DNA of 64,000 nucleotides from Candidatus Obscuribacteraceae bacterium. Lineage in GTDB: Bacteria; Cyanobacteriota; Vampirovibrionia; Obscuribacterales; Obscuribacteraceae. The notes under the pieces are model-generated. The model had not been told where the DNA came from and searched no databases. It saw only the letters and a program-made list of their open reading frames with translations. The stretch covers positions 320,001-384,000 of the forward strand of contig JBGAHS010000005.1 in NCBI GenBank assembly GCA_044226015.1, written 5' to 3'. Below, one piece after another: positions 1 to 64,000 of the stretch (position 1 is its first letter; each line of letters opens with the position of its first letter). The translations under genes and the position numbers were made by a program.

Positions 1-1
1 C

Positions 2-952
2 TGTGCCGGGTCCGTTGCAAAAGAAAGAGAAGCCGGCTTTGCCGGTTTAGAGTTCTTTGGTTCATCTCAAACATCGAGACCAGAAATCGATAAGGTCTTA
101 CATCTGAAGCCTGGTGCTACAATTGAAACTACAGAGAAGGCGGTGGAACGTCTTCAGCTTGACTTTGACAAGAGAAATGTGAAGGGTACGGTAGAGCTGG
201 TTCCAGATTCTGGAGAGTACTTTATTGTTGTCGACGTTGCAGAGACCGGGTACAGCAACAAGACGGTAAACCGAAGGCTCATTGATTCGCATCATATTTA
301 TATGCAAAATGAAAAGCCGATGGATTTGCTCTTGCAGTTAAAGGCAAGAATGCAAAAGTTGGTTGATGAAGGACGTGCGACAAGCGAACGATATCAGGAT
401 GGCATCAGGCTCTTTGGTGATGCACCATGTCTCAACCTTGCAGAGAGTTTGATGAAATCACTCCAAGGTCAAAGACCATATATTTTCAAAATTCTTGCTA
501 GCGATCCCAATGGAGAGCGAAGAGCCATGGCTGCTGATTTGCTCAACTGGTGTGAGGATCCTGTCGGTAATTGTGCAGAGCTTATTCCAGCTCTGGACGA
601 TAGTGATGTACGGGTGCGTATGGCAGCTTCAAAGTATATTTGGGCCAGAATAGACATGTTGCCTTCTGAATTTCCTTATCAGGATCTCGTTGATGGTTTG
701 AGTCGGCAGCTTGCAAGACCTTCTCATCATGATCGTGTGAGAGCGCTTGCATCGTTAATCGCTCTAGCAAAGCACGATGGTGATAGTGTTATTTTGATCA
801 AAGCTGCCGATGAAGCAAAACTGAAAGAGATCGTTTCGACATCCGTTATACCAAGTGTACAAAACTCTGCCAGGCAGCTGATGTCGTTTTGTACTAATCC
901 TCCGGCACCAAAACGGCATCAGAGTATTCAATCGCCTGATTCTGACTATTAA
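2..952 (+). CDS. 5'-truncated protein: possible POTRA-like N-terminus plus HEAT-like helical repeats
   Basis: Frame is open from position 2 (CAGSVAKEREAGFAGLEFFGSS...) into track ORF 143..952; LIPALDDSDVRVRMAA is a HEAT/PBS-type repeat. Confidence 0.65.
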   Translation, partial: CAGSVAKEREAGFAGLEFFGSSQTSRPEIDKVLHLKPGATIETTEKAVERLQLDFDKRNVKGTVELVPDSGEYFIVVDVAETGYSNKTVNRRLIDSHHIYMQNEKPMDLLLQLKARMQKLVDEGRATSERYQDGIRLFGDAPCLNLAESLMKSLQGQRPYIFKILASDPNGERRAMAADLLNWCEDPVGNCAELIPALDDSDVRVRMAASKYIWARIDMLPSEFPYQDLVDGLSRQLARPSHHDRVRALASLIALAKHDGDSVILIKAADEAKLKEIVSTSVIPSVQNSARQLMSFCTNPPAPKRHQSIQSPDSDY

Positions 953-2174
953 TCAATTTGCTTTGATTTGCAAGGTCAATTTGATTTATTTGTTGTTCCG
1001 TTTCTTTCGTGTTTCGTCCATTTATTGTCTGAAAGCACCAGAGTTCTTCTAAAGCTTCAAGTTGTTCCTTTTCCTTGGTTTGAGCAATCTTTGCTTTCAA
1101 TATGAATTCGCGAGCTAAGGCTTCATTGTACAAATACTGCAATCCACCTATTAGATCGCTGCTGTAATTTCTGCGCTTTTTCTGAGGTGGTATTGTTTTT
1201 GAGCCCATCCATGTTTTGTGGAAATGCGAATCTAAAAATGGTTTGAATGGTATTGATTTACTTGTGCCGAAGTTATAAATGCTTTTTTTCAAATTACCGT
1301 AGTACCATTCATCGACTTTATGGAGTAATGAGATTTGCTTGTCTACTTCGCTTTTCTCTCCTCTCCACTGGAGAAATTGGGTGTATTCAGAACGTCTTAA
1401 GTACTCGCACTCGATCCAGTCATCCTTCGGATGCGAATTTTGATTTAGTTTTACTGCTTCTGCAATCGCTTTCTCATAGCAAGATTTTGCCGCGTCGAAA
1501 TCGTGCAGAGCTGCATAGCACCAGGCGAGTATACGAAGGTCTGGTGCCTTGCACTTCAGAAGCCATTCCTTCGCAAGCTCAGGCTGATCATCGTTGATCT
1601 CTACTTCTGCAATGTCTGTATAGACACTTTCCATAGGGTTCCATTTGTCTTCGTCGGTAAAGCGCAGATTCAATGCTTGTAAGTCTTTTAGTCTTTCAAG
1701 CAGTAGCTGCTTTTCCTCGTTGCTTTTGTGCATTCTAAGGTACAACTCAAGGAGTTCAGTGTAGAAAGTTGACCTTTCAATATCGTGATCGTTTTTTTTC
1801 TTGTCGCGTGCCATCATAACTCGATAGAGAGCTTCAGCTTTCGCATCTTGCGTTCCGGCTTCATATTGCCTTGCCAGTTCGAGTACCAGATCGCTTAAAC
1901 GCGGGTTCTTTAATGAGGAATTTTCGACACTTTTAAAATAAAGCTGGTTCTGAGATGGGCTCTCTGTATTGTTGGCGGCAGAACAAAGAAGAAGGTTTGC
2001 AATGTCTGTATTCGGGCAGCGAATCGCCAGATAGGTTCGGTCAAAACAGCTGAGTTGCTGAAGAAGAAAGGCTACAATTAACAAGCCTGCTACTGCAAGC
2101 ATGCTGGCAGATGAGCAAATAATCTTGCTTGAGCAAGTTAGGTCTTTGGGATTTGAAGGGAAATTGAATGTCAC
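894..2174 (-). CDS. Membrane-anchored TPR-like hypothetical protein
   Basis: 426-aa ORF, N-terminal hydrophobic helix, TPR-like segments (LAWCYAALHDFDAAKSCYEKAI). Confidence 0.65.
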   Translation of the reverse strand: MTFNFPSNPKDLTCSSKIICSSASMLAVAGLLIVAFLLQQLSCFDRTYLAIRCPNTDIANLLLCSAANNTESPSQNQLYFKSVENSSLKNPRLSDLVLELARQYEAGTQDAKAEALYRVMMARDKKKNDHDIERSTFYTELLELYLRMHKSNEEKQLLLERLKDLQALNLRFTDEDKWNPMESVYTDIAEVEINDDQPELAKEWLLKCKAPDLRILAWCYAALHDFDAAKSCYEKAIAEAVKLNQNSHPKDDWIECEYLRRSEYTQFLQWRGEKSEVDKQISLLHKVDEWYYGNLKKSIYNFGTSKSIPFKPFLDSHFHKTWMGSKTIPPQKKRRNYSSDLIGGLQYLYNEALAREFILKAKIAQTKEKEQLEALEELWCFQTINGRNTKETEQQINQIDLANQSKLINSQNQAIEYSDAVLVPED

Positions 2175-2234
2175 TTCGAATTCTCCCGGAGGATAATTCC
2201 ATCCTATTCCTATTCGCTCAGAAACGCTAATTAC

Positions 2235-2573
2235 CTATTTCTTTTCCGGCTTTCTTGTTTCTTCAAGACGCCCTCTTCCATCATAGAGGCAACGCTCTAC
2301 AGGATTCCCGCCAAGCAGATGTTCCTCGACAATCTGTGTGGCATCTTCTCGCGTCAGATGCGCGTACCACACTCCTTCAGGATAAACGACAGCCATAGGA
2401 CCGTTCCCGCATTGATCCATACAGCCCGCCTTGTTGATGCGAATTTCCTGCTTCAGTCCTCGTTTTGCAATTTCTGCACGCATTGCATCCATAACTTCAT
2501 CAGCGTGTTGCTCAGAACAGGTTTTACCTGTGGTGCAGACAAATACATGTTTCTTGTAGATTTCTTGTTTCAT
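2235..2573 (-). CDS. Thioredoxin-like [2Fe-2S] ferredoxin
   Basis: HVFVC..C, GCMDQCGNGP, VYPEGVWY and IVEEHL motifs. Confidence 0.9.
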   Translation of the reverse strand: MKQEIYKKHVFVCTTGKTCSEQHADEVMDAMRAEIAKRGLKQEIRINKAGCMDQCGNGPMAVVYPEGVWYAHLTREDATQIVEEHLLGGNPVERCLYDGRGRLEETRKPEKK

Positions 2574-2940
2574 TGATTACGCTCTTTGTCGCTTATTTGA
2601 TTTGCGAATTGCTAATTTGAGGTGTGCTTAGGCTTGGGTCATGTGAGTCTCGAGTGAAGCTGTTTGCTATCGAGTTTTGATCGCGCTGAAGTTGTCGAAC
2701 AATAACGAATCTCAACAGGCTTCCCTTCCTTTTGCTTTTGCCTTCATGCGTCCATGCTTCCATATAAAGGATAACAATCCGGAATCAAGTTCAGCCAGCC
2801 TCTGGATTAGCCGCTGCTCACATAAGAGCCATTGTTGCTGTCAAGGTGCGGCGTCAGCAAAGCTTCGTTACGCAAAAATCGCGAAAACTTGACGATTGCA
2901 CCGCAGACTTGTGAAAATGACCTTTGCTTCTGTGAGGAAG

Positions 2941-3095
2941 CGACCGTAGACAGTCTGGTGCGAACTTCGGTTCACTGAAAGGTTCGTCAGAGCCGCCAGC
3001 TAGAGGTCACAAACGACAATTCAAAAGTCGACCGGGAGATTTATCCCGATTTGTGTACCCCTGCGGATTTATATCCCAGGGATTTCGCTTTTTGG
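2941..3095 (+). promoter_or_regulatory. Ribosomal protein L10 leader (autoregulatory RNA) with downstream attenuator-like hairpin
   Basis: ACCGTAGACAG...GAGGT core typical of L10 leaders, directly upstream of rplJ; hairpin CCCTG..CAGGG followed by a T-run at about 3058-3093. Confidence 0.75.
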
Positions 3096-3147
3096 ACTCT
3101 CTTAAGTCAACGGCAATCAATACGACTCTCTGTAAAAAGAGGCATTA

Positions 3148-3675
3148 ATGGCTACCAAAACAAGAAAAGAAGAAATTGTGGCGGAGCTTGAGGCGCTTTT
3201 GGAAAAGAGCAGTGTTGTCATTGCGGCTGACCTCTCCGGATTTACCGTTGAGGAAATCACAAAGTTTCGCAGGAAACTAGACAAAGACAATGCTCAGTGC
3301 AAAATCGCCAAGAACACCCTTATAAGCATTGCTAGTTCGAAGGGCGTTTTCGCCCCAATCAAGGACGTAGCAAAAGGACCGATAGCCCTGATTCTAGGGT
3401 TTGAAGACCCAGCCGCTCCAGCTAAAACCACTCTAGCTTTCCTCAAGGAAAAAAAGAAGGGCGAAGTTAAGGGCGCTGTGCTTGAAGGAAAGCTACTGAC
3501 ACCCAAACAAGTTAAAGATGTTGCAGACCTACCATCGAGAGAAGTTCTCCTTTCTGGTATCTGTGGCGGCTTGAACTCCGGAGCTCAAGGCATTGCAGGC
3601 ATTCTCAACAATGTCATTGCCGACATTGCTGTACTCGTCGAAAAAGTCGCCGAGAAGCAGAATGGCGCAGCCTAG
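3148..3675 (+). CDS. rplJ: 50S ribosomal protein L10
   Basis: KNTL and LPSREVLL motifs; directly upstream of rplL. Confidence 0.97.
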   Translation: MATKTRKEEIVAELEALLEKSSVVIAADLSGFTVEEITKFRRKLDKDNAQCKIAKNTLISIASSKGVFAPIKDVAKGPIALILGFEDPAAPAKTTLAFLKEKKKGEVKGAVLEGKLLTPKQVKDVADLPSREVLLSGICGGLNSGAQGIAGILNNVIADIAVLVEKVAEKQNGAA

Positions 3676-3730
3676 TCGCTTGCTAAACGTTATTCATTGA
3701 TTTATTGAACTCAAAAGGAGATTTCAAAAA

Positions 3731-4117
3731 ATGGCTACTAAACTATCAGTAGAAGATTTGCTCGAACAAATCGGCAATCTGACCCTTATCGAAGCAGCTG
3801 AACTCAAGAAACTCATGGAAGACAAGTTCGGCGTAACAGCTGCTGCTCCTATGGCTATGGCTATGATGCCAGGCGCCGCTGCTCCAGCTGCAGCTGCTGA
3901 AGAAAAGACCGAATTCGACGTAATCCTAACTTCAGTTGGCGACAAGAAGATCGAAGTTCTCAAGGTCGTTCGCGAAGTTACCGGTCTCGGTTTGAAAGAA
4001 GCCAAAGATCTCGTAGATTCAGCTCCAAAGCCGCTGAAGGAAAAGATCAAGAAGGAAGATGCAGAAGCAATGAAAGCCAAGCTCGAAGCAACAGGCGCAA
4101 AGGTCGAAATCAAGTAA
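3731..4117 (+). CDS. rplL: 50S ribosomal protein L7/L12
   Basis: [37 protein letters not shown]. Confidence 0.99.
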
Positions 4118-4139
4118 ACCTTTCTTCCAAGAAACTATT

Positions 4140-4168
4140 AAGAGGGCTGATTTTTCAGCCCTCTTTTT
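4140..4168 (+). terminator. Intrinsic terminator of rplJL
   Basis: AAGAGGGCTGA/TCAGCCCTCTT stem followed by a T-run. Confidence 0.9.
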
Positions 4169-4423
4169 GTTTGCTGTGTGTCGGATAAGATTTTTCTTGT
4201 TGGAACTCTTTGCAGCAAAGAACTGACAGAACTCTGTTCAGAACTGCGTTTACAGGAATCAAGCTGAAAACGCGGCAGAAATGCTGCGGCGGCTCTGCTA
4301 GACTGAATCAGGGGGCATTTAATCTTACTAGAGCGTTAAACTAGACTGAAGTACCTTCAGCCTAAAGTTGCTAAACTGATAGTGCTCAACAAAAGACGGA
4401 GGGCGGGTTCCGCCAAAAGAAGT

Positions 4424-5995
4424 ATGCAGTGTCCTGGTTGCGGTCTTTATCATCCGGCTAGATATGAACAATGCGTTTCCTGCGGGCGTCAGTTGAATGG
4501 TGGCGAAGGTGGTGCTGCCCCTTCCAGCGCTGCGGAAGAATCGCCGCAGTTTGAGCAGGAAGAACATGATGATGAGGTAGATGCTGGGCGTCGTCGCCCG
4601 GCAAAAGCAAAGCCAGCTGGCAAAAAGAGCTTGCCGCTGGCGATGATTGTTATCGGAGTTGGCATTTTGCTTGCTTCGGCTGGTGGCACATTTTTCTTTT
4701 TGTCACGACCACCTGAAAGCGACAGATTGCTATCTGAAGGTCAGAAGCAATTAGCAAATGGACAGTTCGCCTTTGCTGAGAAAACACTTGAACAGGCTCG
4801 CGCGATCAAGCCTGATGATCCCAAAATTTTGTTGAGCCTTGCTCGAGCTTATGTAGGAACTGATCAGGTAGAACGCGCATGGAGCTGCGTTACTCAAGCA
4901 AAAGAGACAGGGTCTGGGGTGCTAAGTGACCCGCAGCTCGCATCTGATCTCGCGAAGTATTACATTCAGCGCAATCAATACTCTCGCGCGTCGGATTTGT
5001 TGCGTCCTCTGGCAGAACAAAACGTTCCGCACAAGAAGACTGAGCTGGCAGACCTTGATGCATTGTGGGGCGATGATTGTTTTAACCGTGGAGAAACTCC
5101 GCAGGCTTTGAAGTGTTGGGAAGAAATAAAACAACTCGGTGAAGGTTCGCGTTTCTCAGAATGTGATACCAGACTCGCCACCATTTATCAAAAGCTATCG
5201 AATGAGGCTTTTGGCAAAGACGATATCGATGGCGCCATAAATGCGCTCAATAATTTAAATCATCTGGCGCCGAGCCCGCAGACTTACGAGAAGTGCGGTG
5301 ACTTGTATGCCAAGAAGGGCCAGTTGGATCTAGCCATCGAGCAAATTCGCAGCGCGATTAAAGCCGGAACGGGCTCGAAGGAACTCAATCACAAGTTAGC
5401 TGCATTGATGTCGAAGCATGGCAAAGAGTTATTGGCAAAAGGAAATACCGAAGACGGCTATGCTTTCTTGCAACAAGCGCAGAGCTACGATAGTTCGCTG
5501 AAGCTTCCGACAGTGGGGTTGCAGGACGTCAACATTAGTGTTGACGCACAGGGCGGGCTGGTTCGTGCAACTGGACGAGCTTGGAACCCGGGTCCTAATC
5601 AAGTTTCCTATTTGACAGTGAAAGCAGAACTGTTTGATACCATCAATTCCCAGCTTGTCTGGTCAAAAGACCAGCGAGTGGTAGACGAATTTGTAGCGCC
5701 ATTGCAGAAAAGTGATTCTCGACCTTTCGAAATTTCTGGTCCTTTGACAGTTGGACAAACCGGTCTTGAGTTGAGAGTGTATCTTGATGGAAGACTTTAT
5801 AAGAGCTTCGAGTTGGGCAAAGAGGGTGGAACATCTCAGCCTTCTGCTCAGGCACCGGCGCAGGAAGCTCCACAACTGAGACCAGCACCGAATATGCCTC
5901 AAGTCGCTCCGCCAATTCAGCAGAATCCAAACACTGCCGCACCTCCACCTGGGGGAGTTTCGCCGGAAGAGCGAACCCTGCGCGATCTGGAATAG
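4424..5995 (+). CDS. Zinc-ribbon / transmembrane / TPR protein with C-terminal beta-rich domain
   Basis: CPGC...CVSC, one TM helix, multiple TPRs; start moved to ATG 4424. Confidence 0.8.
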   Translation: MQCPGCGLYHPARYEQCVSCGRQLNGGEGGAAPSSAAEESPQFEQEEHDDEVDAGRRRPAKAKPAGKKSLPLAMIVIGVGILLASAGGTFFFLSRPPESDRLLSEGQKQLANGQFAFAEKTLEQARAIKPDDPKILLSLARAYVGTDQVERAWSCVTQAKETGSGVLSDPQLASDLAKYYIQRNQYSRASDLLRPLAEQNVPHKKTELADLDALWGDDCFNRGETPQALKCWEEIKQLGEGSRFSECDTRLATIYQKLSNEAFGKDDIDGAINALNNLNHLAPSPQTYEKCGDLYAKKGQLDLAIEQIRSAIKAGTGSKELNHKLAALMSKHGKELLAKGNTEDGYAFLQQAQSYDSSLKLPTVGLQDVNISVDAQGGLVRATGRAWNPGPNQVSYLTVKAELFDTINSQLVWSKDQRVVDEFVAPLQKSDSRPFEISGPLTVGQTGLELRVYLDGRLYKSFELGKEGGTSQPSAQAPAQEAPQLRPAPNMPQVAPPIQQNPNTAAPPPGGVSPEERTLRDLE

Positions 5996-6169
5996 ACGAT
6001 TAGCTCAAGGCAGGCTCCTACTTTTAGTAAGCTTTGCCTTGTTGCTGAAATCGTTTGGATTAGCTCAGCTTTTGTAAACAGCACGAACGACGATGCTTGC
6101 ACTTTTTGTGGACTGACTAAGCTCTGTGAGTTTGGGGCATATTCTGAATGACCGGGAAAGGCTATTTCA

Positions 6170-9115
6170 TTGGACTTGCCGAATCTAACTATTCTAAGAG
6201 AACTTGGCAGTGGCGCAAGCGGCAACGTTTATTTGGCTGAGCATCATCTATTGCAAAAGCAAGTAGTCGTTAAAGTTATGAAAACCGACGGCGACTCTTC
6301 TCAGTGGATTGCGCGCTTCAAAAGAGAAGCACAGACTATGAGTAAGATCACTAATCCTCATATTCCGAAGGTCTACTCATTCTTTATCGAAGAACCTGAT
6401 CGCGCTGTTCTTGTAATGGAGTATATCGAGGGCACTTCGATACAAGAATTGATTGAGAAAAATGGAGCCTTTCCACCAGAACAAGCATGTCAAATTATGC
6501 TTGAACTTTGTGAGTCAATGCAGGTTGCGCATGAGCTTGGTATTGTCCATCGTGATATAAAACCGAGCAATATTCTGCTGTCCGACAGTGGAATTCCGCA
6601 CATTATTGATTTCGGAGTTGCGAAGAATTTGTCGGCTCAAGAGCTGCAGAAGTTGACGGCAACTGGTGCTTTTGTAGGAACTCCGTCTTACATGAGTCCA
6701 GAACAGTGTAGTGGCAATGTTGCTAGCGCCGGCGCAGATGTTTATTCTCTGGCTTGTGTTTTGTTCTTCATGCTTACTGGTCGTGAGCTTTTTACAGGAA
6801 ATACTCCTGCAGAAGTGATGATGAAGCACCTCAACACTGAGCCTGATCTATCGGCTGTTCCAATTATGGATTTAAGAGTACTGCTTGCTTTGGCTCTCGA
6901 AAAGCAAAGTGCAAGTAGGCTAGGGTCGTGTGCAGATTTTGCAAAGCAGCTCAAAACGGCAGATTTGACGGGCTCCAGAGCCCTTTCAGCAAGACTAAAA
7001 CCTTTACTGGTTAGTGCTGCTGTAGTGTGCTTAGCGCTCTCTTGTTTCATCGAATGGAAATATCTTTCAGGCTCTAATAAAAAGGCGTCGGGCAATCTTG
7101 CTGCTGTTTCATTTAAGCCTCGGGAATTTGCCTTGTATTTTGAAACAGCCGAGCAAGAGTCGCAGAAGAGCAATTATAAGAAGTCAATTGAAGAGTTGAA
7201 AAAAGCTGCGACGCTTTTTTCGATTGCTAGTGAGTCTGAAGAAGGCACGAAGAAACTAGCACGCGACTATGAGGAATTTTACCTCCGTAGGAACAGCTCA
7301 CCCGCCAAGATGACTCGTGTTTATTTTGTATTGATTTCGGCGTGCATAGCGGGTCATTTTGACAATAACCTAAAGCTAGCTCATAGTTATTTTACCAAGC
7401 AAATGCAAATTATTGTCGAGCATCCTGAAATTGCGTTCGTTCGTTCAGAAGCACATCGTGAGCTTCCCTTAGAGCAGTTATTGAGTGAACAGTGCAAGCT
7501 TCTTGATGCTAAAGGAAAATACTCAGCTTCCTTGCAATGGCTATGCGAACTCTACGACCGAATGAAGCAAAATAATCTTCTAACAGATATTTCCGAGGCT
7601 AGGTTTTCATTGCGTTCATTGATCGCTTATGAATATGTTAGGGTGCAGCGTCCAGTGGTATCGGATGCGGTATCGGATGATATGAAGCATTATGCTTTAG
7701 GACGGCTCTCTAAAGCAGTGAGAGAGTTTTCATTTGCGAATGGTTCGACCATTGGAGAATTCAGCAAAGCTCTGTTTGAAAGTTCTGTTTTCTATACATC
7801 TTTTGTTGGTTCAAAAGACTATGCCCTAGCAATCGAATTTCTAAAGGATAGCAGGCACCTTCTTGATAGATTCAACCTGGTTTATCCTGACGTGATTGCT
7901 GCCTTCAGTTCGAGGCTGTCCTGCAGCGATTTCTATGTTCCAAGCGAGGACATTGAGTTTCTTGATGGATGTATGATTCAAGCATTTAGGAATGCAGCGC
8001 TAGAGGGGAAACCTACAAACGTGCTTCACTTTCATAAAGGATTCGAGTGTGTTGTTGATCACTACAGATCATTCAAGAACCTCAAACTAACCCACCATGA
8101 AACCAGGATGAGAGAGTTTGAATTCGTTTTTCGTACTCGTGAGTTCTTCACGGAAGGTACAAAATATTCGTTTGAAGAGAAATTATTGTGCTATGCAACT
8201 ATGGGGCAATATTTCCTGGAGGAAAGCGATTGCAGAAACTTCAAATATTTGAGAGCGCGTGACGGTTTGATTCAAATCATAGAAGATGCTTCACCCTGGA
8301 AATTGAATGAGAAAGCGTGCACTCAGCTAGAAATCGCTATACGAGGTGCTTCCGTCGCCGGATTAACAAAAGAGCCAGCGCAAGACTTGTCTCGTTTCGC
8401 AAATCGACTACTTGAAACCTTGCGCAAGCAGCAGTTTTTTCATTCTGACAAGATTCACGCAATTGCTTTATCTCAGTGGTTTCACGTTGCGGTATTAACG
8501 AGACAAACCGATGCGCGTGATTTCGATAAGCATTTCTCTGAGTTCAAGAAACTAGAAGACAAACTATTGAAGTCCAATTCTGTTTGCCTGAGCATGCTGA
8601 GTTCGGTTTGCTACATCGGAGACATTTTGACTTCGCTTGGGCGCAAAGATGAGGCCTTCGTTTTTCAAATGGATTTTGTTAATCGTTGGAATGCCTGCGA
8701 GTCTAAGCCGCATCATTATGATGCGCCAATTTTGGCTGCAGCACTCAAGAATTTCAAACCAGGTGAGCATCGCTTAGAAGACCTGGTAAAAGACTTTCAG
8801 TGCTCGTTGACAAATGCAGATGACGACAATTTTTCTTCCCAGGCGGAGAAAGTCTGGGTGACGATGGTAAACAGATTGCCAGAGCTTATTGTCGAGGAAA
8901 AGAAAGATTACAGTGCAGCTATAAAACTGCCTCGAGACACATTGCAAGCTTTCAAGGCGAAGAAGTGTTTGATGCCGCGACTGGAGAGCATTTGCTTGAA
9001 AAAGATTTTGAGCCTGTCTGAACGTAGTCAGCAGCATTTGGCTACAGAAGATGAAACAAAGAGGTTTAAGGAACTTCTTTCATCGAATAAACTTGGAGAT
9101 GATGAAAGGAACTAG
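6170..9115 (+). CDS. Hanks-type Ser/Thr protein kinase with TM helix and long helical C-terminal region
   Basis: GSGASG, VVK, HRDIKPSN, DFG, GTPSYMSPE. Confidence 0.92.
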   Translation: MDLPNLTILRELGSGASGNVYLAEHHLLQKQVVVKVMKTDGDSSQWIARFKREAQTMSKITNPHIPKVYSFFIEEPDRAVLVMEYIEGTSIQELIEKNGAFPPEQACQIMLELCESMQVAHELGIVHRDIKPSNILLSDSGIPHIIDFGVAKNLSAQELQKLTATGAFVGTPSYMSPEQCSGNVASAGADVYSLACVLFFMLTGRELFTGNTPAEVMMKHLNTEPDLSAVPIMDLRVLLALALEKQSASRLGSCADFAKQLKTADLTGSRALSARLKPLLVSAAVVCLALSCFIEWKYLSGSNKKASGNLAAVSFKPREFALYFETAEQESQKSNYKKSIEELKKAATLFSIASESEEGTKKLARDYEEFYLRRNSSPAKMTRVYFVLISACIAGHFDNNLKLAHSYFTKQMQIIVEHPEIAFVRSEAHRELPLEQLLSEQCKLLDAKGKYSASLQWLCELYDRMKQNNLLTDISEARFSLRSLIAYEYVRVQRPVVSDAVSDDMKHYALGRLSKAVREFSFANGSTIGEFSKALFESSVFYTSFVGSKDYALAIEFLKDSRHLLDRFNLVYPDVIAAFSSRLSCSDFYVPSEDIEFLDGCMIQAFRNAALEGKPTNVLHFHKGFECVVDHYRSFKNLKLTHHETRMREFEFVFRTREFFTEGTKYSFEEKLLCYATMGQYFLEESDCRNFKYLRARDGLIQIIEDASPWKLNEKACTQLEIAIRGASVAGLTKEPAQDLSRFANRLLETLRKQQFFHSDKIHAIALSQWFHVAVLTRQTDARDFDKHFSEFKKLEDKLLKSNSVCLSMLSSVCYIGDILTSLGRKDEAFVFQMDFVNRWNACESKPHHYDAPILAAALKNFKPGEHRLEDLVKDFQCSLTNADDDNFSSQAEKVWVTMVNRLPELIVEEKKDYSAAIKLPRDTLQAFKAKKCLMPRLESICLKKILSLSERSQQHLATEDETKRFKELLSSNKLGDDERN

Positions 9116-9116
9116 T

Positions 9117-9902
9117 ATGTCGAGAACAATCGTTGATAGCCATGCGCATCTTGGCTGGGACTCATTCAAGGAGGATCGCTCTGAAGTGATCGAGCGTGCC
9201 TTCGGCAGTGGCATATCGCAAATTGTGCAGGCTGGCGTTGATTTTGTCACCTTGCAAGAGCAACTTGAAATTGCAGACCGTTACGCCAATATTTGGAACG
9301 GTGTGGGTTTGCATCCGCATGAAGCTAAGTCGTGGAATGCTGACTCTGCTGACGTGGTTCGCGATGCATTTAAGCATCGTTCAATGGTGGCTATTGGCGA
9401 ATGCGGACTGGACTATTTCTACAATCACAGCGAACCCGATACGCAAAAGGAAATCTTCCGTCAGCAAGTTCGTCTTGCTAGAGAAATGAAAAAGCCTCTG
9501 ATAATTCATACTCGCGATGCATGGGACGAAACCTTCGATATTCTTCGTTCGGAGGGAAAAGGCGAAGTAACAGGTGTATTCCATTGCTTCACTGGTGGAC
9601 CAGCCCAGATGCCTGAGATTGAGAAGCTCGATTTTTACGTTTCATTTTCAGGTATTTTGACATTTAAGAAAGCAACCGATATCCAAGCTGCTGCACCTAT
9701 GGTTGCCTCTGAGAGGCTTATGGTTGAGACTGATTCGCCTTATCTTGCTCCGGAAGGCAAACGAGGCAAGCGAAACGAGCCTTCCTATGTTTGGATTACG
9801 GCTGAAAAGCTGGCGGCATTGAGGCAAACCGATGTCGATAACATCGCAGCTCAAACTTCGGAAAATGCTCGTCGCTTATTTAATTTGCCAGAGCCAGTTT
9901 AG
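9117..9902 (+). CDS. tatD: TatD family hydrolase/DNase
   Basis: DSHAH, GLHPH, IGECGLD, HTRDA, HCF, ETDSPYL; start at ATG 9117 after AAGGA. Confidence 0.95.
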   Translation: MSRTIVDSHAHLGWDSFKEDRSEVIERAFGSGISQIVQAGVDFVTLQEQLEIADRYANIWNGVGLHPHEAKSWNADSADVVRDAFKHRSMVAIGECGLDYFYNHSEPDTQKEIFRQQVRLAREMKKPLIIHTRDAWDETFDILRSEGKGEVTGVFHCFTGGPAQMPEIEKLDFYVSFSGILTFKKATDIQAAAPMVASERLMVETDSPYLAPEGKRGKRNEPSYVWITAEKLAALRQTDVDNIAAQTSENARRLFNLPEPV

Positions 9903-9977
9903 GATCTGATAACTGGTAATTCAGCCGTGGGAATATCCTCATTTACTTTTTACTCATACTTGGTTTAGATTAGATGT

Positions 9978-10766
9978 ATGTACATTGGAACAGCTATGAT
10001 CTCGCTTTTTAGTAAGAAAACGGTGAAAACGCTTTTTAGCATTCAAGCAATGCTGGTGCTCTGTTGTCTTCCTGTCACCGCTGACGTGTTGAAGGGAAAT
10101 GTCTCTGAGTCGGGACAAAAAGACCCAGGTAACGGGCTTAGCCGCAATGACATTAGCGACCCTAATTCGGATCCGTTCGACAGCACTGAAAAAGACAACG
10201 GCATCATGGCGCCCAGTAATATGTTCAAGATGGACAGTCCCACCAAACCACCGCCGATGAAAGGCAATGTGCAAGACTCAGGGCAGCGTCCCATGCAAAA
10301 CATGCAACCTCGAGGTAATCCGTTCGAGGGTGAAGATGAGCCAATGCCTGTAATGAAGCAGCCGATGCCGACACATGCGCAGGGGCAAGACCCTGATATG
10401 TCGCCCGACATGCAGCTAGCTTGGGATATGTGGCACAAGCGCGTGGCTGGCGCAATTTATACCAGGTTCAATTTTCTGGCTAAGCTCGCATTCCGACATA
10501 GCCCGCCCCTCCTCTGTCAGGTGGGCTACGAGGTTACAAGGGACGGTCACATCCAAAATATTCAAGTGCAACAGAAGAGCCCCAATGTTCTCTTCAACGT
10601 CGTGGTGTTTCAGACGGTTAAGTCTCTCGATGGAGATGTCGCTCTTCTCCAGTTTCCACCAGGTTCTAGAAGAACTTTTGTTCCCAAAGTTGGAACCTTC
10701 ACCCAGAACTATGGTGGTGACGGATTCAAGTATACGGTCGGTGATACTGAACGCTTGCAGCACTAA
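9978..10766 (+). CDS. Exported protein with TonB/TolA C-terminal-like domain
   Basis: Signal-like N-terminus, Pro/Met-rich linker, VTRDGHIQNIQV..KS...F pattern. Confidence 0.6.
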   Translation: MYIGTAMISLFSKKTVKTLFSIQAMLVLCCLPVTADVLKGNVSESGQKDPGNGLSRNDISDPNSDPFDSTEKDNGIMAPSNMFKMDSPTKPPPMKGNVQDSGQRPMQNMQPRGNPFEGEDEPMPVMKQPMPTHAQGQDPDMSPDMQLAWDMWHKRVAGAIYTRFNFLAKLAFRHSPPLLCQVGYEVTRDGHIQNIQVQQKSPNVLFNVVVFQTVKSLDGDVALLQFPPGSRRTFVPKVGTFTQNYGGDGFKYTVGDTERLQH

Positions 10767-10834
10767 TTGCAGCACTAATTTCATGCTGGACAGTTGGTAG
10801 TCGAGTCCATTAATTCTGTAGAGAATTTTGGACA

Positions 10835-13282
10835 ATGTCGCCGCATCGTGGCATACATTCTCTAGTTACTAATAGAAGATGCAGTGTGCTCAAATTACTA
10901 AACTCGTTTTACGTCAAGTCGGCCGTTTTGCTTATGATTGGGCTGCCCGTCGCCGCAGGGCTATGGGAAGGGGTTGCACCGGTAATTCTCAAGCCTGTTT
11001 ACCAGCGAGATGCTGAGAACCTGACCAGCAGCATTTCTAGAGGCAATGCTGTTGCATCTGAAGCAAGTGATGCCCTGTCAGTTTCTGGGGCAATCTGGTG
11101 GGTATTGGTTGGCGCTAACGGTGAGCGTATCAGGACGGTGGGTTCGTATCCGGCAAAGCTCGCATCCACCAAGCTAGAGGGATATGTAACTCTCGATGGA
11201 CGCCGCTACTATCAAAGTGTTGTTATGCTGCCTCACGATAGGAAAGCAATCATAGGATTTCCGTTTGGCAGCGTACTTTCATTCAATGAAGACATGCACT
11301 CAGGTGTCCCCCTGATCGAGGTTTGGTATTTCGTAGCATCCACTGCCTTGATTATTTATGCAGCAACTAAGGTTTCGTTGACCGACCCTCTTGTCCATTT
11401 ACTGCTTGAGCTAAAATCAACACCAGAGGGAGCCTTTCCTAGAGTTTCTGCACTGCCAAAATGGACGGGGCTTGAACTTTCCAATCTAGTTGATGAGCTG
11501 TCTACCCAACTTGGAAAACTCTCTTCAAAACACGACAAGGACATAACTCATGCTAGAGCTGACGTGAAAGACTTGTTTCACAGAGAGCAGGAAGATCGCT
11601 TTGTTGATAAATTGTCCCGATTGGTACCTGAGCTCACCACTACTTCTGCCGCCTGCGATAGAATTCTCGTGGCATTGCAGAATGAATTCCCGCAATCAAT
11701 TGCATTTGCGATTGCTGCAAATATAAAATCGTCGCTCGTTTTGTCTTTACTGGCTACAGAAAATCTTGCGGAGGACAATTGCAGAGCCCTTTCTAATCAG
11801 TCAAAGACACCACTGGCGGTGAAGCTCTGGAACACAGTGTCTATGACTTTGCTTGATGCTAGCGATTTTAATCCTCTTTGTGAGGGTTGGAAAGCTCCAG
11901 ACCATGAAAAAGTAATACTTGTTCGTCTTGGTAATTGCCGCGATACCTCTCTTATTCTGGTTTGTGGTGTTCGAAAAGATGGTGAGACTCGCATCACCAT
12001 TGAACGATATATGAAAAAATTGAGCGAGCATCTATCGCCAATTTTTCACCTGTTCTTACGTTTTGAAAGCGAGTTTCTGGCGGTTCGTACTGATGCTATT
12101 ACTGGAATACCTAATAGAAAACAATTCGGAGACTTCGTAGAAGAACTCGAAGCTATCGAGATGCAACGAGGCGAGCGTAATCATGGGCACATGATTTTGA
12201 TGGAAGGTGATAACTTCGCTGAAATAAATCGCACTTTCGGCAGAGAGCAGACAGATTTGCTACTGAAAGACCTGGTGCAAACAATTCAGAAAGCTATTCA
12301 GATGCGTCCTCGAAAATTTGCTTTGCACAGCAGTGATTGTCTTTTTCGGACGGGCGCCTGTCAGTTCTTACTCTACCGTGGGGAGTGCACTTACGAACAG
12401 GCTGTGGAGTCTGCTGAGCTGATCAGGAAAGCAGTTCAAGAAAAAACAGAATGGAGCAACGGCTTATCTTCCTGGTCTTTAGGCATTGGTATTGGATCAG
12501 TTGGAGATGAGCAAAGGCAAGCCTATATGGAGGCATTTAAGGATGCAGAAATTGCTGTCGAGTATTTGAAGACTCAGCCTGCATCAGGACAGATTTGCGG
12601 CATCAATAGCGTTCCTGCTAAATTCAAAAAGAATAGAAAATCTAGCCAAATTACCGGCGATATAGAAGCTTTGAAGATAACAAATGTCCTTCAGTCGATT
12701 TCAACCAATCAATCAAATGGCGTTTTGACCTACACCGCAGATAGTGGCAAAAGATTCTGGATGTTGGTACAAGATGGTGTGCCCAAAAAAGCCATTTTTG
12801 GGAATCTCATGGGGAACGATGCTGTGCTTGAGTTTCTTTCAACGGTTGAAGATGGTGCCTTTCAATTTGATCAGGTTACCTCAATCGATCAGGTAGAAAC
12901 TGGCGACCTGGCACAGGTTGCGTGTAATGTCACTGATAGCATTGAAAAACTTCTTCTGGCTGGAACTGTCATGCAGGGACAATTTGATGGTGCCCGCATA
13001 GTCATTAACTCCCCAGCTTTGTATTTCCTTCCTTTGCCTATTACTACCAGTCAAATCATCTGGCATCAACTTGCGGAGCTACCAGAGCCTCCTTCTGTCC
13101 GCGAATTTGAGGTGATGCGGCTTATTCTTTCTAAAGCTGCCCACGGCAATTTGAATTTCAACGAAATCGCGGCGAAACTAGACAGTTATCCCACATCTCT
13201 TGTCTGGAGAGCCGGAGCGCTTCTAGTTCAGCATAAAATGGTGAAATTGTCGCGATTGAAGGTAACCGGGACTACCCTTTAG
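10835..13282 (+). CDS. Membrane protein with degenerate GGDEF domain and DUF4388/PATAN-like domain
   Basis: Two TM helices; TDAITGIPNR, DNFAEINRTFG; active-site motif reads GACQF; ITGDIEALKITNVLQSIS..GVL. Confidence 0.75.
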   Translation: MSPHRGIHSLVTNRRCSVLKLLNSFYVKSAVLLMIGLPVAAGLWEGVAPVILKPVYQRDAENLTSSISRGNAVASEASDALSVSGAIWWVLVGANGERIRTVGSYPAKLASTKLEGYVTLDGRRYYQSVVMLPHDRKAIIGFPFGSVLSFNEDMHSGVPLIEVWYFVASTALIIYAATKVSLTDPLVHLLLELKSTPEGAFPRVSALPKWTGLELSNLVDELSTQLGKLSSKHDKDITHARADVKDLFHREQEDRFVDKLSRLVPELTTTSAACDRILVALQNEFPQSIAFAIAANIKSSLVLSLLATENLAEDNCRALSNQSKTPLAVKLWNTVSMTLLDASDFNPLCEGWKAPDHEKVILVRLGNCRDTSLILVCGVRKDGETRITIERYMKKLSEHLSPIFHLFLRFESEFLAVRTDAITGIPNRKQFGDFVEELEAIEMQRGERNHGHMILMEGDNFAEINRTFGREQTDLLLKDLVQTIQKAIQMRPRKFALHSSDCLFRTGACQFLLYRGECTYEQAVESAELIRKAVQEKTEWSNGLSSWSLGIGIGSVGDEQRQAYMEAFKDAEIAVEYLKTQPASGQICGINSVPAKFKKNRKSSQITGDIEALKITNVLQSISTNQSNGVLTYTADSGKRFWMLVQDGVPKKAIFGNLMGNDAVLEFLSTVEDGAFQFDQVTSIDQVETGDLAQVACNVTDSIEKLLLAGTVMQGQFDGARIVINSPALYFLPLPITTSQIIWHQLAELPEPPSVREFEVMRLILSKAAHGNLNFNEIAAKLDSYPTSLVWRAGALLVQHKMVKLSRLKVTGTTL

Positions 13283-13334
13283 AGTAGGGTGGTCGTCAAG
13301 CTGGTAAGCTAATACCGTTTTCGGCGGGTTATAT

Positions 13335-14777
13335 ATGGGCGATATAAAAGAGCTTGAGGCTGAGCTGAAGAAGATTGTGGGCGATTACTACGTCATGTCT
13401 TCTGCAGTTGACCTGGCGCTGTATGAGAGCGACGCGGAGACTCTCGATAATGCAAGACCTGACCTGGTGGTTATTCCTGGAAATGCAGAAGAAGTTAGTG
13501 CGGTTCTGAAACTAGCTAATAGATATCAGGTTCCTTTTACACCTAGAGGGGCAGGAACTGGATTGTCCGGCGGGGCTACCACTGTATATGGTGGCATCAG
13601 TCTGTTGCTCACACGCTTAAATAAAATCATTAGTATAAACCCTGACGAGCAAGTCGCCCACGTTGAAGTCGGTGTGACCAATCTTGCAGTATCCAAAGCT
13701 GCTGCAAAATATGGCTTGTATTTCGCACCAGATCCATCGAGTCAGGTGGCGTCGACCATTGGTGGAAATCTTGCTGAGAATGCTGGTGGTGCGCACTGTC
13801 TCAAGTATGGAATGACTACTAGTCACGTGCTTGGAGCCAAATTCATTTTACCTAACGGCGATGTCACTACATTTGGTGGTGGTTTTCGTGAGAGTCTGGG
13901 GCTAGATCTTATTGGTTTGGCTGTGGGATCCGAAGGGACTCTCGGCGTTGCTGTTGAGGCTTATCTGAAGCTTACGCCTAAGGCTGCTGGCGTTCAGACC
14001 ATGCTTGCTTATTTTGATTCGCTTGAGCAGGGTGGAGATGCTGTTTCTTCTATCATTGCTGCTGGTATCATTCCTGCTGCGATGGAAATGATTGATCGAC
14101 TTTCATATGGTTGCGTTGAGGACTCCCTTCACTTAGGACTAAACCTGAATGCTGGGGCTCTGCTCATTGTAGAGCTTGATGGACCTCTTCCTGTAATTGC
14201 TATGGAACGGGCGGTTGTTGAAGAAATCATTCGCGCAAATGGCTCCATTGAAACGAAATGGGCAAGCGATGACCATGAGCGCGCATTGATTTGGAAAGCA
14301 CGTAAAAGTGCGTTCGCGGCATTGGGTAGATTAGCCCCTCATGCGTATGTTCTTGATGGAGTAATTCCTCGTTCTAAATTGAAAGAAGCGATAATCGAAA
14401 TCGAGAAAATTGGAAAGAACCATAATGTTGTGATTTCCAATATTTATCATGCGGGTGACGGAAATTTGCACCCTGCCTTGCTTTATGACAGAGCGAAGAA
14501 AGAAGAGGTAGAGCGAGTTTTGCGTGCAGCAAAAGAAATTCTTGAGTTGTGTGTGCATCTGGGTGGCACTCTTTCTGGCGAACATGGCATAGGTATTGAA
14601 AAGTTGATGGAGATGACTGTAGCCTTTGGCGAACAAGATATTGAGGCTATGAATCGCTTAAAAAGATGTTTTAATCCGACAGAATTGTGCAATCCTGGCA
14701 AGCTTATTCCAAGTCCAAGAACCTGTGGAGAATCGGGTCGTAGACCCCTTCTTCGCTATCAGTTGAGCATTTGTTAG
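13335..14777 (+). CDS. glcD: FAD-linked oxidase, glycolate oxidase subunit GlcD-like
   Basis: PRGAGTGLSGGA, PDPSS, GGAHCLKYG, GSEGTLG, HAGDGNLHP, GEHGIG, NPGK. Confidence 0.9.
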   Translation: MGDIKELEAELKKIVGDYYVMSSAVDLALYESDAETLDNARPDLVVIPGNAEEVSAVLKLANRYQVPFTPRGAGTGLSGGATTVYGGISLLLTRLNKIISINPDEQVAHVEVGVTNLAVSKAAAKYGLYFAPDPSSQVASTIGGNLAENAGGAHCLKYGMTTSHVLGAKFILPNGDVTTFGGGFRESLGLDLIGLAVGSEGTLGVAVEAYLKLTPKAAGVQTMLAYFDSLEQGGDAVSSIIAAGIIPAAMEMIDRLSYGCVEDSLHLGLNLNAGALLIVELDGPLPVIAMERAVVEEIIRANGSIETKWASDDHERALIWKARKSAFAALGRLAPHAYVLDGVIPRSKLKEAIIEIEKIGKNHNVVISNIYHAGDGNLHPALLYDRAKKEEVERVLRAAKEILELCVHLGGTLSGEHGIGIEKLMEMTVAFGEQDIEAMNRLKRCFNPTELCNPGKLIPSPRTCGESGRRPLLRYQLSIC

Positions 14778-14861
14778 AGTCTCCACAAGATTAAATTCTG
14801 TCTGATAATGGCTGTTTGCGGGTATGATCGCAGAACAGAAGGTAGCAATAGGAGTAAACGC

Positions 14862-16574
14862 TTGCACGGAAAGTTAGATCTATCAAGAGCTAAGGGACTT
14901 AAGAAATCCGAGCTGAAGAAATTGCAGCGGCTTTTGCAAGAGAGAATTCCCGAGGGTAGCGTTCTAACACTAGACCTTGCTGAAAGTATGGCGGAATTTA
15001 CCCATGAGACTGGTGAGCTGCTGAGCACCACAATAAATCGACGCGGACAGGTCGTTAATATAACGGTCGGCAAACCAAACGATGTAGAAACTCCTGAGTT
15101 GCGTGGTTTGCGTTCAGGCCCCGGTCGCTTGTGCGGTCAGCGCATAATATACACGAGCCTCAGTAATGGGCACGATGGTCCAAGCAAAGAGAGCTTGCAG
15201 TGTCTGGCAAAGCATCGGCTTGATGCTCTGGCTCAAATAAAAGTTGATGCTCAGGGTGAGTTCAGCCGGAAAAAAGGCGAACATGGTCTCTATGCTGACC
15301 AGGTCTATATTGCACACTTGTTGCCGAGTCGCGATGGAGATGGAAAGCTCTGGAAAGTTCTTGAGCCTCAAACTGTTCGTAAGGCTCAGGAACTCGAATT
15401 CGACAAGATGATTCTAGCGCTTGAAGATGAGTTTCGTCGCATAGCGCCAGGGTTGCCTATTGCAGAAGGCGAAGAGCGAGCCATATTAGTTGGATTGATA
15501 ATGGATGGACAAGATTCCTGGCAGGTTGAGGACGACCTGGATGAGTTGGCGCAACTTGCGAAGACTGCTGGGGCTACCGTGTGTGCTCGATTGACTCAGG
15601 CACGCTTACAGCCTGACCCTCGTGTGTTTATGGGCTCAGGTAAAGTGCAAGAGTTGGCCTTAATGGTGCAAGAGTATGGTGCCAATCTTGTAATAATTGA
15701 CCATGAGCTCAATCATAACCAACAGCGTAATCTCGAGGATGCGGTTGCTGTGAAGGTGATCGACCGAACTGAACTTATTCTTGATATTTTCGCTCAACGA
15801 GCCAATACCAGAGAAGGAAAATTACAGGTTGAACTTGCCCAGTTGAAGTACCTTTATCCGCGACTGATGGGAAAGGGACTGACGCTAAGCCGACTCGGTG
15901 GCGGTATTGCAACGAGGGGTCCAGGGGAAACCAAACTTGAAATAGATCGCCGTCGCATTCGAGATAGAATCAATCTGCTCGAACGCGAAACTGCACGCAT
16001 CAGAAGCTACCGAGATACCCAGCGCCGAAAGAGAATTACAGAGAAGCTTCCAGTTGTGGCCTTAACTGGTTATACCAACTCAGGAAAATCGACTCTGTTG
16101 AACTCACTCACCAAATCTGGTGCTATAGTCGAGGACAAACTTTTTGCTACTTTGGACCCAGCAACAAGACGAACCGTATTGCCGGACAATAGTCCTGTTC
16201 TGATAACTGACACCGTCGGGTTCATTCAGAAACTGCCGACATCCTTAATTGCAGCTTTCGGAGCCACTCTTGAAGAAGTGGTGGTAGCAGATGTGTTACT
16301 TCACGTTGTTGATGCAAGTCATCCTAATGTGATGGAGCAGATTAGCAGTGTGCATGATGTGTTGCATGAACTCAATGCAGTCGACAAGCCTATGATAACG
16401 GTTTTGAATAAGGCTGATAAGGCAAGAGTTGAAGACCTTGCCTGGTTGGCAAGCCAATTGCCTAATGCTGTGGTAGTTTCAGCTCGAGATCGTACCGGAC
16501 TCGGCAGATTGATGGAGAAAATTCAAGACTTGCTTTCTGAAGTCTTGCCGGAACGGCGAAAATCCACGGCTTAA
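14862..16574 (+). CDS. hflX: GTPase HflX, long N-terminal form
   Basis: GPGETKLE, GYTNSGKST, LFATLD, DTVGF, NKAD; TTG start at 14862 after GGAG. Confidence 0.95.
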   Translation: MHGKLDLSRAKGLKKSELKKLQRLLQERIPEGSVLTLDLAESMAEFTHETGELLSTTINRRGQVVNITVGKPNDVETPELRGLRSGPGRLCGQRIIYTSLSNGHDGPSKESLQCLAKHRLDALAQIKVDAQGEFSRKKGEHGLYADQVYIAHLLPSRDGDGKLWKVLEPQTVRKAQELEFDKMILALEDEFRRIAPGLPIAEGEERAILVGLIMDGQDSWQVEDDLDELAQLAKTAGATVCARLTQARLQPDPRVFMGSGKVQELALMVQEYGANLVIIDHELNHNQQRNLEDAVAVKVIDRTELILDIFAQRANTREGKLQVELAQLKYLYPRLMGKGLTLSRLGGGIATRGPGETKLEIDRRRIRDRINLLERETARIRSYRDTQRRKRITEKLPVVALTGYTNSGKSTLLNSLTKSGAIVEDKLFATLDPATRRTVLPDNSPVLITDTVGFIQKLPTSLIAAFGATLEEVVVADVLLHVVDASHPNVMEQISSVHDVLHELNAVDKPMITVLNKADKARVEDLAWLASQLPNAVVVSARDRTGLGRLMEKIQDLLSEVLPERRKSTA

Positions 16575-16619
16575 TCGATTAATGCATCCATGGCTTGATC
16601 GATTAATGCGACTTGCTTT

Positions 16620-17747
16620 TTAAAGTGCGTAAGTGTAATTCGGTGGCAATGTGTCGGCTTTGATACCTAGCGATTTTGCTGCGTGATATGGCCAGTGAGC
16701 GTCCCTCATCATTTCGCGCGCAAGAAGCACCAGATCGGCTTTGCCGCTTTTGATAATTTCATTTGCTTGCTGCGCTTCGGTGATCATTCCGACAGCGGCA
16801 GTTGCTATGCCAGCTTGATGTCTGACGGCTTCTGCCAGGGGCACTTGCCAGCCTGGCTGCATATTGTAGCGATCGCCTGCACGAATATTTCCACTGCTGC
16901 AGTCAACAATGTCTACACCCAATGTTTTCAACTCTTGAGCTAATTTAACCGAGTCATCAACAGTCCAACCGCCTTCTACCCAATCACTTGCTGAGATTCG
17001 CACTGACAGAGGCAGGTTCTGCGGCCAGACTTGGCGCACCTTTTCTGTTACTTCGCGAAGAAATCTGGTTCTGTTTTCGAAACTGCCACCATATTCGTCA
17101 TTGCGGTCATTTGCAAGTGGAGAATAGAAGCTATGCAATAAATACCCGTGTGCCCCGTGAATTTCGAGGAATTTGAAACCTGCTTTCTCGGCACGTTTTG
17201 CAGCCTCAACAAATTTTTCTTGAATCTCTTTGATCTCATCAATGCTCAATGCATGTGGAACGCGAGAGTGCTCAGAAAATGGTTTGTTAGTCGGGCCTAC
17301 AACTTCCCATCCACCTTCTTCATCTGATAGTGCTTGTTTGTTATGACGGTCTCCAATTCTCCAGGGGTTCTTTGTCGAAGCTTTTCTGCCAGCGTGCGCA
17401 ATTTGAATTCCAGCGACTGAACCATAATCGCCAATGAATTTTGTAATCTCTCTTAGTTTGCTGATGTGCTCATCCTTGTAGATGCCGAGGTCATCAGGGG
17501 TGATGCGACCACGGGCTTCGACACCCGAAGCTTCGAAGATTATTAGTCCAGCACCACCAACTGCTCTTGCTCCTAGATGCACCAGGTGCCAATCAGACGC
17601 AAATCCATCAGTTGAATTGTACTGACACATAGGAGACACACCAATTCGATTCTTAAAAGTAATCGACCGCAGAGTTAGCGGAGAAAACAGATTGTTTTCT
17701 GTGTCAGTCGATTCAAGATTGCTTTCAGTGACGGAATCAGTCTTCAT
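16620..17747 (-). CDS. NADH:flavin oxidoreductase (old yellow enzyme, YqjM/NamA class)
   Basis: SPMCQY, QIAHAGRKAS, HGAHGYLL, RNDEYGGSFENR. Confidence 0.93.
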   Translation of the reverse strand: MKTDSVTESNLESTDTENNLFSPLTLRSITFKNRIGVSPMCQYNSTDGFASDWHLVHLGARAVGGAGLIIFEASGVEARGRITPDDLGIYKDEHISKLREITKFIGDYGSVAGIQIAHAGRKASTKNPWRIGDRHNKQALSDEEGGWEVVGPTNKPFSEHSRVPHALSIDEIKEIQEKFVEAAKRAEKAGFKFLEIHGAHGYLLHSFYSPLANDRNDEYGGSFENRTRFLREVTEKVRQVWPQNLPLSVRISASDWVEGGWTVDDSVKLAQELKTLGVDIVDCSSGNIRAGDRYNMQPGWQVPLAEAVRHQAGIATAAVGMITEAQQANEIIKSGKADLVLLAREMMRDAHWPYHAAKSLGIKADTLPPNYTYAL

Positions 17748-17801
17748 AAATTAGGCTCCGGAAAATTGAGTTCAGTATATCAATTGGAAGATTAAAAATA
17801 G

Positions 17802-17817
17802 TACCGACCGGTCGGTA
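17802..17817. promoter_or_regulatory. Palindromic TetR-type operator upstream of the OYE gene
   Basis: Perfect 16-bp palindrome TACCGACCGGTCGGTA. Confidence 0.8.
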
Positions 17818-17880
17818 TGAAATTGGACTGTTTGCCGAAAACACATAACAGGCAGAGTTTTTCAGTGTTTATAGGGTGTC

Positions 17881-17929
17881 TTGACACTTCTCCTTTTCAT
17901 TGATAAATTGGAAACAAACCGATCGGTCT
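17881..17929 (+). promoter_or_regulatory. Sigma70-type promoter of tetR with a second operator
   Basis: TTGACA-17 bp-TAAATT, then palindrome ACCGATCGGT at 17918-17927. Confidence 0.75.
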
Positions 17930-17938
17930 TAAATTCAG

Positions 17939-18535
17939 ATGGCTAAAAAGGGTCAACTTACGAAGGAAAAGATAGTGGAACGAGCAGCCGGCTTGTTTAA
18001 CAGTCTGGGTTATTTCCGAGCATCACTAAGTGATGTTATGCAAGCAACAGGACTGGAAAAAGGCGGTATCTACAACCATTTTCAGAGTAAAGATGATCTG
18101 GCAATAGCTGCATTTGACTACTCGATTGGTTTGGCGGGAGGACGTATTCAAACCATGATTGAAGCAGCGAATACTCCACTGGAACGCCTGTTTGCATTGA
18201 TTGACGGCTTCAATTCATTGGTACAAAACCCGATTTTGCCTGGGGGCTGTCCGCTACTGAACTGTGCCGTCGAAAATGACGATGGCAACCCTATGCTCGG
18301 CGAGCGAGTACGGCAGGCTCTTGAGCGCTTACTCAAGTTGACGGAATCTCTTGCTCAAAGTGCTATCGACGCAGGCGAACTAAATGGCACTCAGACCGCG
18401 AAGCAGATTGCAATATTTCTTGTCTCCTCACTTGAGGGCGGAATAATGGTCAGTAGGCTTCACAACGAGCCAGAGCGGATGAGTTTATTGTGTTCATCAC
18501 TGAAGGAATTCTTGGTTCCTGTCTCGGCAAAATAA
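17939..18535 (+). CDS. TetR/AcrR family regulator (NemR/YxaF-like)
   Basis: HTH GLEKGGIYNHFQSKDDL; C-terminal GGCPLLN. Confidence 0.93.
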   Translation: MAKKGQLTKEKIVERAAGLFNSLGYFRASLSDVMQATGLEKGGIYNHFQSKDDLAIAAFDYSIGLAGGRIQTMIEAANTPLERLFALIDGFNSLVQNPILPGGCPLLNCAVENDDGNPMLGERVRQALERLLKLTESLAQSAIDAGELNGTQTAKQIAIFLVSSLEGGIMVSRLHNEPERMSLLCSSLKEFLVPVSAK

Positions 18536-18612
18536 TTAGTTCAAAAAAAGAGCAAATCTTTGCGCCACTACGTGTGGTGCTGACACTTCATTCTAAATTA
18601 AGGAGAATTATC

Positions 18613-19086
18613 ATGAGTCTTGCAGAAGTTGCAGCTAAACAGTCCATTCCGAAAAAAAACGGAAGCAATTACGACCTGATTCACGCAGGAAAGTTTAACG
18701 ACTTGATCCAGTACAGTCTGCCCCATCCCTTACGCCCTGATCCAGTTTTGGGTAAGTTGTTTTTGAAAGATCATCTAAATCTCACTGGAATGCAGGTTTC
18801 GCTGAACAAACTTCCAGCCCACATATCAGTGCCTTTCTATCACAAGCACAAAGCTAATGAAGAGCTGTACATCTTCATCAAAGGCAAGGGGCAAATTCAA
18901 ATAGATGGCGATTCCATCGACGTTGAAGAAGGTACTTGCGTCAGAGTAAGTCCTGCAGGAGAAAGAACCTGGCGTAATAACTCTGATGAGGACCTCTTCT
19001 ACATAGTAATCCAGGCAAAAGTTGCTTCTCTTGATGCGGACACCTTTGAGGATGGCGTAGCTGGTGAAAGACCGGTTTCCTGGTAA
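18613..19086 (+). CDS. Cupin domain protein
   Basis: FYHKH..NEELYIFIKGKG cupin motif; AGGAG RBS before ATG 18613. Confidence 0.85.
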   Translation: MSLAEVAAKQSIPKKNGSNYDLIHAGKFNDLIQYSLPHPLRPDPVLGKLFLKDHLNLTGMQVSLNKLPAHISVPFYHKHKANEELYIFIKGKGQIQIDGDSIDVEEGTCVRVSPAGERTWRNNSDEDLFYIVIQAKVASLDADTFEDGVAGERPVSW

Positions 19087-19298
19087 CCCAGCTCAGGAAA
19101 CTCAGAAGCGATAAAACTTCATCTCCTGTGGATTGAGTCTTCCTGCGGCTCAATCCATGTTCGGGGATGTTTAGAGAAGCCCATGGCAAAAGAGCTGCAT
19201 TGACGCGCTGCTTCCATATTGATTAGATTCGCAACTTGTAGCCAGGCTCTGAGGACAATTAATGCTATTCTAATTGCGCTGGATTGCTGGAGTCGCTT

Positions 19299-20153
19299 AT
19301 GTCGCTTAAGGGCAAAACTTTATTTGTAACTGGTGCATCGCGTGGAATCGGTTATGCTATTGCCCTCCGTGCAGCCGCTGATGGCGCCAACATCATTATT
19401 GCCGCGAAAACAGAAACAGCGCATCCAAAATTGCCAGGCACCATTTATAGTGCCGCTGAGGACTTCGAAAATGCCGGTGCTAAGTCGCTAGCTTTGCCAT
19501 GTGACATAAGGTCAGAAGAGCAGGTTTCGCTGGCGATTTCGCAAGGTGCAGAAAAGTTTGGCGGCATCGATATTCTAATCAATAATGCCAGCGCTATTAA
19601 CTTAACCAACACCGCAGACCTTGATATGAAACGCTACGACCTGATGCAAGATGTGAATGCTCGGGGCACTTACCTCTGCTCAAAGCTGGCCTTACCTTAT
19701 TTGCAGAAGGCTGAGAATCCACATATATTGAACCTTTCGCCGCCTCTGAATCTTGCTGCACACTGGTTCAAGGGTCATGTCGCCTACACCATGGCGAAAT
19801 ATGGTATGAGCATGTGTACTTTAGGAATGTCCGACGAATTTAAAGCCTACGGCATAGCAGTGAATTCGCTGTGGCCAGAAACCGCGATCGCTACAGCTGC
19901 CGTGAAGAATTTATTGGGCGGTGACGAGGCTATTAAAGGCAGTCGCACACCAGAAATAGTCGCCGATGCTGCGTACATCATACTCACTCGAGAGTCGAAG
20001 ACTTGTACTGGTAATTTCTTCTTGGACGTTCAGGTTCTTGACGAAGAAGGCATCACTGATTTTTCCAGATATGCAGTCGAAAAAGGCGCCGCTTTGATAA
20101 GGGACTTCTTCATTGACGATTGGTATATTTTGAAATCAAATCAAAATCAATGA
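19299..20153 (+). CDS. Short-chain dehydrogenase/reductase (HSDL2/AtuG-like)
   Basis: TGASRGIG, HPKLPGTI, NNASAI, YTMAK, NSLWP. Confidence 0.92.
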   Translation: MSLKGKTLFVTGASRGIGYAIALRAAADGANIIIAAKTETAHPKLPGTIYSAAEDFENAGAKSLALPCDIRSEEQVSLAISQGAEKFGGIDILINNASAINLTNTADLDMKRYDLMQDVNARGTYLCSKLALPYLQKAENPHILNLSPPLNLAAHWFKGHVAYTMAKYGMSMCTLGMSDEFKAYGIAVNSLWPETAIATAAVKNLLGGDEAIKGSRTPEIVADAAYIILTRESKTCTGNFFLDVQVLDEEGITDFSRYAVEKGAALIRDFFIDDWYILKSNQNQ

Positions 20154-20214
20154 TTCGCCCGCGTGCGTGAATCAAAGTCAAACTAAAGAATACGCGCAAG
20201 ATCCCTGAGAATCT

Positions 20215-23200
20215 CTAGTGCATCGGTAGCACTGGTATTTGCAAATCTTTCAGTGGGTTGTCTTTTGAATTGCTGTTTGTTGTTGGGAATGGCGGAATCA
20301 AGCGCATATCAGTCTTTGTTTTCTCGCCTTTCTGTTGCTTCGATGAATTAGCAACTGGTATTTCGAGATCATCGGACTTCGTTGCTGCCGACGCTGCGCC
20401 TTCCATGTTGATTAGGGGATCATCCAGTACTGGTGATTTCCAGGAATCATAAACCGCCATAGCAATCTTCGGACTGCAGATATCATTTTCAAGTCCTGAG
20501 ATAGCATTAGCATTCTCTTCCATTCTCAATTGCTCTGGGCTTGGAAGAACTGGCTTGCTGAGTTCAATTCTTGGAGCCTTGCTAGCGACAGTAACGGGGC
20601 TTGCGCTCTGAACCTGAGTCGCCGTCTTCGGCGTAGACTTCACAACTTTGTTGAAATCACTGCTTGGCTGTTGAATCGTTGATTGAATTACTGATGCACT
20701 AGCCAATAAATCGCGGTTCGATGGAACTGCAGGTTTATTGATGTTCGCTTGCGGTTTTGGCGAGCTGTTTGCTGGAACTGAGGCGATACTGCTTGTCTTG
20801 TCTGTGGATGGCTTTACAGCTGCCAGCTCATTCTTCGCAGTTAACTCGGCTGCTGGCTTGCTTGATAACTCTGCTGCTTTCTTAGTTTCAACTTGAGCAA
20901 GCTTAGCTACAACAGCTGTCTCCGATTTCTTAGTTTCAGTCTGTGCAAGCTTAGCTAAAACAGCTGTCTCCGATTTCTTGGTTTCAGCTTGTGCAAGCTT
21001 AGCTACAGCAGCTGCCTCTGGTTTCTTGGTTTCAGCTTGTGCAAGCTTAGCTACAGCAGCTGCCTCTGATTTTATAGTTTCAGTTTGTGCAAGCTTGGAT
21101 GCGGGTGTTTCTGCTTTTGCAGCAACTTTCACTGGCACCTGGTCCATCTTCGCTTCGGAAACTGGAATTGAACCATCCTTATTAGCAATATGCTGAACAG
21201 GTGTAGTCTTTTCTACTGAAGGAGAATCTTCAAGCAGCCTCGATTTCTCAGTCTTCAAAGGAGGAATAATCGATGCCAGGCTTGGTGCTTTTGTAACTGG
21301 TGTTGGAACCGCATTTGGAGTTAAATTGGCTCGGCTAGCCAGAGGTACAGGCTGAGCAAGCTTGTTTGAACCTTTTAGCTGTAGCGCAGGAGCTGACAAC
21401 ACTAAAGACGGTGCCGAGCTATTGCGCTCGATTGGCTGAATCAGTTTACCTGTTGATGCAAGTTCGGGAGCCAGCACTGCTGGAGTCTGCACTCCCGTAG
21501 CATAAGCCAAAGCGGGATGAGAACTTGGTTGTACAGGAGTCGATGCGTGAGACAGCGTGGATGGAACCGCGGCTGGAACAGTTGCCGTAGCTTGAGGAAG
21601 CTTAGCTGCTACTCGGCTTGTTTCCAGGACTTGCGGCAGCCCCCTGACTGTGCTTGTGGTCGGTTTTGGCAACTCAGCCACTGGTGTTGCGGAAGCTACT
21701 GGCTTGGGTGCTGGCGCAGCAATGATTGCATTTGTTGGCGCCTTGAATGCCACCGGAGGCGGTGCAAAGGAAAGTTTGTATTCTTGTTCGTGCTTTTCAG
21801 CAAGCTTTTGGATTTGTTCTGTCTTGGCTTGTGCACCAGCAGAGCTGCTGCTTTCTACAGCTGACTGCACCATATCGTGCAGATCACTGCTGGCGCTGAG
21901 AGTGGGTACTTCAGTTATGTCATTCCAATCAAGTTGGCTCTTACTCAGCTCTGCAATCTTTTCGGCTTGATTAGCTTCATTAACTGCAGTTTTGTTTTGC
22001 TCAGAATTTTTGCTTGATGTCTCCTGAGCTATAACGTCGATAGTTCTGCTGTTGTCGCTAGCAATTGATTGGGTGTCTTGCTTATCTGCAGATTGATACT
22101 TGTTTGCAGCAACGCTTGTGCTAACAGACTTTGCTTCTTCGACTGTCGGAGCTTTAGCCACTACATTTGGTGTCGACTGATCTGAGTCAAGAGACGGTTC
22201 TTCAGCAATGACTGGCATTTCGCCTTCGGGCAATTGACAGGTCTCGGCAAGGGTCGAAGATTCGAGGAAGCCGTGAATAGGTTGAGGATTTTGTGCAATT
22301 GGATGCTCAGGTTCAATTTCAGCAGAGGGCTTAGTCTGTCCGCCAGGATTTTCTTCTCCCTCTTGCTTCAATTGCTCACGAATTTGCTGCAGCGTTGAAG
22401 TCAGCGGCGGCTTTGCCATTGCAAATCTCATACCGAAGAACAAACGGAAGTCCATACCTGCAAGGCTAGGTATGTTGGAAGCATGGAAGTTCCAGATTGG
22501 TTCTGCGCGCACAAATGCTTGAAGACCTGGGTATTGCTTTAGAACTCTTCTTGCAATTTCAAAATCTGAAATGAAGACGTAGCTGTTCTTCGGAGTTGTG
22601 GCGTTGTGGTGGAACGGCTCTCTGAAGTTCTGTACGAACGTCGTTGATGCAGAGAATGTCCAACCGTTTTTCTGGTAAAGTCCACCCCATGTATAAAATG
22701 GATCGATTTCCTTCGTAGGTGCCTGAAACGGAGCTTTACCTCTGGCCTGAATAAGCGCGTTCACGAAAAGGACTGTGCGAGGCGTTGCAATGTACGAGAA
22801 AGTTACACCTGGCAGGAAGTCGAATACTGATTGTTGGTGCAATTGCCAGAGTTCTCTTCCCTGGAACTCGAATTGCAAGCTGCCTTTTGCTCCAACAGGC
22901 ATGTCATGTTGTAAGCCAATCGCATAAGAATGGATGACAGTGTTCAGCCGCATACTGTGTGCGAGCTGGTCGCGAATCATGAAGTAGTTTGTGAACAAGC
23001 GCGTGTGCGGGGTGAATGCCCAGCCACCTGACACGTTGGGCAGGGCACGGAAGACCATGTTGTTGCGTGCTACCTGACCGATGATGTCGTACAAGCTAGC
23101 TTGTTGAGTTTCACTTAGTAAGCGCCACTGTGCTGGTCGTGGCAAATCTGCCATAAGTCTGCGCTTGGTTGGAAACTGAAATGGGTTTGTCTCGTTACGA

Positions 23201-23508
23201 CCCGTGATTTCAACGCTGGACGAAAAATAAAGGTTGGCCGGGAGTCGTTGCATTACTTTCAGCTGCAGAAGCTCTCCGATTGGAGTCTTGTCTGCATCTC
23301 TGTCAGTCAGAGGAACCACGTCTGTCGGCAAAATGGTGGTATTGCCGGCGGTGAGAGGCGTTGCTGCTGCACCGGCACTTGCAGGCGTGGTTTGTGCCAT
23401 CGCCGACAGTGGCAGCAGCGGTGAGATGCCTAAAGCAATTGCCTGGCAGAGCATAATGCTCCGCCAGGGCTGAGTTTTTGAAATCGCTTTTGTGATTCTC
23501 TTTGCCAA
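20215..23508 (-). CDS. Exported protein with N-terminal beta-barrel-like region and ~700-aa low-complexity tail
   Basis: Signal peptide ending AMA-Q; alternating aromatic beta-strand pattern at about residues 85-365; A/P/S/T/K-rich tail. Confidence 0.7.
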   Translation of the reverse strand: MAKRITKAISKTQPWRSIMLCQAIALGISPLLPLSAMAQTTPASAGAAATPLTAGNTTILPTDVVPLTDRDADKTPIGELLQLKVMQRLPANLYFSSSVEITGRNETNPFQFPTKRRLMADLPRPAQWRLLSETQQASLYDIIGQVARNNMVFRALPNVSGGWAFTPHTRLFTNYFMIRDQLAHSMRLNTVIHSYAIGLQHDMPVGAKGSLQFEFQGRELWQLHQQSVFDFLPGVTFSYIATPRTVLFVNALIQARGKAPFQAPTKEIDPFYTWGGLYQKNGWTFSASTTFVQNFREPFHHNATTPKNSYVFISDFEIARRVLKQYPGLQAFVRAEPIWNFHASNIPSLAGMDFRLFFGMRFAMAKPPLTSTLQQIREQLKQEGEENPGGQTKPSAEIEPEHPIAQNPQPIHGFLESSTLAETCQLPEGEMPVIAEEPSLDSDQSTPNVVAKAPTVEEAKSVSTSVAANKYQSADKQDTQSIASDNSRTIDVIAQETSSKNSEQNKTAVNEANQAEKIAELSKSQLDWNDITEVPTLSASSDLHDMVQSAVESSSSAGAQAKTEQIQKLAEKHEQEYKLSFAPPPVAFKAPTNAIIAAPAPKPVASATPVAELPKPTTSTVRGLPQVLETSRVAAKLPQATATVPAAVPSTLSHASTPVQPSSHPALAYATGVQTPAVLAPELASTGKLIQPIERNSSAPSLVLSAPALQLKGSNKLAQPVPLASRANLTPNAVPTPVTKAPSLASIIPPLKTEKSRLLEDSPSVEKTTPVQHIANKDGSIPVSEAKMDQVPVKVAAKAETPASKLAQTETIKSEAAAVAKLAQAETKKPEAAAVAKLAQAETKKSETAVLAKLAQTETKKSETAVVAKLAQVETKKAAELSSKPAAELTAKNELAAVKPSTDKTSSIASVPANSSPKPQANINKPAVPSNRDLLASASVIQSTIQQPSSDFNKVVKSTPKTATQVQSASPVTVASKAPRIELSKPVLPSPEQLRMEENANAISGLENDICSPKIAMAVYDSWKSPVLDDPLINMEGAASAATKSDDLEIPVANSSKQQKGEKTKTDMRLIPPFPTTNSNSKDNPLKDLQIPVLPMH
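20878..21096 (-). repeat. 48-bp in-frame tandem repeat, about 4.5 copies
   Basis: Encodes KLAQxETKKsExAvvA units. Confidence 0.9.
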
Positions 23509-23561
23509 TTGCTCCCCTTTAGCTGAAACAGTGCTGCGGTTAGCAGCCGTAGCGTTTCAGA

Positions 23562-24125
23562 CTATTTAGCGGGAGCCTTTTCTGCTGGCTTTTCAACCGG
23601 AGCGCTAGTTTTCAGTCCAGCTGCTGGAGAGAGTTTCTTCACGAGAGCATCAGTGATGTCTTCGCCGCTAGCGATAATCTTGTCGCCACCGGAATAAACA
23701 CCGGCGCCATCAACAACCAGGTCGAGTCCCTTTTCTTTAGCGACTTGGGCTACTGCACTGGCGATTTGCTGATTAGCAATTTGTTGCTGTGTTTGCACGA
23801 GTTCAATCAATGCTCTTTGCTTTGCGTTGATTTCTGTTTGCAGCTGTTGAGCCATTTTCTCAACTTCTGCTTTTTCTTTCTTTTCTTCTTGAGCTTTTTG
23901 AAGACGCTTGTTGCCTTCTTCGACATCTCTACGCAATTGATTCTCTGCTTGTACTCTCAGTGCCTCAGAGCCAGCAGATTCCGGGTAGGAAGCTTTGACG
24001 AGAGCTAGATTGAAATATCCAACTTTAGCGTTGATTGTGGTTGCAGAACCCGCTGCCATGGCTGCTGGAGCAGCTAGTGAAAGTATTGCTGAAAGAACTG
24101 CAAACTTAGTAAGAGTAGACCTCAT
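23562..24125 (-). CDS. skp: OmpH/Skp periplasmic chaperone
   Basis: Signal peptide, KVGYFN, coiled coil, VAKEKGLDLVVD, DITDALVKKL. Confidence 0.85.
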   Translation of the reverse strand: MRSTLTKFAVLSAILSLAAPAAMAAGSATTINAKVGYFNLALVKASYPESAGSEALRVQAENQLRRDVEEGNKRLQKAQEEKKEKAEVEKMAQQLQTEINAKQRALIELVQTQQQIANQQIASAVAQVAKEKGLDLVVDGAGVYSGGDKIIASGEDITDALVKKLSPAAGLKTSAPVEKPAEKAPAK

Positions 24126-24271
24126 TTTTTTACCTGCCAAAAAATTGCCGATGAACGAACGCGACAATTATACACTGGCAATACAAAATGAGCCAGACCT
24201 GAAAACTATGACGGCAACGGATGTCCGAGAAAATATGAGATTTGAAAATTGTGATGTCAGGTGGTTGCGAT

Positions 24272-24751
24272 TTAGCAATACTCTCTCAGCGTAACGAGAG
24301 CTTTTCGACCGATGTACCCGTCACCGTCGAGATGCCAATGGGTTATATCTCCTTCACCAAACTGCCAGCAGAGGTAATACTTGAAATCACCATTGCGAGC
24401 TGGGAAGTCAACAAGTCCGTCTCTGAGCTTTCTTAAAATCACGCCTTTTCCTGTTATCTCGTCGACCCAAGTTTCAAGGCAACGAATAAACTCAGCGCGT
24501 TCTTTTGACAGGTCATTTATTGCTTTTTCGAAATTTGCACGTTGTTTGCGAAATCTGCCGATACCATCATCGGTGTCATCTTCTGGAGCCCCGCTCTCAT
24601 CAAGTTCTTGCTCTGCCTTGAGGTAAATGTCGTTCAAGACCTGCAGTTTGGATGATTTCTTGTCTAGCTCGGAGTTCGCTTTCCGCATTAACTCCGTCAG
24701 TTCTGGTAACAAATTGTTTGCTTCATCAATAGTAAAAAAACGTTCTTCCAT
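24272..24751 (-). CDS. DUF2203 family protein
   Basis: RFFTIDEAN.LLP, GLVDFP, YLCWQFGE..I.HWH...GY.GR. Confidence 0.9.
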   Translation of the reverse strand: MEERFFTIDEANNLLPELTELMRKANSELDKKSSKLQVLNDIYLKAEQELDESGAPEDDTDDGIGRFRKQRANFEKAINDLSKERAEFIRCLETWVDEITGKGVILRKLRDGLVDFPARNGDFKYYLCWQFGEGDITHWHLDGDGYIGRKALVTLREYC

Positions 24752-24911
24752 CGCCTGATCCGCATTTCTAAGAGATATATCCAGTGACTACCTATTGGTA
24801 TGCACATTGCATACCCGGTGTATGGCAACCTCAAGCGACGGTTTCTGCTGGTACTACTTAATTTACGCAATTCTTACGTTCATTCTGCATTGGTTCAATT
24901 TGCCTTAAAGC

Positions 24912-24941
24912 AAAAAAGTCGAGCTGCACCAGCTACGACTT
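24912..24941 (-). terminator. Intrinsic terminator in the intergenic region upstream of DUF2203
   Basis: Minus strand AGTCG(T)AGCTG-GTG-CAGCTCGACT followed by TTTTT. Confidence 0.75.
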
Positions 24942-25025
24942 ACTATGTTTCTCTTTTGATAATTCGGAGCCGCCGGCTGGTTAATCTCTCGCACGGCCCA
25001 TACGAAAAAATCCGGCGGCTTCTAA
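24912..25025 (-). ncRNA. Putative small structured RNA or attenuator leader
   Basis: AGCCGCCGG/CCGGCGGCU stem enclosing a G-U-rich inner stem that pairs well only on the minus strand, then the terminator. Confidence 0.5.
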
Positions 25026-25123
25026 TGACAGAATATAACTTCTTGGAATAATGCAACACAGTATTTACCCTAGTTCCCTCTTCTTGACGAGCGGGTCGCA
25101 AAGGGCTTACCATCCTGGTTTAT

Positions 25124-26797
25124 ATGACAACGTCTGATATCGAAAAAGAAAAATCTGTTTTTGCGTCTAAAAGTTACAGTTATCATCGCAAAACCAAGCA
25201 CACGATACAGAGCCTCTATTCATCGGGGCACAGGCTCGACTGGGCGACACAACCCAATCCATTTCGTGTTTATGACGGGGCCGAAGTTCTTGAGTTGCCA
25301 ACGAAGTTTAGCGAGCGCCCTCTTGAGCTGCACTCACTCATAAAGCAGATGATTCAGTCTCAGTGTGATGGTTTACAAGCAGCGCTGGACAGTGCAAACC
25401 TACAAGATCAAGCGCCTGCAGATTTGCAATCAATCTCAGAGCTTCTCTTCTACAGTATGGCAATAAGCGCATGGAAGCAAATAAAGGGAACCTCGGAATC
25501 ATGGGCACTGCGTGTAAATCCATCATCCGGCAACTTGCATCCAACAGAAACTCATATCCTCTTTGATTCGTGGAGTGGTATCGAAAATGGTGTGTACCAT
25601 TATCGGGTTAGAAATCACTCTCTGGAAAAAAGGTCTTCAGCCTCTATCCTTAAGCCATTATGGGCGGTGCTCAAAAGAGAGAATGATCCGCCACCAAATG
25701 CAATTATCTGCTTGACCAGTATTTTCTGGCGGGAAGCGTGGAAGTACAGAGAGCGAGCCTTTCGATATTGCCAGCTTGACCTGGGTCATGCATCAGCAGC
25801 CATTTGTTTATCAGCGAGCTTGCTTGGCTGGCAAACAGGAGTAATTAATGAGTTTAGCGATGAGGAAGTAAGTCGGCTGCTTGGAATTGAATCTTTCGAT
25901 GAGCGACCTATGCTTTTCATTCCTTTATATGCAAAGGTCGGTGATGAACCTGTATCTCATTTTGATTCCGCTAAGCCATCAGGTTTTATTGGTTCGCCAA
26001 ACCAGCTTTCGTCTTCTCAAATTTCGTATGACATTATTGAGGAAGTTTATCGCGCTGGCTGTTTGCCAAGTTCTGATAACGTTGTTGGTTCCACAATAAT
26101 AAGCAATGCGCGATTCATTCTGCAAAGTGATGATCTTGCAGAGCGTCTTAATCTCAACAACAAATCCGCTTCTTTGCCTGCTGCTAGCAGCGCCCAGCGA
26201 GTTATGCGAACTCGCCGCTCTGCTGTTGAGATGGACCATAGATTTAAGTCGAGTTTGGCCAGGTTTAGTCGCATACTGATCGACTCTACACGTGGTTTCA
26301 AATCCTCTTTTGGGAAGGTGCTTTCCTTTGACCCGACAGAAAGGGAGTTGAGTCATTTTGTCGACATATTATTGTATGTCCATCGAGTTGATGGTATCGC
26401 ACCTGGTGTTTACCATTTCGACCGAAATACTTTTGACTTGACTTGCCTGAACGAATCTAACTGCAGGAATTTTTCGAAATACGCAAGTTGTATGCAAGAC
26501 ATTGCTTCTGATGGCATTTTTGCCGTCTCACTCGTTGCCGACATGCAGTCGGCATTCGATGTTTTTGGAGAACGATTTTACAGATACGTACATCAGGAAG
26601 CAGGGTTTATTGGACAGCTCTTTTATTTGACTGCCAGATCTCTAGACATTGATGCCACCGGCATTGGTTGCTTCCTTGATGATGAAATCAACAGAAGTTT
26701 GCCTGAGGGAATGGAGGTTGTTTACAATTTTACGTTTGGCAGAGCTTTAATTGACGAACGTCTGAGCGAACTGCCGGCTTACCCATTTTTGAGTTAG
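25124..26797 (+). CDS. SagB/ThcOx-type dual nitroreductase-domain protein
   Basis: YHRKTKH, LDWATQPNPFR, LRVNPSSGNLHPTE, WKYRERAFRY, ATGIGCFLDD. Confidence 0.88.
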   Translation: MTTSDIEKEKSVFASKSYSYHRKTKHTIQSLYSSGHRLDWATQPNPFRVYDGAEVLELPTKFSERPLELHSLIKQMIQSQCDGLQAALDSANLQDQAPADLQSISELLFYSMAISAWKQIKGTSESWALRVNPSSGNLHPTETHILFDSWSGIENGVYHYRVRNHSLEKRSSASILKPLWAVLKRENDPPPNAIICLTSIFWREAWKYRERAFRYCQLDLGHASAAICLSASLLGWQTGVINEFSDEEVSRLLGIESFDERPMLFIPLYAKVGDEPVSHFDSAKPSGFIGSPNQLSSSQISYDIIEEVYRAGCLPSSDNVVGSTIISNARFILQSDDLAERLNLNNKSASLPAASSAQRVMRTRRSAVEMDHRFKSSLARFSRILIDSTRGFKSSFGKVLSFDPTERELSHFVDILLYVHRVDGIAPGVYHFDRNTFDLTCLNESNCRNFSKYASCMQDIASDGIFAVSLVADMQSAFDVFGERFYRYVHQEAGFIGQLFYLTARSLDIDATGIGCFLDDEINRSLPEGMEVVYNFTFGRALIDERLSELPAYPFLS

Positions 26798-27525
26798 TAG
26801 CCAAAAAGACGATTCACCACATTTGGCATTTTTCGGTAAGCGAATAATCTGACGTTTCCGTATCGAACGAGCTCTGTTTTTTCTGCATATCTTCGCCACG
26901 AAAGACCGTCTCCGGTTTTACCTTTCCGCAAGTCAACGAACATATAGCCTTTCTTTAAAGACTGGGCAAAAAGTCCCAATTCAGAATCGCCAGGCTCCTG
27001 CGTTTTTTCTGGTGGAATTAGGTTTGGGTTTTCTGCCCAAATTCGTGCTGCATATTTGTCGTGAACTTTTTCAATTGGCGAACCCTCTTCGAAGCTTGCA
27101 AATGAAAGTAGTTGACCTACAAATTCGCTGAAAGTTTTTGCTTGCCACACTATGACTTCTGGATTGGTCGAATAGTAAAATACTGGACCCCAATCTGTGC
27201 TTTGTGGTGTCAGGTCAACGATCCAGTAATTTCCCGCACCATCTCCAGCTACAGGTAGACCGTATGGAAAGAGTTCCTTTCTTATCGAAACGTCCGCAAG
27301 TGACAAGCCGGAAAAATCGATTGCATCGAGAGAAGGTTCAATTCCCCGAGTAAGTTGAAGCAGTTCGATAATATGTTCTGGAAGCCTGCACGGGAGCATG
27401 ACCTGCAACGCATCGAGTTCCTTTTTGCTAAGCCCGGGCAACAATTTTCCGATTATTGGATCGCTGTGTTCGTCTTCACCCAGTTGTCTTCCGTCGAATT
27501 CCTGGAGGCGCGCGATTATACTCAT
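26794..27525 (-). CDS. SMI1/KNR4 (SUKH) family protein
   Basis: PGLSKKEL..L...LP, DGAGNYW.VDL...GPVFY, TFSEFV. Confidence 0.8.
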   Translation of the reverse strand: MSIIARLQEFDGRQLGEDEHSDPIIGKLLPGLSKKELDALQVMLPCRLPEHIIELLQLTRGIEPSLDAIDFSGLSLADVSIRKELFPYGLPVAGDGAGNYWIVDLTPQSTDWGPVFYYSTNPEVIVWQAKTFSEFVGQLLSFASFEEGSPIEKVHDKYAARIWAENPNLIPPEKTQEPGDSELGLFAQSLKKGYMFVDLRKGKTGDGLSWRRYAEKTELVRYGNVRLFAYRKMPNVVNRLFGY

Positions 27526-27530
27526 GACAG

Positions 27531-28988
27531 CTATTCTTCCTTAGCTGTAGAGCTAGTGATTCTTCTGCCTGCGGTTATACATATTGCCAGCAGCATCCAG
27601 AAAACGAACTGCACCTGCGGTCGATAATACACAGTGTCAACCAGTCCATGAATCATCATCGCTGCCAAACCTGCTGCTGCTCCAGCTGCCAGCCAGCGTC
27701 CTGGATTCTCTCTGTTATTCCAGAATGTTTCGTGAGCTCTTGTAAGAACACTGACAACCATGGCAAGAAATACGCAGAGACCAAGAACACCAGTTTCTAC
27801 CGCAACTTCAAGAGGTACGCAATATGTACCTAAAGCATCGAAGCCACTTCTCATATAGAGTCCGTAGACTAACTTGAAAGTTGAGTTGCCCGGACCCACT
27901 CCGAGCCACCAGTTATCGATAAACATCTTTATTGAAGATGCATAAACATTCAGTCTGTAAGCGTTTGAGCTGTGTCCGAAGCCAGAAAAAATTGAAGCAA
28001 TTCTATGCTCGTAACTGGGCGCAGCAAAATGTAGCACCGCCCACAGTGCTACTGGAGCTATCAGGAACAGGCACACGATTGGAATTCTAAGTTTGGGCTT
28101 TTGCCCCCAGATTGTGAGAAGTACGGTGAAAGCCAGTGCTGCGATGCCCACACCGATGCCCATGTAGCCTCCCCTGCTTCCAGTGAACCAGGTGCAGGCA
28201 GTAATGACAGCGGCTATTCCAAGAATTGGAACTCCTGTCCACCATTTCCATCCCTTTTGACAAAACGCCATTATTGCCGAGCCAAGGCTGAGCGGAATTA
28301 GTGGCACCAGATAGCCCGCTAAAAGATTTGGATTCTTCAGTGTCGAATAAACACGCGTCGTTTTGTCGTCGGAGCTGGGATCTTCCCAGGTGGCAAGAGG
28401 TGCTACATGAATTTTGTACTGGTAGCATCCGTAAAGCGACACTAGAGTCGCTGATGCCAACATAGCTCCGATTACCAGGAGTGCTCGTTTGTTAGAGGTC
28501 TGCTGCAGTGTGCTCGTAAATAGGAAATAGGAGCAGAAGTAGACTATCATTTTTGATAGCCCTTTCAAGCTCTGAAGCGGATAAAACGAAGACGCTGTGG
28601 CAATAAAGTTCATACCTGCAAATGCGAGAACAAGGAAATCTGTTGCGCATGGTTTGTAGCTTCCCTTGTTGGAAATCAGCATGCCAAAAATGCGAATCGC
28701 ACTTGCTGCTAGAACCAGAAGCGCGAGCTTCTCTTTGTCGTCAGCGAACATCGGTGCTGGGATAATCAGAAAAAGAAGAAGCACCATTGCAAAAGAGCCT
28801 ATTTCGCAAAGTTTGCCGATGGTGTCAGCAAGTGGAACCTTCGAAACTGCTGCTTGAATGCTAGCTTTCAGGCTAGACCAGATGCGGCAGAACATTGACT
28901 CGGTCAACACCGAAGCCCAGACGATGTCATAGCGGCTCAGCGACAGAACCGGTACCAGTTCTTTTTCAAATTTATCTCTTAAAGACAT
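27531..28988 (-). CDS. ictB: IctB-like O-antigen ligase family membrane protein
   Basis: PLATWED, RVYSTLKNPNLLAGYL, TGSRGG, SSNAYRLNV, GVGPGN, HGLVDTVYYRPQV. Confidence 0.88.
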   Translation of the reverse strand: MSLRDKFEKELVPVLSLSRYDIVWASVLTESMFCRIWSSLKASIQAAVSKVPLADTIGKLCEIGSFAMVLLLFLIIPAPMFADDKEKLALLVLAASAIRIFGMLISNKGSYKPCATDFLVLAFAGMNFIATASSFYPLQSLKGLSKMIVYFCSYFLFTSTLQQTSNKRALLVIGAMLASATLVSLYGCYQYKIHVAPLATWEDPSSDDKTTRVYSTLKNPNLLAGYLVPLIPLSLGSAIMAFCQKGWKWWTGVPILGIAAVITACTWFTGSRGGYMGIGVGIAALAFTVLLTIWGQKPKLRIPIVCLFLIAPVALWAVLHFAAPSYEHRIASIFSGFGHSSNAYRLNVYASSIKMFIDNWWLGVGPGNSTFKLVYGLYMRSGFDALGTYCVPLEVAVETGVLGLCVFLAMVVSVLTRAHETFWNNRENPGRWLAAGAAAGLAAMMIHGLVDTVYYRPQVQFVFWMLLAICITAGRRITSSTAKEE

Positions 28989-29000
28989 TGGTTGACCAGA

Positions 29001-29489
29001 TTAACGAATGTCGACGACTGTACCTTGCACGCGGTACGTTTTTGCTTCCAGTTCTATCGGGTTACCTATTTTGATTTTCTGCCCTTTGACTACGTAACCA
29101 TCTGCGGTGCCTAAAGTGTCTGCGCTGCTGATCGTGATTTCGTAATCATGGGCAAGCGGTTGTGAGGGGTCGTCAAATGACTTTACCGTGCCATCTTGCG
29201 TGAGAAAAGAAATTTGCTTCTTGCATTCCTTCACGTTTTCAATCGTCAAAGTGCCTTCAACGGGCTGGTTTCTGATGGTTAGAGCCGTTTGCTCGCCGAC
29301 TTTGAAGAGGTTGGGGTCTCGCGTTTTTAGCCCTGCAAAATATACGGTAATGCTAACTTTGCCTTTCGACTCGATGACTTTGTCTACACCTGCGTGGCCA
29401 GTTTGCGCCATTGCAAAACCACCTGCAGATATGAGGAGCACCAGCAAAAGGAAAAAATCGAATGGATTATAACGTCCAAGAACCTTCAT
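29001..29489 (-). CDS. DUF4330 family protein
   Basis: N-terminal NPFD plus TM, IRNQP, KIKIGNPIELE. Confidence 0.75.
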   Translation of the reverse strand: MKVLGRYNPFDFFLLLVLLISAGGFAMAQTGHAGVDKVIESKGKVSITVYFAGLKTRDPNLFKVGEQTALTIRNQPVEGTLTIENVKECKKQISFLTQDGTVKSFDDPSQPLAHDYEITISSADTLGTADGYVVKGQKIKIGNPIELEAKTYRVQGTVVDIR

Positions 29490-29777
29490 TTTATCTCCAA
29501 CCCCAATTCTGAACTTCGCCAGTCTAGCACCTTTAAGAAAGTGAGCATTATTGCGTGTTCAGCTATTTATGCAGGTTTTGCTGTACTTTGCTATATTGAA
29601 CGTATTAATTCTGCATGTATGGAAGATTGCTGAAATGCCTTATTTTAGGTGCCGCTTCTCGTGTGAAGCTGGCACCTCCGCAAACTTGCGAATTCAGTTT
29701 CAGATCTGCGGAAGTAGATTTGCGGTGCTGATAGGTTTTTGAAACCGCATTTTCTCAGTCTAAGTCTGCGTCGCAGG

Positions 29778-30003
29778 GTGACGCTCCCGCTTCTTGGAGG
29801 AGTGTTCAGGACAGATATTTCAAATCTCGCCGGCCGGGGGGCTGCGCTGCGCTTCTAGCGGACCTAGGAAAAACAGAGGGGGGCCGCCATCCCCGATACA
29901 CCCCACCGTGGTGGGACATACCGGCCTCTGCTCCCAGATCCGCGCAATGGCCTGATCCAGAATGGACTACCGCCAGCAGAGCAATAGCTGGAGGAGTCAC
30001 TGT
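29778..30003 (-). ncRNA. Putative structured ncRNA (~225 nt); 6S RNA is the leading known candidate
   Basis: GC-rich island; 5' GUGAC pairs 3' GUCAC; nested helices with many G-U pairs on the minus strand; promoter immediately upstream. Confidence 0.7.
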
Positions 30004-30010
30004 GTATGCT

Positions 30011-30039
30011 AATATGCCATACTTGTGTATGTCTGTCAA
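30011..30039 (-). promoter_or_regulatory. Sigma70-type promoter for the putative ncRNA
   Basis: TTGACA (30039-30034), 17 bp, CATATT (30016-30011) preceded by TGG. Confidence 0.65.
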
Positions 30040-30165
30040 TGGTATTTTTGCTCTATAAGCATGCAAGTACAGCCAATCTAGTTTTTTCTTGTAGCGCTTG
30101 ATGCGAACAAAGCTCCTTAAATCGCCGCACTTTGATCGAAGCTCTCAGGGAAATCCGCATGGACT

Positions 30166-30243
30166 TGCGGACTTCCGCAAAGTCAGGGGAAGTCTTAAAA
30201 CGCTGACGTTGTATGAGTTTTGGAGCATGTGCGGACTTCCGCA
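30166..30243. repeat. Two identical 14-bp near-palindromes TGCGGACTTCCGCA
   Basis: Copies at 30166-30179 and 30230-30243, 64 bp apart. Confidence 0.8.
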
Positions 30244-30493
30244 CTGTTTTGCGCTCCATTGAAATGGCTGTAAAGGTATTCAGAGCAATGCTTTTCAGTA
30301 AAATGAATGCTGCGAAAAGCCTTTCTGAAAAACAGCGAAATTGGCAAAGACATGACACCCGGAAAGCATTGAGCTGCAAATGTTTTAAGAATGTTTTGAT
30401 TTGCATGGGGAAACTACGTATGAGCACTGTCTAAGAAACATTCAATTTCGGTACATCCAATCACAGGGAGCAATCTACACAGGATTCAAAATC

Positions 30494-30820
30494 ATGAGCC
30501 ACGAAATTAACGACAAAGCCATGCCTAACAATAACAAGGCAGAATCTTCAGCTGAAGGACTCAACCTTCTAAGCGTAAATGAAACCGACAGAAAAGTTGG
30601 TCAAACAAGTGAAGTTAACGAAAACCATAGCGCTATGCTCGAAGCTAACGAAAGAGAAATCGCCGCGACAATGGAAAGAATTGCTGAAATTGGTAGGCGT
30701 GCTCTGATGTTTGCGCTTTGCGGCGAGTCAGAACATCTTGATACCATGAAAGAATCTGCTCGTAAGGGCGCAGCATCTAATGAACCAGCATACGTGGCAA
30801 TTGCAAAACAAATTTGCTAA
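30494..30820 (+). CDS. Hypothetical protein (108 aa)
   Basis: ATG 30494 after ACAGGA; acidic N-terminus and helical C-terminus; no recognised family. Confidence 0.55.
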   Translation: MSHEINDKAMPNNNKAESSAEGLNLLSVNETDRKVGQTSEVNENHSAMLEANEREIAATMERIAEIGRRALMFALCGESEHLDTMKESARKGAASNEPAYVAIAKQIC

Positions 30821-30847
30821 TTGAACAAGCGATTCCTGCAGGCAGGA

Positions 30848-32473
30848 CTATTCAGGAATTCGCAAATTCTCTAGTGCGTCAAGCAGTTCGGTGCGACTGG
30901 TAGTCGCAGTGCCAACTTTTCTGACCACCAGACCGGCAGCCAGATTACCCAGAGCCATAGCTTCGGTCATGCTTGCCCCAGTCACCATCGCCAGTGTCAT
31001 GGTCGAAACCACCGTATCGCCAGCGCCAGTCACATCAAAGACCTCACTCTTATTGAAAGCTGGTAGCTCAAACATTGAGTTGCCTTCTTGGAACAGAACC
31101 ATTCCGGCTCCGCCTCTTGTCAGAAGAACATTGTGCGCTCCGCTGATCTCAAGCATTTTTCGACCAGCTTCCTCAACTTCTTCTTTTGAATTTATTTTGA
31201 AACCAATCGCTGCCTCTGTGTCAGGTTGGTTTGGCGTAATCATGGCCGCGCCTTTGAACCGTTCAAATCTGTCCTGTGCATCAACGATTACGTGAAGATT
31301 CTTCTTTTGCGCAATTTCGAGAGTGCCTTCAACAATTCTGTCTGTTATCAGACCGCCTTTGTAATCACTCAAAATAATTGCATCATAAGATCCAGCTACC
31401 GAATCCAACCTGTCGATTACTCGACCTGCTATTTCGTCATTTAATTTCTCGTGAGAAATTCTGTCTAGCCTTAGCAATTGCTGTCTCAGTGCATGAGCAC
31501 TTGAGAGAATTCGAGTTTTTACAGTTGTAGGTCTGCTGGGGTCTTCAACTAAACCATGGGTGATACCAGCTTTTTCGAAGAGTCGAGCCAGCTTCTTCGC
31601 GTATTCGTCTCTGCCGCAGACTCCGATGGCGTGGCACATACCACCTAACGCCGCCAGGTTCGCTGCAGCATTTGAAGCACCACCGAGAATTAGCTCCGTT
31701 CCAACATGCTCTAGTATCAATACTGGTGCTTCTCTGGATATACGTTCTGGTCTGCCTTCCAGAAGTTCATCTATAAGTAGATCGCCAACAACTATCACTC
31801 TGCCACCAGCAAGGGCATTGACTCGCGACCTCAGTCTTCTTCGACTCAGCCCGGTATCTGGCGGAATCGCTACGAGTGTATGTGGTGCCATCGCGATATC
31901 TTGAGGGTGCATCTTTTCCAGTTCCTTCATTAACTGTCTGCCAATCTGGTTTGTTGGATCTAAACCGAGTAGGAGATCTCGGGCTCGCTTCTCTTCTTCG
32001 AGGTATTTTACCTCTTGGTAAACCCGCCGTAGTTGCAACGCTGACATAACCGCATCGGGAATGCTCTGCGCGCTTGACAACCGATCCCTATTTGAACTTA
32101 TCTCCGTCAGTTCTGTACTTGATAATTTATGCTCATCAGGCAGCTTTGTGTCATTCAAAAAATTACTAATCAAGTTCTTGAGTTCATGTGCTGGCTTGTC
32201 ATGATCAGGTTTAAGAAAATCCGCCTTCTTCAAGACAAAGGGCGGTCCTTGCCCGGGCGTGAATCCAAATGTTCTTGAGGAAAGTTGAAGATCAATTTTG
32301 CTCAAATTTGGATCATCTTGTTTGGTCTCGTGCTTCTGGCGAGTATTTTGGGATTCCAAGTCCTTTTGCGAAAAACTATTCTCCGCTTGCTTTTCGGGAT
32401 TATCTTTCCTCTCGGCATTCTCTTTTTTCTGTTCTTCAGGTCTCGAATTGAACGGGTCTGTCATCTTGGCCAC
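30848..32473 (-). CDS. Heptose-7-phosphate kinase (RfaE/HldE kinase domain, PfkB family) with long N-terminal extension
   Basis: VVGDLLIDE, RISREAPV, TTVKTR, SDYKGG, ITPN, DVTGAGDTV. Confidence 0.9.
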   Translation of the reverse strand: MAKMTDPFNSRPEEQKKENAERKDNPEKQAENSFSQKDLESQNTRQKHETKQDDPNLSKIDLQLSSRTFGFTPGQGPPFVLKKADFLKPDHDKPAHELKNLISNFLNDTKLPDEHKLSSTELTEISSNRDRLSSAQSIPDAVMSALQLRRVYQEVKYLEEEKRARDLLLGLDPTNQIGRQLMKELEKMHPQDIAMAPHTLVAIPPDTGLSRRRLRSRVNALAGGRVIVVGDLLIDELLEGRPERISREAPVLILEHVGTELILGGASNAAANLAALGGMCHAIGVCGRDEYAKKLARLFEKAGITHGLVEDPSRPTTVKTRILSSAHALRQQLLRLDRISHEKLNDEIAGRVIDRLDSVAGSYDAIILSDYKGGLITDRIVEGTLEIAQKKNLHVIVDAQDRFERFKGAAMITPNQPDTEAAIGFKINSKEEVEEAGRKMLEISGAHNVLLTRGGAGMVLFQEGNSMFELPAFNKSEVFDVTGAGDTVVSTMTLAMVTGASMTEAMALGNLAAGLVVRKVGTATTSRTELLDALENLRIPE

Positions 32474-32601
32474 CCAAATGTTCTCACCTTAGTATTTTAA
32501 CTTGTCGCCCTTAACATGGACTTATGTTAGAATCAAGAGACTTACTAGGCACCGTATTTGGTTGTCATTTTTTTTCAATAATGCTCGGAGAGGGGATATC
32601 G

Positions 32602-33132
32602 ATGGCGTTAGCAAATAAGAAAGTTCTCTTGGCAGGACTCGCTGCACTGATGACAGTTGGGTTTGCACAAGTGTCCAAAGCTGATGAACCTTCGTTGCGA
32701 ACAACGGTTCCAACAAGCGTAAGTTCTACTCCAGTAACTCCTGAGCGAATCAAGAAGGATTATTGGATTGCCTATCGTATGGCTAAGTACGAGTGGCTCG
32801 ATAAAGTTGTTGAAGCTGATCCACGCATTGTAGCTGCTATATGTACACACGCGTTTCCGGCCGCTGTATTAGCTAAGCACAGACACCTTGATAAAATTGC
32901 CGAAGCTGATCATTACACCTGCCGTCGTTTGACGCAGTGGGAAAACGCAACCCAGAAGTTATTGCGCAATCCTAATGCCGATAAAGTAATCGCACTCGAT
33001 CCTCAAGGAATGGTTTTTGCGATGAACCGCAAGCCAGAATATGCGCGCTTGATTGCAAGACACACAATGTTCAACAACCTGGCTGACTTGAGTCGCGATT
33101 TCCCAAGGGAAATGCAAAGACACATCCGCTAG
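32602..33132 (+). CDS. Exported hypothetical protein with ~30-aa helical repeats
   Basis: Signal peptide (SKA-D); LDKVVEADP / LDKIAEADH / ADKVIALDP at 30-aa spacing. Confidence 0.7.
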   Translation: MALANKKVLLAGLAALMTVGFAQVSKADEPSLRTTVPTSVSSTPVTPERIKKDYWIAYRMAKYEWLDKVVEADPRIVAAICTHAFPAAVLAKHRHLDKIAEADHYTCRRLTQWENATQKLLRNPNADKVIALDPQGMVFAMNRKPEYARLIARHTMFNNLADLSRDFPREMQRHIR

Positions 33133-33148
33133 TCATCGCGGTAGAAAA

Positions 33149-33961
33149 ATGAGTACTGATCAGTGGGCACGAATCTTTGAGATCGTGCCCATTGGTTTGT
33201 TTTCAGGACTTCTTGCTGGTGCATTCGGTGTTGGTGGTGGCATTATTTCGGTGCCACTGGTGAGGCATGTCTTAGGTTTGACTGCTCATGAAGCTGTTGG
33301 AAGTACGCTTGCGATGATACTTCCAACGGCAGCAATTGGTGTTTTCAATTATTTGAAGCAGGGAAAAATTGTTCCTCGGCTTGCTCTTATTTCGAGTTTG
33401 CCCGCCATTATAGGTACTGTAATTGCATCGGAATACAGCCACAATGTTAACGGTTCCGTTCTGATGTTGATGCTTGCTGGGCTGATGCTTTTAGTTGCGT
33501 TTGACTTTCTTACTGGTGCTGGAGCTAAACTTAAGGCAAAATCTGGCGACGAGAGTAGTGAAGATGATGTCCTCGTTATGGACAAGCGCAAGTCTCTCAT
33601 TGCGGCTTTCATCGGCTTAGTTGTTGGGCTCATGTCCGGCTTGCTTGGTATAGGTGGCGGCTTCGTGATGGTGCCGGCTTATTGTTATTTTCTGGGTTTG
33701 CCACTCAAAGCCGCTTTTGGAACATCTCTGATAGTGGTGGCTTTGGTTGCGTTGCCGGGGACAGTTGTGCATGCAATGCACAAACATGTTTTGTGGTGGG
33801 TTGTTATCCCCATGTTAGGCGGAAGCTTGCCTGGAGCCTGGCTTGGAAGTTATTTTTCACTGAAAGCTAAGGACCAAAACCTGCGCACCGTATTTGGCAT
33901 CATTCTAATTGTGATGGCAATCGTTTTTGCCGCGCGAGAATTGAACATTGGACCGCACTAG
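33149..33961 (+). CDS. Sulfite exporter TauE/SafE family
   Basis: Duplicated G.FGVGGG..VP / GLLGIGGG..VP motifs; about 8 TM helices. Confidence 0.92.
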   Translation: MSTDQWARIFEIVPIGLFSGLLAGAFGVGGGIISVPLVRHVLGLTAHEAVGSTLAMILPTAAIGVFNYLKQGKIVPRLALISSLPAIIGTVIASEYSHNVNGSVLMLMLAGLMLLVAFDFLTGAGAKLKAKSGDESSEDDVLVMDKRKSLIAAFIGLVVGLMSGLLGIGGGFVMVPAYCYFLGLPLKAAFGTSLIVVALVALPGTVVHAMHKHVLWWVVIPMLGGSLPGAWLGSYFSLKAKDQNLRTVFGIILIVMAIVFAARELNIGPH

Positions 33962-35943
33962 TACGCGTATTTATCTGCTTGCAGTTTATAGAGTCGTGCG
34001 TATTCGCCTTTCAGCGCCATTAACTCATCATGCGAGCCTTGCTCAGTAATTTCTCCGTTTGCCAGGTACATAATCAGGTCTGCCATTCGCACTGTGGAAA
34101 ACCTGTGAGAAATTAGGACGGTGGTTTTGCCCTTGGTTAATTCCTGAAATTGAACAAATAACTCGTGTTCTGACTCCACGTCAAGAGATGCTGTTGGTTC
34201 ATCAAGAATGAGAACCTGTGCGAATTTGCCATCTTTGTATGACTCATCTTTCGGAGCCACTCGCATAAACAATCTTGAAAGGGCGATTTTTTGCCACTGC
34301 CCTCCGGATAAATTCGTGTGTTTGTCGTCTTCCTCATAGTACGCTCGAAGATTCGAATCATAAGCATTGTCAAGCTTCGATATGAAATCGTGTGCGCCGC
34401 CTCTTTTCGCAGCTTCGCTAATGCGTTGCTCGTCCTCAATGAAGTTGACGTTTCCGAGTCCGATATTCTCTCCGATCGTGAGGTTGTATTGTGCAAAGTC
34501 TTGAAAGATTACGCCTATTTGCGCTCGCCAACTATCAACGTCGATGTCACTGAGTTTGATACCATCCACCAGAATTTCACCCGCGCTAGGTTTGTAGAGG
34601 CAACTCAATATTTTCACTAAGGTTGTTTTTCCCGCTCCGTTTTCACCAACGAGAGCTACTTTCTGTCCCGGTTTAATAGTAAAATTGATGTCTTTCAAAA
34701 CCTCATAATCACTATTGGCATAGTGAAATTTGACATTTTTGAATTCAATTCCCTTTGCGATCGGAGCGGGTGCTTGCAACTTCCATTCGTTTTCGGATTC
34801 CTTTGGAGTGCTTTCTTTGTGATGATCTTTCTCCATGAATTCAAAATATGTATTCAGGAATTGACAGTGTTCGTAAAGACCGGAAACTGCCCAAATAAAT
34901 TCACTAACGCATTTGTACAGACGCATGGTGTAGTTTGTCTGTATGTAAAAGTCCCCAAGAGTGAGCTTTCCTGCTAGAGTCTTAAACGCAATAATCGCGT
35001 ATGCCGCGCGATCAAACAAGCTGAAAAGTATTCGCAGAAAAACTGCCTTCGTTGCCCGTTTTTTGTGAGCAAGTTTTTCTTTGGCGATAAATGCTGATGA
35101 TGCTTGTAAAAATCTGCCGACAAAGAATTCGCCGAGACTGAATAAACGCAATTCTGGAATGTTACCTCGTTGAGTAACGGTTTGCGAGAAGTAGCTCATG
35201 CGCCTACCTTCAGGAGATCTCCACAAAGACTGTCTCCACATCTCTCGTGAGTTTTGAAATTCCACAATCACGCTTGGAATTGCTCCGAGGACTATAAACA
35301 CCATGAGAAGCGGCTGGCAAAGAACTAAGCTAGTTGCCACAACCATTGTTGTAGTGCCTAAATTCCACAACCAAATCAAAGACTGAAGGATTGATGGAAT
35401 TCTCCAATCTTCGTTCGTCAAGTGTGTTGCGGCTGGGTTCGGTCCGTCAAATTCAGAGAGATCTTCAATTTCGTTTGCTTTCCTCATTACAGAAACTTTG
35501 ACCTTCTGCATTATGAGGCTGGATAAAATTGCATCGACCGCTTTTCTTGATGGCTCTATTGCAGAACTCACAGCCTCAAGTAAGGTAAAAGTTCCCAGTA
35601 GCCACCAGAGTTTTTGCGCTGCAGCTGAGCTGGCGATATTTAATAGATTGTGGACGGATTGGAATTCCCCAGTTGATGCTACGAGGTGATCCACAATAAC
35701 TTTTGCCAACCATATGTTGATCAATGGAATGTTGCTTTGCGCTAGACCAATCATCACTGCCAGGCTTGCGTATTTTGGGTTGGTTTCCCAGATAAGCATG
35801 AGCGTCTTTGGAATTGTTCGAAAGGACTTTAAGACTTCGGTGCCTTGCGACCACCAATCATCTTTAGTGGAACCTTCGCTCTTGCTCATTCCGCTTTCCT
35901 CTTTGTTTGAAACTAACTCCTGGTTGTAGTTGCCATCTGGCAT
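33958..35943 (-). CDS. ABC exporter, fused permease/ATPase
   Basis: GENGAGKTT, LSGGQWQ, ILDEPT, ISHRFSTV. Confidence 0.93.
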   Translation of the reverse strand: MPDGNYNQELVSNKEESGMSKSEGSTKDDWWSQGTEVLKSFRTIPKTLMLIWETNPKYASLAVMIGLAQSNIPLINIWLAKVIVDHLVASTGEFQSVHNLLNIASSAAAQKLWWLLGTFTLLEAVSSAIEPSRKAVDAILSSLIMQKVKVSVMRKANEIEDLSEFDGPNPAATHLTNEDWRIPSILQSLIWLWNLGTTTMVVATSLVLCQPLLMVFIVLGAIPSVIVEFQNSREMWRQSLWRSPEGRRMSYFSQTVTQRGNIPELRLFSLGEFFVGRFLQASSAFIAKEKLAHKKRATKAVFLRILFSLFDRAAYAIIAFKTLAGKLTLGDFYIQTNYTMRLYKCVSEFIWAVSGLYEHCQFLNTYFEFMEKDHHKESTPKESENEWKLQAPAPIAKGIEFKNVKFHYANSDYEVLKDINFTIKPGQKVALVGENGAGKTTLVKILSCLYKPSAGEILVDGIKLSDIDVDSWRAQIGVIFQDFAQYNLTIGENIGLGNVNFIEDEQRISEAAKRGGAHDFISKLDNAYDSNLRAYYEEDDKHTNLSGGQWQKIALSRLFMRVAPKDESYKDGKFAQVLILDEPTASLDVESEHELFVQFQELTKGKTTVLISHRFSTVRMADLIMYLANGEITEQGSHDELMALKGEYARLYKLQADKYAY

Positions 35944-36098
35944 TCCTTCAGATTTACAAGTGAATCATGATATAGGTCACTTCCGATAAACTGAAACGTA
36001 TGGCACGCATATTCCTTCCTGATAAGCAGTAGAAGACTTTCGAGTCTTTTCGATTTTGCCAGGCTGATAGGGCATAATATTGGTGGGGAGAGTCTAGC

Positions 36099-36650
36099 AT
36101 GTTTCATCACCGCCTCTTAGAATTAGAAGCTGAATTGGCTGCCAAAGAGCAGAGCAAGCACAACATTTCTGTGCTGGCGCCCGCATGTGTTGGCATTCTT
36201 GATTTTGTGCAAAAAGACATTGAGGTCAGAATAGGAGATAAGGTTCCCAAAGATTGGAAAGGTTGGGTATCCTATCGTCGCAATAACAACTCTATGGTTG
36301 TTCTTCGAGGACGTTCTTTCAAGGCCGGCATGTTTGGCAGTACGAAGGCCGGTTTTGATGTTCCGATGGGGTTGGACTCTATAACCGAGATTGAGCGTGG
36401 ATTTGATGTCTCGCCCCCTCAAGATCTCGACCATCTTTTGTTGAATTTTGGTATGGACAAAGATTCGTACCGTGTCTTTCTCTGGTACGGAGAGAATATT
36501 GCTCCATACAAACTGGTATTTGCAGCAGATGTTGAAGACGAGCCTCATAAAGAACTCGGTGAGGCGGTTGTAGAGGCTTGCATTTGGATTTTGAAGCGGC
36601 CAAAACATCAAACTCTAGAAGCCTTTTTGAAGTCTCAACAAACGCAGTAG
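36099..36650 (+). CDS. Hypothetical protein
   Basis: 183-aa ORF, GGAG RBS, globular composition. Confidence 0.6.
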   Translation: MFHHRLLELEAELAAKEQSKHNISVLAPACVGILDFVQKDIEVRIGDKVPKDWKGWVSYRRNNNSMVVLRGRSFKAGMFGSTKAGFDVPMGLDSITEIERGFDVSPPQDLDHLLLNFGMDKDSYRVFLWYGENIAPYKLVFAADVEDEPHKELGEAVVEACIWILKRPKHQTLEAFLKSQQTQ

Positions 36651-36712
36651 AAGAAATAGATCTGAAAAGTCGTGATGGATCCCCCAGGCAGTCTGGACAT
36701 GAAGCTTCCGAT

Positions 36713-38680
36713 CTAGATCATATTTTGTGATGTAGTGGTTCTGAGTTCAGCGGAGCCTGAGTTGAGCATTGATTTAAGCGCTTGCGCAGTTGCTGGTCGC
36801 TCTTCTTTATCTTTTGCAAGGCAGGCTTTAACAGCATTTTGTATTCGGTCTGGAATGCGAAGACTCTTAGGCATAGCAGGAACTTCTCCAAATGCATGGG
36901 CTTGCAAAACTTCAAAAATGGAATTCCTTTCAAAAGGTGAAAACCCGGCAATTGCTTCGTACATCATGCAACCTATCGAATAAAGGTCGGCTCGTCCATC
37001 AAGTGGTTTGCCTTCCCATTGTTCCGGACTCATATAGAGTGGGCTTCCGAAAACCTCTCCGGTGCGTGTCAGTCGATTTGCTTCTGATTCATTTCCAGCT
37101 TTTGCAATTCCAAAGTCGACTATTTTTGCTAATTCTTTTCCATCTTCTTGTTCGACGAGCATAATGTTTCCTGGCTTCAGATCTCTATGAACAATACCGC
37201 TTGCATGTACCTGCTCCAGCCCGTCCAATACTTGTGAAAAGATAAGATCAAATTGCGCAACGTCTATTCGCTTGCATTCATCAAGAAGGTCTTGCAGCGT
37301 TCTACCCTTGATAAAATCCATCAGCAGGTATGGTTGACCTGTACGCGAAATACCGAAATCATGAATTCTTATCAGGTTAGGATGCTCAAGCTTACTGGCC
37401 GTTTTTGCTTCATGCTGAAAGCGCTTAATATGGAGAGAATCTGAAGCGATATTTTCGTTCAGTATTTTTATTGCAAAAATCTTGTTGTCTAAAAATAGAT
37501 GTCTTGCCTTGTAAACTGTGGCCATGCCACCACTTCCGAGTTCTTCTGTAATAAAGTACTTGTCGGCAAATGCCGTTCCGACTATTGAGCTGTCGGCGAT
37601 TTTGACAAGCTCTTCGTTGTCTTCTGGACAAATCTCAATATCCATTTTGAATTCTTTTGTACAAGTAAGGCAGATATTGCGAAGCTTTGCCGCTGTATGT
37701 GAGCCCGTGTTTTGAGCGATTTGCCGGGCCATCTCTTTCGTAAAATGGAGTTCTGTTTTTTCCAATTTTTGCTCTGATTCCACTTGCTTTTGTTCGGCTT
37801 CTTTTCGCTTGCTGTCGATGAGGTCTAGCGACCGTGCACTCCAAATGACCACAGCTATCAAAGATGCAAAAACAAGAATTCCAAATACAGCCCAGCCAAA
37901 TGCGGCATCATAAAGACCGGCAGATACACCCAGGTCTCTGATCACCAGGCTTATGGGAATTGCAAGAACGAAGGTAATGAAACGCCGCGCAATGCGCCCC
38001 CCAAGGCTGTCAGTGACAAAAATTTTGACACTCTCACATTCAGGCGTCGCACAAAGATTGGCTGCCGAAAGCAGTGTGAACAAAGCTGATATTGTGAAAG
38101 GCATTCTTACGCAACCAAACATGGTGCATAAAGTGTCAACACCACAGAGAAACCCAAAGAACACAAAAAGTGAAAGCAGCATGGAAGCGAAACTCAAAGA
38201 CTGCCATAGCCATTGGAGTCTATGACCATTCAGAGTTGATGTAGCAAGGGACAGTGAAAGAAGAATGAAATTGAGCGCGATGTTTGCTGCCATGGGACCC
38301 GGAAATGTTATACCGGCGGAGTCTTCATTTGGTGCGTAAATTTTGAATGCAAGATCAAAGTCTAGATTTGCAATTCCTTCAACAAACAATACAGTGCTAA
38401 AAATAAAAACCATCGTTGAAATTGCGATTCCAGGAATTACCAGAACCGCACGTCGCTCAGAAAAATGAATCAAGAGAAGAGAGAGTGAGCAAAGCAAAAG
38501 CGATAGAGCGTTTGATGAGCGCAGCAACATGCGAGAGCCCATCATAAGTGTTTTGAGTGAGTCTATGTCAAACGCCCATCCGATCAGGCATGAAACGGTT
38601 AAGAATACAGAACCTATGACTATCGCTGTAGCAATGTATCGCGATCGGTTGATTAATTCAGCGTTTAGTTCTTGAACCAA
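36713..38680 (-). CDS. Polytopic-membrane sensor Ser/Thr protein kinase
   Basis: About 8 TM helices, CLTC...CPED linker, GSGGMA, AIK, HRDLKPGN, DFG, GSPLYMSPE. Confidence 0.92.
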   Translation of the reverse strand: MVQELNAELINRSRYIATAIVIGSVFLTVSCLIGWAFDIDSLKTLMMGSRMLLRSSNALSLLLCSLSLLLIHFSERRAVLVIPGIAISTMVFIFSTVLFVEGIANLDFDLAFKIYAPNEDSAGITFPGPMAANIALNFILLSLSLATSTLNGHRLQWLWQSLSFASMLLSLFVFFGFLCGVDTLCTMFGCVRMPFTISALFTLLSAANLCATPECESVKIFVTDSLGGRIARRFITFVLAIPISLVIRDLGVSAGLYDAAFGWAVFGILVFASLIAVVIWSARSLDLIDSKRKEAEQKQVESEQKLEKTELHFTKEMARQIAQNTGSHTAAKLRNICLTCTKEFKMDIEICPEDNEELVKIADSSIVGTAFADKYFITEELGSGGMATVYKARHLFLDNKIFAIKILNENIASDSLHIKRFQHEAKTASKLEHPNLIRIHDFGISRTGQPYLLMDFIKGRTLQDLLDECKRIDVAQFDLIFSQVLDGLEQVHASGIVHRDLKPGNIMLVEQEDGKELAKIVDFGIAKAGNESEANRLTRTGEVFGSPLYMSPEQWEGKPLDGRADLYSIGCMMYEAIAGFSPFERNSIFEVLQAHAFGEVPAMPKSLRIPDRIQNAVKACLAKDKEERPATAQALKSMLNSGSAELRTTTSQNMI

Positions 38681-38710
38681 AATGTAGACCCTATTCCACC
38701 TCGGAATATC

Positions 38711-39148
38711 TTATTTCTTTAGCGCCTTATCAATTGCGGACTGATAGACCGCTTTTTCTTTGAAGCCTTGAAGCTCTTTTACGCGTTTGCCCTGACTGTT
38801 GAAGATGCCCACAATCGGAGCTTGATCTGTTGATTCAGTAAAAAACTTGCTGACCCCAAGCGTTTCTGCTACTTTGCTAGATTCTGGAATTGTACCGGTG
38901 TTCAACTCCGCAAGCTTAACCTTGGGTCCATATGATTCCACCAACTTTTGCATCATTGGTCGAACCTTTGTGCAAGTAATGTGGCAGTCCTGATCGTAAA
39001 CGAGGACAACGAGCAGGTCTGGTTTTGTTAGGCTGTTCTGATAAGTCGATGATTGATCTGCCCAGGACGGTACTACCATCATGACTCCCTGAGAGCAAAG
39101 TGAGAGAAATATTCCAGTTAGTGTAATTCCTTTTCGCGTCATGCTCAC
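38711..39148 (-). CDS. Exported thioredoxin-like protein (CxxxC)
   Basis: Signal peptide, VVLVYDQDCHITC..VRP, P.VGIFNSQGK...GF. Confidence 0.7.
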   Translation of the reverse strand: MSMTRKGITLTGIFLSLCSQGVMMVVPSWADQSSTYQNSLTKPDLLVVLVYDQDCHITCTKVRPMMQKLVESYGPKVKLAELNTGTIPESSKVAETLGVSKFFTESTDQAPIVGIFNSQGKRVKELQGFKEKAVYQSAIDKALKK

Positions 39149-39306
39149 AAAAACGTCCCTCTAGCCACTGTCATTTATCATTTACCACAAATCCGTCCCC
39201 TACAGTCAATACTCGACCGTGAACGTGACAGGGAACACTCGGAGAACGTAGTCCTATCGGACGGGACGTGCATTAGTTCAGTCAATATAGAGCTCTCCCA
39301 AATGTA

Positions 39307-39333
39307 TCGGGAAGTCTGAATTAGACTTCCCGA
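39307..39333. terminator. Perfect 11-bp hairpin downstream of the SPFH gene
   Basis: TCGGGAAGTCT-GAATT-AGACTTCCCGA; no clear U-tract. Confidence 0.45.
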
Positions 39334-39360
39334 CAGCTTCCTATAATCTGCGCACTTAAA

Positions 39361-40209
39361 TTACTCGCGATTTCTCTCAACGTTTATAGTCTGTGGCTGC
39401 GCTTGTTTTGCTTGGGTCTTAATGACCTCTCCGACCTTCAAAGCTATGCGTTGAACGTCTTCGTCACTGGCTCCGGACTTCTTTGTAAAATTCAGCAATT
39501 CGATCGGAATCGGAAATATCAAAGTCGAATTTTTTTCTGCAGAAACTTCAACCATTGTTTGAAGTTGACGAAGCTGCATTGCGCCTGGTTCTGTGGCAAT
39601 CATTTTTGCTGCTTGAGCTAATTTTTCTGCGGCTTGAAGTTCGCCTTCGGCAGCAACAATCTTCGCTCGTCTTTCTCGTTCCGCCTCTGCCTGCCTAGCC
39701 ATAGCACGTTGCATCTGTTCTGGAATCTCAACGTCTTTTACTTCGATGGCATTAACCTTGATTCCCCAACCTTCGGTCTGTCTGTCAATGATTGCCTGAA
39801 GCTGTGCGTTGATTTTATCTCTTTCGCTGAGCAGATCATCCAGCTCATGCTGACCCAGAATGCTTCGCAATGTCGTTTGAGCTATTTGACTTGTTGCAGA
39901 GTATGGGTCTTCGATCTTTGTAACGACCTTAAAGGGGTCTACCACCTGGAAAAAACAAACTGCAGCTGTTTTTGCCGAGATGTTGTCTTTCGTGATGATT
40001 TCTTGCATCGGAATCGACATCGTAACCATACGAGTGTCTACCTTCCTAAAATTCTCGAATATTGGAAGGACCAAAACTGGACCTGGTCCTCTCACACCCT
40101 GAACGCGACCAAATCTAAAAACCACTAGTCGGTCATATTCATTGACGAATTTCAAGCTGGACAAAGCAAGCGCCAGGCCAAAAAACACCAAACCTAGAAT
40201 AATTTCCAT
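39361..40209 (-). CDS. SPFH/stomatin (slipin) family protein
   Basis: VVFRFGR, QEIITKDN, AQTTLRS, QAEAERERRAK, LRQLQT. Confidence 0.95.
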   Translation of the reverse strand: MEIILGLVFFGLALALSSLKFVNEYDRLVVFRFGRVQGVRGPGPVLVLPIFENFRKVDTRMVTMSIPMQEIITKDNISAKTAAVCFFQVVDPFKVVTKIEDPYSATSQIAQTTLRSILGQHELDDLLSERDKINAQLQAIIDRQTEGWGIKVNAIEVKDVEIPEQMQRAMARQAEAERERRAKIVAAEGELQAAEKLAQAAKMIATEPGAMQLRQLQTMVEVSAEKNSTLIFPIPIELLNFTKKSGASDEDVQRIALKVGEVIKTQAKQAQPQTINVERNRE

Positions 40210-40272
40210 GACAACGCTCCGTGAGCAAAAAGGTATATGTCAGACAAACGTGTACTTGTTCATAATACCCGT

Positions 40273-41703
40273 TTATTGCGAGTCTCGCTTAAGTTTTGAG
40301 ATGAAAAAGCCCGAGCAGGCATGTCGAGAGGGAAGAAGCTGAATTCGCCCAGCTTGCAACTGTTTCTGCGTTTCACTCCAGTGATTTTCCTGTTGCCATC
40401 TCTGCAGAATAGTTTCACCAAAGTAAGGCTCAAGATTAACTGGGCTGAAATCCTTGTGCTCTCTGAGGAAACGATCAATGTGCTCTTCGTTTTCCTCTGG
40501 TTCTATTGAACAAGTTGAATAGACAAGACTGGCACCTGGTTTCAAATAAGTCGCAACTTGCTCAAGCAGTTCGCGCTGAATTTTTATCAGTGACTCGATG
40601 TCCTCGGCTTTGCGGTTTTGGCGCAAGTCGGCTCTTCTGTTGAGAACCCCGGTTCCGCTACAAGGGGCATCAATCAATACTGATTCGCAAGGTCCTTCCG
40701 GGGAAAATTCTCTACCGTCTTTCACGACCGTTTCGATGTTCTGCAAACCAATTCTTCTTCTTTCATTTCCGAGCAGCGAGAGGCGCTTTTCGCTGGAGTC
40801 AACAGCAATCACACGACCTTTGTTCTGCATCAACTCGCCAAGGAAAATGCTCTTACCGCCTGGTGCCGCGCAGAGGTCAACGATGGTTTGCCCTGCTTTG
40901 GCATCGAGCAAAGTCACCACCAGGGCTGAGGCGTCGTCCTGAACGGAGAATAGCCCTTCAGCGTAACCGGGCAGCTTGCTGATTGGTCCAGTTTGTGAAC
41001 CTCTGTCCAGAACTTCAATACAAGAGCTCATAAGGTCAGAGCGTTTGACCGTCATACCCTTAGATTCAAATATAGAAATCAGTCCCTCTGTACTTATTGC
41101 CTCTTCGTTGCAACGTAGAATTAGGTTGGGGATCTTCTGGCTATATTCCAGAAGTGCTTCGCATTCTTCCATGGCGAATCGCTTTAGCCAACGGTTTATT
41201 ATCCATTCTGGCATCGAGAATCGCTGGCTCAATGACTTCGAATCGTTTGCTTGAGCAGCTGCCCCGTCTTGGTCAGGCTCAGTCTCCTGGGAAGGCTCTG
41301 TGTTGCCCGCGCGTTGAAAGCTTCTCAGTAGAGCATTGGCAAAACGTGCCGAACCTTCGTGTCCCGTTTTTCGCGCGATTTCTACCGAAGTATTTATCAC
41401 TGCAGATGGTGGCACGTCTTTCATGTGCACAAGTTGGAAAATCGCTGTTCTCAGAACTGCTCGCAGCACGGGGTTGAGCTTCTCTATAGGCTTCTTACTG
41501 AACTTACTGATCTGAGCATCGATTTCCAGTTGATGGCGCAAAGTTCCCTGCACTATGTAGGTCACGAAAGCTCTGTCGCGCTCTTGAAGGGTATTCTTTG
41601 CAAACGCATTATTTAAAGCCTGATTAGCAAAAGCTGACTCTTGCTCGACTTTTAGTAAAACCTCTACGGCAGTTCTTCTAGATGCTAAACCCTGCATTGA
41701 CAT
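40273..41703 (-). CDS. rsmB: 16S rRNA m5C967 methyltransferase
   Basis: NusB-like N-terminus, VQD, DLCAAPGGKS, DAPCSGTG, YSTCS; start overlaps fmt stop (TAATG). Confidence 0.95.
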   Translation of the reverse strand: MSMQGLASRRTAVEVLLKVEQESAFANQALNNAFAKNTLQERDRAFVTYIVQGTLRHQLEIDAQISKFSKKPIEKLNPVLRAVLRTAIFQLVHMKDVPPSAVINTSVEIARKTGHEGSARFANALLRSFQRAGNTEPSQETEPDQDGAAAQANDSKSLSQRFSMPEWIINRWLKRFAMEECEALLEYSQKIPNLILRCNEEAISTEGLISIFESKGMTVKRSDLMSSCIEVLDRGSQTGPISKLPGYAEGLFSVQDDASALVVTLLDAKAGQTIVDLCAAPGGKSIFLGELMQNKGRVIAVDSSEKRLSLLGNERRRIGLQNIETVVKDGREFSPEGPCESVLIDAPCSGTGVLNRRADLRQNRKAEDIESLIKIQRELLEQVATYLKPGASLVYSTCSIEPEENEEHIDRFLREHKDFSPVNLEPYFGETILQRWQQENHWSETQKQLQAGRIQLLPSRHACSGFFISKLKRDSQ

Positions 41704-42662
41704 TAGCTCACGCTCAACTTGATGCCGGGCTTCATTCGCAAACCATTCGCCCATGCGCTTGCGGGCATTTTGCCTTTGCTGGCTGGCTTCACGTCGATGA
41801 TCTCGATTGCCTCATTGCCTCGTGAACCGCAAGCCACGATAAATTGACCTGCAGTTTTTATCACCGTACCAGGCTCATGTTCTGACATGGTGGCATTTTT
41901 TTGTTCCAGCAGTTTGGTGCTCACAACTTTGACTTGTTGCCCATCCAGATGTGTGTATGTGCCCGGCCAGCCCACAAGACCTCTGCAGAGGTTGTGAATG
42001 TCCTTTGCTGACTTAGTCCAGTCAATGTTACCCATTTCTTTCTTCAGCAGTGGCGCATAGCTGGCTTCATCATTATTTTGATCTTCAGGAAGAAGGTTGC
42101 CCTCCATGAGTTTCCTCAAGGTTTCCTTCAATAAATCTGCTCCTACCAGTGACATAGCAACAGAGAGTGACTCTGCGTCCATATCATCGGTTATAGCAAT
42201 TTCTCGTTTTAGCAACATCTTGCCAGTGTCGATACCCGGGTCTGAATACATGGTAGTGACACCAGTAATGGTGTCACCGTTAATAATCGCCCAATTTATC
42301 GGCGCTGCACCGCGCAACTTCGGAAGTAAGGAGCCATGCACATTCATGACACCAAATCTGGCCATGTTGAGCACGTTTTTTCTAAGTATTTGTCCGAAGG
42401 CGACAGTCACAAGAATGTCTGGCTTGAGTTCGGCCATGGCTTCGACTATCTCGGGTGATTTTGACAGCTTTTCAGGCTGAAACACCGGAATATTGTGTCG
42501 CTCGGCGATTAGTTTGGTAGGAGGCGGAAAAATGTTTTTGCCTCGCCCTGCGGGTCGGTCTGGCTGAGTTACAAGACCGACAACTGTGACATCATTCCAA
42601 GCGATTAGGGTTTCCAGCGAAGGAACCGCAAATTCCGGTGTGCCTAAAAAGAGAATTCTCAC
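41703..42662 (-). CDS. fmt: Methionyl-tRNA formyltransferase
   Basis: GTPEFA, TQPDRPAGRG, NVHGSLLP.LRGAAPI, DTG. Confidence 0.97.
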   Translation of the reverse strand: MRILFLGTPEFAVPSLETLIAWNDVTVVGLVTQPDRPAGRGKNIFPPPTKLIAERHNIPVFQPEKLSKSPEIVEAMAELKPDILVTVAFGQILRKNVLNMARFGVMNVHGSLLPKLRGAAPINWAIINGDTITGVTTMYSDPGIDTGKMLLKREIAITDDMDAESLSVAMSLVGADLLKETLRKLMEGNLLPEDQNNDEASYAPLLKKEMGNIDWTKSAKDIHNLCRGLVGWPGTYTHLDGQQVKVVSTKLLEQKNATMSEHEPGTVIKTAGQFIVACGSRGNEAIEIIDVKPASKGKMPASAWANGLRMKPGIKLSVS

Positions 42663-42874
42663 TTTTCTAGCCTGATTTCTACTACGTGATCAAAATTCAA
42701 CACTGTGCGATCGTCTAGCACGATATACATCAAACGCTTTTCATCAAAAACTATGTTGGTTAAGAGTCCGAGGTGTTTGCTCTGAATCGCTGTTACTGCA
42801 GCCACTGTTCTGCCGACCCATTGGCGCAAGTAAATTGGACGGTCGCCACCACCACCACCTTGTCTTTCGTGCAT
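42659..42874 (-). CDS. 71-aa hypothetical protein, possible Sm/Hfq-like fold
   Basis: AGGAGG RBS before ATG 42874; stop overlaps fmt start; helix plus five-strand pattern. Confidence 0.65.
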   Translation of the reverse strand: MHERQGGGGGDRPIYLRQWVGRTVAAVTAIQSKHLGLLTNIVFDEKRLMYIVLDDRTVLNFDHVVEIRLEK

Positions 42875-43068
42875 AAGAATTTGACCTCCTGTCATAATAA
42901 ACCTCATGATAATAATACCGCCCCTGCAAGCTTTTGCTCCTGCTTGGCATGCTTGCAAGCAACAAAATTCGAACAAGAGACTTCTTTTATATTCGTTCAT
43001 CGTTTGCTTGCTATACTTTGACGTTTCTTAGTTACTGTTTTGGCTCTAGCTAACGGATTTATGCAAGC

Positions 43069-43923
43069 ATGCAAAATTTGCAGAGGTTTCCGAAAACAGC
43101 ACTGACGCTCATTCCTGCTGGACTGTGGCTTACGCTTTTCATGATTGTTCCTCTTGCAATCATCGTGGTTTTCAGTGTGGGACACCGAACTGAACTTGGA
43201 ACTTTTGCATTTGGCTTTAGCTTCGACAATTATCTGCGATTCATCCAGGGCCCATATTTGAGTTGTCTCTGGCGCTCGATAGTTCTTTCATTTGCCACAA
43301 CATCACTCTGTTTGCTGCTTGGTTTTCCAGTTGCCGCCTGGCTGGCTTTTGTTGTTCCAAAAGAAAAGCAGAACTTATTCATGGTATTGCTCACGGTGCC
43401 GATCTCAATTTCCTTTTTGTTGCGAATTTATGCCTGGATAACCATACTTAGACCGGCAGGGCTGGCTACCCATCTTATGCAAGGGCTTGGCTTCGCAAAT
43501 CCTCCTGTGCTGTTGTATACCTATTGGGCGGTTCTTTTAGGCATGGTATACAACTACGTGACTTACATGATTTTGCCACTCTATGCTTCGTTGGAAAAAT
43601 TAGATTGGCGTCTGGTTGAAGCATCATATGATTTAGGTGCCACACCTTTTCAGTCATTGTTTCGTGTTATTGTGCCACTGAGCTTCAGAGGCATTGTTGC
43701 TGGAATCATCATGGTTTTTGTGCCAAGTTTGGGCGATTATGTCACCCCCGATTTGATGGGTGGTGCCAAGAATATGTACATTGGAAGTTTGATTCAGAAC
43801 CAGTATCTAATCGTTCGTGATTGGGCCTTCGGTTCTGCTGTGTCTACCATTTTACTTCTTATCGTTGGTGTTGCAGTCTGGCTTTACCTTAAGTATGGCG
43901 AAAAAGACAGCTCTATGCTTTAG
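43069..43923 (+). CDS. potB: Spermidine/putrescine ABC permease, PotB-like
   Basis: LRIYAW, MILPLY.SLEKLD..L.EAS.DLGA, LMGG, RDWAFGSA. Confidence 0.85.
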   Translation: MQNLQRFPKTALTLIPAGLWLTLFMIVPLAIIVVFSVGHRTELGTFAFGFSFDNYLRFIQGPYLSCLWRSIVLSFATTSLCLLLGFPVAAWLAFVVPKEKQNLFMVLLTVPISISFLLRIYAWITILRPAGLATHLMQGLGFANPPVLLYTYWAVLLGMVYNYVTYMILPLYASLEKLDWRLVEASYDLGATPFQSLFRVIVPLSFRGIVAGIIMVFVPSLGDYVTPDLMGGAKNMYIGSLIQNQYLIVRDWAFGSAVSTILLLIVGVAVWLYLKYGEKDSSML

Positions 43924-44525
43924 GGTCTAATCTTATTCAAGATTGAACCCAATCTATCGTAGTCATCTCTGAAAAGCCTTGAGATCTGCTGCCCGGCGCT
44001 GACAAGAAAAGTATATTCGTCTTCTTGTTCTTTAGCTGCAATGCGAATGCTGGCTGCCAGCAACTCATCGATTGGGACACCTGTGGTATTTTGCAAAATT
44101 CGCAAAAAATCGAATCTTTCTGTCAATTGCTGCATTTCTTGTTTTGATGCAAAATAGACAAAATCGTGCACCTCTGGTGGTGAAGGTGGTAATGAACTCA
44201 CGCATTTTTCGTGCTGTTTGTAACCTACAATCGTGGCGTAGATTTCGGTCTTTAGAAGTGCGAAAATTTGCGGTTGCTCTCGTCTCAATTCTGCTCTGGT
44301 CATTCTGAGTGCGGCTGGCTTGTGATGCTGATCTACTGAGCCAGTGATGATGTTGTGCACAACTGCGTAAACACTGAGGGATTTTTCTTCCGAGACCGCT
44401 TTGATGAAACTGCCGAAACTGGGCAGCTGCGCTACTCCACTGAAGTCGCCATCTTCAGTCCAGGCTTGCGCTGTGAAGCCCGTTATGGTTGATGTTAGTA
44501 CCTCTCCAATCGCGCTAGTGCTCAT
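43920..44525 (-). CDS. Conserved hypothetical protein (HAS-barrel-like, cyanobacterial type)
   Basis: IGEV......F.AQ, P.FGSF, LRREQPQIFALL.T, PP.PPEVH, LFRDDY. Confidence 0.7.
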   Translation of the reverse strand: MSTSAIGEVLTSTITGFTAQAWTEDGDFSGVAQLPSFGSFIKAVSEEKSLSVYAVVHNIITGSVDQHHKPAALRMTRAELRREQPQIFALLKTEIYATIVGYKQHEKCVSSLPPSPPEVHDFVYFASKQEMQQLTERFDFLRILQNTTGVPIDELLAASIRIAAKEQEDEYTFLVSAGQQISRLFRDDYDRLGSILNKIRP

Positions 44526-44534
44526 GGTCGCAAC

Positions 44535-45050
44535 TTAGTCCGTAGGTGGATTCAGTTTATCTGGTACGTATTCATCCTTCGAGACTTCTGGTGTGCCTTC
44601 CGGCTCGACATTCACAGAGAGACTTATCGATGTCTGATTTTTTCCATCAGACGAAATCATGATGCTTCCCTCAAGCCTGTCTTTCTTGGCTGTCAAATTA
44701 ACCAGCTCGGAAAGCATCTGATTTTGATGTAACTCCCAACCACCCTTTTTCAGTTCGGCTTGATAGAAGTCGGAAACTTTGCTTACTGGGTCGGGAGAAC
44801 TTAGCATCAAGAAACTGTTTTGTTCCTCTTCACTCTTTGCTTGCACTTCTCCAGTTGGTTTTGAATTTGGATAAATCGGCAGCAAGAATGATTTTTCTGC
44901 TGAGATGGTATCTTTGCCAGCAACAAAAGTCTGCGTCATGCCGCCAGATTTGTACGAAACCTCCTGACTTGAAGAGCAGGAACTCAGCAAAAAGGTTGCA
45001 ATAATGACAGCCAGCGAGACATTTTTTTGTTGGACTTTCAACGCGTGCAT
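44535..45050 (-). CDS. Hypothetical lipoprotein
   Basis: Lipobox LSSC; LPIYP and V.DFY..EL...GW patterns; start moved to 45050. Confidence 0.7.
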   Translation of the reverse strand: MHALKVQQKNVSLAVIIATFLLSSCSSSQEVSYKSGGMTQTFVAGKDTISAEKSFLLPIYPNSKPTGEVQAKSEEEQNSFLMLSSPDPVSKVSDFYQAELKKGGWELHQNQMLSELVNLTAKKDRLEGSIMISSDGKNQTSISLSVNVEPEGTPEVSKDEYVPDKLNPPTD

Positions 45051-45124
45051 TTCAATTACCATTTCACAAGAAACTAGAATATATTCTATCCTTGAATGTG
45101 TGGCTTCTGTATGAGCTGAATCGA

Positions 45125-46306
45125 ATGCTACTTGACTTGAAAAACAAGAAATCCAATGATTTGCTGCGCCTGGCGCTTTCCACTTTGCTGATTGGCTACT
45201 TAAGTTGTGCTCATTCTTCCCTGGTTTCTGCACAGGAAGTCAATGCTCATGCTGCCAATTCCATGGGAAAGCAGCTCTTTGGACCTGACACCATAGCAGA
45301 CCTCGTTGATCAGGTGGCTCCGTCGGTTGTAAATATCGTGAGTACGAGCCAGATCAGCCGCGATCAGGCGATGAGATTGAAGCTTGATCAAAGAGGTCGC
45401 GAAGACGGCGTCCATAAATTGCGCAAGCATTTCGGTCTCGAAACTCCGACCGAGGAGATAGGTAATCAGACGAGGACAACCGGCGCTGGTATTCTGCTGC
45501 GCTCTGATGGTTATGTCTTGACTAGCTTGCATGTCGTCCGAAACGCAGACGAAGTGCGTGTGACATTGAAAGACGGTCGCCGATATGACGCCAAAGTTAT
45601 TGGGCGTGATGGCTTCAGCGACCTCGCGGTAATAAAGATTGCTGCTACTGGCTTGCCAACTGTAAGGTTCGCCGACCCGAGTAAGCTGCGCCTTGGTCAG
45701 TGGGTTTTTGCTATCGGAAATCCTTATGCCTATGAAAACTCAGTCTCGGTGGGCTTGATCAGCGGGTTGCACCGCGAAGCGAAGAATTTTACTCCCGCTT
45801 TTGGTGCTCGAACCGGAGCTCTCACGTTCATTCAAACAGATGTGCCTCTAAATCCCGGAAGCTCGGGTGGACCGCTGATAAACCTGAGTGGTGAAGTTGT
45901 TGGTATTAACAGTTTTATTCGTGATGAAGCTCAGAACATCGGTTTTGCAATTCCTGCAAATATTGTGCAAAAAATTGGTGAAGAGCTTATTGCTAAAGGC
46001 AATGCCCCACATGCTTATCTCGGTGTTGAGATGCGTGACCCTTCTGAGATCCCCACTGGGGCTGGTATTCTGCGTGGTGCCGAAGTTACTAAGGTTAAAA
46101 TTCCAAGCCCAGCCAATGCTGCTGGAATTCAAGTCGGTGACTTGATTGTGGAGATGGATTCCGCTGCGATTGACGGTCCTAATGATGTCAGCCGGGTGAT
46201 TGCCAATCATTCAGCTGGCGATCAGGTCAGTGTGCACCTGAAGCGCGCTGGAGCCGACAAGAATGTGTCAGTCAAAGTGGAAAACTTACCAGACGATTTT
46301 GATTAG
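45125..46306 (+). CDS. HtrA/DegP-family serine protease with PDZ domain
   Basis: TSLHV, DLAVIK, NPGSSGGPL, C-terminal PDZ. Confidence 0.93.
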   Translation: MLLDLKNKKSNDLLRLALSTLLIGYLSCAHSSLVSAQEVNAHAANSMGKQLFGPDTIADLVDQVAPSVVNIVSTSQISRDQAMRLKLDQRGREDGVHKLRKHFGLETPTEEIGNQTRTTGAGILLRSDGYVLTSLHVVRNADEVRVTLKDGRRYDAKVIGRDGFSDLAVIKIAATGLPTVRFADPSKLRLGQWVFAIGNPYAYENSVSVGLISGLHREAKNFTPAFGARTGALTFIQTDVPLNPGSSGGPLINLSGEVVGINSFIRDEAQNIGFAIPANIVQKIGEELIAKGNAPHAYLGVEMRDPSEIPTGAGILRGAEVTKVKIPSPANAAGIQVGDLIVEMDSAAIDGPNDVSRVIANHSAGDQVSVHLKRAGADKNVSVKVENLPDDFD

Positions 46307-46380
46307 TTTCTCTAGCAACAAATACTTATGACAGCAAAGTACTGAACCCAATACCTTGCTTTGTTGCTACTTGTAAATAA

Positions 46381-46455
<75 letters not shown>

Positions 46456-46473
46456 GTTCCAATTTTAGAAATT

Positions 46474-46546
46474 TGGACGGTACTGGATTCGAACCAGTGA
46501 CCCCCACTATGTCAAAGTGATGCGCTACCAACTGCGCCAACCGTCC
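46474..46546 (-). tRNA. tRNA-Val(GAC)
   Basis: GGACGGTTGGCGCAGTTGGTAGCGCATCACTTTGACATAGTGGGGGTCACTGGTTCGAATCCAGTACCGTCCA; CCA not encoded. Confidence 0.95.
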
Positions 46547-46560
46547 GGGTCAGGTTTGCC

Positions 46561-46589
46561 ATTGTATCCTGAATCAACCCCGGGTGCAA
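46561..46589 (-). promoter_or_regulatory. Sigma70 promoter of the tRNA-Val/tRNA-Cys operon
   Basis: TTGCAC-17 bp-TACAAT just upstream of tRNA-Val. Confidence 0.8.
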
Positions 46590-46651
46590 ATCACTTGTTA
46601 CACTTCTGCAAAAGGCTGCTATTTATTGACTGGCAGTCATTTGCGGACGGT

Positions 46652-47629
46652 CTATTTCACTTGCATGCTCTTGCGAACTTTTGCAGGACTGTTCAACAAA
46701 TTTAGCGGTTCTTCATTTTGTCTGTACAGTGTCAGATTCTTCGCGATGGCTTTAATAACGCCTTTTACTGATTCATCAGTGTTGCCACCGATATGAGGTG
46801 TTGCCACCACATTTCGTTTGAACAAATCGAGGTTCGGATTCTCTGGCTCTTTCTCGAATACGTCGAGTCCTGCTCCAGCGATATGTCCGTTTTCTAGAGC
46901 TTCTTCGAGTGCTTCAGTATCAACGACGGCACCGCGTCCGACATTGATGAGAAAGGCTCCAGTTTTCATTTGCGCGAGTCTTTCTTTATTGAACATATGA
47001 TGTGTCGATTTACTTTCTGGAATTGCCAGAATGACAAAATCAGCATCTTTTAGCGCCTCACCGAGTTCGTTTGTACCAAACACTTTTTCAACTCCGCAAT
47101 CCGCAGGCGCACCATGTTCAGGGTGATTTCTCACCGCTGACAATTTCATGCCGAATGCTTTTAGCCTCATTGCGAGCAATTTGCCAATGTCACCCAATCC
47201 AACTATGCAAGCTGTTTTATTCCAGAGTGCCATTCCTTGTGGCTTAAAAAATACGCCTTCATGTAAATTTTTGCGTGCGAGGTCCACATTCCTGGCTAGC
47301 ATCATCATTTGCATGATGGCTAATTCGGCTACAGATTCACCGTTTCCACTTCCTGCAGCCGGAACGTTCGCAACCCAGACACCCGATTTGGTGGCACTCT
47401 CGATGTCGACGGAGTCTACTCCAACTCCGAGTTGCTGAATCAAACCAAAAGAGCCAGCCGAGATAATAGCCGCGTCTATTTTGGCAACGGAGGGCACCAC
47501 GACATCAATTCCTTCTAAATGATTTGCAACATCTTCAGGTGCGCAGCTAATTACCTCGACACCAGGAACTAGCTTATTTAGAATCTTTGCTGCATCTGGA
47601 TAGCTTTTGTTGCAAAGGAGAATCTTCAT
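46652..47629 (-). CDS. D-isomer-specific 2-hydroxyacid dehydrogenase
   Basis: GLGDIG, INVGRG, LDVFEKEP, TPHIGG. Confidence 0.93.
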   Translation of the reverse strand: MKILLCNKSYPDAAKILNKLVPGVEVISCAPEDVANHLEGIDVVVPSVAKIDAAIISAGSFGLIQQLGVGVDSVDIESATKSGVWVANVPAAGSGNGESVAELAIMQMMMLARNVDLARKNLHEGVFFKPQGMALWNKTACIVGLGDIGKLLAMRLKAFGMKLSAVRNHPEHGAPADCGVEKVFGTNELGEALKDADFVILAIPESKSTHHMFNKERLAQMKTGAFLINVGRGAVVDTEALEEALENGHIAGAGLDVFEKEPENPNLDLFKRNVVATPHIGGNTDESVKGVIKAIAKNLTLYRQNEEPLNLLNSPAKVRKSMQVK

Positions 47630-47688
47630 TTATCGGCTCCACGACGGGGCGTCGATCATGTCACAAAAGACTCTGAATTGCCAACAGT

Positions 47689-49017
47689 TTACTTCTTTAG
47701 TATTCGCCATTCCCATGACTCGACGTTTGTTGTCGATGGAATCACAAACGCCTCTATTTTTCCTTTTCGAATTTGATCGAGCACTTTAGCGCCTGAAAAG
47801 CCGAGTTGCTGAGACGCTTCTGTGAGGCTCAAAGAGCCTCGGGTTTGGCTTCTTTCAATCATGTCCATAAAGTAGTTCAGGTTTCTTGCTGGAACTGAAT
47901 TGGTACCAACACCAAAAATATTCAGGACCGGATTGCTCGACGTCATAACACCGACGACTTCGCCCCTGGTAGAAATTGCAGGACCTCCCGACATGCCTGG
48001 CCATGCCTTTCCACCTTTTATTGTTCGAGTGAGCCCCCCTGCGACTTCTGGACCTAAATCAGCGGTGAAGGAATTCATTGTTACTCCAATTCCTTCATTA
48101 AAGTGAGCAGGACTCATGACGAATTTTTTTCCAGGAACACCCATCAATATTCCAGGTTCACCATTTGAAAATGTTCTTGCCACAGGAAGCGGTGACATTG
48201 CAGGTCCATCTTTTACGGCTAGAATTGCGAGGTCACTTTGAGGAAACCCTGCAACTATTGCGGCATTTCCCCGCTCTGTTTTGTTCAGGAAAGTCCAATT
48301 TGTTCCTGGCTTATCTTGAATGACGTGAAACGCTGTGGCAAGCTTTTGCGGCTCGATAGCAAATGAACTGCCAATAAATCTCATTCCTGTGGCATCTGGC
48401 TCAGATGCGATGCGGTATACAGAATTGTCGAATTGTGTTTGGTATTTGTCTTTCATGAAACCAAGTATGGCTCGATTCTCAACTTGATTTGCGGCAATTT
48501 TTCCGCCAATCAAACCGCTGACCATGCCCAATGACGCGTCGAAGAGGAAAGGACCCACCGTATCGGCGATTTTTCGTGATTGTTCTTGAACATTGGACTC
48601 AGTCCGCGAATTCCATGTTTGCTGCCAGGCACCGCCCATGGTGTTGAATTGTTCCGGCAATGTTCTAACTGAATTTGCCAAAATTGAATAGGTCATTGCT
48701 GTACTGATAACCGGCACAACATAACGAAGCGGAGTATTCGCACTAGCAAAGCGCACAATTCCGTAGCTTAAACCTGCAAATCCTGCGGTTTGCAACGCTG
48801 TCTCAGGAAAATGGTTTTGTAATCTGTCTCCTGTGGTTTTGGCTAAGCCAATAGCTGAACCCCCGATGAAGACCTGAGCTTCTCTGAGCAATTTCTCTGA
48901 AAGACTGTCTTCATGTTCTAACTCTTTCGAGATAGTCAGATCGCTTAAACGGCGATAAGGACTCACGTCTATGCTTCCAGACGCTTCCATCCGTGTTGAT
49001 CCAAATGTTTCTGCCAT
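47689..49017 (-). CDS. Trypsin-like serine protease with hydrophobic N-terminus and C-terminal HTH
   Basis: TAFHV, DLAIL, GMSGGP triad; LSLTEASQQLGFS...LDQIRKGKIEA HTH_17-like motif. Confidence 0.75.
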   Translation of the reverse strand: MAETFGSTRMEASGSIDVSPYRRLSDLTISKELEHEDSLSEKLLREAQVFIGGSAIGLAKTTGDRLQNHFPETALQTAGFAGLSYGIVRFASANTPLRYVVPVISTAMTYSILANSVRTLPEQFNTMGGAWQQTWNSRTESNVQEQSRKIADTVGPFLFDASLGMVSGLIGGKIAANQVENRAILGFMKDKYQTQFDNSVYRIASEPDATGMRFIGSSFAIEPQKLATAFHVIQDKPGTNWTFLNKTERGNAAIVAGFPQSDLAILAVKDGPAMSPLPVARTFSNGEPGILMGVPGKKFVMSPAHFNEGIGVTMNSFTADLGPEVAGGLTRTIKGGKAWPGMSGGPAISTRGEVVGVMTSSNPVLNIFGVGTNSVPARNLNYFMDMIERSQTRGSLSLTEASQQLGFSGAKVLDQIRKGKIEAFVIPSTTNVESWEWRILKK

Positions 49018-49182
49018 GCCAAACGCCCAACTGCGGTCATTTCTATCTCGCCAGCCTAAATATAGTCAGGCAGCCCAAACTTGTCTGTGGGAAGAGTACG
49101 CTGCTTGTCGAAATGCGAAAGTTCTTGGATAGCAAAGTAAATGGCGATAATACACATTCTCAAGCAGCTTTGCTGGGCCGTT

Positions 49183-50064
49183 CTAGCTTCTTGCTTTGAG
49201 ATTTCTAATACAGCGTACCAGTTCGTCTTCGATTTCTTGTACATTCTGGAAACGGTCTGCTGGTGCCTTTTCCATGCATTTCAAGATGATTGCTTCCAGC
49301 TCTTTTGGAATCTCTCGCTCGGTGTGAGTAGCCATCGCAGGTGGTTTTTCTTGTAAATGTTTCATCAACGTCAAGACTACGGTGTCACCCATCAATGCCG
49401 GTTGACCGCAGAGCGATTCGTACATGAGGCAGCCCAGTGAATAAATATCGGCTCTCTTGTCGATTTCTTTATTCGATATCTGTTCCGGGCTGATGTATAG
49501 CGGGCTGCCGAATATCTCACCCTTTCTAGTTAACTTCAATTCGTTGTCCTTTGGCATCGCAGATTTTGCGATGCCAAAGTCGAGCAGTTTTACGAAAGCT
49601 CCGTCTTCATCAGTGTCTACAATCATTACGTTCGATGGCTTCAAATCTCTATGGATTAGACCAGTTTGATGTGCCGCCTCTAACCCTCGACAAATTTGAA
49701 TAAAAGCTTCTATCGTCCAATCTAAGTCTGGCAATGTTCCAGAAACGATTATGTCATCGAGACTCTGTCCTTTCAGTAGATCGAGGACAAGGTATGGTTC
49801 ACCACTGTCCAGAAAGCCGAAGGAGTATACCTTTACAACGTTTGGGTGGAACAGTGAGTTCAGCGCTCTGGCTTCCCTTTTGAGTCTTTCGATATCAGCT
49901 TCTGAAAAATGCTCGTCGGCATTAAGTACTTTGATAGCGACTTCGAGTTCAACATTTTTGTGTTCGGCTTTGTAAACCGAAGCCATGCCGCCCTTGCCAA
50001 TGAGTCCTTGAATCTCGAAGCGATTCTCAACTATAGTGCCAACCATGTTGGAATCGTTAGCCAT
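49183..50064 (-). CDS. Stand-alone Ser/Thr protein kinase
   Basis: GKGGMA, VAIK, HRDLKPSN, DFG, GSPLYISPE; no TM or sensor domain. Confidence 0.93.
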   Translation of the reverse strand: MANDSNMVGTIVENRFEIQGLIGKGGMASVYKAEHKNVELEVAIKVLNADEHFSEADIERLKREARALNSLFHPNVVKVYSFGFLDSGEPYLVLDLLKGQSLDDIIVSGTLPDLDWTIEAFIQICRGLEAAHQTGLIHRDLKPSNVMIVDTDEDGAFVKLLDFGIAKSAMPKDNELKLTRKGEIFGSPLYISPEQISNKEIDKRADIYSLGCLMYESLCGQPALMGDTVVLTLMKHLQEKPPAMATHTEREIPKELEAIILKCMEKAPADRFQNVQEIEDELVRCIRNLKARS

Positions 50065-50116
50065 AATAACGCCCTCACGAAAGTCATTATTCTAGCAGGT
50101 ATATATTTAGGCCAGG

Positions 50117-53100
50117 TTATCTTTGTGGTTCGAGATTATGCACGTTGCGATGTGGCACAAGGTCGATCTTGCTGATGTAAGTTCGCAGATTGTGTCCTTG
50201 CTGTTTCAATGCTGTCATTGAAGGCATAAGGTTCTGAGTCAAGCTCTTGCCGAAATTGACCAGGTGCATCAAAGGTGGTGCGGACGGAACAGGTAGAAGC
50301 TCTGGATGCGCTGTTTCTGCAGCAATAGGAGTTGCTTCGCCGCCGACTATTGTGCTTAAGAAGTTGTTTAATAGCTCGCGATCAATCTCTGTTGTACCAA
50401 TGATTGTCACCATATTTTCTGCTTTAGCATCGGCTTTCTTTGCCAGCAAGAATTCATTTACTTCAGAAGGAAGTGGCAACTCGATTTCCTGGCGGCTTCG
50501 CAGCTCGACAATTCTCTTTCCTTCCTCTACGTGTTCTGAAATGCGCAATGCATTGATGTCTGCGATCAGCCAAGCCACATCAGAATTGTGGAAGTGTTTT
50601 TCAGCAATGTCCACGAGCGTATCATTTGGTTGAACCATGTATGTTGGACGCTTGAACAGGCTGGTGATTTGAGCTGTGCTCACAGTTCCATCTGCGTTAG
50701 TGTAGGTGACGCTCAATTCGGCGTTTTCTGGTTTGTCAGATGCATCATCAGCATCCCCTTCTGGCTTTGCTTTTGCAACTGCTGCTGAGGCTATGGCTAC
50801 TGCTAGTGCGATTTCTACTCCTGTCAGATATCTCTGCTCTGAGTTCGTTAGAGATTTTTGCAATTGTGAGAGTTCGAGAACACTGAATTCACCGCTCTTC
50901 TCAGCCGCAGGAACTACCCTTCCGGTGATAGGGTCGAAACGGGAAGCGGGGGGTTCATGTCGCCCTGTAGGGTCTGCTCTTCCTGTCAAATTAGCTTCAG
51001 TCCTGCTAGTTACAGGGTCTATTCTTCCAGCTGTAGATTCGCTTCTGCCACTGCGGGCGATGCCCAGCTGTTCAGCTATGCTTTGACTTATTGCGGCATT
51101 TGCTGTGATGCGCACATTTCCAATCTGACTATTTGGAGTAAGAGCAGATTGATTAGCCGCGTTCGATCCTGGTGAAATCACTTTCCCGCTAGCATCGATA
51201 TTCAGCGTTTTGCCCATCAATCCTTGTGGATCAAAAACACCTTTATTTCCGTTCAATGCATTTGCCAGTGCAGCTGGAATCTCGGTGTTACCTTGTACCA
51301 TTTGCGTTTTCATCGCTGATAACGCTGCATCAGCCCCAGCAGTAGTACCAGTTTTTAGTGCTGCAGCTGCCGTTGCATCGAGTCCTGCTTGCATGACTGA
51401 TTTTACTGCGCTCTGTCCAAATATCTGCTCTCCTGCGGTGGTGTTGGCAGCTGTCCTTGCTGTCAACGCTGAGAGTGAAACAGGTCCAGTAAGTTCAATG
51501 ACATTTGCTGTAGTTGTAAGCTTTGATGCGTTGCGGTCACCACCTGCAATACCAATTTCAGATCCTGAGGCTTGAACTTTTACCGCTGAGGCAATTTGCT
51601 CGAGAGAGGAAGCGCCGCCCTGTTGAATTGATGCCCTGGCTAAGGTGCCGGCTGATTCAATGGATTGAGCCTGTTTGTTTACAGTTGCCTCTGCTGCTGT
51701 TGCAGCAGCTGCAGCCACGACTTGTCGTACTGGTTCTGGACCAGCTTCAGCTTTCCTGGATTCCACTGCATTCGAGTTTGCGATTTGCTCTGTTTTTGCT
51801 GCTAGTTCTTGCTTAGTTGCAGCATCGGTTTTGTTCACTGGTTCGAGCGTGCGAGATTGCTCACTAAGGTGTTCGTTTTTGTAATTATTCTCGCTTCTCG
51901 AGGGCTCGGGTGCTTTAAAATCATTGCTTCTATTTTCTGGAGCACCTTTGTTGTCCGAACTGCGACCTTCGGGTCTAGAGTCACTGGTCCGCTCAGAATT
52001 TTGATTTGTTCCGCCTTTGCTACCTTCTGTTCGCGCATCATTATTGTTGCGCGCTTCTGAGCCACCGCCACCACTCTTAGCGTCGTTATTTCGCGGTCCG
52101 CCATCGGAGGATCCTTTGTCTGAGGTCTTGAAATTGTCGAGATTTCCCTTGCTACTTTCAATGCTACCTTTACTTCCTTCGGTAGATTTGCCGTTATCGC
52201 TTGTCCCGTTTCCTTGATTGCCTTTCATTGATTCAAGATTTCCGGCAGGCGCTTTGCCACCATCTGCGGTAGCCTTCTCTGCTTGGTTATTCTCGTTAGC
52301 TAATGTTTTTGTGGCTGCTGGAGCCACGTTCTCAGTTCCACGTTGTTGATTGTTAGTATTCTCGGTGTTGCTAGGACCTTTCAAGGCTTCCAATAGCGAT
52401 TTTGAATCTCGTGGTAATTCAGGTGAATTCTTGTCGTAGACGCAAGTACGATCGACACTGCTTGTTTTGTCTAGCGAACCACTGCCTGCTGAACCAACTC
52501 TTTCAGCATTCTCTCTGCTTGTGTCACGTGAAAAACCGCTGGATGCTGAGCTGTTCTTGTCTGTCGATAAGTTTCTGTCGGCTGTTCCCAGAGGTATTCT
52601 CTGATTCTCAAGCCGTTCGGGGTTGAACATAATATCGTTCATCGACCCACGATTTGGGGATAAATTACCAGTTCCACTGGAGCCATCATTGCTGCGTGTT
52701 TCCTTCAATGCAGGGGATGGTGAGCCTGATGAGCCAGTTTCGCGAGTCAACGAAGGTGACGTCAGTTGGAAATTCTGATTGGCAATGGGCTCTTTATTGA
52801 ACATGATATTGTTCATGTCTGTGGCTCTATCATTTTTCTGGCCGACAACATTGCTGCCTGCTTCAGGAGCCTGAGCGGTCTTAGGATGCTCATCCTTAAA
52901 GTCAAGTCGGCTGGGCAAAAATGAATTTGTCGTAGCGTCGAGAGTGTAAGGCTTGGGGCTTGTCTCAGAATTTCGAGCTACGTTGGTATTATTTCGCTTC
53001 GCTTCTTCCGTATCACAAGCGCCGGCTATAAACCCGCCCTTGTTCAGCTCCGCCAGGATTCCTCCGGCTTGGGGTTTGTTTTGCGCCACTTCCAGAGGAA

Positions 53101-53956
53101 CAGTATGTGTCTTAAGTTCAACGATGGTGGGATGTTTGTCGCCACCAGCAAATTCTGAGGCGGGACGAAAGGTTGTGGGACCCTCATAACCAGGAGCTGG
53201 TCCACTAATTGAAATGGTTTTGACCAGTTTTGGTTGAATCTGGTCGCCTGAATTTGCCCGCATATCCATATTTCGAGAATCTAGAGGCACAGGAGAAACA
53301 GCTGTCTCTACCGTTTTAAAGTTGTTCGGCAAATTTGCTGGTTGAAATGTATTGTTTGGGGCTAGGTCAGAGGCTGGTGCTGCCTGTAGGAATGGTTTTG
53401 GCGCGACATCGAGAGGCGGTTTAAGTTCCGAACTTTCGTTGCCTTTAGAGGTAGCATTCATGATCTGCACTATAGCGGGTCTATAGAAACCGCCAGAGCC
53501 CAGGGGAGAATAAGTGAACGAGTCAAAATTGCTTGCCAGGTTTGGTTTCGACGGGTCGAGCTTTGAGTCAGGTCCGTCGGGTTTCTGTGGCTTTTCTGGT
53601 CGGAATGCGTCGGACGCGAGTGGCGACGAAGATTTAAAGGTTTCGTTCGGTCTCTTACTGGTATGTTCGCCGGATTTGGACTCACCTGCTTCTCCAGGTG
53701 CTGAGCCGTCCTTCGCATCCTTGCCGTGATTATCTTTTTCAAGGTGGAAGATGCTCGGCGCCTCGATCATGTCACTGACAGCGCTAGCAATTTTCTTGAA
53801 GGTGCCAGAACGTGACATCTCTTCAAGCGCCTGGCTCGCAAGGTCATAAAGTTTCGGAGGTGTGGCAGCTGCTGATTCGGGGGCATCTTTGTGCTCCACG
53901 TGCTCGTCAGCTTTCACCGGCTTTTCGCGCTCAGCCGACTTGTGCCCCTCGACCAT
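50117..53956 (-). CDS. Giant low-complexity protein with C-terminal LysM-like domain
   Basis: RPTYMVQPNDTLVDIAEKHF..SDVAWLIADIN...QEIELP; start uncertain (53956 or 54034). Confidence 0.75.
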   Translation of the reverse strand: MVEGHKSAEREKPVKADEHVEHKDAPESAAATPPKLYDLASQALEEMSRSGTFKKIASAVSDMIEAPSIFHLEKDNHGKDAKDGSAPGEAGESKSGEHTSKRPNETFKSSSPLASDAFRPEKPQKPDGPDSKLDPSKPNLASNFDSFTYSPLGSGGFYRPAIVQIMNATSKGNESSELKPPLDVAPKPFLQAAPASDLAPNNTFQPANLPNNFKTVETAVSPVPLDSRNMDMRANSGDQIQPKLVKTISISGPAPGYEGPTTFRPASEFAGGDKHPTIVELKTHTVPLEVAQNKPQAGGILAELNKGGFIAGACDTEEAKRNNTNVARNSETSPKPYTLDATTNSFLPSRLDFKDEHPKTAQAPEAGSNVVGQKNDRATDMNNIMFNKEPIANQNFQLTSPSLTRETGSSGSPSPALKETRSNDGSSGTGNLSPNRGSMNDIMFNPERLENQRIPLGTADRNLSTDKNSSASSGFSRDTSRENAERVGSAGSGSLDKTSSVDRTCVYDKNSPELPRDSKSLLEALKGPSNTENTNNQQRGTENVAPAATKTLANENNQAEKATADGGKAPAGNLESMKGNQGNGTSDNGKSTEGSKGSIESSKGNLDNFKTSDKGSSDGGPRNNDAKSGGGGSEARNNNDARTEGSKGGTNQNSERTSDSRPEGRSSDNKGAPENRSNDFKAPEPSRSENNYKNEHLSEQSRTLEPVNKTDAATKQELAAKTEQIANSNAVESRKAEAGPEPVRQVVAAAAATAAEATVNKQAQSIESAGTLARASIQQGGASSLEQIASAVKVQASGSEIGIAGGDRNASKLTTTANVIELTGPVSLSALTARTAANTTAGEQIFGQSAVKSVMQAGLDATAAAALKTGTTAGADAALSAMKTQMVQGNTEIPAALANALNGNKGVFDPQGLMGKTLNIDASGKVISPGSNAANQSALTPNSQIGNVRITANAAISQSIAEQLGIARSGRSESTAGRIDPVTSRTEANLTGRADPTGRHEPPASRFDPITGRVVPAAEKSGEFSVLELSQLQKSLTNSEQRYLTGVEIALAVAIASAAVAKAKPEGDADDASDKPENAELSVTYTNADGTVSTAQITSLFKRPTYMVQPNDTLVDIAEKHFHNSDVAWLIADINALRISEHVEEGKRIVELRSRQEIELPLPSEVNEFLLAKKADAKAENMVTIIGTTEIDRELLNNFLSTIVGGEATPIAAETAHPELLPVPSAPPLMHLVNFGKSLTQNLMPSMTALKQQGHNLRTYISKIDLVPHRNVHNLEPQR

Positions 53957-54251
53957 GATGATGACCCCGGAAAATTGAACTACAGACCCTATGTACCCGA
54001 AACTTTGACTTGTGAACCCCGAGCCCCTACGCACAGGCTCTACGGGGCAGATTAAAGGTAATTCATATCCTGCTTGAAGTCAAGAGGTGACACCGCAAAA
54101 ACTTCGTTTAGTGACTGTATATTCGTGCAGATATGCGAAGGGATGGCTAAGTGCCACCCCTTCGGCTAAAGTTTCGCTCTTCCCACATGTTTCCTGATCT
54201 GTCCACCTGTGCGTTCAGTGCGGACTGTGTGACCAGTGCGACGGGTACTGT

Positions 54252-55595
54252 TTATGACCCGGTGATTTCTTTTGAATTGCTCTCCGGCAATGCTATTGAA
54301 GCAGGCACTGGTGCTGCAGCTGCCGCAAGCGGCATCGAGTCATATTCTTCAATCAGTTTCAAATCAGAGTCTTCTGAAGATTTGCCTGAAAAGAGCCTTG
54401 TCCAGTCTATTTTGCTTGTGTATTGCATCGACAAGAACAATGTAGCTATAGAAAGACAGGTGATGATTAGTCCGGTGAATTGTTCGAGAAAAAATGTGTA
54501 CGAGAAGAGCACGAGATATATGAACTGCGACACACCAAGTTGTTGGACAAACCTTCTATCGGGTATGAATCGCGAGACGTAGGACATCACCAGAAATACC
54601 GAGACCACTGAACAAATTGCAAAACTCCATTCGAGAGGAATGTGGTCGACTGAATACGCCAGCAAAAGATGGAAACTAAAGAAAGCTGCACCGATGAAGA
54701 AGTAATGCATTGGATGCAGTTTGATTACACGAATCGTACTGGTCAGCCATGTGACGTAGAAGAAAAAGAAGAGAGAAACTGGGGCAAAGAATGTCACGTC
54801 CTGTACCAATGGACCGGGATTGATAAGCTTTGGCATGCTCATACCAATTGCGTTTCCAGTCATTGTATTGTCGTATTTCCAATTTAGTTTCCAGCCATTT
54901 TTCTCTTTCGTTTTCTGCGTGGGCGAGCGAGTTCCATCAGGAAAATCAACGGCATCAAAGTTTGTGTTCATTGTAAGCGAGAATTTCTTAACGAGATTCA
55001 AGCCATCACCGGCGGTGTACTGCCAGCTGTTCATTCCTTGAGAATCGTAGCTTATCTGCACCAGTTTTTCCTGATGCGGAGCAAGTTTGAATTCGGTTGC
55101 TAAAGCACCATTTTCTGGGTGCAAATCGTGAGAGGTTTCGTTGGCAACTTGAAGCTTTAGATTGTCGTAGATTCCCTCTCTGTCGGGCAGTCCGAAGGTC
55201 AGCTTCATTGCTCTCTCTTCGTTGCTATCATTTGCAATGCCAAAGACCCCGTTGAATTTGACTTTGTAGGTCGGGTACCAGAGCAGCCCTTTCTTTCTTT
55301 GCTCTAATGCAAGATCCACATTAACGTCACTGCTCTTCAGCGAGACTGGCTCACTAACATGCTTAATGCTTTTCCGAATCTCGCCTTTGGATGTTTTCGA
55401 AATTTCTTCCACTGTTTTGTCAAAAACCACATATGGTGCTGCTTGTTTCTGTTCGTTTCCCCAGAGACCTTTGACCTGACCACATAGATTTTTCATCTGT
55501 TGATCAGTCCGGAAACTCACTGTACTGCCGAGAATTAGCCAGGCCATGCAAACGCTCAAATAAATGAACGTCAGAGAAGCTATTTGTTTTATCAT
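54252..55595 (-). CDS. CreD-like inner membrane protein
   Basis: N-terminal TM, LWG..Q.Q, RKKGLLWY, HPMHY, FHLLLAY and a C-terminal TM bundle. Confidence 0.75.
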   Translation of the reverse strand: MIKQIASLTFIYLSVCMAWLILGSTVSFRTDQQMKNLCGQVKGLWGNEQKQAAPYVVFDKTVEEISKTSKGEIRKSIKHVSEPVSLKSSDVNVDLALEQRKKGLLWYPTYKVKFNGVFGIANDSNEERAMKLTFGLPDREGIYDNLKLQVANETSHDLHPENGALATEFKLAPHQEKLVQISYDSQGMNSWQYTAGDGLNLVKKFSLTMNTNFDAVDFPDGTRSPTQKTKEKNGWKLNWKYDNTMTGNAIGMSMPKLINPGPLVQDVTFFAPVSLFFFFYVTWLTSTIRVIKLHPMHYFFIGAAFFSFHLLLAYSVDHIPLEWSFAICSVVSVFLVMSYVSRFIPDRRFVQQLGVSQFIYLVLFSYTFFLEQFTGLIITCLSIATLFLSMQYTSKIDWTRLFSGKSSEDSDLKLIEEYDSMPLAAAAAPVPASIALPESNSKEITGS

Positions 55596-55691
55596 TAATC
55601 AATCTCCAATTTGCAGCTATAGGCAATGATAGGAGAGCAAGATTAAGACCGCTGACGCGTTTGTTAATTGATGGATCGTCTTTTGTAAAAG

Positions 55692-56585
55692 CTAAACTTT
55701 GGCGATTTCGTAGATCCATCCTTCGAGCAAAACATCTGCTTCATCTGCGGCAAATGGGTCAGTGCAGTGCGCTGGTTCATTTAGCCAGATTGCAGCTGCG
55801 TAGCATGCCAGCACAGCGTCAAGCGCGTGATCAGAATCAACAGCTTGATGTTCTAGTTTTTGATTGAGTATCAATTTCGGGTAGTCTTTGAACATCTCGT
55901 TCTTTGGCGCAGAATAAAGACCTTGCAATATTTTGTGCCGAGCTGATTGCATTTTGTCGCGGTCTTTCTTGTCTTTACTTTTATATCCGGTGTCTGGCAA
56001 GTCGAGTCGCTTTAACGTTGCCCGTGGATAAACTTCCAGTACTGCGCAAGCTTTTTCAACAGGCTCTTGAAACGGCAGCACATAAAAGCGTTTTGGATCG
56101 AGACTAGCTAACATGCGAATTCCATGATAAGTCATCTGAATCATTGATGGATAGCCACGATGCAACGGGCTAAGTGCCTGCGCGCAGCTAAGTTTGTCTG
56201 TTATGCGTTTTGTCTCTTTCTTGAAGGCTTTTGCGAATTCTTGGAACCTTTCAAACGGCATGAACACAATTTGCTCTGCCATATTTTGCCATGTTTGAAA
56301 TTCAGCAAGTTCTAGCTCTTTTGCCAGAAACGCCATGAATTCAGCCGGGAGAGAAAACGGACAATCAAGTCCGACAGCTGATAAATCTGTGATTCCGTTT
56401 AGCTCTTTGCCCAAACCGTGCATTCCAACTTTGTGAATCTGAGAGATTTCCAGCTTGTTTCCGCTCAGCGTTCCAAGAGCCAGCCACGTTTCGTTTGGTA
56501 TTTCTTTGGAACCACTGCAATCGGCGCCTGCGACTTTTCTTTCACTGGCAACACTGCGAAGCAAATTTAGTTTGTCAAATCCCAT
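55692..56585 (-). CDS. DUF429 family (predicted RNase H-like nuclease)
   Basis: GAD, GLDCPF, R.TD, EVYP, DH.LDA. Confidence 0.8.
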   Translation of the reverse strand: MGFDKLNLLRSVASERKVAGADCSGSKEIPNETWLALGTLSGNKLEISQIHKVGMHGLGKELNGITDLSAVGLDCPFSLPAEFMAFLAKELELAEFQTWQNMAEQIVFMPFERFQEFAKAFKKETKRITDKLSCAQALSPLHRGYPSMIQMTYHGIRMLASLDPKRFYVLPFQEPVEKACAVLEVYPRATLKRLDLPDTGYKSKDKKDRDKMQSARHKILQGLYSAPKNEMFKDYPKLILNQKLEHQAVDSDHALDAVLACYAAAIWLNEPAHCTDPFAADEADVLLEGWIYEIAKV

Positions 56586-56785
56586 ATGACGGAAGTCCTA
56601 TTTCAAAATTGGAGAGATAACGGAAAGCTATATTCTTTATGCTGAAAGAGCATATCAATTTTATCGCTGCTTGCTGATAATGTAGCAAGTTTGCCAAATT
56701 GCATTCTATTATTCTGAAACCTGGGTAAAAGCTTTTTAGTTGTGGAACACTATTTTTGAATTGCTCGCTTGCAAAGGGGATAAAC

Positions 56786-57022
56786 ATGGCCAAGGCAAAA
56801 GACAACGCAGAGAAGGAAAAGCCCGTACATGATGGGCCTCCGAGTGTCGTGCTCGAAGTAAGGACCTCTACTGGTGAAGTCTGGGGACAAATTGTGGCTC
56901 CGGCGAAAGAATTTAGCACTGGGTCATTAGGTTATTACGCGAATGGCAAGATCATCGATCCGAAATCTGGCAATCGATATCAAGTTGGTTGCAACATCAT
57001 TTTGATTGGAAGCAAGAAGTAA
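56786..57022 (+). CDS. Small conserved hypothetical protein (78 aa)
   Basis: AGGGG RBS; KEFSTGS.GYYANGK...YQVGCNIILIGSK. Confidence 0.75.
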   Translation: MAKAKDNAEKEKPVHDGPPSVVLEVRTSTGEVWGQIVAPAKEFSTGSLGYYANGKIIDPKSGNRYQVGCNIILIGSKK

Positions 57023-57124
57023 GGCTTGCTAAAAATCAAGCGATAATTGGACGCTCTTTGCAGTCGTTAGACTTGCTGGGGCGTCTTTGCCTTTTATTTT
57101 GGAAATTTGATTTCCGACTCTAAA

Positions 57125-57559
57125 TTAGCGCTGTGCTTGAGTCATGGGGCGAATCATTAGCTTTTGTCGTTCTTCTACCTGTTCGATGTCCTCATCGTAT
57201 TCCGTCTCTCTATCGAGGTCAGGAATCTCTTCTTCTTCCTGACGCCAGGCGACCCAGCTGCCGTTTGCGCTATTGCCTATTCTCCAGGTTCCAGACAGCT
57301 TCTTGCCTTCATCGCTCAAGCTTCCTTCGTAAACTACTGCATGCAAAGTCGAGTTGCGATACTTTTTCGTGAATGAGAGTAGTGGGTCTGAGAAGGTTCC
57401 GAATATGTAAGCTTCACCCAAATTTCCGTCATCTAGAATGCTGCCTTCGATAGAGCCATTAACTTCCATGAATACGGCTTCAAACCCGAATGGTTGTGCG
57501 AAAGATGAGTAATAGAAATTACCTAACCAGCTGCCATTAACATTGTGTTTGTTGCTCAT
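57125..57559 (-). CDS. Hypothetical beta-rich protein
   Basis: G.W.G, G.I.D, FTKKY, YEG...GTW pattern; acidic tail. Confidence 0.65.
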   Translation of the reverse strand: MSNKHNVNGSWLGNFYYSSFAQPFGFEAVFMEVNGSIEGSILDDGNLGEAYIFGTFSDPLLSFTKKYRNSTLHAVVYEGSLSDEGKKLSGTWRIGNSANGSWVAWRQEEEEIPDLDRETEYDEDIEQVEERQKLMIRPMTQAQR

Positions 57560-57657
57560 TTTTCACCATGCTGTCGTCCAATTTTCTTCCCCGCTGTCTT
57601 ATAAATTAATCGATGAGGGAATATTTTGTTTTATGACAGCTAAAGCCGGAGTTTAGT

Positions 57658-58185
57658 ATGGACCAAGAGCAAGAACTTGTATCACTGAGTCTTGAGATTT
57701 ATGAAAAGTCCAGTTCGCGCATGGGCAAATACATGCAAATAATTCCGAAGTCTAACATCAGAGGAATAGCACAACATTTAGCGCGTCAATACTTTAAGCA
57801 AAATCCTGGAAAAACATTGGATGAGGCCGAGCGCCAGAACTTAGCCAATCAGCTTTGCAGAAACATTTTTGACGAAGTTCTGAAGAAAGCGCATACTGTT
57901 ATTACAATTGATGCTGACGGAATGGGGAAGATTGCCTTTCAACAAAGGACTCCCGTTATTCAGGCTGAGCGAGATGGTGCGCAGCTTTTTTATCGTAGGG
58001 CACTTAATAAGATGGCGATGGATAGTTACCCTGATGCTGAGCGTTTATTGAAACGCGCAGTGGAAATCGACTCCAATTATATTGATGCTTGGGATGCTCT
58101 GGCAGATGTGTACGAAAGAAATGAGAAAGAAGAACTCGCTAAATCTGCTCGCGAAAAAGTTGCTGAGCTGAAAGCTGCTTCCTGA
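57658..58185 (+). CDS. TPR-containing protein
   Basis: AERLLKRAVEIDSNYIDAWDALADVY. Confidence 0.75.
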   Translation: MDQEQELVSLSLEIYEKSSSRMGKYMQIIPKSNIRGIAQHLARQYFKQNPGKTLDEAERQNLANQLCRNIFDEVLKKAHTVITIDADGMGKIAFQQRTPVIQAERDGAQLFYRRALNKMAMDSYPDAERLLKRAVEIDSNYIDAWDALADVYERNEKEELAKSAREKVAELKAAS

Positions 58186-58234
58186 GTGGGTCTTGCATAA
58201 GCTTTTGCGCCTACCTGAGCAACCTTTCAAGTTG

Positions 58235-59374
58235 CTAGTTGATGCTGGCACAAAACTCAGTCATATCTGGGTCGATGGTTTTGAATGACATTCCAATCGA
58301 GTCTGCGCTCATGATTGCGTCTGCCACCATCTCTGGTGTGACCTCAAAAGGTTCATTGTGAGCTGTTTCACCAGGCGCTGTGGCGCGCTCTGATACTGTT
58401 TTGAGCGCTTCCTTTTCCAGCCCACATATTCCCAGGTCTTGCAAACAAACAGGTAGACCAACTGACTCACAAAATGTAATTACTTCCTCTATCAACTTGG
58501 TTGGCTGTCCCTCTAAGACGAGTTGGACAATCAAGCCGAATGCCACCTTCTCTCCATGATAGTAGTTATGGGTTTCAGGCACGGTCGTTAAGCCGTTGTG
58601 AACAGAGTGCGCAACAGCTAAACCACCTGATTCAAAACCCAGCCCAGACAGTAAGGTGTTGGCTTCAATCAATCTCTCCAGGGCAGGGGTGACTGCACGC
58701 TGTTGCACCGAATGCAGTGCAGACAGTCCGTCGTTGATTAAAGTCTTGTAGCAGAGTTCAGCAAGAGCATCAGCGCTGATGGTAGTTTTGCCTCCGACCT
58801 GATTTCTCTTATTGGCGTCTCTGACAGTTTTGGCTTCAAACCAGGTAGCAAGAGCATCTCCCATTCCTGCTACCAGAAGTCTTGCTGGTCCCTTTGCTAT
58901 CACCGAGCTGTCTACCAGAACCAGGTCAGGGTTGCGCGGGTAAAATTTGTATTCCTGAAATTGTCCTTCTTCTGTATATACAACCGATAGTGCGCTGCAT
59001 GGCGCGTCGCTCGATGCCAATGTTGGGCAGTTGACTATCGGCAGTTCCAGTTCAGATGCAACAGCTCTGGCAGTGTCTAAAACTTTGCCACCACCTGCTC
59101 CTACTATCACTGTCGCTTTATATTCGAGGGCAGCATGTTTGCTTCGCTGAATTTCGGCAGTCGAGCATTCTCCCTTAAATGCAAAAACTGTGAAATCGTG
59201 CCCGCTCTCTTTGAATGTTTCTGTCCATGTTTCTTGAAGCAGCCTGTTGGCATTTCCTCCAGCAAGAATGAAAACCCTGCCGTTCAGTCCGAGTTTCTTC
59301 ATTTCGCTTCCAAGTGACCGCGTGGCATTTCGACCCTGAACGTATCGAGCAGGTGCGCAAAATATGGACAGCAT
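58235..59374 (-). CDS. gldA: Glycerol dehydrogenase
   Basis: P.RYVQG, GGGKVLD, DAPCS, GMGDALATWFEA, GFESGGLA.AH..HNG, HGEKVAFG. Confidence 0.95.
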   Translation of the reverse strand: MLSIFCAPARYVQGRNATRSLGSEMKKLGLNGRVFILAGGNANRLLQETWTETFKESGHDFTVFAFKGECSTAEIQRSKHAALEYKATVIVGAGGGKVLDTARAVASELELPIVNCPTLASSDAPCSALSVVYTEEGQFQEYKFYPRNPDLVLVDSSVIAKGPARLLVAGMGDALATWFEAKTVRDANKRNQVGGKTTISADALAELCYKTLINDGLSALHSVQQRAVTPALERLIEANTLLSGLGFESGGLAVAHSVHNGLTTVPETHNYYHGEKVAFGLIVQLVLEGQPTKLIEEVITFCESVGLPVCLQDLGICGLEKEALKTVSERATAPGETAHNEPFEVTPEMVADAIMSADSIGMSFKTIDPDMTEFCASIN

Positions 59375-59385
59375 AGTTTTCTCCG

Positions 59386-60621
59386 CTACTGTGAATTGCT
59401 TCGTGATTTGTCAGAGGGCTCGTGTAAGCCTATAACCTTTGTTCGAGTTCCGTCGCTCTGGGTAAGAACCCATTTTTCTAGCGACTCTACCACTTGTGGT
59501 TTCAAGTACGAGGTTCCAAGCAGTACGTGACCCGCATCTTTGAATTCAATGAGTTCTTTTTTCTCGTTAGGCAAGTTTTTCAAAATTGCGTTGGTCGATT
59601 TGCGACTGACAATACCATCCAACTCGCCTTGAACAATCAGAACCGGAATGCTCGGATCCACTTTCTTAGCTGCTTCAGGCGTAGTTCGAATGAAAAACGC
59701 GGTGCGCAAAATTTCCTTAGGTGTGAGATTGATGCGAGACCTTGGGTCCGCAATCATTTCATCGCTAACGCGCTTGTCGTCGGAAGAGTACTGATCGATG
59801 TACTTTGATACATCCATTTTTTCATCAAGGTGGGTAATTCCTTTCATGAAATCAGGAACTACCATGAATGGATTGAAGTTGCGAGGGCGTGTTCCTGGGC
59901 TGCATAGAATCATGCCATCAGCTGCACCCTTATATCTTCCAAGGCAGTGAGTCGTCACTGCTGCACCGACAGATTCGCCCATTGCGAACACCGGCAAATT
60001 TGGATAAGTAGTCTTCACCTTCTTGAGCAAACTTCCAAGGTCGTCTGCGCTCTTATCGTAATCAACCCTGAAGTTTGGCTGTCCGGCATAGGACTGGTAA
60101 TAGCGTTCGCCATGCCCTCTCAGGTCAAGCCCGATGAAGATGATTCCATCCTTTATGAGCTGCTGAGCCAATGTACCGAAACTTCCAGCATGCTGTGTAG
60201 TTCCATGTACTGCGACTATCACCGCCCGTGGTGATTTAGTCTTATCCTGCCAGCGATAGACGTGCAGCTTCTTAGAGTTTTCTATTTCTTTTTTGACTGT
60301 CCAGTTTTTTGTTTTGCTGGCGCAAGCTTTTTCAGCTTCGAGAATATCGGAACCAACCATATCGGTGATTACACCCACTCTCTTTGCGCGATTCTTGATT
60401 GCAAGAGATGCTGGGTCTGGCTCAGGCAATTTATCGGTGTATACAAGATGAGCTTTGTATTGTTCGTCGATTTTCTTGTCTTTGACTTTGTTTTTCGAAT
60501 CTGTTGCAGCGAAAGATGTCAGCGGAAGTGACGATGTCAACATTCCCACTGCGAGCAAGGACAGGAACAATTTTCTCCTGCTTGCGCCATTGAAACTAAT
60601 ACTAGATTGCACGCCTGACAT
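59386..60621 (-). CDS. Exported alpha/beta hydrolase (lysophospholipase-like)
   Basis: VHG, DLRGHG, GESVG nucleophile, QGELD, GH; twin-Arg-like signal SRRKLFL. Confidence 0.85.
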   Translation of the reverse strand: MSGVQSSISFNGASRRKLFLSLLAVGMLTSSLPLTSFAATDSKNKVKDKKIDEQYKAHLVYTDKLPEPDPASLAIKNRAKRVGVITDMVGSDILEAEKACASKTKNWTVKKEIENSKKLHVYRWQDKTKSPRAVIVAVHGTTQHAGSFGTLAQQLIKDGIIFIGLDLRGHGERYYQSYAGQPNFRVDYDKSADDLGSLLKKVKTTYPNLPVFAMGESVGAAVTTHCLGRYKGAADGMILCSPGTRPRNFNPFMVVPDFMKGITHLDEKMDVSKYIDQYSSDDKRVSDEMIADPRSRINLTPKEILRTAFFIRTTPEAAKKVDPSIPVLIVQGELDGIVSRKSTNAILKNLPNEKKELIEFKDAGHVLLGTSYLKPQVVESLEKWVLTQSDGTRTKVIGLHEPSDKSRSNSQ

Positions 60622-60955
60622 TCCGCGAACCGTTACTACCTATACTACTGCTTTTCTATAGAAATTATGACCGCCAAGTATGATGAACTTGTGAGGAAAT
60701 GTCCGTCATTACTGAGCAAGTTGATAGTCTTTCACTTAACTTGCTATCAAAACCCGTAAGCTGTCCGACCCTGAACTGCAGAGGATTTGCGATGTCCCCC
60801 TGGGCTGTTGCCAATGTGAGGGTTTGTCGCGCTTGATATCTTATACCAGAAGAGGTGAAGCGCGGATTTGATTTATATCATAGAGATAAGAAACCGAAAT
60901 ACGCGCTCTGCACCATCCAGTGTTTTGAAGATGACAAGAAAAAGATTGTCAAAAG

Positions 60956-61315
60956 TTAATTAACGCCAATCAATTCTACGTCGAACACGAGAGTCGCATT
61001 AGGAGGAATAGCTCCTGGGAAACCCTTTGGTCCATAGCCGAGTTCTGGCGGAATAACCAGGGTTCTCTTTCCGCCAACCTTCATGGTAGCGACGCCTTCG
61101 TCCCAGCCTCTGATTACCTGCTGAACACCAAGAACAAATTGGAATGGTTGTCCACGGTCGACAGAGCTATCAAACTTTGTGCCATCGGTCAGCCAGCCGG
61201 TGTAGTGAACTGTCACTTTTTGTTTGGCGTTAGGAGTTGCGCCGTCTCCCACTTGCTTGTCTTCGTACTGAAGTCCAGAAGGAGTTGACTTCAAATTTGC
61301 CTGGTTTACGTTCAT
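60956..61315 (-). CDS. FKBP-type peptidyl-prolyl isomerase
   Basis: [43 protein letters not shown]. Confidence 0.97.
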
Positions 61316-61438
61316 GGAGTTAACCTCAAAAGTTGAGGCTCAAGAATAGCAGAAACATATATACGACGGATTTTTATTCGCAAAAAATGTAGGTTTAGCG
61401 ATACACTCGTAATAGCGTCTCCTCATGGTTGAAACGGC

Positions 61439-62479
61439 ATGGATCCGTTGGTCGTAAATACGCGGCAGGGCTTGTATTGCCCGAAAGGTAACTTTTACAT
61501 AGACCCGTGGCGTGCAGTCGACAGGGCTCTGATAACACATGCGCACTCAGATCATGCCAGAAGCGGTAGCAAGAGTTATTTAACTGCAGCGACCGGAGAG
61601 CATGTGTTGCGACAGCGCTTGAGTAAAAAAGCTGTGATAGAAACCGTAGAGTATGGACGGTCAGTCACCATATCTGGTGTTAAGGTTTCTTTCCATTCGG
61701 CAGGACATGTTCTGGGTTCTGCGCAAATTAGATTGGAACACAAAGGGCAGGTTTGGGTCGTTTCAGGTGATTACAAAACAGTGCCCGATTCAACTTGTGA
61801 TGCCTTCGAGCCGGTCAAGTGTCATACCTTTATTACTGAATCTACCTTTGGTCTTCCGATTTATCGTTGGCCATCACCCAGTGAAGTTTCTCGAAGCATT
61901 AATGGCTGGTGGCAGCGCAACCAGGAAAAAGGTCTTGCAAGTGTGCTAATGGGTTATTCATTTGGAAAGGCACAAAGACTTTTGTCGCTTTTGGATCCAT
62001 CCTTGGGTTCTATTTTTGTTCATCCAAAAATCGATTTGATGAACAGAGCTTATATCAATACCGGTATCAAGTTGCATTCCTATCGCAACATTGAAGAGAC
62101 CATGGCTGGCACCAGATTTGCTTCTTCTCTGATTATCACTCCGCCAGGGGCAGATGATGATGTTTGGAGAAGCCGAGTCTATGATGACTACGCAGTGGGC
62201 GTAGCATCAGGTTGGACGCGTGTGCGAAATCGGCAAGCTTACAATTACCATGATGAGTCTTTTGTACTTTCTGATCATGCCGATTGGGATGAATTACTTT
62301 CTGTCATCCGAGAGACCGAGGCCGAGCAGATTATAGTCACGCATGGATTTGTTGACCCATTATTGAAACATTTGAATGGGCGAGGAATTAAAGCAAAATC
62401 CTTCAAAACCAAATTCAATGGTGAAGATAAGCTTGATGAACTCTCTTCTCCCGAAAAGCAAGAGCTGGCACCCGTATGA
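61439..62479 (+). CDS. Ligase-associated DNA damage response exonuclease (MBL/beta-CASP-like)
   Basis: THAHSDHA, AGHVLGSAQ, SGDYK, TESTFGLP, GKAQR, ASGW, LSDHADW, VTHG all intact. Confidence 0.92.
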   Translation: MDPLVVNTRQGLYCPKGNFYIDPWRAVDRALITHAHSDHARSGSKSYLTAATGEHVLRQRLSKKAVIETVEYGRSVTISGVKVSFHSAGHVLGSAQIRLEHKGQVWVVSGDYKTVPDSTCDAFEPVKCHTFITESTFGLPIYRWPSPSEVSRSINGWWQRNQEKGLASVLMGYSFGKAQRLLSLLDPSLGSIFVHPKIDLMNRAYINTGIKLHSYRNIEETMAGTRFASSLIITPPGADDDVWRSRVYDDYAVGVASGWTRVRNRQAYNYHDESFVLSDHADWDELLSVIRETEAEQIIVTHGFVDPLLKHLNGRGIKAKSFKTKFNGEDKLDELSSPEKQELAPV

Positions 62480-64000
62480 AAGCGTTTTCCGATCTCATAT
62501 TCAGTTTGGAACGAGCAGCAGCGAGTCTTGCAACTCGAGTTGAGCTCTGCCAGCAGTATTTCAGTTCAACAAATCGAGCAGCGACCGCTGCAGCTATTCG
62601 CATTTTGCTTGCTCATGAGACAAAGGCTGTATTGAGTTCGGCTCAGGCACGTGAGCTAGCCTGCAAATTCGCGGAGATTGATGCTTGGCTATACGATGAG
62701 TCTTACCGTTCTGTTTCCGATCATGCTGAAACTCTTGCGCTTATAGTGCCGCGTGCAGAACTTCCCGGCACTCTTAGTTTGTGCGATTGCCTGGAGATTC
62801 TGGAGAATTTGAAAGACTCCGCTTGCTCAAGCGCAAAGGCAGAGGACATTTTGAAGGACGCTTGGAATCGGCTATCTGAGCAGGAGAGAATCGTTTTCAA
62901 TAAGATGTTGTTGGGCAGGCTCAACATAAGTGGAACTCGAGTGCTGCTGATTTCTGCTCTCTCCAAAATCTTCGGAGTGTCACATCTAGACGTTGCGTGC
63001 AGATTAGAGTCTCCATTTCTATTCGAAATGTCTGGAATCGATGAGTTGATGAATCATTCGTTTGCAGGCGAAGAAGACATTCATCCGTTCACATTTTGCC
63101 AGGTAAAAGAAGTTTGTTCTGAGCTGGACTTATCTTGTTTGGATTATGACAATCTTGTCGCCGAGTGGAGCTGGAAGGGCATTCGCGCACAATTAATTAA
63201 GCGCAATGGGAAAGTCACATTGTGGTCTTCCGAGTTTGACAATTTAAGCCAATTCTTTCCAGAACTCATTTCGGAGAGCGCTGGGCTTGCTGATGGCACT
63301 GTGATTGAAGGTGTAATCGTTCCATATAAGGATGCTGATGTATTGCCTAAATCAATGCTCTCAGTGAGGCTAAAAAAGAAAGTCCCGACAAGGCAACTGC
63401 TCCAGGAGTCACCAGTTGCATTTATGGCTTACGATCTTCTTGAAGAAGAAGGGCAAAGCCTGTTAAGCCACTCTTTGCAGATGCGTAAACAAAAACTTCT
63501 TGGAGTTTTGAGCAACAAGCGAAATATAAGTTCTGAAGAAGAGTACCAACAGCTTTCTTTGTTTGCTCCCTGCAAAATTCAGCTAAGTAGCAAAATAAAA
63601 GCCTCGCCTTCTTTATCAATTGCAAATGAGAGTGAGCTGAGGAATCTTTTAGCAGATGTGCGGTTGATGAAGGCTGGCGGTCTTATTATGAAAGACCACG
63701 CTGCACCATATACAGTGAGCGAGGGTCAAGCAGTCTGGTTGTCTCTTAGACCTGAGCCGATTTTTCTTAAAGCTGTTCTTGTAGCTGCTCAGGCTGATGA
63801 GAGGCGACGAAACTTTTTTTCGGATTATACTCTTGCCGTCTGGCGGAATGAAGAACTCGTTTCAGTCGTTAGAACCACTGCAAATTTGAGTGATGAGGAA
63901 ATGTGCAGGGTTGATAATTTTGTTCAGCAAAATGTTATTGGAAGGTTTGGGCCAGTCTTGACGGTGAAGCCTCATCTCGTATTCGAGTTAAGTTGTGATG
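62476..64000 (+). CDS. ATP-dependent DNA ligase homologue, 3'-truncated by window, apparently catalytically inactive
   Basis: My translation is open from ATG 62476 (ATGA overlap) to window end; WLYDESY..V.D.AETLAL, ERIVFNK, AYDLLE, DYTLAVW, RFGPV..V.P.LVFE retained; motif I reads EWSWKG. Confidence 0.9.
   Translation, partial: MKAFSDLIFSLERAAASLATRVELCQQYFSSTNRAATAAAIRILLAHETKAVLSSAQARELACKFAEIDAWLYDESYRSVSDHAETLALIVPRAELPGTLSLCDCLEILENLKDSACSSAKAEDILKDAWNRLSEQERIVFNKMLLGRLNISGTRVLLISALSKIFGVSHLDVACRLESPFLFEMSGIDELMNHSFAGEEDIHPFTFCQVKEVCSELDLSCLDYDNLVAEWSWKGIRAQLIKRNGKVTLWSSEFDNLSQFFPELISESAGLADGTVIEGVIVPYKDADVLPKSMLSVRLKKKVPTRQLLQESPVAFMAYDLLEEEGQSLLSHSLQMRKQKLLGVLSNKRNISSEEEYQQLSLFAPCKIQLSSKIKASPSLSIANESELRNLLADVRLMKAGGLIMKDHAAPYTVSEGQAVWLSLRPEPIFLKAVLVAAQADERRRNFFSDYTLAVWRNEELVSVVRTTANLSDEEMCRVDNFVQQNVIGRFGPVLTVKPHLVFELSCD

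Follow-up and report, generated by a model that had tools for sequence, protein, structure and literature searches.

A catalytically degenerate LigB-type ligase beside an intact β-CASP nuclease in Obscuribacterales: a candidate adaptor to the sliding clamp

The window, i.e. the whole stretch of 64,000 nucleotides analysed here, ends with a nuclease gene and a LigB-type DNA ligase gene whose product has lost eight of ten catalytic residues and kept two. Missing are the lysine that becomes adenylated and the majority of the residues that bind metal and phosphate. As the motif I lysine and the metal ligands are needed for catalysis, this pseudo-LigB is predicted to be without ligase activity. We give an even chance to the reading, drawn from sequence, that it is a non-catalytic adaptor, one that would bind the nuclease and, through a QLxLF motif, link it to the beta sliding clamp. 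That the ligase body serves the nuclease is in our opinion quite probable, because the common denominator of the cases described below is a dead ligase beside a live nuclease. The features of the locus are the following (window coordinates):

60956..61315, minus strand: divergent FKBP gene, used as synteny marker
61439..62479, plus strand: ligase-associated MBL/beta-CASP nuclease, 346 aa (TIGR04122), metal-ligand motifs intact
62476..62479, plus strand: ATGA, in which the nuclease stop and the ligase start overlap, from the sequence
62476..64000, continuing to 64131 past the window, plus strand: pseudo-LigB, 551 aa, with DNA-binding, nucleotidyltransferase and OB domains
63163..63180, plus strand: motif I, EWSWKG (K232S, D234K) versus EWKWDG in the paralogue
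63223..63231, plus strand: motif Ia, WSS (R252S) versus WSR in the paralogue
63304..63315, plus strand: motif III, IEGV (D278E, E280V); IDGEI in the paralogue, IEGVI in the window
63328..63348, plus strand: KDADVLP loop, conserved in the clade, with F292, the presumed nick-aligning Phe, changed to Lys just after the loop
63550..63573, plus strand: clade-specific insert QLSLFAPC, aa 359-366; QLSLF (63550-63564) matches the beta-clamp consensus
63676..63693, plus strand: motif IV, GGLIMK (E401G; K406 kept) versus EGLMLK in the paralogue
63736..63750, plus strand: motif V, WLSLR (K423S, K425R) versus WWKWK in the paralogue
63943..63957, plus strand: RFGPV hairpin in the OB domain; nearly all of the examined dead LigBs retain it

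The original prediction had described a ligase frame open for more than 500 codons and an ATGA overlap with the nuclease stop. Both are present, and in the whole genome the gene is not broken just beyond the window, since the frame of 551 codons reaches a normal stop at 64131, which is 131 nt past the window end. The overlap also occurs in the genomes G234, G184, G108 and G216 and as TGATG in G230, and read as sequence it indicates translational coupling of nuclease and ligase. Downstream of the ligase a convergent unrelated gene is followed by ferrochelatase, and the FKBP gene is probably not part of the nuclease-ligase system. A second contig from a different study and a different year spans the whole stretch with five differences, none of them in the motifs; this contig is near-identical to the window DNA and may be a source of it. 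Sequencing error as the cause of the motif losses was ruled out by this covering contig.

Some additional observations concern the neighbourhood of the pair. Just past the window the minus strand (L001:8134-8829) encodes a protein of 231 aa that begins like a signal peptide and matches no Pfam family; it is 50-60% conserved and adjoins hemH in all nine syntenic loci. Upstream of the FKBP gene the sequence AGAATAGCAGA (window 61344-61354) is conserved in five loci, and its minus strand resembles an extended -10 promoter of FKBP. A search for sigma-70 sites found none, and box patterns together with a palindrome scan revealed no SOS-box-like site common to the upstream regions of lexA, recA, umuD and the two nuclease genes. 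Further away in the window, positions 50117-54034 encode a 1305-aa low-complexity protein adjoining a Ser/Thr kinase gene, and its C-terminal segment is presumably LysM-like.

The register of the motif losses is fixed by an intact paralogue on contig C4 of the same genome (G000), and against this paralogue the altered readings of motifs I, Ia, III, IV and V in the original prediction proved correct throughout. In the part of the ligase beyond the window RFPR has become NRPR. The further claim that the losses are focused on catalytic residues stands only in part: the catalytic losses are real, but presumed DNA-contact residues are lost too. With the 508 aa inside the window the ligase scores 257.7 bits against TIGR04120, below the cut-off of 400; PF04675 and PF01068 are matched, and PF04679 is unlisted with OB strands present in the model. 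Databases annotate degenerate LigBs simply as DNA ligase. Adenylation on the shifted Lys234 was considered as a conserved feature and rejected, as this lysine is found in one of 16 degenerate proteins.

The nuclease passes TIGR04122 with 429 bits (cut-off 325) and, in agreement with what had been noted at first, keeps all metal ligands: D22, H34/H36/D38/H39, H90, D111, E134, D279/H280 and H302 are invariant in 93 homologues. Its nearest solved relatives are Ysh1/CPSF73 and SNM1A, and the accessible text of PMC7470946 and PMC10140301 describes the TIGR04122 family as not yet characterized.

A search for LigB gave matches in 71 of 301 genomes of the class and in 68 of 104 genomes of the family, and a subset of these matching genomes was inspected at the level of the locus. 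The gene order FKBP-nuclease-ligase-X-hemH was also found in G230, G108, G216, G204, G234, G184, G288 and G306. Among the syntenic ligases those of G234 and G184 are intact, the motif I lysine is lost (to N or R) in G230, G108, G216, G288 and G306, and the ligase of G204 keeps KWDG with the motif Ia arginine and parts of motifs V and VI lost. The closest orthologue of the window ligase is P0002 (58%). With a profile of residues 272-407, 20 proteins stood apart from the remaining matches by a gap in score (156 vs 125 bits), and together with the proteins of G108, G216 and G204 they make up a clade of 23; in 16 of them only 1-7 of the ten catalytic residues are kept, and the remaining seven keep all ten. 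Five further degenerate members of the clade came from a search of representatives. In the ligase tree the degenerate group has one origin (support 100; 93 without the trait columns), and the support of the clade is 99 after removal of the insert columns. The RpoB tree, from which G288 and G120 were left out for want of a complete RpoB, places the intact G234/G184 inside the dead group (99) and G306 outside, and this topology implies at least two losses. A second RpoB-like frame, apart from the canonical rpoB, lies at G000:C11:705006-706718, and such frames of about 1270-1370 aa exceed the rpoB cut-off in most genomes of the family (noted in all 20 genomes looked at).

Five proteins of 901-1022 aa are natural fusions of nuclease and pseudo-ligase, and because they form one clade they go back to one event. 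In the linkers of L091 (G306) and P0226 there are DLPLF and QLAL, sequences reminiscent of a second clamp motif. The coupling to the nuclease that had been postulated for this pair is thus borne out by the translational coupling, by the five fusions and by an equal pairing in an unrelated phylum, which is described below.

Slow neutral decay of a redundant gene would be compatible with the evolutionary rates: on a fixed tree the terminal branches of degenerate ligases are about 2-3 times as long as those of the nucleases (1.25 vs 0.58 in G000), with a ratio of 1.2-1.3 in G288 and G306, and the terminal branches of intact ligases are shorter than those of their nucleases (0.04-0.08 vs 0.11-0.13). 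Strain differences in the window gene are also not mostly silent, as the residue is changed in three of four codons in two near-identical contigs and in five of 11 listed codons of a more distant contig, and an intact LigB paralogue is present in G000 and G230. However, we found no stops or frameshifts in any examined degenerate member of the Obscuribacterales clade, and synonymous sites are saturated. Pairs of degenerate orthologues show pS of 0.76-0.82 and pN of 0.31-0.51 with open frames, and G288 and G306, which have the losses and the fusion in common, show a pN of 0.31 and a pS of 0.77. Because pairwise dS is saturated within Obscuribacterales, dN/dS is not computable for the window branch. 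In a neutral simulation of the window gene the frame stayed open in 2 of 400 copies at 0.1 substitutions per site and in none of 400 at 0.2. Moreover, insert and core are invariant, a trio of dead ligases from Terriglobia has a dN/dS of about 0.23, and a second LigB match is absent in G108, G216, G204 and G288, whose assemblies are 86-95% complete. Decay is therefore barely credible and already largely refuted: the constraint on the degenerate ligases is relaxed, not absent. The initial preference for repurposing over decay gains from the open frames, the saturated synonymous sites, the simulation and the accumulation of 16 degenerate proteins of 23 at one locus.

The question of an active paralogue elsewhere in the genome is answered by contig C4, which carries a second, intact nuclease-ligase pair (51% and 34% identical). 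Judged by reading the ORFs, two more ligases are encoded in the genome, one LigD-like and the other a small ATP-dependent ligase. The LigB operon set consists of the nuclease TIGR04122, LigB TIGR04120, an Lhr-core helicase TIGR04121 and the metallophosphoesterase (MPE) TIGR04123, as given in the available part of PMC7470946. The helicase and the phosphoesterase had been expected as operon partners, an expectation that did not hold for this genome: neither was found downstream of the pair, and neither exceeded the cut-offs genome-wide. The best TIGR04121 match is a 1496-aa Lhr below the cut-off, and TIGR04123 is listed in none of seven genus members, in none of two genomes in g32 and in 37 of 104 family genomes. 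As far as PMC7470946 and PMC10140301 are accessible, the LigB operon and the fusions of Opitutus and the Dry Valley share the families, the gene order, the coupling and the fusions with our locus. Unlike the operon, the locus lacks Lhr-core and MPE over cut-off and has gained the QLxLF insert, and while the DV-1-1-Lig fusion is active (PMC10140301, accessible part), the ligase here appears catalytically dead. The pseudo-LigB descends from LigB, yet it lacks the catalytic and operon hallmarks of the family.

AlphaFold returned a complete ligase fold for the pseudo-LigB (pLDDT 91.5, pTM 0.86), built on an alignment of mostly active enzymes, and a fold search with the model matched archaeal ligases and human LIG1. 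It was suggested originally that the protein is a nick-binding scaffold; in this model it would close around nicked DNA despite its dead active site and bring the nuclease to the nick. This would be in line with the three domains kept, with the resemblance of the model to DNA-bound LIG1 conformers (TM 0.64-0.65, which reflects the alignment and the training set), and with R298, which is kept in all 16 degenerate proteins and is presumably the equivalent of LIG1 R641, so that some DNA contact may remain via this residue; R444 and R526 are kept in the window protein. An engineered-inactive LigIV that still supports repair offers a precedent (PMC9638927, in the part available). However, the window protein has lost G152, F292, R416, G441, G470 and F524, and Lys or Arg stands in place of both presumed nick-aligning Phe residues. 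Over the 16 degenerate proteins the catalytic sites are kept at a rate of 0.29, the presumed DNA-contact sites at 0.35, the sites of the adenosine pocket at 0.67 and seven positions of the insert at 1.00; the site classes were picked by us, the fold-core list was chosen after viewing conservation, and the equivalences to LIG1 residues are presumed ones. The 11 presumed contact positions are fully kept in the seven intact proteins. Many of the lost sites are conserved in ligases as distant as the archaeal ones, including OB-domain motifs common to these enzymes, and we take others to be equivalents of LIG1 F635, F872 and R738. Roles of these three LIG1 residues at the nick are described in PMC11418127 (accessible part). 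As loss is about equally frequent at presumed DNA-contact sites and at catalytic sites, the nick scaffold is weakened and we consider it improbable.

The adenosine pocket could alternatively sense ATP/AMP or 5'-adenylated DNA ends and direct the nuclease to abortive ligation products. The window protein retains all four pocket residues (E230, R237, Y319 and K406) and their retention as a class is comparatively high, but none is invariant (13, 11, 7 and 12 of 16, respectively) and a structural role may account for their conservation, which makes such a sensor highly unlikely.

In the adaptor reading the decisive element is the insert. It makes the clade ligases about 10 residues longer than their sisters and ends in QLxLF[AS]PC in all clade members, intact or dead; the insert is also present in all five of the further degenerate members. 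QLxLF is present in none of 186 other LigBs and in 23 of 23 clade proteins, the latter count being partly circular as the profile that yielded 20 of these proteins included the insert; among orthologues from whole-protein searches the motif was found in ten of ten. The insert is the best-conserved 8-residue segment of the degenerate set, and the beta-clamp-binding consensus is QL[S/D]LF (PMC6511837, in the accessible text). In the same genome the UmuC-type polymerase carries QLQLF, the commonest variant of the clade, directly after its IMS_C domain. The chance level is given by 23 QLxLF in 4152 long ORFs of the genome, 20 of them annotated and four of these DNA enzymes; most of the annotated ones are unrelated to DNA metabolism. 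A degenerate DNA pattern of the insert had 22 matches in JGI metagenomes, none of them in a ligase.

This evidence has to be weighed against the possibility that the nuclease strictly depends on the dead ligase for its folding or activation and that the insert is a packing helix, without involvement of the clamp. AlphaFold sets QLSLF within a confident helix (354-363, pLDDT about 83-88). Clamp motifs are usually extended, and because of this modelled helix the insert may be structural rather than a clamp motif. Also kept are the core of the fold and the (R/K)FGP hairpin, a candidate structural or partner surface, and dead LigBs recur elsewhere without QLxLF. On its own, the nuclease portion of a natural fusion proved insoluble, which is a weak argument as the full fusion was also poorly soluble (PMC10140301, part available). 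On the other hand, the insert is an exact match to the clamp consensus with Q, L, L and F invariant around one free position (S, Q, K or M), sister ligases mostly have small or polar residues at the places of L362/F363, and clamp-like QMxLF pentamers are found in inserts of other active LigBs. Altogether, a pure folding partner seems to us not very likely.

Other QLxLF and clamp-related observations were made along the way. The UvrD/AddA-type helicase-nuclease L118 (G000:C11:899615-903214) ends with QLSLFPL, likely a clamp motif, and QLxLF is also present in the SNF2-type helicase L121 and in MutS2 L113. The QMxLF of the active LigBs L036-L038 (genus g6), P0254 and P0316 belongs to an insert within the DNA-binding domain, close to the QKSFF position of the Thermococcus ligase, and may be a clamp motif that was gained separately. 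This genome has one DnaN, located at G000:C6:817473-818663; a dnaN match is missing in four of eight sampled family genomes (G002, G009, G027 and G051; 89-91% complete), probably due to assembly gaps at the origin.

For the clamp adaptor we propose the following course of events. The starting point would have been an active LigB, encoded at the FKBP-nuclease-ligase-X-hemH locus of a lineage that lacked the Lhr-core and MPE partners, and this enzyme would have gained the clamp motif while still active, as the seven intact members carrying it suggest. Catalysis and intrinsic nick gripping could then have become dispensable, with sealing by LigA or other ATP ligases, and fold, nuclease partnership and clamp motif would have been kept after the loss of catalysis. 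The nuclease would reach DNA through clamps left at replication or repair sites and not by nick recognition of the ligase; it is likely that clamp tethering replaced nick recognition in this lineage. If true, a ligase was turned into a clamp-to-nuclease adaptor, an ImuB-like solution on a ligase fold.

Artemis belongs to the beta-CASP nuclease family. Human LigIV-Artemis is a comparable pair of an ATP-dependent ligase bound to such a nuclease (PDB titles 3w1b/3w1g), but LigIV is naturally active and was inactivated by engineering (PMC9638927, accessible part), whereas the inactivity here is natural, fixed and under selection. ImuB is, in the accessible text of PMC10421592 and PMC6511836, a dead DNA-repair enzyme that carries a beta-clamp motif and serves its active partner as a hub. 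Its partner DnaE2 is a polymerase and not a nuclease, and ImuB has a Y-family polymerase fold with clamp binding shown, whereas here the fold is that of a ligase and the clamp link is a motif match; we would regard the parallel as a functional analogy and not as membership. MutL also has a clamp motif inside a structured domain tied to nuclease action, there on a surface loop of the nuclease itself (PMC6511837, part available), here on the partner and modelled as a helix. In the literature searched, most subscription papers and supplements aside, no description of a natural, conserved DNA pseudo-ligase or pseudo-LigB was found.

Dead LigBs are not restricted to this lineage. Among 61 full-length proteins of 145 new representatives, 30 keep at most seven of ten catalytic residues, 25 keep all ten and 13 miss the motif I lysine, counts which are no frequencies as the query favours dead LigBs. 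Leaving aside three truncated or frameshifted-looking proteins and the five of the Obscuribacterales clade, about 22 degenerate LigBs remain, all without QLxLF. In the class of a Terriglobia MAG, LigB was matched in 10 of 301 genomes, three dead and seven active, and each of the three dead ones (L181:4961-7650, L184 and L185) lies directly behind a nuclease with intact motifs. Their pairwise dN/dS is 0.21-0.25, with one sequence compared from an internal Met. These Terriglobia proteins arose independently of the Obscuribacterales ones, and the conserved LigB pseudo-enzyme arose more than once. A C-terminal tail ending in [NG]LFD is present in all three and in none of the seven active relatives; as a clamp peptide this tail, which has no Gln, is only suggestive. 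As the 22 lack QLxLF and the Terriglobia tails lack Gln, clamp tethering is not the general reason for a dead LigB. We therefore put forward only tentatively, at somewhat less than even chance, that bacterial LigB has a second, non-catalytic job as carrier of the ligase-associated beta-CASP nuclease, one of such importance that catalysis was lost repeatedly across phyla, giving rise to natural DNA pseudo-ligases, with clamp-docking peptides added in at least two lineages. The LigB operon is widespread, and its pathway and nuclease are called uncharacterized in the accessible parts of the reviews PMC7470946 and PMC10140301. Natural dead LigBs reveal which features are selected once sealing is gone, and they suggest that the essential activity is that of the nuclease, which the ligase body accompanies as a partner. 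Many of the degenerate representatives sit on long branches near active LigBs named from Bacteroidota. P0398, P0470, P0060, P0371, P0424, P0458 and others outside Obscuribacterales are degenerate proteins of about 520-530 aa annotated as DNA ligase, and some of the degenerate LigBs outside this order sit in clusters of 13-24 members.
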